From the IMG/VR virus record IMGVR_UViG_2630968712_000015: DNA of 12,610 nt. One strand, given 5' to 3'. The translations under genes were made by a program, and so were the position numbers. Position 1 is the stretch's first letter, and each line of letters starts with the position of its first letter. This stretch comes from a virus. Lineage: Duplodnaviria > Heunggongvirae > Uroviricota > Caudoviricetes. The notes under the pieces were generated by a model that ran no database searches, had not been told where the DNA came from, and worked only from the letters and a program-made list of their open reading frames with translations. This document shows, one piece after another, positions 1 to 12,610 of the stretch.

Positions 1-60
1 ATGAGGTTTGGGTACATTGCTTTGGGTACACCCCCTATTCAAAGTTTGGATATTCGCAAA

Positions 61-1320
61 ATGCCAAAACTAACAGACATGCAGATCCGCGCATGGATTA
101 AGAGCGGAGAGCGATTCGAGGGGCGGGCAGACGGTAACGGTTTATACCTACGTTACCGTGAAGCCGACAAAACCCCCACATGGAGATTCCGCTATAAACT
201 CGCAGGGAAGTCCCGCGCCATGCTAATTGGTTCGTATAGCGAGCTATCACTATCAAAGGCCAGAGAGACAGCCAAAGAGCTATCGGCTCGCGTTGCGCTG
301 GGCTATGACGTTGCAGGAGAGAAGCAGAAGCACAAAACCGAAGCACTGGCGAAGATGGAAGCAGAGAAGAACGCTATGCGCGTTTCAGAGCTTGCCGCTG
401 AATACTTTGAGCGTCAGATCCTCCCGCGCTGGAAGCACCCCGATATACTCCGCCGCCGTATCGACAAAGATATAAACCCCTGCATTGGCAGCATGAAGGT
501 AGAGGACGTGAAACCGCGCCATATCGATGACATGCTGAAAGGTATTGTTGACCGTGGAGCGCCGACCATAGCAACGGACGTGCTGAGATGGACGCGCCGC
601 ATATTCGACTACGGAATCAAACGGCACGCGCTAGAGATTAACCCCTGTTCAGCCTTTGAGGTGGCAGACGCCGGAGGGAAAGAAGCTGCCCGTGACCGCT
701 GGTTAACCCGCGATGAGTTAATCCAGCTATTCAAAGCCATGCGCACGGCTAAGGGATTCAGTCGCCAGAACGAAATCACGTTCAAATTACTGTTAGCGTT
801 ATGCGTCCGCAAAATGGAATTATGCGCCGCACGATGGGAAGAGTTTGATTTAGATGGTGCGGTATGGCATTTGCCGGAAGAACGCAGCAAAAACGGAGAC
901 CCTATTGATATACCTCTACCTTCCCCAGCCGTTGAATGGTTGAGAGAGCTACACACCTTTTCATGTAATAGCGCATGGGTGCTTCCGGCCAGGAAGATGC
1001 AAAACAGAATGATCCCACATATTCAGGAAAGCACTTTACCCGTAGCACTGGCTAAGGTTCGCGCCGAAATGCCGGATGTGCCTAATTTCACGATTCACGA
1101 CTTTCGACGCACCGCACGTACTCATTTAGCAGCGTTGGGTGTTGATCCTGTTGTGGCGGAACGATGCCTCAATCATCGCATTAAGGGCGTAGAGGGGATT
1201 TATAACCGCCATCAGTATTTTGATGAGCGTAAAGCAGCACTGGCACAGTGGGCTGATCTGCTAGTGGCACTGGAAAGCGGAAAAGACTACAACGTAACGC
1301 CTCTCAGAAGGGCGAACTAA
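61..1320 (+). CDS. int: Tyrosine recombinase / site-specific integrase, P4 family. The ORF is open from nt 1 at the window edge; the likely start is ATG 61 (MPKLTDMQIR...).
   Basis: N-terminus LTDxxIR...GLYL...WRFRY typical of P4-type integrases; C-terminal catalytic region with HDFRRTARTHL and GIYNRHQYFDERK (His-x-x-Arg and catalytic Tyr). Length 419 aa from ATG 61. Confidence 0.9.
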   Translation: MPKLTDMQIRAWIKSGERFEGRADGNGLYLRYREADKTPTWRFRYKLAGKSRAMLIGSYSELSLSKARETAKELSARVALGYDVAGEKQKHKTEALAKMEAEKNAMRVSELAAEYFERQILPRWKHPDILRRRIDKDINPCIGSMKVEDVKPRHIDDMLKGIVDRGAPTIATDVLRWTRRIFDYGIKRHALEINPCSAFEVADAGGKEAARDRWLTRDELIQLFKAMRTAKGFSRQNEITFKLLLALCVRKMELCAARWEEFDLDGAVWHLPEERSKNGDPIDIPLPSPAVEWLRELHTFSCNSAWVLPARKMQNRMIPHIQESTLPVALAKVRAEMPDVPNFTIHDFRRTARTHLAALGVDPVVAERCLNHRIKGVEGIYNRHQYFDERKAALAQWADLLVALESGKDYNVTPLRRAN

Positions 1321-1415
1321 CTGAATAGATTGAGCCTAGCTCGACGGGGCGAAAAGCGGGAAGCCTTACCGCCTGGCTCAATCACAAAATAAGGCGCAGC
1401 GTAAAAGGTGACGCA

Positions 1416-1715
1416 ATGAAAAAATTACCACCCGCCCCTTTTTTCAGGCTTAACAGAGCAGCCGAATTATTAGAAATAGATATTGATGATCTTTTGATTA
1501 TGGCGGCGGCAGAATCTATATATTTGAGCGCGTACCTTTGCGGCTACGACGGCACATTACATAGCATCGCGAGTCTTTACCGCAATTGCTCTTTATTCCC
1601 AGACGTCAAAGAAGACTGCTTATTACTTGCCGACATAATCACTGAAGTAGAGGACGAAAAAAGCTTTAAGGCAGGCGTTGTAAATCATATAGATTGCCAT
1701 GTGCTTGGGCGGTAA
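1416..1715 (+). pseudogene. 5' fragment of an unknown gene interrupted by IS1. Native codons end at 1710; the TAA at 1713-1715 is supplied by the IS1 terminal repeat.
   Basis: ORF with SD-like AAAGGTG upstream of ATG 1416. The reading frame continues exactly into 2488..3041 once IS1 and one copy of the 9-bp duplication are removed (…NHIDCHVLG|LWHVNASY…). Confidence 0.65.
1702..1710. repeat. IS1 target-site duplication, left copy (TGCTTGGGC)
   Basis: Identical 9-mer TGCTTGGGC immediately flanks both ends of the IS1 (1702-1710 and 2479-2487). Confidence 0.9.
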
Positions 1716-1725
1716 TGACTCCAAC

Positions 1726-2229
1726 TTACTGATAGTGTTTTATGTTCAGATAATGCCCGATGACCTTGTCATGCAGCTCCACCGATTTTGAGAACGACAG
1801 TGACTTCCGTCCCAGCCTTGCCAGATGTTGTCTCAGATTCAGATTATGTCGCTCAATGCGCTGAGTGTAACGCTTGCTGATAACGTGCAGCTTTCCCTTC
1901 AGGCGTGATTCATACAGCGGCCAGCCATCCGTCATCCATACCACGACCTCAAAGGCCGACAGCAGGCTCAGAAGACGCTCCAGTGTGGCCAGAGTGCGTT
2001 CACCGAAGACGTGCGCCACAACCGTCCTCCGTATCCTGTCATACGCGTAAAACAGCCAGCGCTGACGTGATTTAGCACCGACGTAGCCCCACTGTTCGTC
2101 CATTTCAGCGCAGACAATCACATCACTGCCCGGTTGTATGCGCGAGGTTACCGACTGCGGCCTGAGTTTTTTAAGTGACGTAAAACCGTGTTGAGGCCAA
2201 CGCCCATAATGCGTGCACTGGCGCGACAT
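1726..2229 (-). CDS. insB: IS1 transposase InsB (expressed as an InsAB' fusion by -1 frameshift)
   Basis: 167-aa product ...[58 protein letters not shown]... matches IS1 InsB as recalled. Confidence 0.9.
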
Positions 2230-2423
2230 CCGACGCCATTCATGGCCATATCAATGATTTTCTGGTGCGTACCGGGCTGAGAGGCGGTGTAAGTGAACTG
2301 TAGTTGCCATGTTTTACGGCAATGAGAGCAGAGATAGCGCTGATGTCCGGCAGTGCTTTTGCCGTTACGCACCACGCCTTCAGTAGCGGAGCAGGAAGGA
2401 CATCTGATGGAAATGGAAGCCAC
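2148..2423 (-). CDS. insA: IS1 InsA (zinc-finger/HTH transposition inhibitor)
   Basis: 91-aa product [68 protein letters not shown]... is a near-identical IS1 InsA isoform. Confidence 0.9.
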
Positions 2424-2478
2424 GCAAGCACCTTAAAATCACCATCATACACTAAATCAGTAAGTTGGCAGCATTACC

Positions 2479-2487
2479 TGCTTGGGC
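2479..2487. repeat. IS1 target-site duplication, right copy (TGCTTGGGC)
   Basis: Exact 9-bp copy of 1702-1710, directly abutting the IS1 right terminal repeat. Confidence 0.9.
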
Positions 2488-3041
2488 TATGGCATGTTAA
2501 CGCCTCCTATATACTCGACATCGCAGGGCTTGATTCTATTGACACTCCCGCACGCATATTCAGCCCCGCACACAGAAAAAGAGAACTAGACGTAAGTGCG
2601 AATTATTATTTTTTTCTCGATTATACAAAACATGCCTTCCACGAAATATCCGTAGAGGATTTGTACATAACAAGGCCGTGGGTTGAATATATCGGCGAAT
2701 GCATGGACAAAAACCAGCCCATATACAGCCCCGAAACTCGCATAAACTTACAAGCTCTTTATGAGGATGTTAAAAACGTTGAGCACGGAAACAGAGAGCG
2801 CCACAGGCAAAAGCGCGAAATTTGCCTCTTGGCGTTGATTTATGTGAAGCGGCACTACCCAGAAGAGTGTAAAGGGAAGAACGGGAAGGAAACCAACGAA
2901 GCATGGGCGAACGCCACAATAAACCACTGGGCGCTTTTGGGGGGCGGCTATGATGAGCCATCCATAGATTACCTGAAGAAACTCATAGCCGACGCAGACA
3001 GAACACCGGAAGAACGCACCACGGCAGGGAAAAAAAGGTGA
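2488..3041 (+). pseudogene. 3' fragment of the IS1-interrupted gene; the reconstructed intact product is about 282 aa of unknown function
   Basis: Frame continuity with 1416..1710 after removing IS1 and one TSD copy. The upstream part of the six-frame ORF 2304..3041 is read-through across the IS1 end, not native coding sequence. Confidence 0.65.
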
Positions 3042-3069
3042 TAGTAAATTTTACTATCACGATAGTAAA
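3040..3069. promoter_or_regulatory. Operator-like site: three alternating 9-bp half-sites GATAGTAAA / TTTACTATC / GATAGTAAA, about 85 bp upstream of alpA
   Basis: Perfect 19-bp palindrome 3040-3058 (GATAGTAAA-T-TTTACTATC) followed by a third direct copy of GATAGTAAA at 3061-3069, in the intergenic region before the AlpA-like gene. Confidence 0.4.
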
Positions 3070-3153
3070 AAATACGATCATTCCTTTTTGAGCGTGCACG
3101 CCATTAAATCCCCGTAACGAAGCAACAACTATCGCTAAGAGGTTACGGGAATC

Positions 3154-3357
3154 ATGAACATCGACACTATCCCTACAAAAGGCTATATCAGACGCTTCCG
3201 CCTGGCTGAATTGCTGGGCGTTAGTGTATCCACCATCGACCGTAAAGTAAGAAACGGTTCACTACCACGTCCGGTAAAGCTGGGAGAAAAAATAACTGCG
3301 TTTGATGCGGTTGAGATTCACAACTGGCTGGCAGAACGCCGCGGGAAGGTGGCCTGA
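3154..3357 (+). CDS. alpA: AlpA/Vis-family small HTH transcriptional regulator (prophage excisionase-like)
   Basis: 67 aa; ...FRLAELLGVSVSTIDRKVRNGSLPRPVKLGEKITAFDAVEIHNWL... matches the AlpA-family signature; SD AAGAGG upstream of the ATG; sits beside the integrase as in P4-like elements. Confidence 0.85.
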   Translation: MNIDTIPTKGYIRRFRLAELLGVSVSTIDRKVRNGSLPRPVKLGEKITAFDAVEIHNWLAERRGKVA

Positions 3358-3788
3358 TGGAAAAGAAAAACCGCCCATTACAGGCGGCTAATTCAGATAT
3401 TCGCGTATCTGATGTTACGCCCCTTACAAAATCCCTTCAAGCACCAAAGCGCACACCGAAAAAGCATCGTGCCAGAGTCTATATGCTGCGTACTGGTATA
3501 GAGGGATGGACAGAAAATGACATTCTGCGTTATTGCCGCCTTTCGTCTGGAAGGAACTACGCCAGCGAGTTAGAGCGCAGGCTTGATATTCAGCTTGAGC
3601 GTATAGACGAAAAGAACCCCGACGGGATAGGGCCACATTTACGCTATCGCTTTACCGGGCGCGGTGACGTTCTAAAAGTTATTCGGCTTGTGAACCATAA
3701 CGCCGACGCTGGCGGCTATCAGGGACTTTCTCAGCCTGAAATTGCCGACATTCTCAATCTATACCCGGACAATCTCACCGCCGCATAA
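3357..3788 (+). CDS. Hypothetical protein (143 aa), start overlaps the alpA stop (TGATG)
   Basis: ORF with SD-like GGAAGGTGG upstream of the ATG; start overlaps the alpA stop by 1 nt; no recognisable motif. Confidence 0.55.
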   Translation: MEKKNRPLQAANSDIRVSDVTPLTKSLQAPKRTPKKHRARVYMLRTGIEGWTENDILRYCRLSSGRNYASELERRLDIQLERIDEKNPDGIGPHLRYRFTGRGDVLKVIRLVNHNADAGGYQGLSQPEIADILNLYPDNLTAA

Positions 3789-3801
3789 CGGAGCCGAAAA
3801 T

Positions 3802-4419
3802 ATGACTATCGAAAAAAGCCGATTCAGTTCGGGGGCCGCCCCGCAACCCAACGTTAACACGGGAGTAATTAACGGCAACGACTTTGCCGCTATTGTTCCC
3901 GTTATTGCCGGACGCATTGGCGGGCGTGAAGCCAATATTGTGAGCGCTAAGGCGTTGCATAAAGCGCTGGGGGTGGGCCGCGACTTTACTAACTGGATTA
4001 AAGGCCGAATTGACCAGTACGGTTTTATTGCCGGAACCGATTTTATCCGTGTTGAAAATTTGAGCACGCCAAAACGGGCGAGCGCAAAAACTCGCCAGCA
4101 AATAGAGCATGATTACCTGCTATCGCTGGATATGGCTAAAGAAGTGGCAATGGTTGAACGCAACGAGCAGGGCCGCGCTATCCGCCGTTATTTCATCCAG
4201 TGCGAGGAAGAATTACAGCGTAGCGTGCCTGAAATCGCCGCCCGCTATCGTCGCCAGCTAAAAGCCCGTCTCAGTGCCGCAAACAACTTTAAGCCAATGT
4301 GCGATGCGCTGAATATGGCCCGTGCCGAGATGGGCAAAACGACGCAGCAGCGCCACTACAGCAACGAGAGCAACATGATCGCCCGTATCGTGCTGGGTGG
4401 CATGACGGCGAAGCAGTGA
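3802..4419 (+). CDS. AntA/AntB-like phage antirepressor domain protein (205 aa from ATG 3802; the six-frame ORF opens at 3742)
   Basis: Motif ...ALHKALGVGRDFTNWIKGRIDQYGFIAGTDF...DYLLSLDMAKEVAMVERNEQGRAIRRYFIQCEE... resembles the AntA antirepressor domain as recalled; GGAG SD 9 nt upstream of ATG 3802. Confidence 0.7.
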   Translation: MTIEKSRFSSGAAPQPNVNTGVINGNDFAAIVPVIAGRIGGREANIVSAKALHKALGVGRDFTNWIKGRIDQYGFIAGTDFIRVENLSTPKRASAKTRQQIEHDYLLSLDMAKEVAMVERNEQGRAIRRYFIQCEEELQRSVPEIAARYRRQLKARLSAANNFKPMCDALNMARAEMGKTTQQRHYSNESNMIARIVLGGMTAKQ

Positions 4420-4458
4420 GCGCAGGCAAATGGCATTACTGGCGAACCACGGGACAGC

Positions 4459-4611
4459 ATGAACGCAGCACAGCTTGAACACCTCGCCTATCTCGAAAGC
4501 ACCAATATCACGTTAATTGATATGGGCATGGAATATGAGCAGCGCAAAGGAGAACTCACCCGCCTGTCGCAACGCTGGCTCGCTAAACGTCTGGAGGTAA
4601 ACCATGCGTAA
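4459..4611 (+). CDS. Small ORF (50 aa), in frame with and directly downstream of the antA-like stop codon; either an independent small gene or the severed C-terminus of the antA-like gene
   Basis: ATG 4459 to TAA 4611; same frame as 3802..4419 with no stop between the TGA at 4417-4419 and this ORF; its 3' end overlaps the next gene in an ATGCGTAA junction. Confidence 0.3.
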   Translation: MNAAQLEHLAYLESTNITLIDMGMEYEQRKGELTRLSQRWLAKRLEVNHA

Positions 4612-4786
4612 CCACAATCCGATGCCGGGAAGCCGTTACAAGGATTCGCACGGGGCTGTAGTGACCGTTGAGCGCGTCGAGCATAACCGAGTGACCTTTT
4701 ACCGCGAGGGCTATCAGTCGCCATGTGTTCAGCCTTTGGAGAGATTCGTTAATGAGTTCGTGGAGGTGCGCCGTGATACTGAATGA
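4604..4786 (+). CDS. Hypothetical small protein (60 aa)
   Basis: ORF preceded by GGAGG SD (4593-4597); start embedded in the AACCATGCGTAA junction; protein-like composition. Confidence 0.45.
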   Translation: MRNHNPMPGSRYKDSHGAVVTVERVEHNRVTFYREGYQSPCVQPLERFVNEFVEVRRDTE

Positions 4787-5480
4787 ACCTGCCGCCCAGA
4801 AAGAAGCCTTTAATCTGGCTGGCCTGTTAACAAATGTTAACCCTTACAACCTTATAAAACCTGATATTGATACCGCAGCGCCCGGAGTTCCGTTACCAGT
4901 ACGCGAGGCGCTTACCCTCAACAAAAAGATGGTGAGCCGTGCACAGGAAAAACTCTTAAAGGGTTACGGTTTTATCTGGTATGACCACCTAGCAGAGAAA
5001 AGCTGTTATAGTTCAAGCGTTGCTGCAAAATCAGCAACCGGGCGTGGAAACCCGAACACACTCAGGGCGACACAGACGCCGAAAGCGTTTTTTTTTGTGT
5101 CCGATCACTACGCACATCAAATCAGCGGCCTAGTCCGTACTGTATCAATGGTGGCGTTAGTGGGGCTACGTTCGCGTAGGCCGGTTTCCTTTGTGTCCGG
5201 TATTTCCACCCCTGCTAACGTCACCGCCATTTCAGAGCGTGGAAACTCAGGCGGTGACTCCTTAAACACAAAGGAGGCTGCCGCTATGCTGGCTACTACC
5301 CCTACCCAAAAACCGCAATTTATCTGGATTATCGCCGCAGTTCGCCGCGATTGCCCGACAATTACCGCCAAAATTCATCATATTGCTGCCGAGTCTGAAC
5401 GCGATGCTCGCCGTTCTCTGGTGCGCGATCACGTCTGCTTTTTTGCTGGTCGTATCCGCATGGAGGTGGCACATGATTAA
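4773..5480 (+). CDS. Hypothetical ORF; coding status uncertain. Possible GTG start 4773 (ATG alternatives at 4752 or 4725); a strong internal SD+ATG at 5286 suggests the real gene may be only 5286..5480 (64 aa).
   Basis: GGAGGTG at 4762-4768 precedes GTG 4773; the first ~75 codons look protein-like, but 5018-5285 is hairpin-rich and uses rare codons (CTA, AGG). AAGGAGG at 5271-5277 sits 8 nt before in-frame ATG 5286. Confidence 0.35.
   Translation: MILNEPAAQKEAFNLAGLLTNVNPYNLIKPDIDTAAPGVPLPVREALTLNKKMVSRAQEKLLKGYGFIWYDHLAEKSCYSSSVAAKSATGRGNPNTLRATQTPKAFFFVSDHYAHQISGLVRTVSMVALVGLRSRRPVSFVSGISTPANVTAISERGNSGGDSLNTKEAAAMLATTPTQKPQFIWIIAAVRRDCPTITAKIHHIAAESERDARRSLVRDHVCFFAGRIRMEVAHD
5075..5096 (+). 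terminator. Possible intrinsic terminator or attenuator: short GC stem-loop followed by a run of nine T
   Basis: GACGC-CGAAA-GCGTT followed by T9 (5088-5096). The stem is only 4-5 bp, so this is weak. Confidence 0.25.
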
Positions 5481-5691
5481 AACCTACGATGTGCATATGG
5501 ATCCCCTCGAACGCACAAGCCAGATCATCACACTGACAGAAGTGATTAATGACATTCTGGTGAGCAACTCTCCCTCACGAGACGAAAAACTGAAGGCGTT
5601 ACTCGCGATATTGGATCTCGCCGTTCGTGACGTTCATTTCCTGCTGGAAGGTGGCGAAATGTCAGGAAAACGGGGGGCAACCAATGAATAA
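5473..5691 (+). CDS. Hypothetical small protein (72 aa), first gene of a translationally coupled chain
   Basis: GGAGGTG SD 5 nt upstream of ATG 5473; start overlaps the preceding ORF's stop. Confidence 0.5.
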   Translation: MIKTYDVHMDPLERTSQIITLTEVINDILVSNSPSRDEKLKALLAILDLAVRDVHFLLEGGEMSGKRGATNE

Positions 5692-5878
5692 CTCAATTAA
5701 TACCCCTCGCCTTACGTCCGCACTTCAATTAATCGAGCAAACAGCGGCTGTCCTGGTTGCTGTCAGTCTTTCGGCTGAAGAAATGGACGCTGCTGATGTC
5801 GTGGATGCGATTAAAGCGTGCTCATCTTTGGTTAACGATGCCCGTGCAGAGCTGGTAATTCTTGGGGGTGAAAAATGA
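5684..5878 (+). CDS. Hypothetical small protein (64 aa; alternative GTG start at 5627)
   Basis: ATG 5684 overlaps the upstream stop (ATGAATAA); G-rich SD-like stretch upstream. Confidence 0.45.
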   Translation: MNNSINTPRLTSALQLIEQTAAVLVAVSLSAEEMDAADVVDAIKACSSLVNDARAELVILGGEK

Positions 5879-6138
5879 ATATCAACTTAATTTATCGTCA
5901 TCCGTGTGAGCTGGAAATTGAATCATTGCTGGGGCGCGAAGAGCCATATCCAGACACATTCACTCCCGCAGATTGCGCGACTGAACGGCTTACCAGAGCG
6001 CGCACAGGTCTGGTTCATGTGATGAATGAGATTGTTCCCTCGGTGGGAGGGGAACAGGCGACAGTAATCAATAGCTGGCTACAAAAAGTTACCTCCCTGA
6101 TAGATATCAGTTTAATCGATGTGGAGAGTGCGAAATGA
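5875..6138 (+). CDS. Hypothetical small protein (87 aa)
   Basis: ATGA start/stop overlap with the upstream gene; GGGGGTGA SD. Confidence 0.5.
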   Translation: MNINLIYRHPCELEIESLLGREEPYPDTFTPADCATERLTRARTGLVHVMNEIVPSVGGEQATVINSWLQKVTSLIDISLIDVESAK

Positions 6139-6356
6139 CCAACATCCAGCTCATTGAAGCGCAATGTCGCATCGAACAGGTTCAGACTGTTTTAGGGTTC
6201 TGGCTTGAAGGGGCCAGCCCCAGCAACAGAGACAAGTTAATGATTGGCGCGGTTATGTCACTGCTCAATGGCGTACCAGAAGCTATTCAGGAAGCTGACG
6301 AATTGTTGGGCAAATATGAGTTACAGAATCATTCAGGCGAGGCGAAACATGAATAA
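6135..6356 (+). CDS. Hypothetical small protein (73 aa)
   Basis: ATGA start/stop overlap with the upstream gene; SD-like GGAGAG upstream. Confidence 0.5.
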   Translation: MTNIQLIEAQCRIEQVQTVLGFWLEGASPSNRDKLMIGAVMSLLNGVPEAIQEADELLGKYELQNHSGEAKHE

Positions 6357-6951
6357 TTTCTTAACGTTCCATGCAGAAGCAACGCCTGGCGGCGTAAACA
6401 TCATGTACCGCAGCAACGATGGCATGACAGAACGCGTTGAGACCGTCTCATATATTGATGCCGTAAATCGTCTGGATGCCGGGGATTATGACGATAAACC
6501 AGATGAAGGCATGTTTATACATCTCGCTATTGCCAGTGGCGGCAACCAGGGATATTTCGATTACACATCACAGCATCACGTGATTATGTGGCGCTGGCTG
6601 ATCGCAACAGTATTCATGCTGGAAATGAGAGAGGAAAACGGCACTGTCAGCATCATTGATGATACTGGCAATCCTTCCGAAGTGGCTGTTTATTCCAACG
6701 GCATCGTCGCCATGCCGCTGTATCCAGTAGCAGAGCGCCTCGCTATGGCAAACAACATTGAGGGCGCGATGATAGAACGTTTTGGCATCGAGTCTGGCAC
6801 AGAACGCGCCATCATTTTCTACAGAGCCATGATGGATGTGGAACAAGGAGCACTGACTCCATTTGGTCGTGAAACGCTTGCTGAACTTCACAACAGCTTT
6901 ATAGCTGAACTGAATGAAAACGGCTGGCCTGAAATGGCGCTGGCGCACTGA
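6349..6951 (+). CDS. Hypothetical protein (200 aa from ATG 6349; the six-frame ORF opens at 6244)
   Basis: ATG 6349 overlaps the stop of the preceding gene; GAGGCG SD-like sequence upstream; followed 9 nt later by the next gene. Confidence 0.55.
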   Translation: MNNFLTFHAEATPGGVNIMYRSNDGMTERVETVSYIDAVNRLDAGDYDDKPDEGMFIHLAIASGGNQGYFDYTSQHHVIMWRWLIATVFMLEMREENGTVSIIDDTGNPSEVAVYSNGIVAMPLYPVAERLAMANNIEGAMIERFGIESGTERAIIFYRAMMDVEQGALTPFGRETLAELHNSFIAELNENGWPEMALAH

Positions 6952-6959
6952 GGGGCGAC

Positions 6960-7301
6960 ATGATTACTAAAAATTTCCGACTGAATGCGCTGGCGAATAA
7001 GTATGCGGCAGCACTGTATAACCACATTACTTCCACCAGCGGCGGGGACTATTTCATGATTGATGCGGACGGCCTCGCCGTCCGTGTGGAAATCGTCAAT
7101 GGAGTAAAAGGCGTTCGCAGCCTGATTGATAGCTACGCACTGGCAGCCATGAAAGTGCGCTACCCGCAGTGGGAAATCGTGGGGATCGAGCTTCTTGATC
7201 GTTGCGTCACTAAGGACGGATTGACTGACATCGGGCGCGAGATATGGCAAAGCATGATTAATGATATGGGCGCGACCGTGGCAGGAGGCAACCATGCGTA
7301 A
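6960..7301 (+). CDS. Hypothetical protein (113 aa) immediately upstream of the primase, translationally coupled to it
   Basis: GAGGGG SD before ATG 6960; stop overlaps the primase start (ATGCGTAA). Confidence 0.55.
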   Translation: MITKNFRLNALANKYAAALYNHITSTSGGDYFMIDADGLAVRVEIVNGVKGVRSLIDSYALAAMKVRYPQWEIVGIELLDRCVTKDGLTDIGREIWQSMINDMGATVAGGNHA

Positions 7302-10053
7302 TATCGACCTTATCCGCGAAGTGACCAGCGCCGCAGCAGGGCGCTGGCCTTATGTGCTGGCTGAATTGTCTATCGACGTGCCTGATTCATCGCGCCGCCA
7401 TTCTCCATGCCCTGCATGTGGTGGAAAAGACCGTTTCAGATTCGACGACAACGGGCGCGGTAGCTTTATCTGCAACCAGTGTGGCGCTGGTGACGGGCTG
7501 GATTTAATCAAGCGGGTAAACAACTGCGACACCACGGAGGCGGCACAGCTTGCCGCTGACGTGCTGGGTATTGATTACCGGGCAGCGCAAACCGACCCGG
7601 CGGCAGCGAGCCATAGAAGAGAGCAACTGGAAGCTGACCGCCAGCAGCGTGAGCAGGAGCGCCAGAAACAGGCAGCAGAGGACGCAGAGCAGCGAAGGGC
7701 TACGTTTGCCCATCTGTATGCCGGAATGCGCCAGAGTGCCACACAGGGCGAATCTGATTACCTGCAATCAAAAGGGCTGACCGGGTTTAACTATCCGGTT
7801 ATGCCGGATGGTTCGTTATTGCTGGAGCTGGTGGACGAATCCGGCGCAGTGGCAGCAGCGCAAACCATTACACCGCAGGGAGAGAAGCGACTCCTGACAG
7901 GTTCAGCAAAGCGCGGGGCATATCACGCCGTAAACGCGCCAGAATCGCCGCAGAGCGTTTTAATTGCCGAGGGGCTGGCGACGGCCCTTTCAGTTCACCT
8001 GATGCGCCCGGACGCGCTGGCAGTGGCAGCAATTGACGCGGGCAACCTGCTACCCGTTGCCGAAGTGATGCGCCGGATATATCCCGCCACGCAGATTATC
8101 ATTGCCGCAGATAACGACCACCAGCAGGACGACCAGGCGAACACGGGCAAAGATGCCGCAGAGAAAGCCGCCTTATCCGTGGCTGGCTGGGTGGCGCTGC
8201 CGCCGACAGACTACAAAGCCGACTGGGACGACTACCGCCAGCAAAACGGGCTGGAAGTCGCTACGGCTGCGTTTAACGATTCGATGTACCAGATTCAAGG
8301 GGAAGCCGTGAAACCGCGATTGCAAGCCATTGAGGGCGGTAAAACTGACCATCCAGAGAAAGATCCACTAAAACCCCACATTGAGAGCCGCAAAGATAGC
8401 GTTTTCTGGGTAACGCCGAAGGTGGACAAGGAAAGCGGGGAGATCGTCAACGCTGAAAGCTGGTTATGTTCCCCGTTGGAGGTTATCGGCACGGGACGCG
8501 ACGACAAAGATCAGTATCTTATTATCTCATGGCTGGCATTCGGTGCAGGCATACCGACAACAGCGGCTATCCCGCTGGCTGATATTGGCGAGCGTGAAGG
8601 CTGGCGCACCCTGAAAGCTGGTGGGGTTAACGTCACGACCAAAAGCAGTTTACGGGCGATCCTTGCCGACTGGCTACAGCGGAGCGGCTCGCGTGAATTG
8701 TGGCGCGTTGCTCATGCTACAGGCTGGCAGTGCGGGGCATACATCATGCCGGACGGGGAAATCATCGGCACACCTGAGCGGCCTGTTTTGTTCAGCGGGC
8801 GCAGTTCAGCCGCTGCCGGGTATACCGTAGCAGGAACGCCGGAAAGCTGGCGCAACAGTGTCGCGCGGCTGGCATACGGCAACTACGCGATGATGACAGG
8901 CATTGCCGCAGCACTGGCAGCGCCATTAATCGGGGTGGCAGAGCGTGACGGATTCGGGATTCATTTTTATGAGCAATCGAGCGCCGGGAAAACAACCACG
9001 CAGAACGTGGCTAGCAGTCTATACGGGAACCCTGATGCCTTGCGCCTGACGTGGTACGGGACGGCGCTGGGGATGATAAACGAGGCCGCCGCCCACAATG
9101 ACGGACTGATGCCGCTGGATGAAGTCGGACAGGGCGCAGACCCGATAAGCGTTTCTCAGTCTGCCTATGCCCTGTTTAACGGCGTAGGGAAATTGCAGGG
9201 CGCGAAAGAAGGCGGAAATCGGGATCTAAAACGCTGGCGTACCGTGGCAATCAGCACCGGGGAAATGGATTTAGAAACGTTCATTGCCTCCGCAGGACGC
9301 AAGACAAAAGCGGGGCAACTGGTGCGCCTGCTGAATATCCCGTTAAGTAAGGCGGTGCGCTTTCATGAGCACCAGACAGGGAAAGACCATGCAGACGCAT
9401 TAAAATCCGCGTGGCAGAGCAATCACGGCGCTGCCGGGCGGGAGTGGATCAGATGGCTTGCAGGCCACCAGCAGCAGGCCATTGATACCGTTCGTGACTG
9501 TGAAGCCCGCTGGCGCAGTCTTATTCCTGCCGACTATGGGGAACAGGTTCACCGTGTAGGGGCAAGGTTCGCCATTCTGGAGGCTGCTTTACTGCTGGGT
9601 GGCGTGGTTACTGGCTGGGATGATCAAACGTGCCGTGATGCGATACAGCACAGCTACAATGCGTGGTTGCGTGAGTTCGGCACGGGGAACAAAGAGCACC
9701 AGCAGATTATTGAGCAGACGGAGGCGTTTTTGAATGCCTATGGGCTGAGTCGATTCGCGCCGCTGGGTTATGACCCGCGCGATTTACCCATCCGTGATTT
9801 AGCCGGGTACAGGAAGAAGGGGAACCACGACGGCGACCCGATAATTTTCTACACCTTCCCGGCAGCGTTTGAGCAGGAGATTGCAAAGGGCTTCAATACC
9901 AAACAGTTTGCCGAAGTTCTAAAGAATGCAGGAATGCTTACACCACCAACGAGCGGGCGAGGCTATCAGGGGCGAGTAAGGGAGGATGGGCGACAGATTC
10001 GCGTCTATGTACTCAATTTCATGGCAGAGGAAAGCAGCCAGCCAGAAGAATAA
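7294..10053 (+). CDS. Primase-helicase (P4 alpha-like replication protein): N-terminal primase zinc ribbon, Toprim domain, C-terminal P-loop NTPase/helicase domain
   Basis: Perfect AGGAGG SD before ATG 7294; CPACGGKDRFRFDDNGRGSFICNQCG zinc ribbon; Toprim-like AEGLATALS...IIIAADNDH; Walker A SSAGKTT and Walker B LMPLDEVG; 919 aa. Confidence 0.9.
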   Translation: MRNIDLIREVTSAAAGRWPYVLAELSIDVPDSSRRHSPCPACGGKDRFRFDDNGRGSFICNQCGAGDGLDLIKRVNNCDTTEAAQLAADVLGIDYRAAQTDPAAASHRREQLEADRQQREQERQKQAAEDAEQRRATFAHLYAGMRQSATQGESDYLQSKGLTGFNYPVMPDGSLLLELVDESGAVAAAQTITPQGEKRLLTGSAKRGAYHAVNAPESPQSVLIAEGLATALSVHLMRPDALAVAAIDAGNLLPVAEVMRRIYPATQIIIAADNDHQQDDQANTGKDAAEKAALSVAGWVALPPTDYKADWDDYRQQNGLEVATAAFNDSMYQIQGEAVKPRLQAIEGGKTDHPEKDPLKPHIESRKDSVFWVTPKVDKESGEIVNAESWLCSPLEVIGTGRDDKDQYLIISWLAFGAGIPTTAAIPLADIGEREGWRTLKAGGVNVTTKSSLRAILADWLQRSGSRELWRVAHATGWQCGAYIMPDGEIIGTPERPVLFSGRSSAAAGYTVAGTPESWRNSVARLAYGNYAMMTGIAAALAAPLIGVAERDGFGIHFYEQSSAGKTTTQNVASSLYGNPDALRLTWYGTALGMINEAAAHNDGLMPLDEVGQGADPISVSQSAYALFNGVGKLQGAKEGGNRDLKRWRTVAISTGEMDLETFIASAGRKTKAGQLVRLLNIPLSKAVRFHEHQTGKDHADALKSAWQSNHGAAGREWIRWLAGHQQQAIDTVRDCEARWRSLIPADYGEQVHRVGARFAILEAALLLGGVVTGWDDQTCRDAIQHSYNAWLREFGTGNKEHQQIIEQTEAFLNAYGLSRFAPLGYDPRDLPIRDLAGYRKKGNHDGDPIIFYTFPAAFEQEIAKGFNTKQFAEVLKNAGMLTPPTSGRGYQGRVREDGRQIRVYVLNFMAEESSQPEE

Positions 10054-10080
10054 TTATTTCTTCACATGCGTAGTTTTAGT

Positions 10081-10254
10081 GTTGTCTCGGTTGTCTTTGT
10101 TGTCTCAATTTGTAATTGAGATTGATTTATAAGGATTTTATTTTAATTTCTGAGACAACACCGAGACAACATTTAGCCATTTTGAGACAACAGGGCGAAA
10201 GTGTGTTTTTAGTCTGGCAGGCAGTGAGACAACATTTATGCCGGGTGAGACAAC
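10081..10254. repeat. Iteron array: three inverted GTTGTCTC/T copies at 9-bp spacing, an AT-rich spacer, then five direct TGAGACAACA copies phased at 11/21/42/21 bp; putative replication origin or cis replication region
   Basis: GTTGTCTC at 10081, GTTGTCTT at 10090, GTTGTCTC at 10099; AT-rich 10107-10150; GAGACAAC at 10152, 10163, 10184, 10226, 10247; located directly 3' of the primase-helicase gene. Confidence 0.6.
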
Positions 10255-10343
10255 ACTATTTTTGCTTACTATGAAAAAAAATCGGCAGGTGTCCCACATT
10301 AAGAAATCGTCATTAGCAAAACTAATAATCCAGTGAGGGGAAA

Positions 10344-10778
10344 ATGACAGCACAAATTTCAGCATACGGGCGGCTGGTGGCAGATCCCCAGACCCGCACC
10401 ACAACGAACGGTAACAACATGGCTATGGCGCGGCTGGCGGTGTCTCTCCCCTGTAATGCGGCAGAGGCGGGAGAGTCAACCTTCTGGCTGGGCGTTATTG
10501 CTTTTGGGAAGCAGGCCGATGCGCTGGCAAAGCACCAGAAAGGCGACCTTGTGAGCGTGGCAGGCAATATGCAACTCAACCAGTGGACAGGGCAGGACGG
10601 CGGTACACAGCAGGGGTATCAGGTAGTAGCCGACAGTGTGATCAGCGCCAGAACGGTACGCCCCGGCGGGAAGGCAGGACAGCGGGGACAGGCAACGGAC
10701 GCGCTGAGACGTGCGCAGCAGCCATCCCGTGATGAATACGACCAAAGCCCACCATTCGACGATGAAACGCCATTCTGA
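10344..10778 (+). CDS. ssb: Single-stranded DNA-binding protein (SSB-like, 144 aa) with acidic C-terminal tail
   Basis: GAGGGG SD before the ATG; OB-fold-like pattern (GRLVADPQ...NG...A.ARLAV...FW..VIAFGKQA...KGD.V.V.G.....W); C-terminal ...PPFDDETPF resembles the SSB acidic tip (DDDIPF in E. coli SSB). Confidence 0.7.
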   Translation: MTAQISAYGRLVADPQTRTTTNGNNMAMARLAVSLPCNAAEAGESTFWLGVIAFGKQADALAKHQKGDLVSVAGNMQLNQWTGQDGGTQQGYQVVADSVISARTVRPGGKAGQRGQATDALRRAQQPSRDEYDQSPPFDDETPF

Positions 10779-10788
10779 GAGGGAAGAT

Positions 10789-11340
10789 ATGAGTACGCAA
10801 CCCATCATTATTGAGTTCGGCAGCTATCGCTGGCCCAGACATCTTGCAATACATGAAGCAGGTCATGCGATAGCCGCATGGTTTTTCGGCATACAGGAGG
10901 TAGAAATTGCGTTATCGGGTAATAACCGAGTGGCAAAAACCTACCTTAGCGGCGATGTTGATGAATGTGGAGCTGTCGCGGTATGGCACGCCAACTATCC
11001 ACGGAATGTGGCTGAGGTTAAGTCTTACACCCTCTCGAATGATGACACCAGGTTACGTCTGATAGACCAGGTATGCCGGGCTATGGTTATCTCTCTGGCT
11101 GGTATCGTCGCGCAATCACGCTATACGGGGGATGATATTAACGCACTGATGGAAACGTCCGGGAAAGCAGACATGAAAAATGTTCGTGATTTATCAGAGG
11201 TATACCGGGTGGCTGGTGGGGAGGATGCTGATATACAGAGAATATCCCTTTCCCGTGCTGAGGCGCTGATTGCCCTGAAATGGTGGGATGTAGACTGGCC
11301 CCCTGAATCTCCAGACAACCAGTATCACTTAAATAAGTGA
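10789..11340 (+). CDS. Stand-alone FtsH-like (peptidase M41-type) zinc metalloprotease-domain protein; the native 3' end is replaced by IS2 from nt 11291 (last 16 codons and the stop are IS2-encoded)
   Basis: True start ATG 10789 after the ssb stop (the six-frame ORF start at 10711 lies inside ssb). [13 protein letters not shown] matches the FtsH HEAGH zinc-binding motif, with downstream regions paralleling the FtsH protease domain; no AAA+ domain upstream. Confidence 0.55.
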
Positions 11341-11381
11341 TAGTCTTAATACTAGTTTTTAGACTAGTCATTGGAGTACAG

Positions 11382-11747
11382 ATGATTGATGTCTTAGGGC
11401 CGGAGAAACGCAGACGGCGTACCACACAGGAAAAGATCGCAATTGTTCAGCAGAGCTTTGAACCGGGGATGACGGTCTCCCTCGTTGCCCGGCAACATGG
11501 TGTAGCAGCCAGCCAGTTATTTCTCTGGCGTAAGCAATACCAGGAAGGAAGTCTTACTGCTGTGGCCGCCGGAGAACAGGTTGTTCCTGCCTCTGAACTT
11601 GCTGCCGCCATGAAGCAGATTAAAGAACTCCAGCGCCTGCTCGGCAAGAAAACGATGGAAAATGAACTCCTCAAAGAAGCCGTTGAATATGGACGGGCAA
11701 AAAAGTGGATAGCGCACGCGCCCTTATTGCCCGGGGATGGGGAGTAA
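11382..11747 (+). CDS. insC: IS2 InsC (OrfA, HTH transposase component), 121 aa from ATG 11382
   Basis: [56 protein letters not shown]... matches IS2 OrfA; GGAG SD upstream. The six-frame track start at 11337 is a GTG inside the IS2 terminal repeat. Confidence 0.9.
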
Positions 11748-12610
11748 GCTTAGTCAGCCGTTGTCTCCGGGTGTCGCGTGCGCAGTTGCACGTCATTCTC
11801 AGACGAACCGATGACTGGATGGATGGCCGCCGCAGTCGTCACACTGATGATACGGATGTGCTTCTCCGTATACACCATGTTATCGGAGAGCTGCCCACGT
11901 ATGGTTATCGTCGGGTATGGGCGCTGCTTCGCAGACAGGCAGAACTTGATGGTATGCCTGCGATCAATGCCAAACGTGTTTACCGGATCATGCGCCAGAA
12001 TGCCCTGTTGCTTGAGCGAAAACCTGCTGTACCACCATCGAAACGGGCACATACAGGCAGAGTGGCCGTGAAAGAAAGCAATCAGCGATGATGCTCTGAC
12101 GGGTTCGAGTTCTGCTGTGATAACGGAGAGAGACTGCGTGTCACGTTCGCGCTGGACTGCTGTGATCGTGAGGCACTGCACTGGGCGGTGACTACCGGCG
12201 GCTTCAACAGTGAAACAGTACAGGACGTCATGCTGGGAGCGGTGGAACGCCGCTTCGGCAACGATCTTCCGTCGTCTCCAGTGGAGTGGCTGACGGATAA
12301 TGGTTCATGCTACCGGGCTAATGAAACACGCCAGTTCGCCCGGATGTTGGGACTTGAACCGAAGAACACGGCGGTGCGGAGTCCGGAGAGTAACGGAATA
12401 GCAGAGAGCTTCGTGAAAACGATAAAGCGTGACTACATCAGTATCATGCCCAAACCAGACGGGTTAACGGCAGCAAAGAACCTTGCAGAGGCGTTCGAGC
12501 ATTATAACGAATGGCATCCGCATAGTGCGCTGGGTTATCGCTCGCCACGGGAATATCTGCGGCAGCGGGCTTGTAATGGGTTAAGTGATAACAGATGTCT
12601 GGAAATATAG
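11705..12610 (+). pseudogene. insD: IS2 InsD (OrfB, DDE transposase catalytic domain) interrupted by an in-frame TGA at 12089-12091 where a Trp codon is expected
   Basis: The two six-frame ORFs 11705..12091 and 12188..12610 are in the same frame with no other stop between them; [25 protein letters not shown] versus ESNQRWCSDGFEF in IS2 InsD as recalled. Confidence 0.75.

Follow-up and report, generated by a model that had tools for sequence, protein, structure and literature searches.

We wondered what kind of gene lies between the integrase gene and alpA in this element, where an insertion sequence separates two open reading frames, and what its product might do. The analysis covers the whole stretch of DNA, 12,610 nt in length, hereafter called the window. 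The interrupted gene is designated X.

Genetic context

The window starts with a tyrosine integrase gene (1..1320, plus strand; Pfam Arm-DNA-bind_3, Phage_int_M and Phage_integrase), relatives of which are annotated from the ATG at position 61. It is followed by the split X, an alpA-family regulator gene directly downstream of the X cassette (3154..3357, plus strand; Pfam Phage_AlpA, E 2e-8), a 143-aa ORF, genes for AntA antirepressor and Ash-family protein, a Zn-ribbon/Toprim/DUF927 primase gene (7261-10053) in the same orientation as int and alpA, and an SSB gene. Five GAGACAACA iterons are situated between the primase and SSB genes (10148-10255). Co-oriented int, alpA and primase/replicase genes with a nearby iteron origin constitute the gene content expected of Gram-negative PICIs. 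A C4 antisense RNA with a1/b1 targets and isrK was detected at 5006-5231; an ash/icd-like region accompanies this C4-type RNA, an arrangement known from P4 and P1. The element thus appears to be an int-alpA-primase satellite of Gram-negative PICI type, equipped with P1/P4-like RNA immunity. None of the ten larger window ORFs scanned gave the match expected of a P4-like satellite, but the island lacks its right part here and the window terminates in a second insertion sequence of the IS3 family, presumably IS2 judging by its ends, which starts near 11296. Most related loci with full context are located directly downstream of yicC. Helper-phage-dependent induction, excision and packaging have been examined experimentally in related Gram-negative islands (PMC6092414, PMC11773190).

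Interruption of X by IS1

The insertion sequence in X occupies positions 1711..2478 and is oriented on the minus strand, as identified by Pfam and by its end sequences. It is 768 bp long and its ends, GGTAATGACTCCAACTTACTGAT and, as reverse complement, GGTAATGCTGCCAACTTACTGAT, form imperfect terminal inverted repeats. Both of its genes are encoded on the minus strand: insA at 2151-2423 (Pfam Zn_ribbon_InsA and HTH_Tnp_IS1, E 6e-20 and 5e-30) and insB, coding for DDE transposase, at 1729-2229 (Pfam DDE_Tnp_IS1, E 1e-74). Two copies of the 9-bp sequence TGCTTGGGC delimit the element (1702..1710 and 2479..2487). The left junction reads CCATG-TGCTTGGGC followed by the IS1 start GGTAATGACTCC, and the right one consists of the IS1 end GCATTACC followed by TGCTTGGGC-TATGGC. 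IS1 elements are about 768 bp in length and possess ~23-bp imperfect terminal inverted repeats, insA and insB genes and a 9-bp target-site duplication. Length, inverted ends, insA/insB, the duplication and an empty site with single copy of the duplicated sequence (see below) all agree with this description.

An earlier note on this DNA proposed that removal of IS1 and of one 9-bp copy joins the flanking reading frames into a 282-aa protein. Coordinates and arithmetic of this reconstruction are exact. The 5' part of X (1416..1710, plus strand; codons 1-98 plus the first base of codon 99) and its 3' part (2488..3041, plus strand; 184 codons and TGA stop) together make 849 nt, an uninterrupted frame of 282 codons and a stop. 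The 3' part includes the C-terminal domain, which is strongly conserved (residues ~196-282 after repair).

Uninterrupted copies demonstrate that both halves belong to a single gene. Protein P0172 ("MULTISPECIES: hypothetical protein [Shigella]", 729 contigs) does not differ from the reconstructed protein at any of 282 positions. Word-indexed search of 5.8 billion proteins retrieved 282-aa protein P0001, which carries one substitution, as well as a fragment of 186 aa, annotated in Shigella boydii, that corresponds to the C-terminal part. L003, the contig that encodes P0001, aligns with the repaired window over 3836 nt without gaps (99.8%), and its empty site, GCCATG-TGCTTGGGC-TATGGC, contains one copy of TGCTTGGGC. 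In E. coli S43 and 042, this slot is occupied by contiguous homologues of 281 aa. The search for uninterrupted homologues that had been recommended together with the reconstruction therefore matched the junction, and the two halves were not found to be parts of different genes in related elements.

Without repair, the 5' piece of X runs into IS1 and meets a stop codon at 1715, giving a 99-aa product. This truncated product is identical with P0200 (WP_000735990.1), a catalogued S. boydii protein known from 267 contigs. The split allele is limited to IS-rich S. boydii records; the intact one is common in Shigella (S. flexneri is named for related cluster members). The window almost certainly carries X as a defunct version of a real 282-aa gene, which a simple IS1 transposition inactivated in an S. 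boydii lineage. These records place the window in a lineage of S. boydii that has the IS1 allele fixed; other Shigella retain intact copies.

Expansion of insertion sequences in Shigella is well known. Because of this expansion, the abundance of the identical intact allele and the presence of the second insertion sequence in the island, we prefer neutral decay of a defective island as the most parsimonious explanation of the IS1 event, which fits IS-driven decay in S. boydii. The idea that inactivation marks X as a costly gene found no support, since many Shigella carry the identical intact allele and the split one is limited to records of IS-rich S. boydii. Disruption of X is ordinary, routine breakage.

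The X protein family

Profile search of 1.84 billion representatives yielded 136 clusters (50% identity) at E<=1e-3, 40 of them at E<=1e-10. Nearly all members are 260-350 aa long. Those with a named host come from Escherichia, Shigella, Salmonella, Enterobacter, Citrobacter, Klebsiella, Serratia, Pectobacterium, Buttiauxella, Tatumella, Rosenbergiella and Phytobacter, and all of these are annotated as "hypothetical". X thus belongs to a previously undescribed family hosted by PICI/P4-like satellites of Enterobacterales.

The first inspection of the sequence had recognised no motif in X, and database scans agree: Pfam, PHROG, NCBIfam and PADLOC gave nothing significant for X or for 60-95 members of its family. 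The only match of X in PADLOC-DB 2.0 was PDC-M48B at E 0.016, and 95 family members had no match in common. The suggested check for known defence markers revealed no association, as neither the X family nor other occupants of its slot have a PADLOC match. Profile search against PDB sequences returned one spurious match (E 0.028), tblastn against 50,697 phage records detected no relative of X, and Foldseek comparison of X with viral structures gave none below E 1. No relative of the locus was confirmed by a scan of one genome per species, and literature search by X protein accession numbers retrieved nothing.

Alignments divide X into three regions. The conserved N-terminus follows the pattern P..(F/Y).(R/I)..RAA..L.....DLL......I.L. 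The middle is variable, anchored by G.A.GLW and DL(Y/W)I(S/T). The conserved C-terminus, with pattern H(G)N..R....RE...-YP(D/E)EC-...W, occurs in two flavours. An AlphaFold model built on a 95-sequence alignment (an earlier 5-sequence model with pLDDT 60 was discarded) reached pLDDT 80.7 and pTM 0.63, with residues 1-50 above 85, residues 200-275 at ~98 and disorder confined to the insertion at 54-85. The model predicts a winged helix of MerR/excisionase type at the N-terminus, followed by a middle that is variable and rich in beta structure; the C-terminal domain, conserved under strong constraint, is predicted to be helical throughout. Residues ~9-50 have predicted strand-helix-helix-hairpin topology, resembling winged helices of MerR, excisionase and AlpA proteins; the best structural matches are TipAL (2vz4), GIsul2 excisionase (8c3t) and Pukovnik Xis (4j2n). 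Pfam HTH_17 was matched by only 1 of 60 family members (E 0.005), and hhalign comparison of the X family with an AlpA alignment, though in register, was not significant (probability 0.95%, E 0.057). For the C-terminal domain, there was no structural match from which effector chemistry could be proposed.

Fixed position and divergence of X

The order int, X, alpA was observed in every context fetched, distant members (E 3e-24 to 6e-6) included. The contexts comprise E. coli S43, 042, ETEC1749, 600029 and 723_010814, Shigella, Enterobacter hormaechei, Salmonella enterica, Pectobacterium, Tatumella, and five metagenomic contigs with distant X members. The order persists even in elements with a D5/Pox_D5-type primase or with an integrase that lacks the central domain. 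Confinement of a family to one slot beside the master regulator would be equally expected of a regulator.

Rates of divergence set X apart from its neighbours. Amino acid identity of related loci to the window is 84-97% for the integrase, 55-99% for AlpA and 21-56% for X. When the window is compared with E. coli S43, dS amounts to 1.29 for the whole X (dN/dS 0.26), and to 0.52 for int (dN/dS 0.09), 0.29 for alpA (dN/dS 0.05) and 0.26 for the next gene, orf143 (dN/dS 0.18). Within X, dS and dN/dS are 0.90 and 0.30 in the N-terminus (residues 1-45), 1.32 and 0.40 in the middle (46-195), and 1.57 and 0.08 in the C-terminus (196-282). Across comparisons, dS of X is 1.3-1.4, the values of int, alpA and orf143 spanning 0.26-0.52, and dN/dS of X ranges from 0.07 to 0.40, with 0.07-0.08 in the C-terminal part. 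As these ratios show, X is under purifying selection despite divergence far beyond that of flanking genes. An old, selected allele within younger flanks points to cassette exchange.

The integrase is present in 373 of 5,426 complete E. coli genomes, 38 of which contain a DNA-level relative of this X allele. To see what occupies the slot elsewhere, a spread sample of E. coli elements carrying the same integrase was typed. X family members are found in the window, L001, L002, L014, L025 and L026; a 293-aa family in L015, L023, L024 and L029; and a 216-aa family in L027, L028 and L030. No relation of the latter two families to X was detected. The 293-aa family shows at most a faint N-terminal likeness (hhalign probability 3%; hmmsearch --max E 1e-4) and was kept separate. 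The alternative slot genes have no PADLOC match and received no annotation from Pfam, PHROG and NCBIfam scans. In the archetypal and experimentally characterised island EcCICFT073, the slot gene is absent and int is directly followed by alpA; this island is still induced, excised and transferred (PMC6092414). Since EcCICFT073 completes the satellite cycle without a slot gene, contents of the slot lie outside the core machinery.

The earlier note had described this interval as a variable cargo slot of the kind in which satellites carry accessory or defence genes. Variability of the slot holds, as X, 293-aa and 216-aa families replace each other under the same integrase. The notion of cargo needs amendment: X is no arbitrary cargo and was encountered in the int-alpA position only. 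Use of such sites for accessory or defence genes is in line with PMC11364771 (citing Fillol-Salom 2022), in which accessory and immune genes of PICIs are reported at 5' or 3' ends.

Boundaries of the cassette

X is almost certainly a replaceable cassette, which in our alignments begins at the start codon and ends ~45 nt upstream of alpA. On the left side, the region between int and the slot gene is nearly identical across loci as far as the ATG, regardless of the family that follows, and homology breaks there. This region contains a conserved leader, the Rfam RF02996 "int-alpA RNA" motif (1329..1395, plus strand; full-length model, 60.6 bits versus gathering score of 35.8, E 2.6e-11), which ends 20 nt before the X start codon. 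The motif precedes the slot gene by ~20 nt in 10 of 14 related loci irrespective of slot family and is absent from EcCICFT073. Its structure is preserved by double compensatory changes in 7 of 17 pairs, the outer stem being wholly re-coded in L023. In Rfam, RF02996 is typed as sRNA gene; its end ~20 nt before the variable slot gene, here and in 10 related loci, suggests instead a cis-acting leader or an int terminator.

Between the motif and X, a small hairpin GCGT-AAAAGGTG-ACGC (1399..1414, plus strand) carries the ribosome-binding site in its loop and ends one base before the ATG at 1416. As read from the alignments, its four-pair stem co-varies (ATGC/GCAT in L009 and L011, ACGT/ACGT in L013, AGCG/CGCT in L023), and the hairpin presumably serves to display the ribosome-binding site. 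Upstream of X, the search for sigma-70-like promoters was negative.

On the right side, ~65 nt after the X stop codon change with the cassette type, independently of alpA. In the window, the non-coding end of the cassette (3030..3089, plus strand) contains a perfect palindrome GTGATAGTAAA-T-TTTACTATCAC at 3038-3060, overlapping the X stop codon, and a further GATAGTAAA half-site at 3061-3069. GATAGTAAA is thereby present three times in 3040-3069; its other near-matches in 12.6 kb all carry a mismatch. The same segment folds as RNA into a long hairpin with A-run and T-run flanks (-19.3 kcal/mol, z -4.5), and a terminator-like site was called in it on the minus strand. By its sequence, 3030..3089 may represent either a terminator or operators.

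Hairpins follow the stop codon in all cassette types. Type-A loci (window, L001, L004) possess two tandem AT-rich palindromes built from one half-site, with centres ~21 bp apart; the half-sites are GATAATAAA/GACAATAAA in L001 and GATACTAAA/GATATTAAT in L004. Type-B loci have a GC hairpin and then a U-run at the same position. Type-A palindromes are absent from L014, whose AlpA is 99% identical to that of the window. Different cassette types become homologous again ~45 nt upstream of alpA, where a conserved inverted repeat, CCCGTAAC...GTTACGGG, shows compensatory changes in 3 of 7 pairs. The identity of X, its interruption by IS1 and its behaviour as a cassette are all nearly certain.

Putative function of X

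We tentatively favour the possibility that X is an accessory protein in phage-satellite conflict. This role is inferred from the slot varying among near-identical elements, from the ancient age of its alleles and from the immune genes reported at 5' ends of PICIs (PMC11364771). X would bind DNA and act in anti-phage interference or helper discrimination, with specificity residing in the variable middle; the conserved C-terminus would contact a conserved partner or exert effector activity. Production of X while the island is resident is part of this proposal; it is an assumption only, as no promoter was found upstream. X would be dispensable for the basic satellite life cycle, and a terminator behind it would insulate it from alpA. 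On the other hand, no homology ties the X family to defence, and alternative occupants of the slot are equally anonymous.

Hundreds of genomes of Shigella, E. coli, Salmonella, Enterobacter and Pectobacterium encode this unannotated protein. Its gene is tied to one place beside the master regulator of a widespread satellite class, is swapped as a cassette and evolves much more rapidly than the genes around it. Loci with such properties have repeatedly been found to encode anti-phage or helper-specificity functions. If X had such a role, it would represent a new satellite-borne system and could explain the orphan int-alpA RNA. The present analysis supports no claim of a new system; owing to the leader, the boundaries and the pattern of divergence, X is a reasonable candidate for experimental work. 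X resembles the 5' accessory and immune genes of PICIs (Fillol-Salom et al. 2022, as cited in PMC11364771) in being placed after int and before the alpA module, in variable slot content and in dispensability for the core cycle; unlike them, it has no homology to catalogued defence proteins. Unlike typical hotspot cargo, X is seen nowhere else, and the leader and the start-codon junction are common to X and its replacements.

The main alternative, less probable than the conflict role, regards X as an immunity-like, sequence-specific repressor or sensor that would act on the cassette palindromes and hold alpA off until a helper product engages its middle. The predicted N-terminal winged helix of MerR/excisionase type suits such a protein. 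The ~65 nt past the stop codon travel with the cassette and include the tandem palindromes of type-A loci; reuse of one half-site in both palindromes is what would be expected of protein-binding sites and not of terminators, and their absence from L014, despite its nearly identical AlpA, is consistent with this. Moreover, the conserved-variable-conserved layout with alleles much older than their flanks is reminiscent of immunity regions, and X was always found beside alpA in the contexts examined. Swappable repressor-operator modules of lambdoid phages offer an analogy. Stl of Staphylococcus aureus islands, likewise placed beside int, has an N-terminal DNA-binding domain and extreme divergence between similar islands. 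It nevertheless has no sequence relation to X and is divergently transcribed, whereas X is co-oriented with int and alpA; Gram-negative islands, in contrast to those with Stl, are described as activator-controlled (alpA), and a well-studied one has no such gene.

Further evidence speaks against a repressor. EcCICFT073 is helper-inducible via alpA without any gene of this kind (PMC6092414), and the element already possesses P1/P4-type C4 antisense-RNA immunity. The GC hairpin and U-run of type-B loci, as well as the long hairpin with A- and T-runs in the window, suit a terminator, and in some E. coli elements unrelated slot proteins precede the same alpA. S. boydii stably retains the island with its X disrupted by IS1, even though loss of a master repressor should destabilise it; this argument is weak because the island is otherwise decayed.

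Somewhat less probable still is a combined model in which the int-alpA interval serves as an exchange site: the RNA leader and the RBS hairpin would drive any ORF recombined in at the start codon, and X would be a satellite-specific, helper-sensing regulator, its variable middle recognising products of the helper phage and its winged helix binding the cassette-specific palindromes upstream of alpA. Were this correct, X would provide a missing link in helper-phage switching of this Gram-negative island lineage, and the int-alpA RNA would have to be regarded as a cis-acting leader instead of a free small RNA.

We consider it very improbable that X assists the integrase, be it as a directionality factor resembling excisionases or as an architectural partner. 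Its location directly downstream of int on the same strand and the resemblance of its predicted N-terminal fold to excisionases (8c3t, 4j2n) would agree with such a role. With 282 aa and a large conserved C-terminal domain, however, X differs from known directionality factors. X (21-56% identical) does not co-vary with the integrase (84-97%), which makes an accessory role in integration unlikely; the same integrase is also combined with unrelated slot genes and, in EcCICFT073, with none. Besides, the AlpA/Vis-type protein encoded downstream is the usual candidate for this function (PMC6092414, PMC11773190).

That X is no true gene, or two unrelated fragments joined in frame by chance, has missing annotation as the sole point in its favour and is refuted by the intact identical protein in hundreds of contigs and the L003 empty site, with full-length homologues across genera, purifying selection and a confident structure prediction also against it.

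Uncharacterised genes between int and alpA are known from other elements as well. EcCIMP1_002 is one of them; it is described as having about 10% of the size of UvrB, and no phenotype was found for it (PMC11773190). YfjH of E. coli K-12 CP4-57 (318 aa), rejected as a relative of X (hmmsearch E 0.08, negative score), is likewise uncharacterised and lies between integrase and alpA, on the opposite strand.

Conserved RNA upstream of the slot gene

The Rfam family "int-alpA RNA" (RF02996) has a match on the forward strand of the window at 1329-1395, upstream of gene X, the IS1-split gene occupying the variable slot between int and alpA. Among the related loci fetched for comparison, the motif is located at 5914-5980 in L001, 5914-5979 in L009, 5916-5980 in L013, 3817-3883 in L014, 3849-3914 in L015, 1388-1453 in L017, 3982-4045 in L019, 3929-3995 in L023 and 3917-3983 in L026. 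In all loci with the motif, its 3' end lies about 20 nt upstream of the start codon of the slot gene, irrespective of the protein family encoded there, and the ATG of this gene is the exact point where homology between elements stops. RF02996 is classed by Rfam as sRNA. The constant spacing, together with the homology break at the slot ATG, suggests that int-alpA RNA is more likely a cis-acting leader or a terminator of int than a free small RNA. EcCICFT073, an experimentally characterised island without slot gene, lacks the motif.

Two additional unannotated protein families, of 293 aa (L015, 3935-4816; L023, 4014-4895) and 216 aa (L027, 3914-4564; L030, 3909-4559), fill the slot in E. coli elements whose integrases are nearly identical. 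The former has the int-alpA RNA leader in common with gene X, and the N-termini of the two proteins are faintly alike. Loci of the 216-aa family are devoid of this leader; their slot gene overlaps the int stop codon.

As for the integrase itself (1-1320), its frame in the window extends without a stop back to position 1 (439 aa); the annotated start in most relatives is the ATG at 61 (419 aa).

Inverted repeat preceding alpA

An inverted repeat with potential to form a hairpin, CCCGTAAC-N23-GTTACGGG, was detected at 3108-3152 (forward strand). It stops a few bases 5' of the alpA start codon and includes the likely ribosome-binding site of alpA. Of 13 loci, 12 have kept the repeat, and its arms occur in compensated variants (CCCCATAAC/GTTATGGGG, CCCCTAAC/GTTAGGGG and CTTGTAAC/GTTACGAG). 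It could represent an RNA structure governing alpA translation, or a site for a dimeric protein.

Other elements of the island

Three forward-strand Rfam matches above threshold, spanning 5006-5231, fall within an Ash/Icd-like region: C4 RNA a1/b1 targets (5006-5058), isrK (5019-5095) and C4 antisense RNA (5144-5231). The same trio occurs in L001, L004, L014 and L015. These matches indicate that the alpA-type island carries a P1/P4-type antisense-RNA immunity circuit.

Between the primase and SSB genes lies an iteron region (10060-10260), presumably the replication origin. The iteron GAGACAACA occurs there five times in direct orientation (10148-10255), at spacings of 11, 21, 42 and 21 bp; inverted copies (TGTTGTCTC) are located at approximately 10080-10105.

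The ORF starting at 10789 contains a HEAGH metalloprotease-like motif and has no match in Pfam. Its 3' end was removed by the second insertion sequence of the window, an IS3-family element extending from approximately 11296 up to the window end (12610). The ends of this element resemble those of IS2; its orfA (11382-11744) matches Pfam HTH_Tnp_1.

Follow-up and report, generated by a model that had tools for sequence, protein, structure and literature searches.

Architecture of the 4773-5480 region

The window analysed here, that is, the whole stretch of 12,610 nucleotides, carries the gene content of a putative phage satellite, comprising int, alpA, ant, a DUF4222 gene, the cassette described below, small ORFs, and genes for a primase and an SSB. 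The ant gene, encoding an AntA/AntB-domain protein, maps at 3742-4611, upstream of the cassette, and is interrupted by a nonsense codon (4417-4419), which may weaken translational coupling from upstream. The cassette is embedded in a long ORF of 235 aa (4773-5480, on the + strand, as are all the cassette features), whose GTG start is preceded by the Shine-Dalgarno (SD) sequence GGAGG at 4761-4765 and overlaps the stop codon of the DUF4222 gene (4784-4786). This ORF contains a predicted promoter, two small RNAs, their target sites and a nested, in-frame icd/kil-like gene. Its similarity to P4 Eta (E = 3e-22) runs from residue 79 through the C-terminus, and residue 79 is exactly where the promoter/RNA region begins. 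The N-terminal part (4862-5005) bears no relation to its counterpart even in the 96%-identical relative L001, where PGAP calls the equivalent ORF.

A constitutive promoter, with an extended -10 TGtTATAGT and a poor -35, is predicted at 5004-5012, the positional equivalent of P4 PLE, and transcription is predicted to start near 5019. A consensus sigma-70 scan of 2900-5700 returned no site, and the internal promoter was seen only by comparing homologues. Specifically, a -10-like hexamer ends 7 nt before the start of the isrK model in 19/19 elements compared, P4 included, and the -35 reads TTGCCx or TTGATT in most of them. The presence of this conserved promoter-like element 7 nt upstream speaks for an independent transcription of the isrK-like RNA.

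The segment at 5019-5096 is a candidate IsrK/seqA-like small RNA carrying the targets a1 and b1. The Rfam family isrK (RF01394) matches at 5019-5095, T9 terminator included, with 70.1 bits (gathering score, GA, 50), and c4-a1b1 (RF03163) matches at 5006-5058 with 54.2 bits (GA 46.7); both matches lie above gathering, and the segment shows two 5' hairpins and an intrinsic terminator. Hairpin 1 (5019-5038) is formed by the inverted repeat GTTGCTG-CAAAAT-CAGCAAC, while the loop of hairpin 2 (5040-5054) carries b1, GUGGAAA (5044-5050). An imperfect a1 target, ACACUCAGG, follows at about 5057-5066. The terminator scan placed a hairpin at 5074-5090, with its T9 run extending to 5096, and GACGCCGAAAGCG plus T9 (5075-5096) is the sole + strand terminator-like site in the region scanned.

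The second RNA, of the C4/CI antisense type, maps at 5144-5231, where Rfam C4 (RF01695) matches over model positions 1-87 of 87 with 80.3 bits (GA 45, E = 7.5e-15). A 17-bp closing stem (5149-5165 with 5210-5226) unites two small hairpins into one RNA: hairpin 1 (5166-5179), CTACG-TTCG-CGTAG, with a UUCG loop, and hairpin 2 (5180-5201), which includes a CCGG...CCGG hairpin (5181-5200) and exposes the a' loop UUUCCUUUGUGU (5185-5196). The single-stranded b' segment (5202-5209) contains UUUCCAC (5203-5209), and a CCA lies at the 3' end (5227-5229), as it does after the C4 stem in 35/41 elements. This tRNA-like stem with its CCA is consistent with RNase P release of C4 from a longer precursor, as in the P1 and P4 systems; a tRNA scan was negative. 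Where transcription starts, where the RNAs are processed and how stable either of them is are predictions.

The exposed a' and b' segments are complementary to a2 and b2 at the downstream ribosome-binding site, and to a1 and b1 upstream, a1 being imperfect here. Target a2, ACACAAAGGA (5266-5275), is the exact reverse complement of TCCTTTGTGT (5187-5196) in the a' loop, and overlaps the SD AAGGAGG (5270-5276) ahead of the ATG at 5286; the a':a2 pairing can be extended to 5282, giving a duplex of -23.2 kcal/mol. Target b2, GUGGAAA (5239-5245), sits in the loop of a hairpin (5220-5258) whose 9-bp stem is made of GTCACCGCC (5220-5228) and its exact reverse complement GGCGGTGAC (5250-5258). As for additional C4 targets in the window, ACAAAGG and its 10-mer were found only at the SD, and two more copies of GTGGAAA (7086 and 7421) are within chance expectation for a 7-mer.

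The gene starting at this ATG (5286-5480, 64 aa) encodes an Icd/Kil-like protein, which matches NCBIfam phage_ICD_like with 71.7 bits (cut-off 25), is 44% identical to P4 Kil (E = 4e-11) and of equal size, and is 27% identical to Icd of the P1-like RCS47. Counting from the predicted internal promoter, this gene is translated first, and its SD is the seqC/a2 target, as expected of a P4-type region. At its stop codon it overlaps the next ORF, which starts at 5473, and it heads a run of overlapping ORFs leading to the primase (7261-10053) and the SSB (10344-10778), the latter two assigned by Pfam.

An earlier note on this DNA had listed the inverted repeat, the terminator-like hairpin, the tetraloop, CCGG and 9-bp hairpins, and the complementarity between the a' loop and the SD overlap; all of its strings were confirmed at its coordinates, and the Rfam scan that it proposed returned the three families reported above. 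It had missed the C4 closing stem, the second specificity pair (b' against the GUGGAAA copies at b1 and b2), the second isrK hairpin and the promoter.

Covariation and antisense specificity

The covariation set comprised 39-42 homologous cassettes from P4, P1-like plasmids, lambdoid phages and satellites of many Enterobacterales; the P1-like RCS47 and D6 were found by nucleotide similarity. The isrK-like RNA precedes C4, with the order and orientation seen in P4, in 17/17 loci first fetched and in 23/26 loci from other genera. Neither Rfam nor nhmmer profiles built from our own alignments gave an RNA match in the loci L039, L040 and L042.

Folding and covariation, also suggested in the earlier note, showed that the stems are conserved with compensatory changes across homologues. 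Taken alone, the minimum free energy (MFE) fold of C4 is the Rfam structure (-38.9 kcal/mol, z = -5.4, with 0/200 shuffles as good). Among 39 homologues, 100% of 1053 cells are paired in this fold, with compensatory changes at 18/27 pairs, while slid controls reach at most 51%; covariation thus backs the long closing stem around two hairpins that defines RF01695. The isrK-like hairpins are 91.6% paired in 39 sequences, with 8/18 pairs compensatory, and the folding energy of the isrK-like segment by itself is not significant (z = -1.7). The b2 hairpin is 96.9% paired, with 5/9 pairs compensatory (39 sequences), and the hairpin at 5216-5262 has an energy of -18.8 kcal/mol (z = -4.0).

Of the 5' strand of the b2 hairpin (5220-5228), 7 nt (5220-5226) also belong to the 3' side of the C4 closing stem, and therefore the b2 hairpin and the complete closing stem are mutually exclusive on one molecule. 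Folded as a whole (5019-5290), the transcript at its MFE forms the b2 hairpin and pairs 5180-5196 with the SD region in cis.

The complementarities between antisense and target segments were evaluated across elements. The a':a2 and b':b2 pairings are 92.1% paired, compared to 62% in shuffles, and 14/17 pairs have changed on both sides in a compensatory manner. Cognate duplexes are more stable than non-cognate ones in all four interactions, the cognate and non-cognate energies being -14.4 and -6.5 kcal/mol (a':a2), -9.7 and -6.7, -13.4 and -7.1, and -14.1 and -8.4 kcal/mol (permutation p ≤ 1e-4 each). In the window, the b':b1 and a':a1 duplexes have energies of -14.2 and -15.1 kcal/mol, respectively; the a1 of this element has two central mismatches, and when computed in standard windows its a':a1 duplex reaches -10.2 kcal/mol, compared to the cognate mean of -13.4. 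Specificity changes take the form of multi-nucleotide blocks which co-vary with distant target sites. Among 41 distinct cassettes we count at least 34 a'/b' combinations, a diversity to be expected if they are immunity specificities. In the window, a' CCUUUGUGU and b' UUUCCAC probably set the immunity specificity of the satellite.

The earlier note had also pointed to a 10-mer, TTTGTGTCCG, occurring twice. Both copies are present, at 5094 and 5190, and they are the only two within the window; as a functional pair, this direct repeat was rejected as a coincidence, being found only in the cassette of the window and in L001. In addition, the post-terminator motif TGTGTC is retained in 21/41 elements while the C4 loop sequence changes. 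According to our own estimate, one given 10-nt direct or inverted match arises by chance within 268 nt with a probability of about 0.03; therefore, the strength of the case comes from homology, with Rfam E values from 1e-11 to 7.5e-15 over the three families.

Relation to known systems and proposed switch

All together, these data lead us to read this region, with a probability of roughly 0.85, as the RNA immunity cassette of an integrated PICI/P4-like phage satellite, homologous to PLE-seqA-CI-seqC-kil of P4, which is nested in eta, and to a1b1-c4-a2b2-icd of P1/P7. The parts of this reading that were observed directly are the RNAs, their folds, the co-varying complementarities, the conserved promoter position and the Icd/Kil and Eta homologies. 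The earlier proposal of an RNA-based immunity or regulatory region resembling P4 CI is thus supported by the Rfam matches, the covariation and the Kil and Eta homologies. It had called the region analogous to that of P4; the likeness holds, but the relation is one of homology rather than analogy, because P4 carries the same isrK-like to C4 pair, its Kil is similar and its Eta aligns from residue 79. This kind of cassette is already described in P4, P1/P7, Gifsy-1 and PICIs, and the present locus adds nothing new in kind. In such phage and satellite switches, a small antisense RNA (C4/CI) binds two targets and hides the ribosome-binding site of a small toxic gene lying in front of the replication genes.

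P4 offers the closest comparison. PMC10111431 reports that CI lies inside eta, that the promoter is internal to eta and that Kil is a truncated Eta, while IsrK and C4 correspond to seqA and CI (PMC3632133), IsrK being termed a structural homologue of seqA (PMC4825925). In both P4 and the window the two RNAs have the same order and orientation, the promoter is equally far upstream, the b1/b'/b2 and a1/a'/a2 complementarities are present, the b2 hairpin is built on the 3' strand of C4, and a Kil homologue of equal size is found. In addition, a long Eta-like ORF starts upstream of the internal promoter, in frame with the ATG at 5286 and coupled to the preceding gene, and replication genes including a primase lie downstream. 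The two differ in specificity (P4 a' CCUGUGAA and b' UUCUCAC, versus the a' and b' given above), in the spacer between the isrK-like RNA and C4 (107 nt in P4, 48 nt in the window) and in the unrelated Eta N-terminus; moreover, the window ORF follows ant and DUF4222 genes instead of following vis directly, and no epsilon, sid, delta or psu genes were seen in the window. A P2-type TGT-N12-ACA late promoter was not found upstream of alpA, the three matches in the window comparing with 2.6 expected by chance. The element looks like a Gram-negative PICI, with an EcCIMP1-like gene set, rather than a P4-like satellite.

The immI region of P1/P7 shares with the window a C4 family RNA of the same fold, an a2 target overlapping the SD of an Icd-like gene, and upstream a1/b1 hairpins, which give the c4-a1b1 match. 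In P1, Ant synthesis is repressed by c4 RNA (PMC8546580), and the controlled genes are icd and ant, an antirepressor; in the window they would be icd and replication genes, since icd is followed by small ORFs, primase and SSB, and ant precedes the cassette. Furthermore, the Icd proteins are merely 27% identical, and no reading frame crosses the RNAs in P1-like elements, whose isrK-to-C4 distance of 123 nt is out of frame. The Gifsy-1 isrK-orf45 (STnc1160)-anrP region similarly has an isrK-family sRNA with its own promoter and a leaky terminator, a processed complementary RNA downstream, and a small ORF that must be translated for the genes beyond it to be expressed (PMC4825925). There, however, the short RNA is an activator of translation, and an antirepressor and an antiterminator are produced, while replication genes lie downstream in the window. 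In the lambdoid phage mEp460 the same cassette is embedded in a Rha/antirepressor gene. Finally, the PICI/HE-PICI "Bro zone" (Mageeney et al. 2023, PMC10111431) shows, in the excerpted text, C4 and isrK matches of Gram-negative PICIs inside Bro-network or Phage_ASH genes, and the same Integration - Bro - Replication layout as the window; as far as those excerpts go there is no material difference, and the window is another instance; they do not include covariation, frame or codon analyses of the kind given here.

The cassette probably is a switch silencing the replication operon of the satellite. In the mechanism that we propose, the promoter inside the long ORF (-10 at 5007-5012) would start constitutive transcription near 5019, and most transcripts would end at the T9 terminator, giving an IsrK/seqA-like RNA of about 77 nt. 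Read-through transcripts would carry the C4/CI RNA (5144-5231), which would be excised by RNase P and 3' trimming. The a' loop and single-stranded b' of mature C4 would then pair with b2/a2 on nascent read-through transcripts, as well as with b1/a1 of the IsrK-like leader. Pairing at a2 would bury the SD of the icd/kil-like gene, and the same pairing could occur in cis on unprocessed transcripts. With the first gene untranslated, Rho-dependent polarity would end transcription of the downstream operon (small ORFs, primase, SSB) early, the satellite would remain quiescent, and repression would extend to incoming elements sharing its a'/b' specificity.

Relief would come from upstream. In PICIs, alpA is the helper-induced master regulator (PMC11773190), and in P4, as summarised in PMC10111431, eta is translated, its translation from the late promoter preventing termination. 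A helper phage would induce an alpA-driven upstream transcript, on which ribosomes would enter the long Eta-like ORF, coupled to the DUF4222 gene, and by crossing the terminator, C4 and the target sites would unfold them, making the transcript insensitive to immunity. For RNA processing, Rho dependence, translation override and alpA control of the upstream transcript we infer from P4 and P1 work. That CI-type termination would be relieved here by eta translation has indirect support from the frame-preserving indels described below and from the downstream overlapping ORFs.

Reading frame, RNA constraint and alternative readings

The earlier note had considered the region probably noncoding. This holds in part: in the RNA region codon periodicity is absent, whereas most non-P1 relatives preserve the overlying ORF, uninterrupted and in frame. 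The opposite view, that the region simply encodes an "Ash family" or long "Icd-like" protein and the hairpins are incidental, draws on the ORF open from 4773 to 5480, on the Pfam match to Phage_ASH (PF10554, 84.6 bits, cut-off 26, at aa 79-182, that is nt 5007-5318), on several matching PHROG "transcriptional repressor" families, on a CDS annotated by PGAP in hundreds of E. coli genomes, and on a frame open through both RNAs in 38/42 elements, with frame-preserving indels. Against it, codon-position entropies are 0.84 / 0.85 / 0.80 in C4 and 0.68 / 0.83 / 0.75 in isrK, with no third-position excess in 5019-5285, while the icd gene has the coding signature 0.76 / 0.68 / 1.19 (37 homologues); the codon-periodic conservation without stems that the earlier note named as contrary to its proposal was therefore not found. 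Across the isrK-C4 region, none of the three frames is free of stops in the three P1-like cassettes, and in the Mu-like L005 a stop interrupts the Ash frame, yet all four keep the RNAs; conversely, L039 from Tatumella lacks the "Ash" part, with other sequence in place of the cassette, but retains icd and the N-terminal motif. All variable C4 stem positions change compensatorily with full pairing, the specificity blocks co-vary with distant targets, and some conserved upstream "protein" motifs are just translated promoter. On the strength of the entropies, the stops and the covariation, a protein-only explanation was rejected as extremely improbable.

Two further alternatives concern the way in which the RNAs act. 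The a':SD pairing and the b2 hairpin might be confined in their action to the read-through transcript that carries them, which would be a self-repressed mRNA or an attenuator, with no stable trans-acting C4 being made, in line with the MFE fold of 5019-5290, in which these elements form instead of the complete C4 stem, and with the compensatory changes in the alternative hairpin. However, the complete C4 fold is conserved even better, down to those closing-stem pairs which would be broken in the cis form; the tRNA-like stem and CCA, needed for RNase P release in P1/P4, are widely kept; a1/b1 co-vary too, which SD masking in cis does not require; and the RNA acts in trans in P1 and P4 (established knowledge; PMC8546580). 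We thus regard a purely cis-acting leader as improbable. A less improbable, though still unlikely, alternative is that the short RNA (5019-5096) turns on the first ORF, titrating C4 or opening an inactive mRNA fold in trans, as an anti-antisense activator and not a passive decoy or target. The isrK match with its own terminator fits this idea, as does the cis-repressed fold of the full-length transcript, with a' paired to the SD; b1/a1 being complementary to b'/a', C4 must be contested between the short RNA and the targets on the mRNA. In Gifsy-1, the target on which the short IsrK activates orf45-anrP translation is its own read-through mRNA, and STnc1160, a processed RNA with complementarity to IsrK, lies downstream (PMC4825925). 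On the other hand, STnc1160 co-expression in Gifsy-1 does not behave as a simple antagonist (PMC4825925), the homologous P4 seqA is needed to establish immunity, that is repression, as cited in PMC3632133, and nothing in the sequence separates activation from repression. Such activation is best seen as a layer added to C4 repression and not as an alternative to it.

Returning to the immunity cassette, RNA sequence without coding constraint was observed alongside a conserved open frame. Spacer lengths were compared in the set obtained by blastn, a search without reading-frame bias: in non-P1 elements the isrK-to-C4 distances are 92, 101, 125, 128, 140 and 185, all equal to 2 mod 3, while in P1-like elements the frame is broken and stops are carried. 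Spacer indels come in six to seven sizes, none of which shifts the frame. Because the long ORF served as the tblastn query that found the loci L018-L043, their open frames are partly a selection effect. A column-sampling null gave a probability of about 0.72 × 0.35, or about 0.25, for an open Ash frame by chance, a value which is no more than suggestive, since the sequences are related and few rows are gap-free.

We see about an even chance that two constraints act on the same ~280 nt, RNA structure and antisense pairing fixing the sequence, and selection for uninterrupted translation fixing no more than the frame and its freedom from stops. This would apply to almost every satellite or lambdoid version, and not to P1-type plasmid prophages. 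If so, the override of immunity by translating through the cassette, for which P4 eta is the only known case, would represent a general and ancestral design feature, and the alternative b2 hairpin with the cis a':SD fold would be a conformation resolved by ribosomes or processing. Likewise, Pfam "Ash" and the PHROG families matched only in the translation of the RNA region (for example phrog_995, phrog_821 and phrog_3960) would be shadows of the RNA cassette, and surveys using PF10554 as a P4 epsilon marker would be detecting immunity RNAs.

Over the stretch that PF10554 matches there is no codon periodicity indicating a protein under amino-acid selection, and this family does not correspond to the Ash/epsilon derepression protein of P4: in P4 it matches Eta aa 37-161, which is seqA-CI-seqC DNA, and epsilon matches PF25738 instead. 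Phage_ASH is in effect the RNA cassette in translated form, its matches marking that cassette and not P4 epsilon, and the 235-aa "Icd-like/Ash" CDS is to be read as an internal promoter, two small RNA genes, their targets and a nested 64-aa Icd/Kil-like gene. DNA matching the cassette is present in 927/5426 complete E. coli genomes, and the a'/b' sequences, read directly from such data, could serve to assign satellites and prophages to predicted immunity groups.

RNA genes, predicted promoter and sequence features upstream of icd

An earlier note on the sequence had described 5018-5285 as a hairpin-rich, probably noncoding region and a candidate regulatory or immunity RNA comparable to that of phage P4. 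An Rfam scan at curated thresholds returned three adjacent + strand matches in this portion of the window, namely c4-a1b1 (RF03163; 5006-5058, 54.2 bits), isrK (RF01394; 5019-5095, 70.1 bits) and the C4 antisense RNA (RF01695; 5144-5231, 80.3 bits, E = 7.5e-15). IsrK has been equated with seqA of the satellite phage P4, and C4 with P4 CI and c4 of P1/P7 (PMC3632133; PMC4825925; PMC10111431).

Sequence reading and string checks located all the elements that the note had listed, each where the note had placed it, and assigned most of them to these RNAs. Specifically, the 7-bp inverted repeat (5019-5038) and the hairpin followed by T9 (5075-5096) are the first and the last hairpin, the latter a terminator, of the isrK-like RNA, while CTACG-TTCG-CGTAG (5166-5179) and the CCGG hairpin (5181-5200) lie inside C4 and are closed by a 17-bp stem (5149-5165 with 5210-5226) that had been missed. 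Folded alone, C4 adopts the Rfam family shape (-38.9 kcal/mol, z = -5.4). Also present were the perfect 9-bp stem (5220-5228 with 5250-5258), both copies of TTTGTGTCCG and, at 5187-5196, TCCTTTGTGT as the exact complement of ACACAAAGGA (5266-5275), which overlaps the AAGGAGG Shine-Dalgarno sequence (SD) of ATG 5286. By our own simple counting, one 10-nt match within 268 nt has a chance of about 0.03 and is only modestly unlikely, so that the question of chance was decided by homology and folding; the duplication of TTTGTGTCCG is coincidental and represents no functional pair. Right after the T-run of the isrK terminator, TGTGTC or a near variant (TGTATC, TGTGCC) appears in most of 41 cassettes, with TGTGTC proper in 21 of them (5097-5102 in the window, and homologous positions) whatever the immunity specificity.

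In 19/19 of the elements first compared, a hexamer resembling a -10 box ends 7 nt upstream of where the isrK model begins, and most of these also carry a -35 TTGCCx or TTGATT. As P4 is among them, the predicted promoter corresponds in position to PLE, the internal promoter of P4. The window has an extended -10, TGtTATAGT (5004-5012), with a poor -35, which accounts for a strict promoter scan finding nothing.

Covariation of stems and antisense targets

Of 5426 complete E. coli genomes, 927 contain similar DNA, either chromosomal or on P1-like plasmids, and it is also present in P1-like, D6 and lambdoid phages. We compared a first set of 16 loci plus P4 and a second set of 26 loci from other Enterobacterales genera; by Rfam, the isrK-like RNA is followed by C4, in unchanged order and strand, in 17/17 loci of the first set, and the pair is present in 23/26 of the second. 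Of the resulting 42 cassettes 39-41 are distinct, and pairing statistics were taken from a 39-sequence alignment. In this alignment, all 1053 cells of the C4 fold (100%) are paired, with changes on both sides in 18 of 27 pairs, compared with at most 51% pairing in register-shifted controls. The isrK-like hairpins (91.6% paired, 8/18 pairs compensatory) and the 9-bp stem (96.9% paired, 5/9 compensatory) are also maintained by compensation.

In addition, every element shows a three-way sequence match, by which the C4 determinants a' and b' co-vary with upstream targets in the isrK-like RNA (a1, b1) and with targets preceding icd (a2, b2), the gene nested in frame at the end of the long open reading frame (ORF). 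Specifically, b1 is the loop of isrK hairpin 2, b' the unpaired segment that follows C4 hairpin 2 and b2 the loop of the 9-bp-stem hairpin; a' is the loop of C4 hairpin 2, a1 the stretch before the isrK terminator and a2 the bases directly 5' of GGAGG. The b set reads GUGGAAA/UUUCCAC in the window, GUGAGAA/UUCUCAC in P4 and UUUGCAC/GUGCAAA in locus L006. The a':a2 and b':b2 pairings together are 92.1% paired versus 62% when shuffled, with both-side changes at 14/17 positions. Cognate duplexes are more stable than non-cognate ones for a':a2 (-14.4 versus -6.5 kcal/mol), b':b2 (-9.7 versus -6.7), a':a1 (-13.4 versus -7.1) and b':b1 (-14.1 versus -8.4), each at a permutation p ≤ 1e-4. In the window a1 is imperfect, and the a':a2 duplex can be extended across the whole SD (-23.2 kcal/mol). 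In the minimum free energy fold of the unprocessed transcript, a' pairs with the SD in cis and the b2 hairpin forms at the cost of the lower C4 stem, an alternative conformation that is itself conserved.

The 41 cassettes hold no fewer than 34 different a'/b' combinations, which is what immunity specificities would be expected to show. In some elements a further C4 copy lies within a second Icd-like gene, or two complete isrK-C4 cassettes of differing specificity stand in tandem (L003, 2133-2220; L015, 2041-2128; L014, 1146-1334 and 1515-1697). In lambdoid phages the cassette lies within a Rha-family regulator gene, in its N-terminal extension, as in mEp460 (1021-2172; Phage_ASH at aa 117-213, Phage_pRha at aa 223-308), where an internal ATG at the icd position would yield a 181-aa Rha protein under C4 control.

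RNA constraint within a conserved open frame

The long ORF (4773-5480) starts at a GTG preceded by GGAGG and overlaps the stop of the DUF4222 gene. From its residue 79 to its end, that is, from the promoter and RNA region onward, it aligns with P4 Eta, its N-terminus being unrelated. The gene at 5286-5480 encodes 64 aa; its product scores 71.7 bits against NCBIfam phage_ICD_like and shares 44% identity with P4 Kil and 27% with Icd of the P1-like phage RCS47.

Mean column entropies at codon positions 1/2/3 are 0.76/0.68/1.19 in icd, 0.84/0.85/0.80 in C4, 0.68/0.83/0.75 in the isrK-like RNA and 0.87/0.92/1.02 in the spacer to the ATG. A clear third-position excess is thus confined to icd, the spacer showing at most a slight trend. 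Codon-periodic conservation without the stems would, according to the note, have refuted an RNA reading; the opposite was observed, the stems being kept and periodicity being absent from the RNAs. Moreover, no frame is free of stops across the isrK-C4 region in the three P1-like cassettes, and in Tatumella (L039) the RNA segment is wholly replaced by unrelated DNA, with icd and a short N-terminal motif retained. We therefore reject a protein-only reading and conclude that 5019-5285 has its sequence constrained at the RNA level.

The description as probably noncoding needs correction, however: the region, though constrained as RNA, lies inside an ORF whose openness is itself conserved. In 38 of 42 cassettes no stop interrupts the long-ORF frame across the two RNAs, and in 30 this frame is also that of the icd ATG; for an open frame, column sampling as a null yields about 0.72 × 0.35. 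Among the blastn-derived loci, a set without frame bias, the isrK-to-C4 distances of non-P1 elements take six values (92, 101, 125, 128, 140 and 185 nt), all 2 mod 3, the P1-like distance being 123 nt. Frame conservation fits the account of P4 in PMC10111431. There, the start of eta lies upstream of the internal promoter, the late transcript from upstream is the only one from which Eta is made, and this translation prevents termination; the internal promoter gives the truncated product Kil. The coupling of the long ORF with the DUF4222 gene is the same arrangement as in P4 eta.

In eight loci (L011, L030, L035-L038, L041 and L043) the spacer from C4 to the icd ATG is one nt out of frame, and the long ORF runs 196-1060 nt past that ATG in the +1 frame. 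In L038 it ends shortly after the icd stop, in the remaining seven far downstream of it. In the window, too, the +1 frame of icd lacks stops along most of its extent when inspected by eye. This may point to selection against any stop that ribosomes coming from upstream would meet.

Some 30 codons at the start of the long ORF (4773-4868; motif about 4815-4868, …FNLAGLLTNVNPYNLIKPDI…) are conserved in the window, its 96%-identical relative L001, L006 and L018, whereas the following 4862-5005 is unrelated between close relatives. The DNA of the FNLAGLLTNVNPYNLIKPDI motif contains GTTAAC twice and is kept even in the Tatumella terrea locus (1501-1580), which lacks the RNA cassette; the conserved part may be a real peptide or a further nucleic-acid site. 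There, the replacing DNA (1780-2140) precedes a retained icd-like gene and carries two TTGTAATTACAA palindromes, which look like a putative protein-repressor operator, i.e. a swap of the immunity module.

Proposed regulation and the surrounding element

Rfam matches, covariation, and Kil and Eta homology bear out a P4-like RNA-based immunity region, and the cassette is another instance of an already described system. If the features of the window and its homologues are read together with the established P4 and P1 systems, the internal promoter would produce a short IsrK/seqA-like RNA and, by read-through, a precursor from which C4 would be released; C4 has a tRNA-like stem followed by CCA, the latter kept in 35 of 41 elements. 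Pairing of b' and a' with b2 and a2 would mask the icd SD and shut the overlapping replication operon by polarity, presumably Rho-dependent, and C4 would also pair with b1/a1 on the leader. Helper-induced upstream transcription, probably through alpA, the PICI master regulator (PMC11773190), could then bring ribosomes through the Eta-like ORF and override immunity. IsrK-type activation, as in Gifsy-1, is possible as an added layer. A leader acting purely in cis is unlikely: the a':SD pairing is predicted within the transcript, but the complete C4 fold is perfectly conserved and the upstream targets co-vary.

The window shares the Integration–Bro–Replication layout described for Gram-negative PICIs in PMC10111431. 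A tyrosine integrase gene (1-1320) is directly followed by an int-alpA RNA (RF02996; 1329-1395, 60.6 bits; also in L001, 3565-3631), after which come an IS1 transposase fragment on the - strand (1726-2229) and AlpA (3154-3357). The AntA/AntB antirepressor gene (3802-4611 region) is listed as two ORFs (3742-4419 and 4459-4611) because of an in-frame stop at 4417-4419 (KQW to KQ*), compared with an intact 277-aa gene in L001; the stop could weaken translational coupling from alpA to the Eta-like ORF. The DUF4222 gene (4604-4786) and the long ORF precede a chain of small overlapping ORFs, a DUF927/Toprim primase (7261-10053) and an SSB gene (10344-10778). With the IS1 fragment between int and alpA and IS3-family ORFs (HTH_Tnp_1, HTH_21, rve; 11337-12610, + strand) at the window end, insertion sequences appear to have interrupted or truncated the satellite.

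Of the by-products, the most useful relates to Pfam PF10554 'Phage_ASH', which matches the translated RNA cassette (5007-5318 in the window; 8330-8704 in P4, i.e. Eta aa 37-161). P4 epsilon, the Ash/derepression protein, is instead a match to PF25738. PF10554 served as epsilon marker in a published survey of P4-like satellites (PMC8628076), so that the survey probably scored the immunity RNA cassette. The translated promoter-seqA-CI-seqC cassette is also matched by several PHROG 'transcriptional repressor' families.

Follow-up and report, generated by a model that had tools for sequence, protein, structure and literature searches.

The array of short repeats that lies immediately 3′ of the pri-rep gene in the window, the whole 12,610-nt stretch of DNA analyzed here, is very probably the replication origin (ori) of a Gram-negative PICI. 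This kind of origin, and the reading of such arrays as origins, were described in 2018 and have been tested for another Pri-Rep allele. Our case is therefore less new than an earlier note on this DNA had supposed, since the PICI/SaPI type was already available in the literature (Fillol-Salom et al. 2018; PMC6092414). What the present analysis adds is a fixed scaffold with exchangeable octamers, a candidate specificity hairpin in the initiator and the loss of 84 bp in the window copy. The gene of the initiator and the parts of the array are arranged as follows:

7294–10053, + strand: pri-rep (919 aa), the presumed iteron-recognising initiator, with a Zn-ribbon primase, a Toprim domain, a DUF927 helicase and a C-terminal domain
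9751–10050, + strand: region coding for the C-terminal domain of Pri-Rep (about residues 820–919), with a winged-helix-like fold in the model
10054–10079, + strand: spacer of 26 bp from the stop codon to the first iteron, with the conserved motif TCACATGCGTAG
10080–10107, − strand: left iteron set, three head-to-tail copies with a 9-bp period (10081, 10090 and 10099)
10107–10150, no strand assigned: AT-rich core of 44 bp (84% A+T), presumed DNA-unwinding element
10151–10192, + strand: right proximal iteron set (10152, 10163 and 10184), in opposite orientation to the left set
10225–10255, + strand: distal direct iterons 4 and 5 (10226 and 10247)

A motif search of the window located the octamer GAGACAAC on the + strand at 10152, 10163, 10184, 10226 and 10247, whereas its complement GTTGTCTC, read on the + strand, is found at 10081 and 10099, and a copy with one mismatch, GTTGTCTT, at 10090. 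The earlier note had placed five direct copies with spacings of 11, 21, 42 and 21 bp, as well as three inverted copies, at exactly these positions, and all of them proved correct. The spacings of the direct copies give cumulative offsets of 0, 11, 32, 74 and 95 bp, and because all five fall within 0.5 bp of multiples of 10.5, the direct set is helically phased on one face of the DNA, as had been proposed. The left triplet is a contiguous 9-bp tandem without helical phasing, a set for which the note had made no such claim. The two sets are opposed, with three copies on the − strand (10081–10106) and five on the + strand (10152–10254), and the stretch between them (10107–10150), which had also been singled out as AT-rich, contains 84% A+T compared with 48% (52% G+C) across the window. 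Altogether, seven exact copies and the one-mismatch copy make up eight sites within the 174 bp from 10081 to 10254, starting 27 bp past the pri-rep stop codon (stop at 10053), and the true conserved unit is the 10-mer TGAGACAACA. The local enrichment that the note had expected is clear: the whole window harbours nine exact copies of GAGACAAC on both strands, compared with 0.32 expected (sd 0.52) from 200 dinucleotide-preserving shuffles, which never exceeded two copies. The exact copies away from the array, at 1827 and 11760, are each single and map inside IS1 and IS2, respectively, and the octamer search found one iteron cluster only, with no second cluster in the 12.6 kb of the window.

The DNA around the array carries the gene set of a Gram-negative PICI, namely int, alpA, antA, pri-rep and ssb, all of them on the + strand (as deduced from Pfam matches and gene calls) and accompanied by several small ORFs on that strand:

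1–1320, + strand: tyrosine integrase (Pfam Arm-DNA-bind_3, Phage_int_M and Phage_integrase)
3154–3357, + strand: alpA, the signature activator of Gram-negative PICIs (Pfam Phage_AlpA, 2.2e-8)
3742–4419, + strand: AntA antirepressor gene
10344–10778, + strand: ssb, the next gene past the array (Pfam SSB, 5.6e-17)

The assignment of the island to the PICIs follows from its gene content and gene order, which match those of Gram-negative PICIs (PMC6092414; PMC10111431), the former source also covering the role of AlpA in these elements. Int, alpA, pri-rep, unidirectional genes and an att site are all found, within a definition of PICIs that also includes a length of about 10–20 kb and no phage structural or lysis set; the right part of the island is disrupted by an IS2 copy that starts at about 11337, fills the remainder of the window and truncates the right end, and an IS1 copy lies near 1726–2229, between int and alpA. 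An exact-protein look-up showed that locus L087 holds the window (L087:2708–15317, which corresponds to AMKE01000112.1:143097–155706), with an identical gene call for pri-rep and with yicC immediately upstream, which indicates that the island adjoins this gene. The same yicC–dinD site is occupied in the E. coli relative L001 and in the reference PICI EcCIRM13514, which shares its att site with the window island and carries a D5-type primase. The ssb gene probably belongs to the replication module: SSB has been grouped with Primase and the mapped ori in the replication category of PICIs (PMC10111431), and the gene order pri-rep, ori, ssb is common to L001, EcCICFT073 and EcCIRM13514.

In the case of the initiator, Pri-Rep shows Pfam matches to Zn_Ribbon_Prim (1.3e-15), Toprim_3 (5e-14) and DUF927 (4.5e-48). 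Its residues 413–816 match the structure of SaPIbov1 Rep (8TCH, E=6e-8) and, more weakly, that of SCCmec Cch (5DGK), in agreement with the description of DUF927 helicases as being of the SaPIbov1 Rep type (PMC7581432). A homology search with the C-terminal 169 residues recovered mostly gene fragments, which served as the alignment for structure prediction, and the resulting AlphaFold2 model of residues 751–919 (42 homologues, mean pLDDT of 83.5) ends in a strand-strand-helix-helix arrangement followed by a beta-hairpin. The modelled C-terminal domain resembles that of SaPIbov1 Rep, to which identity is low (12–18% in structural alignments); a profile of the domain found nothing significant among PDB sequences, and its relatives came from fold comparison only.

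In SaPIs, Rep is a self-loading hexameric helicase. Its C-terminal winged helix recognises 6–12 iterons that directly follow rep and are split evenly between the two flanks of an AT-rich centre, with opposite directions on the two flanks (PMC9371898; PMC7581432). The work on these origins (Ubeda et al. 2007 and 2012) is cited in PMC9371898 and PMC7581432. Likewise, the origin of Gram-negative PICIs is the stretch that directly follows the gene of the replication initiator on its 3′ side, and a pri-ori fragment of EcCICFT073 maintains a temperature-sensitive plasmid, for which both pri and ori are needed; among Gram-negative PICIs, autonomous pri-ori replication was demonstrated for EcCICFT073 only, which has a different Pri-Rep allele (PMC6092414). 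Our literature search found no experimental test of a DUF927-type Gram-negative PICI origin, and the text and supplements of PMC6092414 yielded no iteron sequences, which that paper gives in a figure only. Judged by its sequence, the window array fits the published PICI/SaPI description exactly: it is immediately downstream of pri-rep, it has two opposed iteron sets around an AT-rich region, and its initiator is predicted to be a Rep-type self-loading helicase with a C-terminal winged-helix domain. Some differences from the known examples are nonetheless evident. Like the window array, the EcCICFT073 ori lies immediately 3′ of pri-rep with two iteron sets around an AT-rich region, and the island around it also encodes int and alpA, has all genes in one direction and continues with ssb past the ori, but the Pri-Rep of EcCICFT073 is a protein of 584 aa (D5_N/DUF5906/Pox_D5) and its ori iterons are TCTACC-type hexamers in a less regular layout, compared with a 919-aa Toprim-DUF927 fusion, 8–10 bp iterons and strictly conserved spacing in the window. 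The locus of strain ABU 83972 (L003) was considered as EcCICFT073 and rejected, since the latter corresponds to positions 1,377,930–1,388,654 of CFT073 and has the other Pri-Rep type. The SaPIs share with the window an arrangement in which iteron sets of opposite orientation enclose an AT-rich core right after rep, whereas the host of the window island is Gram-negative, its primase is fused and of the P4-alpha/DnaG-like Toprim type, and its iterons measure 8–10 bp instead of 5–6 bp. The element of SCCmec Cch/Cch2 is of another type, a recombinase-mobilised cassette with a separate primase and with only three 5-nt iterons reported at its putative origin. On the other hand, iteron plasmids (pPS10, RK2, F and P1, with Rep_3/RepA initiators) also have phased direct repeats bound by winged helices next to an AT-rich unwinding element, but in the window the initiator is itself helicase and primase and the sets are opposed around the core; no initiator of the Rep_3/RepA type was found among the island proteins scanned with Pfam.

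The array proved to be conserved in related genomes. A scan of one genome per species yielded 78 Enterobacterales loci encoding primase relatives (32–93% identity). With the window and three E. coli loci added to them, 75 loci had enough downstream sequence to be compared. The commonest 8-mer in the first 300 bp past the stop codon reached at least four copies in 67 of these 75 loci compared with 21 of 2008 control windows taken from the same loci, and at least five copies in 59 of 75 compared with 10 of 2008. Conservation next to homologous primase genes, on which the earlier note had made its proposal depend, is consequently observed in most of the family; the homologous loci L054, L055 and L061 gave no array in the downstream 8-mer count. 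Together with the local enrichment, this result leaves the main proposal of that note, in which the neighbouring primase-helicase binds the iterons of an origin that unwinds at the AT-rich stretch and differs in specificity from that of P4, as a well-supported one whose function is deduced from comparison. The octamer itself varies by lineage in about ten variants, which include GAGACAAC, GAACCAAC, GAACCGAC, TAACCCGT, TAACCCAC and TACCCGAC, as well as TGACACAC, a TTATCCC-type and TGTTACCA/GTTACACC. The geometry, as measured in 56 loci with seven octamer types, is nearly fixed across all these types:

Stop codon to first iteron: 23–30 bp in 53 of 56 loci
Period of the left set: 9 bp in 99 of 106 spacings from the 56 loci
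From the last iteron on the left to the first on the right: 53 bp (47 of 56 loci)
Between right-hand iterons 1 and 2: 11 bp (55 of 56 loci)
Between right-hand iterons 2 and 3: 21 bp (50 of 56 loci)
Between right-hand iterons 3 and 4, and 4 and 5: 42–43 bp and then 21 bp (the majority of loci that have five direct copies)

Most arrays take one of two forms, the 3+3 core alone (21 loci) and a long form of 12 iterons (18 loci) composed of three inverted copies, the AT core, five direct copies, one inverted copy and three tandem direct copies. In a conservation profile of 54 distinct sequences, the iteron columns are invariant whereas the spacers diverge, and conservation drops to zero past the third right-hand iteron, a pattern that points to selection acting on the iterons. 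The same profile revealed a block of the AT core, TTGATTTATAAGGATTTTATT (TTGATTTATAAGG...), conserved across iteron types, and showed that the motif TCACATGCGTAG of the first spacer is palindromic in several relatives, as CACATGTG. Among 5426 complete E. coli genomes, 303 contain a recognisable relative of the intergenic region, and 33 of these 303 are of the GAGACAAC type.

The window copy, however, is shorter than those of its sister genomes, as it lacks 84 bp with four iterons and keeps eight instead of 12. Three complete genomes (L088–L090) encode an identical Pri-Rep and have identical flanks with a full 12-iteron origin, and when GAGACAAC-type loci of four other genera were aligned, from E. 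coli, Shimwellia, Enterobacter and one more Enterobacterales isolate, all four proved to contain the 84 bp. The break maps exactly between direct iteron 5 and the final copy of the right-hand triplet, which share the sequence GAGACAACAC. Iteron 5 (10247) is itself the junction: one inverted iteron has gone and iteron 5 is fused to the last copy of the right-hand tandem triplet. Given that sister genomes with identical Pri-Rep and flanks carry 12 iterons, the gap would correspond to either a recent deletion by iteron-iteron recombination or a collapse of repeats in the draft assembly. Other changes in copy number are found in L068, with seven copies in the left set, and in L015, where iteron four has merged with the tandem triplet, indicating that iteron arrays gain and lose units through recombination between repeats. 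With IS1 and IS2 inserted in the island and 84 bp of the origin missing, this copy may no longer replicate, and an alternative reading of the array is that of a former origin, now an inactive relic in a decaying island. Several ORFs of the Bro zone, which look shortened when compared with L001, would agree with such a decay. Against it, int, alpA, the full-length pri-rep of 919 aa and ssb are all intact, the 3+5 iterons retained include the whole 3+3 core that is the sole form in 21 relatives, an identical Pri-Rep occurs in 161 blocks of a public assembly collection, and the gap itself may be an assembly artefact. We consider an inactive relic unlikely, although less so than the other alternatives, and the origin may still be active in this copy.

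A second line of evidence connects the array with the protein encoded next to it. The type of iteron tracks the C-terminus of Pri-Rep and not the overall relatedness of the proteins: the relative in L009 is 87% identical overall to the window Pri-Rep and yet has GAACCAAC iterons, whereas the one in L018, with 76% overall identity, has GAGACAAC iterons and is 86–90% identical in the last 80 residues. Between the full-length proteins of the GAGACAAC type (7) and the GAACCAAC type (36), the only fully discriminating columns are G893, R894, V895, E897 and A911 (renumbered to the 919-aa protein), and in the set of 43 proteins with four iteron types the seven most type-associated columns are 895, 894, 893, 897, 825, 903 and 911. 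Column 895 alone splits the four types and is invariant within each of them in the 43 proteins, with V for GAGACAAC, S for GAACCAAC, T for GAACCGAC and A for TAACCCGT. In the model, the discriminating residues form strand one of the beta-hairpin at the C-terminal end, or 'wing', whose residues 893–897 (nt 9970–9984) co-vary with the iteron sequence. This correlation, which is inflated by shared ancestry, supports the hairpin 893–897 as a candidate specificity region that may recognise the iterons. The matching of the iterons to the initiator C-terminus, another trait of PICI/SaPI origins, is thus found here as a correlation with a partial exception, a Xenorhabdus locus (L051) with GAGACAAC iterons and the hairpin YQGKTPRL, which shares only the first Gly. 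As a tentative extension of these data, the Toprim-DUF927 PICI lineage could have kept one rigid scaffold (a 9-bp triplet, a 53-bp gap, and +11 and +21 sites on one face) while exchanging its octamer about ten times through changes of four to five residues in the hairpin. This would have produced a natural set of initiator/origin pairs that are orthogonal to each other and obey a code of nearly one residue, at position 895, in which the asymmetry between a left spiral and a right phased set could encode the orientation and loading of two Rep hexamers.

The array could also be regarded as a group of operator or promoter sites for the ssb operon, or for the autoregulation of pri-rep, and not as an origin. 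Plasmid iterons often double as autoregulatory sites, the distal iterons of the long form lie upstream of ssb, and two weak sigma-70-like matches (9/12) can be found in the AT core, one per strand. However, these promoter matches are barely above the shuffled expectation (2 vs 0.7), and the promoters and terminators searched for around the array gave weak matches near that same expectation. Whatever gene comes next, either ssb (in the window and L001) or unrelated ones (in L002 and L003), the array keeps a constant offset from the pri-rep stop codon. Its octamer changes in step with the C-terminus of Pri-Rep, and no regulator gene of its own accompanies it. The constant register with the pri-rep stop codon and the weakness of the promoter-like matches make a purely regulatory role improbable, whereas a secondary regulatory role of the distal iterons is compatible with the origin reading.

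The comparison with phage P4 deserves a separate comment. The earlier note had mentioned octameric iterons in the P4 ori and crr, and indeed the P4 record (NC_001609) annotates 'type 1' repeats TGTTCACC in both elements, with 11 exact copies in ori and crr. It had also noted that the octamer here is a different one, and accordingly TGTTCACC has no copy on either strand of the window and GAGACAAC none in P4. The analogy that it drew between both systems holds in part. Residues 7–331 of Pri-Rep align with the primase part of P4 alpha (BLASTP, 35% identity over 338 aligned columns, E=7e-43), so the N-terminal 330 residues can be considered homologous and both proteins have a related Zn-ribbon/Toprim primase; the P4 crr also lies directly 3′ of the alpha gene with octamers in both orientations; and three of the PICI proteins, AlpA, Int and Pri-Rep, have distant homologues in P4 (PMC6092414). 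The analogy fails for the rest of the system. The similarity to alpha stops at residue 331 in the BLASTP alignment, after which Pri-Rep continues with DUF927 whereas the helicase and C-terminal modules of alpha are D5_N/DUF5906/Pox_D5, and in a profile comparison (hhalign) the last 154 residues of alpha gave no match to the C-terminal domain of Pri-Rep (probability of 0.15%). Replication of P4 requires a pair of distant cis elements, ori and crr, the latter made up of a 120-bp direct duplication, while no second cluster occurs in the 12.6 kb of the window and no 120-bp duplication is present. In addition, the genes present (alpA, antA, ash and ssb) are those of a PICI and not of P4, and no sid, delta or psu was seen in a non-exhaustive search. 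A P4-type origin, in which a domain like the alpha C-terminus would bind the iterons and act together with a second distant cluster, is accordingly very improbable, and membership of the array in the P4 ori/crr class was rejected on the basis of the octamer, the helicase and DNA-binding modules and the bipartite layout, even though both systems are truly alike in their primase domain and in where the array lies.

A packaging site (cos or pac), a partition centromere or a chance repeat have a practically negligible likelihood, since short-repeat arrays do occur at pac sites and parS-like centromeres, but none of the 200 shuffles reached the observed count, no terS, parA or parB was found in the window (Pfam, gene calls), the array goes together with the primase gene and the C-terminal domain encoded there whereas packaging genes vary among loci, and no Rfam family scored above threshold. 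An RNA element was also considered and discarded, as the Rfam matches were only sub-threshold eukaryotic snoRNAs and miRNAs.

Under the preferred reading of the array as a PICI origin, replication would start with the induction of AlpA by a helper phage, leading to the production of Pri-Rep. By homology with the SaPI Rep proteins and their biochemistry, the winged-helix-like C-terminal domains of Pri-Rep hexamers would attach to the TGAGACAACA iterons that flank the core on either side, with a base specificity probably provided largely by the terminal beta-hairpin (G893 R894 V895 R896 E897). The 44-bp AT core would then melt, and the DUF927 helicase rings would load themselves, probably one hexamer per side. 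Finally, the fused Zn-ribbon/Toprim domain would lay the first primers, and the SSB encoded by the neighbouring gene would coat the exposed single strands. No match to the DnaA box TTWTNCACA exists in the window, and an inspection of the AT-rich core by eye gave no convincing match to the IHF site WATCAANNNNTTR. The 3+3 core probably suffices for the origin to function, and as 21 loci have this core only, the distal iterons are probably accessory. It may be speculated that the latter serve for copy control or raise the local concentration of initiator, and that the left 9-bp spiral, as opposed to the phased sites on the right, orients the two hexamers.

These results leave the existing picture of PICI/SaPI replication unchanged. 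In practical terms, a 290-bp 'intergenic' region can now be annotated as rep_origin, and the element that contains it can be named as a PICI, instead of a P4-like satellite or a cryptic prophage. The comparative data map the origin precisely, including the sites that look essential, in a lineage present in about 5–6% of complete E. coli genomes, whereas residues 893–897 of the hairpin offer a hypothesis for how the specificity of the initiator is read. Pairs of initiator and origin that are matched to each other but differ in octamer from other pairs could be used as orthogonal replicons, and they could also explain how several PICIs coexist in one cell without cross-replication.

Beyond the iterons themselves, three sequence features lie within the origin or at its border with pri-rep, the gene for the presumed initiator:

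10060-10073, motif TCACATGCGTAG, immediately 3′ of the pri-rep stop codon and conserved across lineages
10122-10142, block TTGATTTATAAGGATTTTATT, inside the AT-rich core
10103-10121, perfect palindrome with 8-bp arms around a 3-nt loop (TCTCAATT TGT AATTGAGA), overlapping the last left iteron

In several relatives, the first motif forms a clean palindrome followed by a run of T or A (for example CCTCACATGTGAGGATTTT in locus L022), and the motif may correspond to a pri-rep terminator or to an additional protein site. The block within the core is kept even between lineages with differing iterons, which indicates that the core is more than any AT-rich DNA; it could be where priming starts, where Rep binds single strands or where a host factor acts. 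The palindrome at 10103-10121 is conserved in neither L001 nor L005, and is therefore probably incidental.

With regard to the iterons, an Erwinia MAG (L068, 3959-4130) carries seven tandem copies in its left set versus the usual three, whereas in Klebsiella michiganensis (L015, 5763-5960) the right-hand triplet is joined directly to the fourth direct iteron. The number of iteron copies is unstable. At 10254/10255 the window itself lacks 84 bp found in three complete genomes of sister strains, whose flanks and Pri-Rep are identical to those of the window; in L088, one of the three, the corresponding region is 12760-13135. The absent segment contains one inverted iteron and two of the three tandem direct iterons, and the junction falls between two GAGACAACAC copies. 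Either recombination has truly deleted this segment, or repeats have been collapsed here in the draft assembly, AMKE01000112.1.

Two insertion sequences, each carrying one iteron match, and an additional ORF were found elsewhere in the window:

1726-2229, minus strand, insB ORF of an IS1 that disrupts a gene between int and alpA (region 1416-3041)
1826-1835, minus strand, perfect 10-mer iteron match (TGAGACAACA) within the IS1 copy
10789-11340 (listed as 10711-11340), ORF 3′ of ssb, with a HEAGHA motif
11337-12610, IS2 (orfA at 11337-11747, then orfB), cutting the island on the right-hand side of ssb
11760-11767, minus strand, 8-mer iteron match within IS2

Two octamer copies beyond the array, against 0.32 expected in the whole window, are mildly unusual, but since IS1 and IS2 are unrelated insertion sequences, these matches are probably coincidental. 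Further island-like genes follow past IS2 in L087, the locus holding the window. The island is in decay, as is typical for IS-rich Escherichia/Shigella-like chromosomes. The ORF after ssb gave no Pfam hit; its HEAGHA motif fits the HExxH pattern of zinc metalloproteases, whereas E. coli relatives have a PerC-family regulator at this position.

Among the relatives, a contig labelled Chryseobacterium sp. (L010, CACSKA010000004.1) encodes a primase 85% identical to that of the window and has a typical GAACCAAC origin, which suggests enterobacterial contamination or an assembly with the wrong label. Downstream of the origin, two E. coli relatives of the GAACCAAC type (L002, 10048-13619; L003, 9761-14105) harbour P22-like genes for DNA ejection (gp16 family) together with DUF2824 genes; they are similar to EcCIMP1, a published island that a P22-like helper mobilises (PMC11773190). 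In the experimentally studied EcCICFT073 of E. coli CFT073 (L085, 27242-29284), a different Pri-Rep (D5_N/DUF5906/Pox_D5) and an origin with TCTACC/GGTAGA repeats flanking an AT-rich stretch precede the same ssb-perC genes, and therefore unrelated initiator/origin cassettes share one PICI slot.

Follow-up and report, generated by a model that had tools for sequence, protein, structure and literature searches.

A replication-zone ssb and a rare M41-like protease gene side by side in a probable PICI-type phage satellite

In the 12,610-nt stretch of viral DNA analysed here (IMGVR_UViG_2630968712_000015; "the window" is this stretch at full length), a short ssb-like gene is followed in tight tandem by a gene whose product carries an HEAGH motif. 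The original prediction suggested that the two may be a replication accessory module or a two-gene cargo system of a P4-type satellite. The locus raises the question of whether these genes belong together, and what each of them contributes to the element that carries it. The features on which the argument draws are collected in Table 1.

Table 1. Features of the window discussed in the text
Feature	Position	Strand	Basis
Tyrosine integrase, inward-facing	1-1320		Pfam
int-alpA RNA	1329-1395		RNA match
67-aa ORF	3154-3357		About 86% identity of this stretch to L001, in the part where L001 has its annotated HTH regulator
C4 (80.3 bits), isrK (70.1 bits) and c4-a1b1 RNAs	5006-5231
Island primase (zinc ribbon, Toprim and DUF927 domains)	7261-10053	+	Pfam
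Putative replication origin (iterons and AT-rich spacer)	10081-10255	.	Repeat search
ssb, 144-aa SSB, ATG start	10344-10778	+	Pfam, TIGR00621, phrog_44
Intergenic spacer, 10 nt, with RBS GAGGGAAG for the protease gene	10779-10788	+	Read from sequence
M41 (FtsH-type) protease gene (predicted fold), 5' 78% (codons 1-167 of 213), truncated by IS2	10789-11291	+
IS2, from left inverted repeat onward	11291-12610	+	TAGACTGGCCCCCTGAATCTCC... starts at 11291; thousands of "IS3-like element IS2 family transposase" matches

The ssb gene and the island that carries it

We found that the product of the first gene matches SSB models in three collections, namely Pfam SSB PF00436 (5.6e-17, 62.1 bits; cut-off 26), TIGR00621 (57.5 bits; cut-off 53.95) and phrog_44 (3.2e-34). 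There are also sequence matches to 26 solved SSBs, the best of which is 7r4w (2.6e-11, tip included), and the E. coli SSB structure 1eyg is matched at 1.1e-7. An OB domain spans approximately residues 1-105 of the protein and is followed by a short linker rich in Gly, Gln, Arg and Pro and by an acidic tip; the C-terminus reads ...SPPFDDETPF, and the DDETPF tip aligns with that of 7r4w (DDEPPF). As judged from these alignments, the protein is a true SSB with an OB fold. The SSB-like protein with a DDETPF tip is thus borne out, as is its place directly after the putative origin, where the gene starts 88 nt past the iteron array. The island SSB falls well short of all the housekeeping "equivalog" models; the gene is an island-borne paralogue, not a host gene.

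Related ssb genes are present in 1765 of 5426 complete E. coli genomes, and in every sampled island (n=8, e.g. L002, L016 and L029-L032) ssb comes after the island primase or RepA, with PerC, capsid genes or the HEAGH gene downstream of it. Several kinds of E. coli PICI carry a related ssb, among them capsid-encoding islands and one that lies inside the terminase gene of an O157:H7 prophage. Given this frequency and its position after primase or RepA, ssb is probably an ordinary core replication gene, the last in the replication zone of the satellite. That Gram-negative PICIs have an SSB in their replication zone is already known: "Primase, SSB and DUF5906" are grouped there with mapped origins (PMC10111431). 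This grouping, together with the genome count, speaks against the premise of the original prediction that satellites are not generally described as carrying an ssb. By analogy with bacterial SSBs, the SSB tetramer would coat the single strands exposed as the primase-helicase opens the iteron origin, and partners from the host's replisome and repair machinery would be recruited through the acidic DDETPF tip.

To place the island, we compared the window with the four-zone scheme for Gram-negative PICIs and helper-embedded PICIs (PMC10111431). The order in the window is int, int-alpA RNA, AlpA-like HTH, AntA/AntB, C4/isrK immunity RNAs, primase, iterons and ssb. The integration zone contains the tyrosine integrase and AlpA/HTH_17 of the scheme; the Bro zone is recognisable as well, with AntA/AntB and Icd-like genes annotated in relatives; and the replication zone contains primase, origin and SSB. 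The late zone of the window itself has been removed by IS2. In the uninterrupted relatives L001 and L002, no capsid or terminase genes are annotated downstream of ssb, and a DUF2280 gene is present in L017. The integration site of the island family is yicC-dinD. Based on the gene order of the window and on the place of SSB in the replication category of PMC10111431, we consider the window likely to carry a Gram-negative PICI-type phage satellite with integration, Bro/immunity, replication and downstream "late"/accessory zones, and this layout suggests that the satellite may be mobilisable. The assumption of a P4-type element is not supported, since neither the annotations nor the ORFs of the window and its intact relatives include sid, delta or psu, and the primase carries DUF927.

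The island primase, which matches DUF927 at 4.6e-48, Zn_Ribbon_Prim at 1.3e-15 and Toprim_3 at 5.2e-14, is the first gene of the replication zone that also includes ssb, and positions 6460-10256 of the window are 93% identical in nucleotide sequence to the L002 island. Five direct copies of the iteron GAGACAAC(A) lie at 10151-10255 and at least two inverted copies (three on reading the sequence by eye) at 10081-10107, and an AT-rich spacer separates the direct set from the inverted set. This arrangement is consistent with the array functioning as a replication origin.

The second gene, its predicted fold and its interruption by IS2

The protease gene starts with an ATG at 10789, just downstream of GAGGGAAG, which makes the gap to ssb 10 nt rather than the 11 bp given originally. 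A 209-aa GTG ORF from 10711 in the ORF list was rejected as the reading of this gene; it overlaps ssb and has no homologue support. Homology to intact relatives (L001) stops at 11291, where the sequence turns into TAGACTGGCCCC, which we take to be the left inverted repeat of IS2; the window presumably ends about 11 nt short of the right end of the element. In the listed ORF, codons 168-183 derive from IS2, which adds a false tail of 16 codons and a stop codon, and the end coordinate first assigned to the gene pair, 11340, takes in about 49 nt of IS2. The downstream context has indeed been lost to IS2, as originally proposed, but the insertion has split the protease gene itself, at about 11291, instead of leaving it intact upstream. 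The protein loses the last 46 of its 213 residues, including the family's most conserved block, IALAKILENR. Because IS2 removes these residues and everything downstream, the cassette copy in the window is dead. The junction between protease gene and IS2 is absent from complete E. coli genomes, and none of these genomes on its own reaches a match over 80% of positions 10000-11292. The spacing suggests that ssb and the protease gene are co-transcribed; scans for promoters and terminators around the two genes found no more sites than in shuffled controls. As IS2 has destroyed the protease gene, the window copy cannot be used for studying the cassette, and intact copies exist elsewhere; one is that of E. 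coli 19-5 (NZ_CP047010, 4419543-4420976), within an intact island at 4410413-4422738.

HEAGH corresponds to residues 22-26 of the protease, and none of the residues H22, E23, H26 and D128 varies among 32 family members, down to 20% identity. At the level of sequence, the protein has the HExxH helix and downstream Asp of M41 proteases; D128, which lies in TSGKADM, is a putative third zinc ligand, and this invariant Asp is in a GxxD motif at the place where, from what is known of FtsH, the third M41 zinc ligand would presumably be. The fold of an M41 protease domain is predicted with confidence. Sequence identity to FtsH is only 14-21%, and the protease has no match above threshold in Pfam, NCBIfam, PHROGs or PADLOC; the window protein stays below the threshold of Pfam M41 PF01434 (12.3 bits, E 0.15; cut-off 29.9), which 10 of the 32 members of the extended family reach (best 1e-13). 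With hhalign, a narrow profile of close homologues aligned with E. coli FtsH only over the 17-residue HEAGH helix, and the close-homologue profile found no FtsH match among PDB sequences. Distant relatives had to join the profile before the C-terminal helices of FtsH aligned; with them included, the C-terminal helices of the protease align to FtsH 546-605, and the C-terminal part of the extended profile matches FtsH with a probability of 92%. On the strength of the predicted fold and of homologues that reach Pfam M41, the second ORF is an M41 (FtsH)-like protease at fold level, on the same strand as ssb, as the original prediction had it.

We found the protease in 28 of 5426 complete E. coli genomes (26 intact copies, and two genomes with 5'-truncated copies), tblastn gave no matches in 50,697 phages and 72,556 plasmids, and the family comprises 63 cluster representatives among 1.84 billion; the protease is therefore a rare add-on (cargo) gene. 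The 213-aa protein begins 16 residues before the HEAGH helix and has neither an AAA+ ATPase domain nor an N-terminal membrane anchor, and all 63 relatives are short or have other N-termini. The family is a small, satellite-restricted set of FtsH-type domains without ATPase, and we found no stand-alone M41 proteases in phages or in defence in the literature. Among the distant relatives, the N-termini of P0065, P0066 and P0071 recall lambda tail assembly protein I; Pfam did not confirm this likeness, and PHROGs supported it with matches to tail assembly protein and central tail fibre J families.

Linkage of the two genes and the usual neighbour of the protease

To see how closely ssb and the protease gene are linked, we compared 16 protease contexts. 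ssb is directly upstream of HEAGH with a gap of 8-10 nt in eight of them and within one gene of it in four more; L001, L003, L007, L011 and L017 show this spacing, and each of the 26 intact copies in E. coli directly adjoins ssb. In the window, a recombination breakpoint lies upstream of ssb, indicating that ssb and HEAGH moved together as one 99.8%-identical exchanged block, and in L011 two inserted cargo genes part ssb-HEAGH-p116 from the primase. Such data would fit a dedicated two-gene module in which adjacency is selected and SSB and protease cooperate, for instance if the protease trims either the tail of SSB or some replication or host protein that the tail has bound; a protease without an ATPase would favour disordered substrates, and the linker and tail of SSB are disordered. 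However, ssb without the protease is about 60 times commoner (1765 vs 28 genomes), and the slot after ssb is filled by PerC at the same 10-nt spacing in L031 and L032 and by capsid genes in other islands. Four of the 16 contexts (L005, L021, L022 and L026) have the protease without an adjoining ssb, and three of these have a small ORF upstream instead; in L006, L014 and L024, ProQ-like, 331-aa HTH or PerC genes are inserted between ssb and HEAGH, and in L020 the order is reversed. The identities of ssb, HEAGH and p116 to the reference are discordant at four loci (76/93/83, 72/94/87, 89/69/93 and 63/73/84%), and in one E. coli class HEAGH is 98% and ssb 76% identical in nucleotide sequence, with a recombination breakpoint between both genes. 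The discordant identities, insertions, reversal and ssb-less contexts show the two genes to be decoupled. We therefore regard a dedicated module as quite improbable; in all likelihood ssb and the protease gene are not a dedicated pair, although the joint block and the L011 arrangement mean that some functional link may exist. The co-conservation and co-variation expected of a two-gene module are for the most part not seen, and what had been proposed as a replication accessory module holds for ssb alone and not for the protease.

The gene that follows the protease is recurrent. A p116-family gene is next after HEAGH in eight contexts, which extend to Salmonella with HEAGH at 32% identity, and a p356-family lipoprotein gene is next in four. 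p116 is a Sec-secreted beta-barrel of about 116 aa whose gene has an ATGA overlap with the protease gene, which we read as translational coupling; p356, a lipoprotein of about 356 aa, is the alternative partner. After HEAGH in Klebsiella and Serratia, reading of the sequence points to putative remnants of the p116 start. The recurrent partner of the protease is thus the next gene, encoding an exported protein, rather than ssb. The small upstream ORFs of L005, L021 and L026 are homologous, encode 58-62 aa and look ribbon-helix-helix-like by eye; Pfam gave no match for them. PADLOC-DB 2.0 gave no match for SSB, protease, p116, p356 or neighbours.

The same contexts bear on three further readings of the protease. 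One is a regulatory switch, in which the protease acts as an anti-repressor in the manner of ImmA: on a signal, it would cleave the small upstream protein, or a different repressor, and so derepress the cassette or the island. In ImmR/ImmA of ICEBs1 and in Xre/COG2856 pairs, a small DNA-binding protein is found beside an HExxH protease, and the three independent contexts with the small ORF directly upstream parallel this layout; but the small ORF, which lacks a Pfam match, is absent from the ssb-linked contexts, including those of the window's family, the protease has no sequence relation to M78/ImmA, and the constant exported partner is left unexplained, so that we consider a switch unlikely. 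The partner is equally unexplained if the free domain is a mimic that co-assembles or competes with the host FtsH hexamer, alters the turnover of FtsH substrates such as lambda CII/CIII and so steers the choice of the helper phage between lysis and lysogeny. The fold, which agrees with the FtsH protease domain, C-terminal helices included, would suit a mimic, but identity to FtsH is as low as given above and the invariant catalytic site favours an enzyme in its own right over a passive mimic; this reading appears very improbable. Hardly credible is the view that the HEAGH ORF family has decayed to a non-catalytic remnant, or that such an ORF is there by chance. The IS2-truncated copy of the window, the two 5'-truncated E. 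coli copies and the lack of database matches above threshold could be cited for it, but at least eight genera have full-length homologues of 211-220 aa (62-98% identity), and the catalytic residues are invariant across 32 sequences with a confident predicted fold; for the family as a whole, it is already contradicted.

We favour the reading of ssb as a core replication gene and of the protease as cargo. The HEAGH gene would then be the first gene of a variable zone that starts right after ssb, outside the replication module, and its product a soluble zinc endopeptidase of FtsH (M41) fold with an HExxH...D site that is intact in the family. Lacking both an AAA+ unfoldase and a membrane anchor, the protease would cut only unfolded, disordered or specifically docked substrates. 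Outside the ssb contexts, protease and exported partner would travel with their own small upstream ORF. In PICIs, an immune/accessory region adjoins pri and contains the Tai tail-assembly-inhibition genes (PMC11364771). Judging from its position, the cassette would most likely serve phage-satellite-host conflict, for example through exclusion or by interfering with a phage, be it a helper or a competitor. The protease and its neighbours were rejected as Tai genes: TaiSalA (181 aa, phage FSL SP-016) is similar neither to the protease, p116 and p356 nor to any other gene in the loci examined, and the 189-aa gene downstream in L011 has no phage homologue. More tentatively, and as a possibility short of an even chance, the small upstream ORF, the AAA-less M41 protease and the exported beta-barrel or lipoprotein could together be an unrecognised mobile conflict system of the "after pri" PICI hotspot. 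Its role could be anti-phage defence, superinfection exclusion or interference with a helper, with a cytoplasmic FtsH-type protease working with an envelope partner, and the window copy would be an example inactivated by IS2.

Meaning of the locus and comparison with known systems

An ssb beside an iteron origin and primase can be taken as a marker for the end of a PICI-type replication zone, not as cargo or an oddity. The useful lead is the protease gene, which belongs to an ATPase-less FtsH-type family, is nearly always followed by a gene for an exported protein and sits in the PICI region where anti-phage genes were found experimentally. The cassette of protease and exported protein is uncharacterised. 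If it is a defence or interference system, an M41-fold protease would join the known repertoire, and the cassette would be a tractable model for an FtsH protease domain acting without an unfoldase.

The island shares the P4-type C4 RNA with P4-like satellites; in contrast, their primase-helicase is of the P4 alpha type, whereas the primase of the window has a DUF927 C-terminal half. The likeness to ImmR/ImmA-type pairs is one of layout only, in the three contexts with a small ORF upstream of the protease; those pairs combine M78 with HTH, whereas the island protease is M41-like and the upstream ORF ribbon-helix-helix-like by eye. With the bacterial homotetrameric SSB of the E. coli type, the island SSB has in common an OB domain, a disordered linker and an acidic D-D-x-x-P-F tip; it differs in its length of 144 aa (E. 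coli SSB has 178 aa), its much shorter linker and its tip, which is DDETPF rather than DDDIPF. The protease domain of FtsH, AFG3L2 and YME1 shares with the island protease the HEAGHA helix, the LAGxxAE motif, the GxxD Asp and the C-terminal helices. FtsH has 644 aa and the island protease 213 aa, without the AAA+ ATPase, transmembrane or periplasmic part; unlike FtsH, it is encoded by a satellite and lies beside an exported partner. The replication zone of PICIs (PMC10111431) shows the same order of int, AlpA, Bro/AntA with C4/isrK RNAs, primase, iterons and ssb; the yicC-dinD family differs from those PICIs in a post-ssb zone without recognisable capsid or terminase genes. Downstream of pri, the HEAGH cassette occupies the same island position as the "after pri" region of PICIs (PMC11364771).

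The ssb gene and the zone downstream of it

We found that the small protein upstream of the protease gene is the acidic-tipped SSB that the original prediction took it to be. It matches Pfam SSB (5.6e-17, 62.1 bits; cut-off 26), NCBIfam TIGR00621 (57.5 bits; cut-off 53.95) and PHROG 44, 'single strand DNA binding protein' (3e-34), and there are sequence matches to 26 solved SSB structures; the top one (7r4w, 2.6e-11) has an alignment that extends through the acidic tip, and E. coli SSB (1eyg) matches at 1.1e-7. The predicted OB fold rests on these matches to solved SSB sequences. The iteron array proposed directly before ssb is also present: direct and inverted sets, separated by an AT-rich spacer, come after the primase stop codon. 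The primase, of 930 aa, carries zinc-ribbon, Toprim and DUF927 domains.

The presence of ssb had been considered unusual for such satellites, which proved mistaken. When we searched 5426 complete E. coli genomes with the window ssb (blastn), related genes were found in 1765 genomes at 2288 places, nearly all chromosomal. In Gram-negative PICI-type phage satellites, the gene is an ordinary and already described part of the replication module. In all inspected islands, ssb lies downstream of a primase or RepA helicase, often with one or two small ORFs between, and a variable zone begins downstream of ssb. The first gene of this zone is PerC in three islands (L002, L031 and L032), capsid genes come first in two (L029 and L030), and a capsid-protease fusion heads the zone in L016, an island within an O157:H7 prophage terminase gene. 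In L031 and L032, PerC starts 10 nt past the ssb stop codon, a spacing identical to that of the protease gene, and thus the tight junction belongs to the slot.

Coordinates of features in the window and in loci of relatives (prefix L)
Feature	Position	Strand	Description
int-alpA RNA	1329-1395	+	Rfam, 60.6 bits, above gathering score
c4-a1b1	within 5006-5231	+	Rfam, 54.2 bits, above gathering score
isrK	within 5006-5231	+	Rfam, 70.1 bits, above gathering score
C4 antisense RNA	within 5006-5231	+	Rfam, 80.3 bits, above gathering score
Inverted GAGACAAC(A) copies	10081-10107		at least 2 (3 by our own reading of the sequence)
Direct iterons GAGACAAC(A)	10151-10255		n = 5, upstream of ssb
ssb	10344-10778	+	144-aa ORF, C-terminal end DDETPF
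p356 family	L012:8757-9827, L014:8718-9788, L020:6387-7511, L024:1968-2726		replaces p116 after protease
Three-gene cassette	L026:6268-7345 (Salmonella enterica, yicC), L005:2306-3436, L021:3-1253		58-62-aa ORF, M41-like protease, secreted ~110-aa protein

An M41-like protease gene interrupted by IS2

The protease ORF opens at an ATG at 10789, ten nt past the ssb stop codon, and not after the 11-nt gap first counted; a longer GTG ORF from 10711 was rejected as an artefact of mechanical ORF calling. By megablast against the 5426 genomes, 99.8% identity runs from the ssb ATG through 11291, with none beyond. The sequence from 11291 on is TAGACTGGCCCCCTGAATCTCC..., which we take to be the IS2 left end, and thousands of matching copies annotated as IS2 confirm this identity. 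IS2 had been placed downstream of the gene pair; the downstream context is indeed lost to it, but the element interrupts the protease gene itself. The intact gene in strain 19-5 (island L001) encodes 213 aa, and the window copy retains residues 1-167 followed by 16 codons encoded by IS2, a false ORF tail. The missing C-terminal segment contains IALAKILENR, the family's most conserved block, and the gene is inactivated in the window. The right end of IS2 presumably lies about 11 nt past the window end; since the window stops inside IS2, sequence beyond the element is unreadable there. The observation of ssb followed by a protease gene is real, with gap length, IS2 position and ORF tail corrected.

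The M41-like assignment of the second gene holds at the level of fold. For an AlphaFold2 model (pLDDT 77.8, pTM 0.81) built from the homologue alignment, in which the first sequence shares 98% identity with the L001 protein, the top 24 PDB matches (Foldseek) are protease domains of FtsH, AFG3L2, YME1 and FtsHi. Eight residues (H22, E23, A24, H26, G105, A108, D128 and A172) are invariant in 32 aligned relatives, down to 20% identity, and we take them to be the equivalents of the FtsH motifs HEAGHA, GGRxAE and TGAxxD, the last of which contains the Asp that in crystal structures of FtsH supplies the third ligand to zinc. The HEAGH helix aligned to FtsH 410-426, and family positions 146-205 align to E. 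coli FtsH 546-605 (profile-profile; probability 92%, E 5e-7). Pfam Peptidase_M41 was matched independently by 10 of the 32 relatives (best 1e-13). Unlike FtsH-type M41 proteins, the window's own protein falls below the Pfam threshold (E 0.15) and does not have fused AAA+ and membrane modules; the AAA+ module was absent from all 18 profile-search sequences read (lengths ~200 to 478 aa). The model and alignments suggest that the protein would work like an M41 protease domain.

Among 1.84 billion representatives searched exhaustively with a profile, just 63 matched at E <= 1e-3, and close homologues form only 23 clusters at 90% identity, with reported hosts in Escherichia, Klebsiella, Enterobacter, Buttiauxella, Atlantibacter, Serratia, Dickeya and Pectobacterium. 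The labels Pseudomonas and Chryseobacterium on two records we take with caution, as the gene content of both looks enterobacterial. No homologues were found in 50,697 phage records or 72,556 plasmid records. We conclude that the gene encodes a rare and uncharacterised M41-fold enzyme without an ATPase.

Three distant relatives (P0065, P0066 and P0071; 402-478 aa) carry, fused to an M41-like HEAGH domain, an N-terminal region with matches to PHROGs for tail assembly (gpI-like) and for the N-terminus of the central tail fibre J. This hints, only as a lead, that part of the wider protease family is active in a phage-tail context.

Linkage of the protease gene to ssb and to an exported protein

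The protease gene occurs in 28 of the 5426 E. coli genomes, and all 26 intact copies are contiguous with ssb. Across 16 distinct protease contexts, ssb is immediately upstream in eight, separated by one inserted gene in three (a ProQ/FinO-like gene in Pectobacterium, a 331-aa HTH gene in Dickeya, PerC in L024), downstream in one (L020; primase, protease, p374, ssb) and absent from four (L005; L021; L022/23; Salmonella L026-28). Compared with the proteins of the window or L001, ssb, protease and p116 (an exported-protein gene beside the protease) show discordant identities: 76/93/83% in L003, 72/94/87% in L004, 89/69/93% in L017 and 63/73/84% in L011. In one E. coli class, the protease gene has 98% and ssb 76% nucleotide identity, which puts a recombination breakpoint between them. 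The window itself is a mosaic, with 6460-10256 (primase, iterons) 93% identical to L002, a related island, and 10344-11291 (ssb, protease) 99.8% identical to L001, where the C-terminal half of the primase differs and a 100-aa ORF replaces the iterons. By these comparisons, a recombination breakpoint lies at 10256-10344 and the two genes moved together in the window; breakpoints are thus known on either side of ssb. Overall, conservation as a pair was largely not borne out, and the main reason why the protease adjoins ssb is that the variable region begins at this point.

Two genes are inserted between primase and ssb in L011 (4436-6989), one for a YejK/NA37 nucleoid-associated-protein homologue, the other for a 494-aa protein with, by eye, a hydrophobic C-terminus; ssb there is apparently 5'-truncated or frameshifted. 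PADLOC matched neither protein, and the two may represent a further pair of cargo genes in the 'after pri' region.

In uninterrupted relatives, the gene past the IS2 insertion point encodes an exported protein. The p116 family (105-116 aa, two conserved cysteines and, on our own reading, a putative Sec signal peptide) is next to the protease in eight contexts, its start commonly overlapping the protease stop codon (ATGA), and this arrangement is kept down to the Salmonella copy, whose protease has 186 aa and 32% identity. In four contexts, from Serratia, Dickeya and two metagenomic contigs, the neighbour is the p356 family (356-374 aa; 36-67% identity among members), which we read as having a lipoprotein-type signal sequence and for which Pfam and PADLOC gave no match. 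Short sequences past the protease stop in Klebsiella and Serratia look to us like remnants of a p116 start. Three p116 contexts without ssb have homologous 58-62-aa ORFs before the protease (44-56% identity), apparently ribbon-helix-helix-like by eye, with no Pfam match. These cassettes are self-contained, adjoining neither ssb nor primase. PADLOC gave no match for the protease, p116 or the upstream ORF.

Island type and possible role of the cassette

Uninterrupted relatives sit between yicC and dinD and are ordered as tyrosine integrase and AlpA-like HTH; AntA/AntB, DUF4222 and Icd-like genes; primase; (iterons) and ssb; and a short variable region with PRiA4_ORF3 as last gene. After the window's integrase, minus-strand ORFs of 167 aa and 91 aa (1726-2423, in about 1726-2493), presumably IS1 InsB and InsA, are apparently flanked by a 99-aa ORF (1416-1715) and a 245-aa reading frame (2304-3041). 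With IS2, this makes two IS insertions in the window; neither L001 nor L002 matches the stretch around the IS1-like ORFs (1428-3113).

The cassette sits in the accessory region adjoining pri of PICIs, and we tentatively propose that it may be satellite cargo serving phage-satellite-host conflict, a reading that is itself rather unlikely to be right. Less likely still is a true partnership with SSB, for which the contiguity in E. coli speaks and against which the contexts without ssb stand. We also rank below conflict cargo an FtsH mimic and a regulatory anti-repressor protease. The interest, which is modest, is in the protease and exported-protein cassette of intact relatives and not in the proposed ssb-protease pair.

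The cassette shares the 'after pri' position with Tai but is unrelated to it by sequence comparison. As in P4, the island has a CI-type immunity RNA system, in its Bro/Icd-like region, whereas the P4 hallmarks sid, delta and psu were not found in the window or its relatives. The gene order fits the arrangement into integration, Bro, replication and late zones that has been reported for Gram-negative PICIs and for helper-embedded PICIs (PMC10111431), and helper mobilisation has been shown for EcCIMP1, a similar E. coli PICI that carries PerC (PMC11773190).

What the first reader, a model, noticed from the sequence alone, without database searches (positions are those of the whole stretch)
10789..11340. 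Stand-alone FtsH-type HEAGH metalloprotease domain encoded on a satellite element, truncated by IS2
The segment [18 protein letters not shown]...SGNN...LSGDVD...[25 protein letters not shown]...[14 protein letters not shown] follows the FtsH protease (M41) domain around its HEAGH zinc site, but there is no AAA+ ATPase module; the gene starts only about 70 residues upstream of the motif. M41 domains are normally fused to an AAA+ unfoldase, so a free-standing copy on a mobile element beside ssb and the origin is unusual. It could be a regulatory protease (repressor or antirepressor cleavage) or part of a defence or counter-defence module. The C-terminus is replaced by IS2-derived codons from 11291, so it is probably inactive here.
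Basis: partly seen in the sequence, partly recalled or inferred. Interest (0 to 1): 0.65.

Follow-up and report, generated by a model that had tools for sequence, protein, structure and literature searches.

The report
IS2-truncated stand-alone FtsH-like protease gene
The window holds the first 167 of 213 codons of a small zinc protease that has the fold of the FtsH protease domain but no ATPase partner; it belongs to a rare, uncharacterised family carried by phage-satellite islands, and this copy has been cut off by an IS2 insertion.

Summary
An ORF starting at ATG 10789, 10 nt after ssb, encodes HEAGH at residues 22-26. IS2 interrupts it at 11291, so 46 C-terminal residues are replaced by 16 IS2-derived codons. 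Intact 213-aa alleles, 99.8% identical in DNA, sit in other E. coli islands between yicC and dinD.

The query alone does not reach Pfam M41 significance (12 bits against a cut-off of 29.9). Three other results establish the fold:
- A profile of 49 relatives matches FtsH structures at E=2e-11.
- The same profile matches E. coli FtsH residues 408-605 by hhalign (94.9% probability).

H22, E23, H26 and D128 are invariant, and D128 aligns with FtsH's third zinc ligand. There is no AAA+ module and no membrane anchor.

Relatives recur next to primase and ssb genes in integrase/AlpA satellites of Enterobacterales and a probable Pseudomonas. None was found in the phage or plasmid collections. dN/dS is 0.09-0.34.

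The function is unknown. My best inference is an ATP-independent endopeptidase made with the satellite's replication genes and acting on a helper-phage or host protein. The copy in this window is most likely dead. I rate it a new variant of a known kind, of moderate interest.

The parts
10789..11290 (+). Codons 1-167 (plus 1-2 nt) of the 213-codon stand-alone M41-like zinc peptidase gene. It is identical in protein to the intact allele WP_095784789.
10778..10786 (+). Purine-rich Shine-Dalgarno-like stretch (AGAGGGAAG) just upstream of ATG 10789. It overlaps the ssb stop codon (10776-10778).
   Evidence: read from the sequence; the start is shared by all homologues
10852..10866 (+). HEAGH codons (H22 E23 A24 G25 H26): two zinc ligands and the catalytic Glu. 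They align with FtsH H414-E415-x-x-H418.
11170..11172 (+). Codon of D128, invariant in the family, aligned with the third zinc ligand of FtsH (D492 of the 644-aa protein, D495 in the literature numbering).
11291..11340 (+). IS2-derived read-through tail ([15 protein letters not shown], then stop) that replaces residues 168-213.
11291..12610 (+). IS2: the first 1320 bp of the element, running to the end of the window, with its terminal repeat at the junction.
   Evidence: 99.8% to annotated 'IS3-like element IS2 family transposase'
10344..10778 (+). ssb gene immediately upstream (10-nt gap), probably the same transcription unit.
   Evidence: PF00436, 5.6e-17; no promoter or terminator signal between the genes
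10077..10258 (.). Cluster of GAGACAACA iterons in both orientations between the primase and ssb; the likely origin of the island.
7261..10053 (+). Primase-helicase (Zn-ribbon, Toprim, DUF927) of the island's replication module.

Best explanation
The window holds the 5' three-quarters of a cargo gene of a PICI/P4-type phage-satellite island (integrase, AlpA, AntA, primase-helicase, iteron origin, ssb). The intact gene encodes a soluble 213-residue zinc endopeptidase.

What the protein is. It consists of an FtsH-type (M41-like) protease domain alone, without the AAA+ unfoldase or the membrane anchor. Zinc would be held by H22, H26 and D128. E23 would be the general base. The beta-strands after the HEAGH helix would bind the substrate.

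How it most likely works (inferred). With no unfoldase, it probably cleaves an exposed or unstructured segment of a specific protein without ATP. It is packed 10 nt behind ssb, and in divergent satellites it again sits in or next to the primase/ssb module. I therefore infer that it is made when the island is induced and replicates, and that it acts on a helper-phage or host protein. The target could be a regulator, a defence protein or a competitor's protein.

This copy. IS2 removed the last 46 residues: three helices of the domain core and a conserved acidic C-terminal helix. The copy here is almost certainly inactive.

Shown: fold, motif conservation, architecture, genomic context, truncation. 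Inferred: catalytic activity, timing of expression, kind of substrate.
For: Homology and fold:
- Family profile against PDB FtsH chains, E=2e-11 over positions 10-197.
- hhalign against E. coli FtsH residues 408-605, probability 94.9%, E=4.8e-8, with HEAGH and D128 on the FtsH zinc ligands.

Constraint:
- H22, E23, H26 and D128 are invariant in 49 relatives.
- dN/dS is 0.09-0.34.

Architecture:
- The start is 21 residues before the motif and ssb lies directly upstream.

Context:
- The same island type holds the gene in E. coli, Dickeya, Pectobacterium and metagenomic contigs, after the primase and, in all but one (L017), ssb.
- In a capsid-encoding satellite-like element from a probable Pseudomonas it overlaps the Toprim primase gene.
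- There is no promoter or terminator signal between ssb and the gene.

Truncation:
-. The lost part includes invariant A172 and the helices that align with FtsH 570-605.
Against: - No enzymatic or genetic data exist, and no paper on this family was found.
- The query alone scores 12.3 bits against Pfam M41, whose cut-off is 29.9.
- In the enterobacterial subfamily the residue aligned with FtsH E476 (E479 in the literature, important for activity) is Gln109.
- Sister islands at the same chromosomal site carry a PerC-family gene instead. The gene is therefore dispensable cargo, not a core replication function.
- It is not known whether an M41 domain can cut folded proteins without an unfoldase.
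- Co-transcription with ssb is inferred only from spacing.
Confidence: 0.55

Rival explanations
1. Anti-phage defence effector. The protease is kept silent or inactive in the lysogen, is triggered by an infecting phage, and cleaves an essential host or phage protein (abortive infection). The precedent, from memory, is the HExxH protease Lit of the e14 element, which cleaves EF-Tu. It may act together with the exported protein encoded just downstream.
For: - It sits in a variable cargo slot: sister islands have PerC there instead.
- The distal end of this island family carries known defence genes, for example ShosTA in L008 (ShosA 2e-100, ShosT 4e-49).
- It is tightly coupled to a downstream gene: a 4-nt overlap with a 116-aa signal-peptide protein in E. 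coli and L008, and a 10-nt overlap with a 34%-identical homologue in L011.
Against: - No PADLOC model matches the query or any of 49 relatives.
- The gene is packed behind ssb with no promoter signal of its own.
- The downstream partner is not constant. It is a 356-374-aa lipoprotein in other genera, unrelated to the 116-aa protein.
- Its position beside the primase holds across unrelated satellite types.
Confidence: 0.2
2. Modulator of a host AAA+ machine. The free M41 domain docks onto or intercalates into host FtsH (or another unfoldase ring). It either supplies a new protease chamber or poisons FtsH. Either way the stability of FtsH substrates would change, such as lysis-lysogeny regulators of the helper phage.
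For: - The domain aligns with the whole FtsH protease domain, including the C-terminal helices.
- The best structural matches include FtsHi and Ycf2 subunits, which work in mixed rings.
- A conserved C-terminal L-x-x-L-D helix after a flexible linker looks like a docking motif.
Against: - Sequence identity to FtsH is only 17-20%.
- No interface analysis or multimer model could be run.
- Invariance of all four catalytic and zinc residues argues for its own catalysis rather than a decoy.
Confidence: 0.1
3. ImmA/IrrE-like anti-repressor protease. It cleaves a repressor of the island or of the helper prophage to trigger induction.
For: - It is an HExxH zincin on a mobile element.
- The island also carries AntA-type antirepressor genes, so derepression is part of its biology.
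Against: - No match to Peptidase_M78/ImmA models in 49 relatives.
- The fold is M41, not M78.
- There is no adjacent Xre-type repressor gene. The neighbours are ssb, ProQ or PerC, and exported proteins.
Confidence: 0.08
4. Catalytically dead structural protein (pseudoprotease) that only binds a partner.
For: - FtsHi and Ycf2 show that this fold is reused without catalysis.
- Gln replaces the FtsH E476/E479-equivalent residue.
- One Pectobacterium cluster has QEAGH.
Against: - H22, E23, H26 and D128 are invariant across 49 relatives at 17-46% identity.
- Known pseudoproteases of this fold have lost HExxH (PMC9020784).
Confidence: 0.05

Closest known systems
Protease domain of FtsH (MEROPS/Pfam family M41; E. 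coli FtsH residues 408-605; PDB 2di4, 2ce7, 4eiw, 7tdo)
   Different: There are no transmembrane segments and no AAA+ ATPase. The whole protein is 213 residues and the motif starts at residue 22. Identity is only 17-20%. Gln stands at the position of FtsH E476. The protein does not pass the Pfam M41 threshold on its own.
FtsHi / Ycf2 / FtsH12 protease-like domains of the chloroplast import motor (PDB 8xkv, 8xqw, 8xks)
   Different: They keep the AAA+ module, and FtsHi1, 2, 4 and 5 have lost HExxH (PMC9020784). Here it is the reverse: the AAA+ module is lost and the catalytic residues are kept.
Uncharacterised stand-alone 'Peptidase M41 domain-containing proteins', for example A0A6J5RJ76 (214 aa, uncultured Caudovirales) and the Dickeya UniRef entry for P0013
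   Same: Same size and the same domain-only architecture. A0A6J5RJ76 is the top BFVD hit (E=6e-4, TM 0.56). P0013 is 69% identical to the query and carries that automatic name.
   Different: They have automatic names only and no known function. The viral entry shares 12% identity. The enterobacterial family itself gave no tblastn match in 50,697 phage records or 72,556 plasmids.
ImmA/IrrE (Peptidase_M78) anti-repressor proteases of ICEs and prophages
   Same: Small soluble HExxH zinc proteases on mobile elements; a possible functional analogy.
5iqj_A, a 131-residue Vibrio cholerae protein of unknown function
   Different: It is much shorter and gave no sequence-profile match at E<=1. Its function is unknown and I did not examine it further.

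Membership tests
Peptidase family M41 (FtsH-type protease domain) | HExxH zinc-binding and catalytic motif in the active-site helix | tested here: met
   HEAGH at residues 22-26. H22, E23 and H26 are invariant in 49 relatives and align with FtsH H414/E415/H418.
Peptidase family M41 (FtsH-type protease domain) | Third zinc ligand Asp in the helix after the AG..AE helix (FtsH D495 in the literature numbering) | tested here: met
   D128 is invariant and aligns with D492 of the 644-aa E. coli FtsH. That this residue is the zinc ligand rests on published FtsH structures (my own knowledge).
Peptidase family M41 (FtsH-type protease domain) | M41 three-dimensional fold | tested here: met
   [not shown]
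Peptidase family M41 (FtsH-type protease domain) | Score above the Pfam PF01434 gathering threshold | tested here: not met
   The query scores 12.3 bits (E=0.15) against a cut-off of 29.9, matching only residues 17-33. 20 of 49 relatives match at E<=0.01, best 1e-13, so the link is transitive.
FtsH/Yme1/Afg3 ATP-dependent proteases (full-length architecture) | AAA+ ATPase module N-terminal to the protease domain | tested here: not met
   The ORF starts 21 residues before HEAGH, and the upstream gene is ssb. No AAA family appears in the Pfam scans.
FtsH/Yme1/Afg3 ATP-dependent proteases (full-length architecture) | N-terminal transmembrane anchor | tested here: not met
   The N-terminus [18 protein letters not shown] leads straight into the HEAGH helix. 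The model has no hydrophobic helix before residue 17.
FtsH/Yme1/Afg3 ATP-dependent proteases (full-length architecture) | Hexameric protease ring | not testable with these tools
   No multimer prediction and no coordinates were available.
ImmA/IrrE (Peptidase_M78) | Profile match to PF06114 and an adjacent Xre-type repressor substrate gene | tested here: not met
   Only M41 and M50B-like appear among the Pfam hits of the 49 relatives. The neighbours are ssb, ProQ, PerC and exported proteins.
Peptidase_M50B-like (PF13398) | Score above threshold over the membrane-embedded domain | tested here: not met
   16 bits against a cut-off of 26, covering only residues 20-45, the HExxH helix. No transmembrane segments.
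Known anti-phage defence proteins (PADLOC-DB v2) | Match to any defence-system protein model | tested here: not met
   No hit for the query or any of the 49 relatives.
PICI / P4-type phage satellite (the host element) | Integrase, AlpA regulator, primase-replicase, small size (about 12 kb), fixed attachment site | tested here: met
   Integrase, AlpA and a Zn-ribbon/Toprim/DUF927 primase. The intact island spans about 12.5 kb between yicC and dinD.
PICI / P4-type phage satellite (the host element) | Induction and packaging by a helper phage | not testable with these tools
   Needs experiments. No capsid or packaging genes were seen in the window.

The most novel reading that the evidence does not exclude
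Stand-alone M41-like peptidases are a new class of satellite-encoded effector. An FtsH protease domain, freed from its unfoldase and made together with the satellite's primase and ssb, would either cut a specific helper-phage or host-defence protein or plug into a host AAA+ ring to redirect proteolysis. This would be the first ATP-independent, soluble member of the M41 lineage with a biological role, and a new way for satellites to manipulate helper or host.
Probability: 0.3. Interest if true: 0.7.

Novelty: new variant of a known kind. Interest (0 to 1): 0.45.

Why it matters
M41 proteases are textbook examples of proteolysis that depends on a fused AAA+ unfoldase. A conserved domain-only form under purifying selection, with all zinc and catalytic residues kept, raises two questions: can this fold work alone, and on what substrate? 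Its recurrent place beside primase and ssb genes in several kinds of phage satellite points to a role in the satellite-helper-host conflict, where proteases are so far barely documented. The family is small (about 60 clusters at 50% identity in 1.84 billion representatives) and easy to test in E. coli. The copy in this window adds little, because it is an IS2-disrupted pseudogene in an island that also carries an IS1 insertion.

Tried and rejected
- Single-sequence searches gave nothing significant: Pfam, PHROGs, NCBIfam, PADLOC and PDB phmmer. A profile of the 18 close homologues also failed against PDB and against FtsH by hhalign. Only the wider 49-sequence profile worked.
- The search for related loci with the wide alignment matched only FtsH-like HEAGH stretches and confirmed none. 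With the close alignment it returned 2 loci.
- tblastn against the phage and plasmid collections gave no match.
- The afdb50 fold library was unavailable.
- I tested whether the two kinds of downstream neighbour share a domain (the 116-aa periplasmic protein and the 356-374-aa lipoprotein). They do not (hhalign probability 0.4%). Neither has Pfam, PDB or PADLOC matches.
- Promoter and terminator scans around the gene found nothing above the shuffle expectation.
- Six literature searches found no paper on stand-alone M41 proteins or on a protease in this kind of island.
- GTG 10711 was rejected as the start: it overlaps ssb, and all homologues begin at the MSTQ methionine.
- I could not measure the zinc-site geometry, because model coordinates are not exposed.

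Full report
**1. What is in the sequence**

The window is a chromosomal island read from its integrase gene (1-1320). It contains:
- AlpA (3154-3357), an AntA-type protein, DUF4222 and an Ash/Icd-like protein;
- a 930-residue primase-helicase with Zn-ribbon, Toprim and DUF927 domains (7261-10053);
- a cluster of GAGACAACA iterons (10077-10258);
- ssb (10344-10778).

Ten bases after the ssb stop codon, behind a purine-rich ribosome-binding stretch, ATG 10789 opens the ORF of the finding. It reads [34 protein letters not shown].... From 11291 to the window end the DNA is IS2, 99.8% identical to annotated copies. The ORF runs 16 codons into IS2 and stops at 11340.

**2. The intact gene**

Twenty-six complete E. 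coli genomes carry ssb plus this gene without IS2. The best are 99.8% identical in DNA. In NZ_CP047010 and NZ_CP026399 the island lies between yicC and dinD, and the gene is 642 nt (213 residues, annotated as hypothetical).
- The window copy is identical to it for residues 1-167 and lacks residues 168-213.
- None of the 5,426 complete genomes has the same IS2 junction.
Only "about 70 residues upstream" is wrong: the motif starts at residue 22.

**3. Is it an M41 domain?**

Alone, the protein is not recognised.
- Pfam gives M50B-like at E=0.01 and M41 at E=0.15, both only over the HExxH helix.
- PHROGs, NCBIfam, PADLOC and PDB give nothing.

Close relatives form 23 clusters, nearly all from Enterobacterales, at 62-98% identity. 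One carries the automatic UniRef name "Peptidase M41 domain-containing protein". A profile of 18 of them was searched against 1.84 billion representatives. It found 60 clusters at E<=1e-3, mostly proteins of 180-230 residues.

In an alignment of 49 of these, H22, E23, H26, G105, A108, D128 and A172 are invariant. Further results with this set:
- Twenty of the 49 hit Pfam M41 at E<=0.01, best 1e-13. None hits M78/ImmA.
- The 49-sequence profile matches FtsH chains in the PDB at 2e-11 across positions 10-197.
- hhalign against the host's own FtsH aligns residues 17-203 with FtsH 408-605 (probability 94.9%, E=4.8e-8). In that alignment:
  - HEAGH falls on FtsH HEAGH.
  - SLAGIVAQ falls on YGGRLAEE.
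  - D128 in TSGKADM falls on D492 in TGASNDI. In the literature numbering that residue is D495, the third zinc ligand (my own knowledge of the FtsH structures).

An AlphaFold model built with the 49-sequence alignment has pLDDT 93.6 and pTM 0.91.
- Everything else is at 6.9 or below.
- Foldseek with the earlier, weaker model agreed.

The fold and the active site are therefore M41-like. The full-length FtsH architecture (membrane anchor and AAA+ module) is absent.

**4. Is the gene functional where intact?**

Pairwise dN/dS among alleles from E. coli, other enterobacterial genera, Dickeya, Pectobacterium and a metagenomic relative is 0.09-0.34. With the invariant zinc and catalytic residues, this argues for a working enzyme.

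Two points of caution:
- The residue aligned with FtsH E476 (E479 in the literature) is Gln in the enterobacterial subfamily and E, Q or N in the wider family.
- One Pectobacterium cluster reads QEAGH.

**5. Context**

In Dickeya, Pectobacterium and three metagenomic or draft contigs whose proteins are only 21-31% identical to the query, the gene again lies in an island with integrase, AlpA and an AntA, Bro or pRha-type gene. The primase is either the DUF927 type or the D5_N/Pox_D5 type. ssb follows in all but one case (L017), sometimes with a ProQ or PerC gene in between, and then comes the M41-like gene.

In a probable Pseudomonas chromosome a relative overlaps the start of a Toprim primase gene. 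That element also encodes a capsid protein and a gp10-like protein, so it resembles a capsid-forming satellite.

Three longer relatives fuse the domain to regions resembling phage tail assembly protein or tail fibre J.

No relative was found by tblastn in the phage or plasmid collections.

The downstream neighbour varies.
- In E. coli, L008 and L011 it is a 112-116-residue protein with a signal peptide and two conserved cysteines, and its start overlaps the protease stop.
- In Dickeya, Pectobacterium, L010 and L017 it is a 356-374-residue lipoprotein.
- The two neighbours are unrelated and match nothing known.

Sister islands at the same yicC-dinD site carry a PerC-family gene after ssb instead of this cassette. 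In L008 the ShosTA defence system lies further downstream. The gene is therefore cargo placed at the boundary between the replication module and the variable end of the island.

**6. How it most likely works**

Shown: a soluble protein consisting of one M41-like domain with an intact H-E-H-D site, conserved under purifying selection, carried by phage satellites next to their replication genes.

Inferred:
- It binds zinc and cleaves peptide bonds without ATP.
- Lacking an unfoldase, it needs an exposed or disordered site in a specific target.
- It is packed behind ssb with no promoter or terminator signal in between, so it is probably made when the island replicates after helper infection or induction.
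- Its target would then be a helper-phage or host protein.

I put this at about 0.55 overall. The identity part is near certain; the role is much weaker.

Rivals:
- a Lit-like abortive-infection effector (0.2);
- a partner or poison of host FtsH or another AAA+ ring (0.1);
- an ImmA-like anti-repressor protease (0.08);
- a pseudoprotease (0.05).

**7. The copy in the window**

IS2 removes most of helix 165-178 (including invariant A172), helix 183-193, and the conserved acidic C-terminal helix 203-212. These parts align with FtsH 570-605. The truncated product is very unlikely to fold, though this is inference and was not tested. The island also carries an IS1 (1711-2478) inside the gene after the integrase, so it is decaying.

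**8. Comparison with what is known, and verdict**

It is a member of the M41 structural lineage. It is not an FtsH-type protease in architecture, and it fails the curated Pfam threshold on its own. Domain-only M41-like proteins already sit in databases under automatic names. Six literature searches found no study of them.

I rate it a new variant of a known kind, with interest 0.45. The family deserves an experiment. This particular copy is a pseudogene.

Noticed in passing
window 1711-2478: A complete IS1 (768 bp, reverse orientation) splits the gene downstream of the integrase. That gene is intact as a 293-aa hypothetical protein in L001 at 4305-5186. The island therefore has two IS hits.
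   Followed up: partly
window 10077-10258: At least eight copies of GAGACAACA in both orientations lie between the primase stop and ssb; this is the likely replication origin of the island.
   Followed up: partly
window 8343-10344 compared with L001 and L002: The C-terminal half of the primase-helicase and the iteron region have no megablast match to the islands whose ssb and M41-like genes are 98.6-99.8% identical. A mosaic boundary lies at the start of ssb, so ssb and the protease move as a cassette.
   Followed up: no
L019 6447-6728; L020 6447-6728: Sister islands at the same yicC-dinD site carry a PerC-family regulator directly after ssb, in place of the M41-like cassette.
   Followed up: partly
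L008 12258-13867: A ShosTA defence pair (ShosA 2e-100, ShosT 4e-49 in PADLOC) sits downstream of the M41-like, 116-aa and Zn-ribbon genes. This shows that the distal end of this island family is a defence-cargo hotspot.
   Followed up: yes
L001 13084-13434; L011 915-1253; L008 10639-10989: A 112-116-residue protein with a signal peptide and two conserved cysteines overlaps the stop codon of the M41-like gene. It is 34% identical between E. coli and L011 and has no known family.
   Followed up: partly
L003 10718-11788; L006 10727-11797; L017 8746-9870; L010 1968-2726: A conserved 356-374-residue lipoprotein (lipobox, invariant YAAYHEYG, C-terminal ILFSHWAGMARVY) follows the M41-like gene in other genera. 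It has no Pfam, PDB or PADLOC match.
   Followed up: partly
P0065, P0066, P0071 (L016 1878-3314 for P0065): In three 400-480-residue relatives the M41-like domain is fused to an N-terminal region matching PHROG tail assembly protein and central tail fibre J families. P0065 follows what looks, from its sequence alone, like a ClpP-like protease/capsid-type gene (no profile search was run on it).
   Followed up: no
L023 6001-6642: A relative in a probable Pseudomonas chromosome overlaps the Toprim primase gene of an element with integrase, DUF3631, Phage_capsid and HK97-gp10-like genes. The element looks like a capsid-forming satellite.
   Followed up: no
[not shown]
   Followed up: no
residues 199-213 of the intact protein (lost in the window): After a flexible linker there is a conserved amphipathic acidic helix, LTLAELDELVGEE. 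Its L-x-x-L-D core recurs across the wider family, so it may be a docking motif.
   Followed up: no
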